Part shown: one piece after another, positions 1-64,000 of the stretch | How the letters are laid out: every line of letters starts with the position of its first letter | Position numbering within the stretch: the first letter of the stretch is position 1 | Origin: Eledone cirrhosa | Taxonomy: Eukaryota | Direction: 5' to 3' | NCBI GenBank assembly: GCA_964016885.1 | Contig: OZ024751.1 | Coordinates: 27,776,001 to 27,840,000 of the forward strand | Length of the DNA stretch: 64,000 bases | The notes under the pieces: model-generated | Databases searched by the model: none | What the model saw: the letters and a program-made list of their open reading frames with translations, nothing else | Told to the model about the DNA's origin: nothing | Made by a program: the position numbers and the translations under genes

Positions 1-1900
1 CCTTTCTCTGGATTGGTCTAGGATGTATGTGGCAGCAGAACTGTCCCCAGACATTGAAACTACATTATTGTGGCTCTCGAACTTCTGTTGAGGGCTGAAG
101 TATTTTCTGTATTTGAAGAAGAAGGATTTTCCCTGAATGTGGTCTAAGTTGTCTGTATATATGTATGACTAATACACTTACTTCATTGTGGTACTTGAGC
201 TTTTGTCGAGAGCTGAAATATTTACTGAATTTGAAGAAGGAAGTTTAGTCTTTGAGATGTCTGTGTGTGTGTGTGCAGAACACTGTCCAAGATGTGGGAG
301 GGTTAGTAGTTGAGGAGGTCCACTGTTTAAAATGAAATCTTTGCTATGTTAAGGATGTGCATTTATCAGGAAAATTCTCAGTTATGGTGCCATCTAAGTA
401 TTGATAGCAAACACGAGGGTACGTAAGGTGCAGTAATGTTTTCTTGATATGCACTATGGTTGACTGGTCAGCGACTAAACCAGCTCCCCCACCAGACCCT
501 GGTTTGATGTGGAGGGTAAGTGGAACCCCAGCAGCACAAAAAAAGTGCTGTTAAAAGGTTGGATGAACTCCTGAGAGTCAATGGCCATTCACCTCCCAGC
601 TATTGGTTAAATATCCTCACCAACCTGCAATTGGCCAAGTGTGGTGAGTACAGATACATCCCTGACATAACTGAAAGTGGTGGAAGTCAACAAGGGAGGG
701 GGTCCGTCAACAGGAATGAGAAGACCCTGGATTGGGTTAGTGCAGTGAAGGTGTATTTTTATGTTGTTGGAAACAAAATTGGTATGACCCCATTGGAGTA
801 AGTTTTTGAGGATTTCTGTTCGAGGAGTCAAGGGAGGTTTCTCATGAGGTGTCTAGGTTGCATGTGGATGATATTTGGATGTAGAAAGTTAAGGGGTGTG
901 GAATGAAGGGAGGTTTATTATCTGTATAGGAGTGGACCTTATTGGATGTGTAGAGGACAAAATGAAACCTGTAAGATACAGAGTTGGTAGTGCAGTTCAG
1001 GGAGAGTTCTATCCACATAGACCACAATAGTGCAATCTAATTAGAAGTGGACAGTGTTACCAGGAGGTTCAGGTTACAGTTATGATAGAAAGCTTTGCAG
1101 AGGTCAAGGGTAACCACATTGCTTGAGTAACATAGGAGAGTTGGTCTCCAGTAGATCTGGCTTTGTGAAAACCATACTTGTGATCATTAAGGAGGAGAGG
1201 GGGAGAGATTTAAGGTTTTGGAGAAGTTTATTAATGGCTGTCTCTATCATTGTGAGATATGAGATAATGAAAGTGAGTGCAATAAGATGGTAGTTAGTAG
1301 GGTCAGAAGGGTTGCCCTTGTTGGAGACACAATATAGTGTCATCATTTACTGTCCATTTTCCATGCTAGCATGGGTTAGACAGATTGTCCCATTAGAGGC
1401 AAGTTGGGTCAGGTGACCATGTCTGCTTATATAGGACTGTTTATGGCTAGATTTCTACAGCTGTTTCATAATATCAGGAAATACCCCTGCAGAAAGAAAG
1501 GGGGAAGATTAAAGAGTTTGATGGTAACAACAAACATTAAGGCCAGTGGCTTTGATTTGAAGCAACCAGAGGTACTTGTGTATCCATGCTGAAGTGAAAA
1601 GGGATAATTCCCTAGTGTCTAGTGTGGAGTTGGGTGAAAATTGAAGTGGCAATGTGGAGTCTGTCTTCACAGGAGTACTGTTCTCAATCATCACATTTCA
1701 GAAGTTGAGGTAGAGAGGTCTCTGCAAAATTGATAAAGTTCCTTTTGACCAGAACTTGTTGATTGTATGATGCATGAGAACAGGGGACACCTTGAATGTT
1801 TGGATGGTCTTACATTGGTGGTACTAGATAAGGGCCATCAAGTTTGTAAGGATGAGTAATTCCTAAGTGTTGTAGGCCATGTTTTTTCCTTGAAATATTG
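1..1900 (-). mobile_element. Highly decayed non-LTR retrotransposon (Jockey/CR1 group), RT region
   Basis: Minus-strand remnants in the expected order: FSPNSTLD (~1620-1640), KGNPSDPTNYHLIALT (~1270-1320, like PSNYRPIALT), SNKVHSYTDN (~915-945, like HSYADD), LLQWGHTNF, KYFSP and LDxIQRK near the start. Many stops; interrupted by other repeats. Confidence 0.6.
473..736 (+). repeat. Dispersed repeat of unknown class, copy 1
   Basis: GACTAAACC(A/G)GCTCCCC...GGGTAAGTGGAACCCCAGCAGCACAAAA...GGATGAACT recurs at 2008-2283 (+) and, reverse-complemented, at 13477-13758. Confidence 0.75.
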
Positions 1901-1937
1901 CTGTGCATATAATGGTCAGGTACATATATAGATGCTC

Positions 1938-2283
1938 AGGTCAGGCTTCTGCCTGTTATTGGTATCATGTAACCCAGTACAACCTGCTTCATGGTTGAGT
2001 GGTGGGTGACTAAACCGGCTCCCCCACCAGACTCTGGTTTGGTGAGAAGGGTAAGTGGAACCCCAGCAGCACAAAAGATAAGAACTGTTAAAAGGGTGGA
2101 TGAACTTCTCAGTCAACGGTCATCCACCCCAACAATGGGTTAAATAGCTTCACGAACATGCAACCGGCCAAGCATGATGAGTACGACTAAACTCCTGAAG
2201 AGACAACCAAAACCAAATAGAAAGCGGTGGAGGTCAACCTGGGAGGGGTTCCTCCAACTAGTGTGAGATGGCCCTCAATTGGA
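1938..2283 (+). repeat. Dispersed repeat of unknown class, copy 2
   Basis: Homologous to 473-736; shares an extra 5' segment (TGTAACCCAGTACAACCT) with the copy at 13.5-13.8 kb. Confidence 0.75.
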
Positions 2284-2939
2284 TAGAACCAAGCATGGCT
2301 TGGTTTCAAAATTCACTTTGCAATCACAAGATCCCAGGTTTGATCCCACAGCGTAGTATCTTGTGCAAGTGACTTTAAACATAGACTTAGGTTGACCAAA
2401 GCCTGGTGAGTGAAATTGAGTAGATGGAAATTGTGTGGAAACCTGTTGGTTTGATTGTACCTGTAATTCAAAAGGTCCTGTCATTATATATTGTTCATAA
2501 TTTAGGCTCAAGGCCATCAATTTGCAGGGAGGGTAAATTGAATTAAATCAACTCGAGTACATGACTGCTGCTTTATTTTAACGTGATTGAAAAGACAAAG
2601 TTGACCTAGGTGTGATTTGAACTCAGAAAGTCAAATGCTGTAATCGAATACTATGAAGCATTTTGTCCAACGTTTTAACAACTTTGTCAATCCACTGTCC
2701 TCGCCTTGTCATATATTGTCCCCTGATTTGGCTTTGGAGTTATTTTAATGCTACACATGTTTGTGGAATATTCAACCACTTATATGTTAATTTATGGGTT
2801 GAACTTATCAAAAACAACATAGAATCATCATCGTCACTGCACACAACAATGTGTGAATCATTTGATAAACTTTGTGAAGGGTTCAACATCTCCACTGCCA
2901 ACATCAGTTTGAGATAGATGTGAATGTTGGGATTAATTA

Positions 2940-3290
2940 CTGAGGACTACAGAGATGGTTGATGTGTGATGATGTGTTCTCAATACAGGTAGAGATGTTG
3001 CCTGGAGAAATTTAAAGTGTGGCAGAAGAAGCAGATGATACATTTAGCGAAGTGGACAAGAGAGACTGAGTTAAATCAATTGGAAATGTTTGTTACTGGA
3101 AGGGGACATTGAGATCTACATATGCACAGACACTACCACCTTTCAGAGAAGTTTGAGTTAGTACTGGCCCAGTTAGACATGGAAAATAGACTTTAACGAT
3201 GAAGATGATGTGCCCTCCCTTACCTACAACCTTGATATGCCTTTCTTGTCCAACCCATTCATACATGGGAAGCCAGACACATTTCACAAT
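2940..3290 (-). mobile_element. Possible AP-endonuclease remnant of the same old LINE
   Basis: Minus-strand KGGSVCAYV resembles the GGVxxY motif of LINE endonucleases and lies upstream of the RT remnant. Confidence 0.4.
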
Positions 3291-4111
3291 ATACTACTAA
3301 GTGCAACTCACTCTCTTTAAGGCTACTCCTATAACATGCCGCTCGCTTTCCAACAGAACTAATGGTGCCAAGATAAGCCCCCACCCCATACCGAAAGGCG
3401 CTTGTGCTGGTACCATGACAAAAAAGCATCCAGTCCACCGAGTAAGGTAGTAGTAATACTGATACCATAAAAAAGAAATAGGAAGGGCATCCAGCCACTG
3501 AAAACCATGCCAAAAAGTGGATCGTATGAGCTAGACATGGTCACTTGATACCTGTCAAGCCTCATAACTTGACTCCCTATTTAACTCATGCAAACATGGA
3601 AAATAGCCATTAAATGGTAATGAGGATGATTGTAGCCTTAGATAACAGAGACAGACCATTATAGAGGAAAAGTGAGAGATATGTCTGGAATAGGGCTAGG
3701 ATGTGTGGTTTTCTTGCTTGTGAGTTTTTGTGTGGGGTCCTAGTTTGGATTGGAGTTCACAGATGTGGGAGAAGCGAAGGGTGAATTGTTTTGTTGGTTT
3801 AGCTTTTTTGTTTTTTGACGTTAAGGGAAGCAAAGAGGGTTATCAGTGCACAAACAGTGAGGCCAGTGTGCTTGCAGAACAACCTCGACCAAAAGCACAC
3901 ATGGTCTGGTCTCGTCTTCCCTGGTCATGTAGTCAGTGCTGGACTTATCTATAAGCTAAATATGCTATAGCTTAGGGTCACACATCCTCGGAGGTCTCTA
4001 TGTGACAAATGGAATGAATCAATCAATTAGTTAGAAGGAACATTTTGTAACTAAATTTTGTAATCATTGATAAATAATAATCATGTATCATTATTTAACA
4101 TTATAAAATAA

Positions 4112-4290
4112 GGGCAGTGGATTGGCAGTATCGGTAGAGGGTCGGACGCATAGTTACGGCCCTTGCCATTCTGAGTTCAAATCCCACCGAGGTTAACTTT
4201 GCCTTTCATCCTTATGGGGTCGATAAAATAAAGTACCAGTAATTCACTGGGTAATTGCTGGCCTTGTGCCAAAAAGTAGAAACAATTATT
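4112..4290 (+). mobile_element. tRNA-derived SINE with Nin/Deu-like core
   Basis: A box TGGCAGTATCGGTAG, B box GAGTTCAAATCCC, core GCCTTTCATCCTTATGGGGTCGATAAAATAAAGTACCAG; more than 10 copies in the window. Confidence 0.85.
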
Positions 4291-4809
4291 TAACATTTTT
4301 TTTTTTAGAGAAGGGCCTCAGCAGGTGAAACTCCTGCACTGAATGTAGTGGGTGTTTAAACCAGGTATCAGGATCTATTTCTTATATCGTTAATAGTCAT
4401 TTCTGTCTGTTACTCTACTCAATGTTAATACTTTAAATCTTATTCTTGTGGAAATAACATCTATCTATCTACCTACTTCTGTATGTATAGGTGCAGGCAT
4501 GTTTGTGTGGGTAAGCAATTCGCTTAAACATGTAGTTTCGAGTTCAGTTTCACAAGCTTCACGTTGACCAATGCATTCAGTGCATGTAATTTGGAAAATA
4601 TGGATGCCCGTTATATATATATAAAACTCTCTTCTATTTTCTCCTAAGCTTGAAACTAATAAGACTGTTTTTGCATGTTTTTCTTGAAATATATATATAT
4701 ATATATATGTGTGTGTGTACGCGTGTGTAAATGAATTGCGTCGGAAAGGTCCAGGAAAAAAGAGTGCTCTATGTAGGTTACAGAGCTCAATAGTTATGTA
4801 AGGTAATTA

Positions 4810-4870
4810 TTTCATTTACCAGTGGTTTCTTGAAAGCAAACAAATTTTGCTTTCAATCATCAGAATGAAA
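4810..4870 (-). ncRNA. Type I hammerhead ribozyme (minus-strand copy)
   Basis: Exact reverse complement of 4919-4979. Confidence 0.8.
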
Positions 4871-4918
4871 AAATCCTGGTGTATTTATTGACATTGGATT
4901 TTAAATACACCAGGATTT

Positions 4919-4979
4919 TTTCATTCTGATGATTGAAAGCAAAATTTGTTTGCTTTCAAGAAACCACTGGTAAATGAAA
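4919..4979 (+). ncRNA. Type I hammerhead ribozyme
   Basis: Stem I TTTCATT/AATGAAA; core CTGATGA (4926-4932); 11-bp stem II TTGAAAGCAAA/TTTGCTTTCAA; GAAA (4960-4963); minimal stem III CCACTGG; GUA triplet with predicted cleavage after 4972. Confidence 0.8.
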
Positions 4980-5019
4980 TAATTACCTTATGTTGTTTAT
5001 TACATAACTATATATATAT

Positions 5020-5075
5020 AGTTCTTGTCTGATGACCCTGTGATAAACAAGCGAAACTCTTGAGTAACATGACTC
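5020..5075 (+). ncRNA. Degenerate type I hammerhead ribozyme (different family)
   Basis: TTGT-CTGATGA-ccctgtgataaacaagc-GAAA-CTCTTGAG-TA-ACA: both core boxes and stem III are present, stem II is partly mismatched. Confidence 0.6.
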
Positions 5076-5106
5076 TCTTTTTAGCCTTTATATATACACA
5101 CACACA

Positions 5107-5185
5107 CAGGGTGTCCCCAAAACATATATACACTTCAACAGCATGCTAATAAATATTGCCTGTATACATTTTTGGGGACACCCTG
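5107..5185. mobile_element. Tc1/mariner-like micro-MITE
   Basis: 16-bp terminal inverted repeats CAGGGTGTCCCCAAAA/TTTTGGGGACACCCTG around a ~47-bp spacer; flanks are CA/TG rather than a clean TA duplication. Confidence 0.6.
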
Positions 5186-6499
5186 TGTGTCGTTAAATAA
5201 GTAGCAAACTTTTGAAAAATTAATCCTAGAGACGATATGACCGACTGACTCTCGTGAAAGTGGTGCTCCAGCATGATCGCACTCTAGTGACTGAAACCAG
5301 CAAAAGAATTTAAAAAATTGCACACACAAACACGTGTGTGTTGAGAAAGGTATCGGTATATTTTATGTAACAATGTCAACAAGCCCTGCACTGTTTTATT
5401 TTATTGACGTCTTGACTCGGTTTCGTCAAAGGACATGCTGCAATATGTCATCAGACGTGTATCGATATATCGATGTGTGTGCTATTGAATAATTACTGCA
5501 TATTTTAGTAGAGTGATATGTGTATGTATGTATATATAATATTTATTTTTTGGGGGAAAAGAGACTTTAAAGTTTAATTGTTTTTTCTAAGAGTATCGAT
5601 CGTGAATCGATTTCATATATATACATGTTTGCACTTTTACCTGTGGCCATGCTGAAGCACCGCCATTATATAACATTTTCGATTAATGCCTTATAAATAA
5701 TATTAATTAATAAGTCAGGGTGGGGGGATTCCACAAACACTGATTATGCATTCTTAGATGTCAACCAAGGGTCAGTATATTTATACACACACTAATATAT
5801 ATATATAGAGAGAGGGAGATCATATCAGAAACAGATGAAATGATAATGACAAAACAATTGGAACATTTAACCCCATTATACTACCACCACCACCACCACC
5901 ACTGCTATTACTACTATCATTATTGTTAATACTGCTACTACATTGACCTCAATATGTCTATTGTGTTCCTTACGTAGGTGTGTGTGTGCCTGCACTTGGA
6001 CACTGCAGGGTGTTTATTTTGTACATGTTTTGTTTATATATATATCATGATCAGTTTCTCGAAGTTGCCCTCTGCCTTTTCTTTCAATATATACAAAGAT
6101 TTTAATTTAATTTAATATATATACATATTTTAAATTACTCGAGAAACCCTTGTTGTTTTTAGTTCACTGTATGGTGTGGTGTGGAATTAAAAAATTATGT
6201 CACTGAAGTGTGAACTAATTATGAACAGCCGGGTGTAATATACATGTGTACAAGTTCAAATTTACGCTAACGAAGATTTTTCATATTGTATATAACAGTG
6301 GAGCGGCATTTATCAAATGACAATGCATTTTATACAATAAATATATCACTATTATAGATTCCATTATCCTATTCAGCAATGTATATAACACACTAGTTAG
6401 TTTATTTTTGTTAATTTTTCCAAAAATTATTACAGTTGTGTGTGTGTTCCCCGTTGTAATATGTATTGTGAATTTTTCTTTTTGACACATTATTATTAT

Positions 6500-6815
6500 T
6501 CCCGTCGAGGTTAACTTTGCCTTTCATCCTTACGGGGTCGATAAAATAAAGTACTAGTCACGCACTGGGGTCGATTTAATCGACTTTCCCCTTCCCCAAA
6601 ATTATTGGTCTTGTGCCTAAAATCAGGAACCACGCCGCACACCATGCTTCACGTCATATAGTTACGGCCCTTTACATTCTGAGTTGAAATTTTGACGAGG
6701 TTAGCTCTGCCTTTAATCCTTACGAACTCGATAAAATAAAGTACCAGTAACGCACTGGAGTCGATTTAATCGACTTCTCCTCCCACAAAAATTACTGGCC
6801 TTGTGAAACCATTAT
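6500..6815 (+). mobile_element. Two tandem partial Nin-core SINE copies
   Basis: The core GCCTTT(C/A)ATCCTTACG...CGATAAAATAAAGTAC occurs twice with similar tails. Confidence 0.8.
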
Positions 6816-9800
6816 TATTATTGTTGCTTTTGTAAAAATTGTATTTATTTATGTCTTAAATATAATTTGATTACTCTTCTAATATAAGTGCCAGATTTGA
6901 AAATGTACTAGAATCGATTGGGTGCCTCAGCATGACCGCAGAATAAAACAATTAGAGAGAGTGTATAGAACAGAAGGTAAAGATAACATTACTAGTAACT
7001 GATTAGTAATTAGTAAATAATAATGAAATATTAAGGAAGTGGTTGGTGTTATATGGCTGGACGTAAATACACGACACTTGATTTTTAACTCATTTTTTAA
7101 CGACATTCAGCACCACATCTTTTTGTCGACAACGAAACCTTTAAAATAATTAGAGAAAGACAATTAATTATTGTTAGAAAAAAAGATTATATTATGTAAA
7201 AGATGGAATATATAGTTTAGTGTTCCCCTTATCCCAACTTTGTTAACACATAACTTTCTTAAAGTATATTTTGCACAGTAACATTTTCGTAAGGTAGATT
7301 ACGGTGATTTTTTTTTTTTCCACGGAAATTACCGTAAGTTGTGTTTATATATATGTGCGTGTGTGTACCGGTTGGTACCTCTCATTTTCAGTATAACCCA
7401 CCCGTGTTTTTACTCTATGAAAACCTCAAACTCCAGTTAAAATGGATTCGTGGAGTGGTGGAAATTATCAGACATTATTGCCAGGAGCAGGATGTGGAAT
7501 AACTGACTCTTAAGACGCAGTATTCAGCAATAATATCAGAAAGAGAAACCGAACCCCTAACGTAGTAGCTCGACCTACTAGAAATAGCAGTCAAATTTCT
7601 TTTTAATCACACCTTACTGGGTTTATATTTATATATAAAAAAAAGACAACAACAAAATACATATTAGATATTATGGTCTAAACAAGACTGGATGGTCTTC
7701 GCTAGAATGTTTTTAATTATAAATAGGTCAGAAGGTTTATGGATTGTCAAAATCGTTAGAGCGTCGGACAAATGCCTTAGTCAACTTTGCTTTTCATCCT
7801 TCCTGAGGTCGATAAAATATAGTAGTAGTGTTTAAGTGATATATCCCCCGTGCTTCTCATTAGAACCCATTCTAGATGGATATATAGGTCTGCTTGCTCG
7901 ATAGAAAGAAAATCAGCTGACCTGGGGTTAAACAACTGGAGGGGGAGAGAGAGACGCACACGCGAAGATTTGAACTTGCGTGTGTGACCCACTTTAAGAA
8001 TTAGTATTGAATGACTACGTGACGTGTATAACCTAATTTAATTATATCGGTTGCGGTCAAACTTTCAACTGGAGTTTTGTTTGTCCACTCCACCTTCTCC
8101 CTCTACCTGGTGTTCATTAATTAACAGTGTATGACACATTTAAGAGAAGAAAAAAAATGATTGCATCATATTAAAAATTAAAGTTCTTTACTTTAGTCTA
8201 TCTAATACTGTACATTTTCATAACGATCTGTCCACTAGCAAAATACGATAAACATTTGAATTGACAGGCTCTGTTTTTAGATACGTTTTGCTAAATCCTT
8301 TACAGGGTGTTAAGAATTAAACCAGTTGTTTTTAAAAAATCTTATTTTACAGGAGTTGCGATATCAGCAATGGAAACATTGTTTCTTTGGTCCGATTTGA
8401 CGAGTTCCACTCCACTCGATAAGAGAATGAGGTCTGGGATCTTATCGATCGACGCCCCCCTCCATTTTACAAGGAACAATTAGTAGTTAGTGCTGACGTT
8501 TTCGTCCCACTATCATTTCGCCCCCCCCCCCTTTTTTTTCCGCAAGGGCATTCAAGACAAAAGTACTGTTGAATGTATACTTTTAAGCTAGTTTAATTTA
8601 ACTCCAATTTTCCTAGAAACCTCTCTTCATACAACAAAAAATCTTGTTCTTCCAGTCAACAGATTGAGTCTTATGCAATCACTCAACCTGCTAGAAATAG
8701 CAACCCCACTCTGTTAAATTACATCGTCACAACTTTATTATATATATTAGAAAATTGTTGGCTTTAAGTCTACTCGATCAGGACTGACAAGGGCTAAATA
8801 AACCTTTTTTCCATCTATCGTTTCTAAATTCTTCGCAACAGATGATCCGTTCACCTTCGGTGTTCTGTCCGTAAAATTGCCCCCAAATGCTTGTTTCAGT
8901 ATTACAGATATTGTCTAATATATCCAAAGCGATTCTTTGCTTAAACTTTAATCTGTTATTTTAATAAATATCTCTCTATATATATAGTTGGATGACGATG
9001 TTGGATGTATCATTGTCAGTTTAGTATGTGATGTGTCAGCACAAAAAGAAAGATACGCCTGGTGTGTGTGTAATATGTTTGTCTATATGATGCAGTGTAG
9101 TCTTCAATATTGGGGGTATATATTATACACGTGTTGCAATTAAGTAACAATTTGGAATTAAGAAGCCCCCTAAAATGTTATGAAACTATGGTCCCTGTAT
9201 TTCAAAGACATCGTCATAATAATTAATTATATAATTAATCCTGCTAGAAATAAACAATCTTCCATTTTATCTTTACAATATGGGCTACCGAAAAATGTAA
9301 TTGATGTATATAAAACCCGTTTGAAATTACGATTTAACGACATTTATGACAAACTTTGTGTGCGGAAACCAAAAAAAATCTTGACGTCCATTAGTGGATT
9401 TAATCATTTTTAAGATAATCCGTTTTTTTCTCCTTTTTAGCAGTTTTGAGCAGGTTTAGTGATGCTTCATGGGGGCTTTATACGAATTTTGTTAACCAAC
9501 GATATATATATATATATATACGCATTTAGTTCGACAGTTCTATGTATGCGTGTACAGTGTGAGTTTTTATGTGTGTGTTATGAAAGTCGAAAGGTCATCT
9601 TCCGGAATATTTTTCTTCCCCATTTTGAAATAAGTAATAATAAAAAAAAAAATGATAACGTGGACAACAGGATTACTTAAGGAAACATTCAACAAAAAGA
9701 AAAGAAATTGAATTAAAAAAACAAAAACACAAAACCTCCCTGGTAGTTAAAAGAAAAGAAATTGAATTAAAAAAAAAAAACACAAAACCTCCCTGGTAGT

Positions 9801-10251
9801 TAAAAGAAAACGGCAACAAATGGTTGACTAGGTTTGTTGCACCCTTTACCGAAAATGTTCAGGTACTCCGTACAGTAAGGTAGTCCTCTCCAGCTTTGAA
9901 TGAAGAAACCACACCACTGTGTATGTCACAACCTAAAATATATATGAAAAAGCAAAGCATATATGTATATATTTAACAAAACGGAAAAAGATTTACGTTG
10001 CACAAATATATGTAGCAGGCGTGTATGTATTATATGTGTATATGTGTGTGTGTGTAATTAATTCTAAGCTCTAGCATTTATATATGTGTGTGTGTGTGTA
10101 GAGGTTGTTGATGATGGTGTGTTGTGTTGTGTTTAGGTTGTTGGTGATTGGTGAAGGTTGTCAGGCCAAGTCGTCGTAAAACTCGTGTTTTTGCCAAAGC
10201 AAGCCCGCCTACAAAGGTTAGGTAGGTGGTCACCAAGTGAAGGGAAGAATC

Positions 10252-10285
<34 letters not shown>

Positions 10286-11698
10286 TATAAATGTATATAA
10301 TTATTGAGGTGGGTGTTTCAAATACCAGCCCCGTTAATTGAATGAGCACTCAGTACACGTGTATTGAGTGAAAAGAGCTATTTTCTGTAGGGAACCTTCC
10401 CTTGGTAGCTATGACTTCGATCAGTTTCGGTTATAATAGCAATTTTAAACACATGCAACTCTATTTGTATGTAGAAAGCTATATAGGAGAGTGTGTGATT
10501 GCTAAGTAGTTTTATACAAAGCTCAATGTGTTTTATGTAGATATAGATGGAAGATATGATTATATATATATATATATGTGTGTGTGCTACTTTTCACCCA
10601 TCCCTGTACGAGTTTATTGAATCTTTTGCTACTAAACCAACTGAAACCGCCCCTATTTGGTTCTACGATATTAAGTTGTTCATTTCAAAGTGTTTCTGTT
10701 ATCTAAAAAAAACAACAACCTTCCCTCAGTTTTATGTAAGAACCATTGTTAACTTATGTTACAAACACCAGCTTAGTACCGAGAAATTTAGTTATTTCAC
10801 TAAATTCCTTAAAATTCCTGATTAGGCATTTGTCTGCCTGTCCCTAAAAATATCTTAATAAAGGGTTAATTAACCCTATACATTATTGGTTTGTTTCAAA
10901 CATGTATCCTTTTCTAAACAAAATTTCTTATTCCGTCAATATCCGTAGCTACCATTCCCTAAACATTCACACGTCCGTCCTTCTTCCCAAGTCTGACTGT
11001 ATATCTATCTATCTATCTATAGAAAGATATCTATCTGTCAGTGTGTATATGTCGGTGGTGGGGCTTGCATGAAGTGTGGTTCACATTTCAAGTGTTCTCT
11101 TCACCTCTTCCCCTTGTCATCATCCCCCTTCCTTCCCCGTCCCTCGATATAATCGACGAATACTAACTATATTATTGTAACTTTACAACCACTCCAACTT
11201 GCTAATGTACACAAATATCACACACACATACAGGGACTGACTCACTAACATACATACACACCGATAGGCTGACACACATACTAACTTGTTACTGACACAC
11301 GCCTAAACCACATATATACACACACACACTGACTCGCTCTCGCACATACCGACGCTCTCTCACACAGTTCTACTAACTACCCGTCCCACTCTTCCTGAAA
11401 CACTCACAAGTACGTAATATCATTTACCACGGATCTTTATCACCTCTTCTTCCGTTAATTTGCGAACGAAATAAAGTTATAGGGTAAAAAGTGTCACGTT
11501 TATAGAAATTTAATTTTAAATTACTAATATATTAAGTAGCTTATCTACTAACAACACTTACTACAATAACTTACACTATAGCTCTTTAGGTTTTTTTCAT
11601 TTTACGAATAGTGTCCGATTATTATTATTATTTTTTTTTTGTAAATTTCTACACACATGTAGTTTTGTATTTCGTATAAGCATGTGTATGTAGAAATG

Positions 11699-11745
<47 letters not shown>

Positions 11746-11746
<1 letters not shown>

Positions 11747-11929
11747 CGAAGGAAATGTGGTAAGGAACCAGATGGACCATAACGCACCAAAGTACTCAAT
11801 ACTTAGGGTAGTAGAGTGGGTAATAGGAACGAGTAGGACCCCGACGGCGGCTGAGTTCAAGCTCATTTAGTCCAGAATTAGCCGTCGAAACGGCTTGAGC
11901 TCAGCCGTCGGGGTCCTACTCGTTCCTAT
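11746..11929 (-). mobile_element. (TA)n-embedded fold-back element (PLE pseudo-LTR/retrozyme-like)
   Basis: Hairpin 11823-11862 / 11893-11929 containing GAAA-CGGC..GCCG-TC; conserved motif AGTACTCAATAC..GTAGAGTG at 11791-11818; (TA)n on both sides. Confidence 0.65.
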
Positions 11930-11954
11930 ATATATATATATATATATATGTAAT

Positions 11955-12140
11955 ATTTTCTTCGACCACTTATTCCTGGGAAGGTCGTGAGAGCAGAGTC
12001 CTCAAACACTCCTTCCATCGATTCCTGTCAGAAGCAACGATCTCCAACTGATCCGGTTGGATCCTCAAACGACACTAGCCGAGCTTATGGATGCTATCCA
12101 ACCATCTTGCTTGGGGGTCTATCCTGGGGTCTCCTGCCTG
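11955..12140 (-). mobile_element. RTE-type LINE 3' end fragment
   Basis: Minus-strand GRRPQDRPQARWLD...IQPDQLEIVASDRNRWKECLRTL; homologous fragment at 14575-14695. Confidence 0.6.
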
Positions 12141-12182
12141 TAAAATCTGTCAAAATTATAACATATTTTAATTCACACTAGC

Positions 12183-12420
12183 ATCATCATCATCATCATT
12201 CGTCCACTACTGTCGAGATGATGGATCTCACTCTCATGCCCCAGAATTCCCTGTCCCCCATCGCTGCCCCCAGGTCCTGTCTACTGATTCCCGTATCCCT
12301 AGAGATAACGTCAGGGAATGACAGCTTCCTACTCCTAGTCAGGCTGGAGTCAGGGTTCCAGAGCAAGAGAGCGGATATGATTTCATTGCTTTACACGAGC
12401 AGAATGGCCCGGCGTTGCTC
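12183..12420 (-). mobile_element. RTE-X-like LINE 3' end with (TGA)n tail
   Basis: Minus-strand LLLWNPD...RKLSFPDVISRDTGISRQDLGAAMGDREFW followed by TGATGATGA. Confidence 0.7.
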
Positions 12421-12517
12421 GGGATTTGCTCTAGGGTTCTTATATATTTGATATATATTTATCCTTATCGGGCCTCGTGAAATAAATACATTTGTGTATG
12501 CAAAAATATCTGTACAC

Positions 12518-12576
<59 letters not shown>

Positions 12577-12689
12577 TAACAGATTAAAGTTTAAGCAAAG
12601 AATCGCTGCTTTCACCCTTAACGGGATCTTCTGAAACTAAAAAAAATCAATCTGTGAACGCAGAAGTAAATATTTCGAAAAACGTTACA

Positions 12690-12727
<38 letters not shown>

Positions 12728-60992: not shown

Positions 60993-61189
60993 CCCTTTAG
61001 CATTTGCATTACTCTATATTTACTATTGTAAACACTTTATCTCACATAATATCGAATCTACCAGATTTTGATATTATTTATTTTGAGAACAATACCTTAA
61101 CATCAGTATGAGTGGCCAGTTACAGTCAGTTTGAACAGAAAGAGGTGAGAGAATTATGGCTGGATACGACCAGTTTAAATGCTAAACGG
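60993..61189. mobile_element. piggyBac-like MITE
   Basis: TTAA-CCCTTTAGCATTT...AAATGCTAAACGG-TTAA; homolog of 52465-52689. Confidence 0.8.
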
Positions 61190-61539
61190 TTAAGCTAAGT
61201 TTCAAACACCAGCTGAATAGTGAGAAAGCTAGTTGTATTACTAAATCCCTTCAACTTTTTGATTATTTTCAAAATTATTTGAAAGTCATAGGAGTGTGGT
61301 AACAAAAGGATTAATTAGAAATATGGTAATGAATGGTTAAAAACATCTAATGAAAATTCTTTCATGAACTATGGACTTAGAATGTAGTTGTCATACAATG
61401 GTTAAAGCTTATTAATTCTGCATTTAGTTCACAATTTTATTTTTACTATCTGTTTCTGTCTCTGTATGTGTATATGTATGCGTGTGTCTATGTACTGTGT
61501 CTGTCTATGTATATGTGTTTGTGCCTGTGTGTGTGTGTG

Positions 61540-61577
61540 TGAATCTGTGTGTGTCTGTACGAATCTATATGTCTCTG

Positions 61578-61615
<38 letters not shown>

Positions 61616-61628
61616 CTATATGTCTCTG

Positions 61629-61662
<34 letters not shown>

Positions 61663-61890
61663 CTATATGTCTCTGCTGTGTGTGTGTGTGAATCTATATG
61701 TCTCTGCTGTGTGTGTGTGTATGAATCTATATGTCTGCTGTGTGTGTGTGTGTGTAGGAATCATATGTCTCTGCTGTGTGTGTGTGTATGAATCTATATG
61801 TCTCTGCTGTGTGTGTGTGTGTGTGTGTAGGAATCTATATGTCTCTGCTGTGTGTGTGTAGGAATCTATATGTCTCTGCTGTGTGTGTAT
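61540..61890. repeat. Minisatellite GAATCTATATGTCTCTGC + variable (TG)n, about 9 units
   Basis: Read directly. Confidence 0.9.
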
Positions 61891-62242
61891 AATTATGTAT
61901 GTCTGTTTATATCTATGTGTTTATATCACACACACAAATTTAAAATCCATCATGTTATAGATTGTTGAGATTTTAATGATATATAATATTGATAAACTTT
62001 TAATAAAATTCTATATTTGCTGTTGTCTTTTTAGTTTACTTAGCAATATTTAATGTCTACTATCATATCAGAACAGACATATTTATAGGTTTTAAAAGAA
62101 AAATATCAAATTTTTCTGTTAATAAAATTGTCAAAAAAATCTTTGTGATCTGATCATTATTGAGTTCACATAGAAAATATGAACAACTTCACACAGTTGG
62201 AGTCTTCTTATCATGCACTGTTGCTAATGGTTGTTTGGGCGG

Positions 62243-62585
<343 letters not shown>

Positions 62586-63699
62586 ATTCGTCGTCTTCTT
62601 AGTATAGGTTAGTAATAAAATATAGAATAATTTTAGTAAATTCCTCAAAATTCTTAATTGATGAATTAATTAATTGTAATAGAGTGTCTGTTGTTTGAAA
62701 TACAGTCAGAAACGAATTAAATGTCCTTCCTGCTCTTTGAATCTTACTGGAGTTTGTTTGTTTGTTCTGACAACACATACACAGTGTCTCTCTCTCTTAA
62801 TATCACATCACATGCTTCTTCGACTTGAAGCTGCAAGAAAATGGTGTACTCTTATGATTCTCACATAAAACCTGTGTATATTTGAATGTACTGTGATTAA
62901 ATGGTAGTAGTAGTAGTGGTGGTAGTATTAGAGAAGACACAGCAGTGTTACTACTGCCTTAAAGTAATAATGTAAATTTATTGATTGCTTTGATTCTGTG
63001 ACAGGTGTATTGTTTCTGGTGTAATAATCTGATGACTTTTTCTGTCTACCTTTCTATATGAAAAATGGGAAAATGAAAAATGAAATACTTAGTTTCTTAC
63101 TGATCTCATACATATAACCAATTTAACCCTTTCAATACGAAACCTTTTAAAAATCAGTAAAGGTAGAATTTGAAGAAGATTTGGCTACTACTTCTAGCAA
63201 GCCAAGCATCTTCATTAGAGGATCTGTTGGCATTTAAACTGGCTGTCTGGCCAGAATTATCTCACCTCTTTCTCTTCCAACTGGCTGCCGATACTTATGT
63301 TAAGGCATTGTTCTCAAAATAAATAATGTCAAAATCTCATAGATTTGATATGTGAGATAATTATTTGAAATAAAGTGTTTACTGTGAAAATACAATAATA
63401 ATTATAGAGTAATGTAAAGGTTAAGAGATAGCTGTTAACCCTTTCTATACCAGACTGTTTGAAACCGTCTTTGGTGCTACAATGTAAAGCTGTTTATCTG
63501 CAAGAGTAGCTATATCAGCATGCCTCCCCCGCTATCCTCCAGGGCAACATATTTTTCAATAATGTCTGCTGAGTCCATGAGGTGGCATGTGTCTGGCATT
63601 CTGCACACCAGAAAGCGTTCTCCTATACCGTCTAAAAAAAGTCTAAAGTGTGTCTCGAGCCCGGAGGCTCATCACTCCAGTGATTATACCAGTTTCCAT

Positions 63700-63921
63700 A
63701 GCATTAAGTGACTGAGAGTACAAGACTCTTCCCCTAGACAGGACGCCAGTCCATCATGGGGTTAAACTCCCAGCTACTGCTAGTACTTTTTTCATCTGAG
63801 TATACTGGAGCAACATGAAATAAAGTGTTTTGTTCAAGAACACAACACACAACTTAGTCCACAAATTGAATCGACAGGGTTATGATTGTAAGCCCAACAC
63901 ATTACTAAGCCACGCACCTCC
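63700..63921 (-). mobile_element. tRNA-derived SINE (Meta-like core)
   Basis: Reverse complement GGAGGTGCGTGGCTTAGT...TTCTTGAACAAAACACTTTATTTCATGTTGCTCCAGT. Confidence 0.7.
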
Positions 63922-64000
63922 ACACCTACACTGTCTTTGCTTGTATTATTGGGGTTAGCAATGTTGTAGGTTGCTGACATCTATCCACACACATGCAATA

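Follow-up and report, generated by a model that had tools for sequence, protein, structure and literature searches.

A probable head-to-head pair of Penelope-like element 3' ends, each with a predicted type I hammerhead ribozyme, in the genome of Eledone cirrhosa

Introduction

Inverted, 5'-truncated copies with a tail on one side only are described as standard among Penelope-like elements (PLEs) (PMC8557442, PMC3846280), and the head-to-head form is given as the commonest of the inverted arrangements (PMC3846280). Pairs of hammerhead ribozymes on opposite strands, 100–700 bp apart, have been tied to truncated PLEs, and cleavage of PLE hammerheads as dimers has been published (PMC4209133), dimer cleavage and low activity also being covered in a review (PMC6765202). 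In vitro, a PLE protein was found to extend both target strands, with two RT start sites that bound the tail (PMC11167929). Very short de novo PLE insertions at microsatellites have been described in Chlamydomonas (PMC9977147), and active PLE families have been listed in an octopus, the part of that report which lists them making no mention of ribozymes (PMC13282606). The way in which inverted repeats of PLEs arise, and the function of the hammerheads, are regarded as open questions (PMC8557442, PMC11167929).

The present study concerns a palindrome within a 64,000-nt stretch of Eledone cirrhosa DNA (contig OZ024751.1 of assembly GCA_964016885.1, positions 27,776,001 to 27,840,000), the whole of which is referred to as the window and supplies all coordinates unless stated otherwise. 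The assembly, of 3.0 Gb, is rich in microsatellites and fragments of retroelement ORFs. The palindrome is very probably a head-to-head pair of PLE 3'-end (pseudo-LTR, pLTR) fragments lying in (TA)n, each with a predicted type I hammerhead, and likely arose in a single recent insertion. Taken alone the locus is minor, being one young copy among hundreds with a structure already described for PLEs.

Structure of the locus

A first-pass annotation of the window had reported a perfect palindrome, and the inverted repeat at 4799–4887 and 4902–4990 does have arms of 89 nt that are 100% complementary, with zero mismatches and 14 nt between them. While these perfect arms stand, the element had been drawn too small: the insertion spans 4730–5010, and both its PLE origin and its tail had been missed. 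The paired arms reach outwards to 4791 on the left and 5010 on the right, the left arm having a 12-nt deletion at 4799/4800, just outside the perfect stretch, and only the left arm continues into a tail, of 61 nt. Positions along the arms are given relative to a core anchor, at 4922 and its mirror. The features are as follows.

4689–4729, no strand: (TA)n/(TG)n microsatellite, left flank
4730–4790, minus strand: putative PLE tail, corresponding to the start of the element's 5' UTR, which precedes the ORF in tandem copies (same sequence in loci L149, L156, L162, L164 and L167)
4791–4905, minus strand: tailed pLTR arm, its 5' truncation lying 38 nt upstream of the core anchor, with the 12-nt deletion at 4799/4800
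4810–4870, minus strand: type I hammerhead motif, mirror copy, with a predicted site at 4817 (by symmetry)
4888–4905, no strand: head-to-head junction, consisting of 14 nt of the tailed arm and then a 4-nt microhomology (4902–4905) common to both arms
4902–5010, plus strand: tail-less pLTR arm, its 5' truncation lying 20 nt upstream of the core anchor and ending at the family's tail boundary
4919–4979, plus strand: type I hammerhead motif, with predicted cleavage 3' of A4972 (motif, predicted fold and family conservation)
5011–5020, no strand: (TA)n target microsatellite, right flank

As both flanks are microsatellite, a target-site duplication cannot be discerned.

Other repeats occur in the window. 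Close by, at 5102–5190, lies a small MITE-like element whose ends form a perfect 21-nt inverted repeat separated by 47 nt; CA/TG repeats flank it, and it is present in high copy in the reads. LINE RT fragments were found at 22730–29300 and 32500–33200, and at 60512–60633 on the plus strand a 5S rRNA-like sequence (62.8 bits) in which several pairs are disrupted, probably a pseudogene or a 5S-derived repeat.

The hammerhead motif and its predicted folding

The plus-strand arm carries the type I hammerhead core (CUGANGA, GAAA and UH) with three stems. Stem I is of 7 bp (4919–4925/4973–4979), CUGAUGA lies at 4926–4932 and GAAA at 4960–4963, stem II is of 11 bp (4933–4943/4949–4959) and closed by U-A, stem III has 3 bp and a 3-nt loop, and A17 of the GUA site is 4972. 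The anatomy first proposed, and a site after A4972, are thus supported by motif and predicted fold. Rfam searches gave no hammerhead match at any threshold (gathering or E-value), and because of this the ribozyme call rests on the motif, the predicted fold and conservation within the family; some Rfam miRNA matches fell below the gathering score and merely reflect the long hairpin.

Conservation was assessed in 70 units from 37 loci that had been picked without using the ribozyme sequence. Core positions were kept in 65–70 of the 70, except for positions 7 and 17, the former varying freely (U in 33, G in 21 and A in 16). Three common stem changes preserve pairing through G-U wobble, and position 10.8 of stem II is mismatched in 12 of the 70 units. 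The U-A pair closing stem II had been remarked upon as a departure from the usual G-C; it is present, but as a family trait and not a peculiarity of the locus, since U10.1-A11.1 was found in all 70 units and G10.1-C11.1 in none.

For a 71-nt monomer (4915–4985) the predicted MFE structure is the active fold, at -14.3 kcal/mol and with a stem III probability of about 0.5, and for the whole right arm the active fold lies 2.1 kcal/mol above the predicted MFE. Stem III is near-palindromic and is predicted to form an 8-bp intermolecular duplex of -8.2 kcal/mol. Dimer cleavage of the plus-arm hammerhead is accordingly plausible on these predictions, although the dependence on a dimer that had been suggested is not forced, the monomer MFE being active. 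In the full palindrome the picture changes: the hairpin is predicted at -140.8 kcal/mol, and the active fold lies 77.4 kcal/mol above the MFE, in keeping with the earlier expectation that the two would compete.

Transcription reading through from either side would reach the antisense arm before the sense one, and the orphan ribozymes are accordingly predicted to be inactive. The hairpin would thus likely silence the predicted ribozyme, as a by-product. A purpose-built off-switch, as once envisaged, is not supported: junctions differ between copies and the layout is that of an ordinary PLE inverted insertion; with hundreds of similar pairs in the genome, an ordinary by-product of insertion is likelier than a special switch.

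Two further hammerhead-like cores, degenerate and belonging to other repeat families, occur within 500 bp, at 5020–5067 (plus strand) and about 5405–5460 (minus strand). Neither folds as a hammerhead in its MFE structure, and the sequence at 5020–5061 is itself repeated.

A genome-wide repeat family

An exact search with a 23-nt core pattern gave 1362 matches in the genome, against none for the reversed pattern used as control, and in a genome search the 40 candidates that were scored, out of 1268, were all full-length palindromes. Pairs with the two cores 30–90 nt apart in head-to-head orientation number at least 227. By sequence, then, the arms are copies of a repeat and not a chance occurrence.

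Pairs were surveyed in three sets, namely one chosen by BLAST (39), one found with the palindrome pattern (35) and 81 loci drawn from the first 100 listed matches to the core. Twelve duplicate fetches were dropped, and the 155 loci gave 101 distinct pairs. The first two sets over-represent young copies and ends near -40, while the 81-locus set is free of that bias but is biased towards an exact core.

With its small size, AT-richness, long inverted repeats, TA-flanked position and copies in the hundreds, the palindrome could be taken for a MITE or foldback DNA transposon, transposing as one invariant unit in which the hammerhead is incidental. This reading is very improbable and already largely refuted, since the ends are asymmetric (one-sided tail) and the centre varies between copies, where a symmetric, fixed TIR would be looked for. 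Moreover, only 27 of the 81 loci are short head-to-head pairs; the other 54 are not, 29 of the 55 unpaired copies run at least 105 nt upstream into a common microsatellite-rich region, and the unit is linked to a PLE ORF (see below).

It is scarcely credible that the palindrome was created in assembly, from fold-back chimeric reads. The arms are perfect, and no read or contig from four runs spans the junction, though the reads pile up from many family copies and are uninformative on that point. Against such an artefact, the two arms differ by the tail and the 12-nt deletion, and the same layout recurs at 227 loci with differing junctions, a one-tail rule and a mean arm divergence of 2.6–4.8%.

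A second head-to-head, hammerhead-like palindrome, of a different family and adjoining a (TA)n tract, is present in the window at 19150–19270. Its pattern, with 5–35 nt between the cores, occurs at 2068 loci genome-wide. Thousands of such hairpins, from the two families, could in principle supply this genome with dsRNA.

The parent element

Judged from sequence context, the arm is the 3' end, or pLTR, of a PLE. The association was examined in both directions. Forwards, 30 loci were picked by a 3'UTR motif, with 1.5 kb of flank only, and the end of an ORF was found in sense upstream of the motif in nine. In reverse, starting from 20 of 150 scored matches to the C-terminal (endonuclease) region of the ORF (10 with long frames and 10 top-scoring), a hammerhead unit lay in sense downstream at 19 of the 20 loci, and an inverted copy upstream at 15. 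A tandem pLTR precedes the ORF in L156, L162, L164 and L167. In these and in L149, an extension of about 65 nt after the hammerhead unit continues straight into the 5' UTR of the ORF, and it is for this reason identified with the PLE tail. Other-family PLE ORFs near some copies (L047, L049, L057, L066 and the long ORF of L065) were set aside, the cross-locus test having favoured the L061-type ORF.

The longest natural frame, in L149, is of 711 aa and has 871 homologues. Its predicted fold (pLDDT 93.3, from a 110-row alignment) gave ten best Foldseek matches that were all telomerases, with E-values of 2e-8 to 8e-7 and TM-scores of only about 0.3, and on these best matches the ORF is read as a telomerase-like RT. 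Pfam searches of ORF pieces, the L149 ORF and five homologues returned nothing meaningful, and neither sequence nor profile searches of the PDB with the L149 ORF gave a match. In the ORF, RT motifs and what is taken to be a cysteine-rich linker between RT and endonuclease were recognised, and the C-terminal VVY...YVG and Cys/His motifs may represent a GIY-YIG-like endonuclease; no GIY-YIG domain was matched in Pfam or appeared among the listed fold matches to the whole ORF. Elsewhere in the window, at about 37150–37820, another fragment adjoins a very long (TA)n tract and, from its YRDD motif, is taken to be a Penelope-like RT.

The parent 3'UTR is 1.5–2.5 kb long and rich in microsatellites. 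In the family pLTR (around 1400–1430 in L031–L033), a splice-acceptor-like polypyrimidine tract ending in CAG lies about 75 nt upstream of the hammerhead; in the Drosophila virilis PLE, pLTR introns are described as ending near the hammerhead (PMC4209133).

Coding copies often have a second, internal hammerhead, some 0.4 kb beyond the ORF and more than 1 kb before the terminal one. In L149 the internal unit is at 4993–5113 of the oriented locus, 1336 nt from the terminal hammerhead. By hand count, position 17 is G in 21 of 24 internal hammerheads (L149–L168) and A in 45 of 46 terminal ones, whereas the near-palindromic stem III is the same in both. Under the NUH rule, G17 makes a poor hammerhead cleavage site. 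The combination suggests a cis dimer that is cut once, although the internal hammerhead may instead be decaying. Neither this PLE family nor a G17 internal copy was found in searches of the Penelope/hammerhead and octopus hammerhead literature; Repbase or the supplements of PMC4209133 and PMC8557442 may list them.

One tail per pair, arm concordance and age

Exactly one arm is tailed in 94 of the 101 pairs, with two tails in three and none in four. Arm ends are precise, 79 of the 94 one-tail pairs having an arm that ends at the tail-boundary reference position of the window copy (5010), and a TA or CA repeat abuts 88 of the 94 tail-less and 83 of the 94 tailed arms. At seven polymorphisms of the family the two arms of a pair agreed 556 times and differed 37 times, against 210 differences expected were they independent, and a single polymorphic site contributed 19 of the 37. 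Together, the one-tail rule and this concordance indicate that both arms likely came from one source at insertion.

Divergence between arms could be measured in 97 pairs, four with fewer than 60 comparable sites being excluded, and averaged 2.7%, 4.8% and 2.6% in the three sets. The window copy is young, as first supposed, with no mismatch at 96 paired sites, and 11 of the 97 measurable pairs have equally perfect arms. The alternative then offered, that the arms had been homogenised, is contradicted by the family: rare variants were found on one arm only in 81 cases and on both in five.

The same evidence bears on whether the palindrome could be a selected host regulator, acting as a ribozyme off-switch or an siRNA/ADAR hairpin, with its arms kept identical by homogenisation. 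Such a role might be read from the very stable predicted hairpin and from the two rare substitutions in the unpaired 61-nt tail against none in the 96 paired sites, although these are too few events to weigh, and small RNAs of PLEs have been reported in rotifers. Across the family, rare-variant density differs little between the two, at 1.2% per site in the tail and about 1.0% per arm in the paired regions. Apart from the one-arm bias of the rare variants and the equally perfect pairs elsewhere, the 12-nt deletion in one arm has been left unrepaired, and the ORF listing showed no long host ORF near the palindrome (a search of ORFs only). Host regulation is, on this evidence, highly unlikely.

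Junctions and a proposed insertion mechanism

Junctions were analysed in 70 pairs, giving 69 after exclusion of one without an anchor. That of the window copy is a 4-nt overlap, and overlaps of at least 4 nt were seen in 16 of 36 insert-free junctions, compared with 3.3% in the null. In 12 of the 69 the overlap is of 7–10 nt and falls, without a loop, on a T/A octamer that is self-complementary. Inserted or unassignable bases were scored in 33 of the 69, though divergence inflates this class.

Of 52 arm ends in the 81-locus set, 17 lie within a 7-nt interval 37–43 nt upstream of the core anchor, with seven further upstream and 28 downstream, and six of 55 unpaired copies also end there. Nine pairs, from all sets, have both ends at 37–43 nt with inserted bases between. 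Such pairs hint at the 5' end of a template rather than at microhomology alone.

It is likely that the PLE RT-endonuclease nicks both strands of a TA repeat, and that RNA from a single source element then serves as template for two cDNAs, the first primed where the tail ends distally and the second at its near end. Both would terminate prematurely, a short way upstream of the hammerhead, and a few paired bases (four at this locus) would join them through their 3' ends, so that both cDNAs, each begun at its own boundary of the tail, enter in one insertion event. Having been copied from the RNA of a single element, the arms would be identical at birth and would thereafter drift apart neutrally. 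The hammerhead would serve the parent element, probably by processing its RNA as a tandem dimer, whereas in an orphan pair a read-through transcript would be expected to form the long hairpin. Such two-primer joining fits the in vitro extension from two start sites (PMC11167929).

The second arm could instead have been made by self-priming, or fold-back, of one strand of the same PLE, which is how palindromes of head-to-head PLEs have been interpreted in print (PMC3846280), with the tail boundary coming from endonuclease resolution, to which the tail is ascribed in PMC8557442. Fold-back accounts for arm concordance and for the short junction microhomologies. It predicts, however, that the tailed arm should extend further 5', and among the 94 one-tail pairs the tailed arm was the longer in 29 and the tail-less in 27 (of the 93 that could be called), the two being within 2 nt in 37, with no call in one. 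The loopless octamer overlaps also fit the annealing of two strands. Later deletions at the palindrome centre could blur the arm-length test and erase the signature of fold-back, so two-primer joining is only inferred and fold-back is retained as a rival, albeit a somewhat doubtful one.

Returning to two-primer joining, a wider reading would have the palindromes record the PLE insertion reaction and the internal G17 hammerhead act as a non-cleavable dimer partner. Priming by a dimeric RT-endonuclease would take place on both target strands, at the pair of start sites bounding the tail; the template would be a short pLTR RNA with its 5' end about 40 nt upstream of the hammerhead; the two run-off cDNAs would be joined head-to-head; and the G17 partner would give a cis dimer that is cut once, at the terminal pLTR. 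As a whole this is offered tentatively, and it may well prove wrong. Whichever course is followed, any mechanism of PLE insertion has to accommodate four observations, namely the one-tail rule, the concordance between arms, the clustering of 5' ends, and the absence of a bias towards either arm being the longer.

Comparison with known elements

The locus is a real, recent and ordinary inverted micro-insertion of a PLE. Head-to-head pLTRs, one-sided tails and opposite-strand hammerhead pairs are already published. As in the inverted-pLTR insertions described for EN+ PLEs (Arkhipova 2013, PMC3846280; Craig 2021, PMC8557442), there are head-to-head pLTRs, one tail and an overlap at the junction, and also a pLTR hammerhead, (TA)n targets and a telomerase-like RT ORF with a putative C-terminal endonuclease region. 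Unlike the insertions presented there, both halves are here cut back to the pLTR only. The tail is of 61 nt (about 65 nt in the family) compared with the 30–40 nt given for published PLEs, and the parent differs from published EN+ PLEs in its long, microsatellite-rich 3'UTR, often with a second hammerhead inside it. The putative C-terminal endonuclease region, the cysteine-rich linker and (TA)n targeting recall the Neptune and Nematis clades, although the linker is only suggestive of clade, being CxC-x5-C here and CX2-5CxxC as given for Neptune/Nematis (PMC8557442).

The predicted ribozymes resemble the minimal hammerheads described from PLEs (Cervera and de la Pena 2014, PMC4209133) in being of type I, with a long stem II and a short palindromic stem III, and in forming opposite-strand pairs tied to truncated PLEs. 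They differ from those in the U10.1-A11.1 pair, where G-C is described as highly conserved, in lacking a bulged base between positions 9 and 10.1, and in their 7-bp stem I and 11-bp, AU-rich stem II. Metazoan non-LTR retrozymes (bioRxiv 10.64898/2026.07.22.740005) are likewise described as non-coding, PLE-related and provided with type I hammerheads. Those are head-to-tail tandems that can yield circular RNA, whereas the palindrome is a single head-to-head pair, an arrangement that can give no two-ribozyme transcript.
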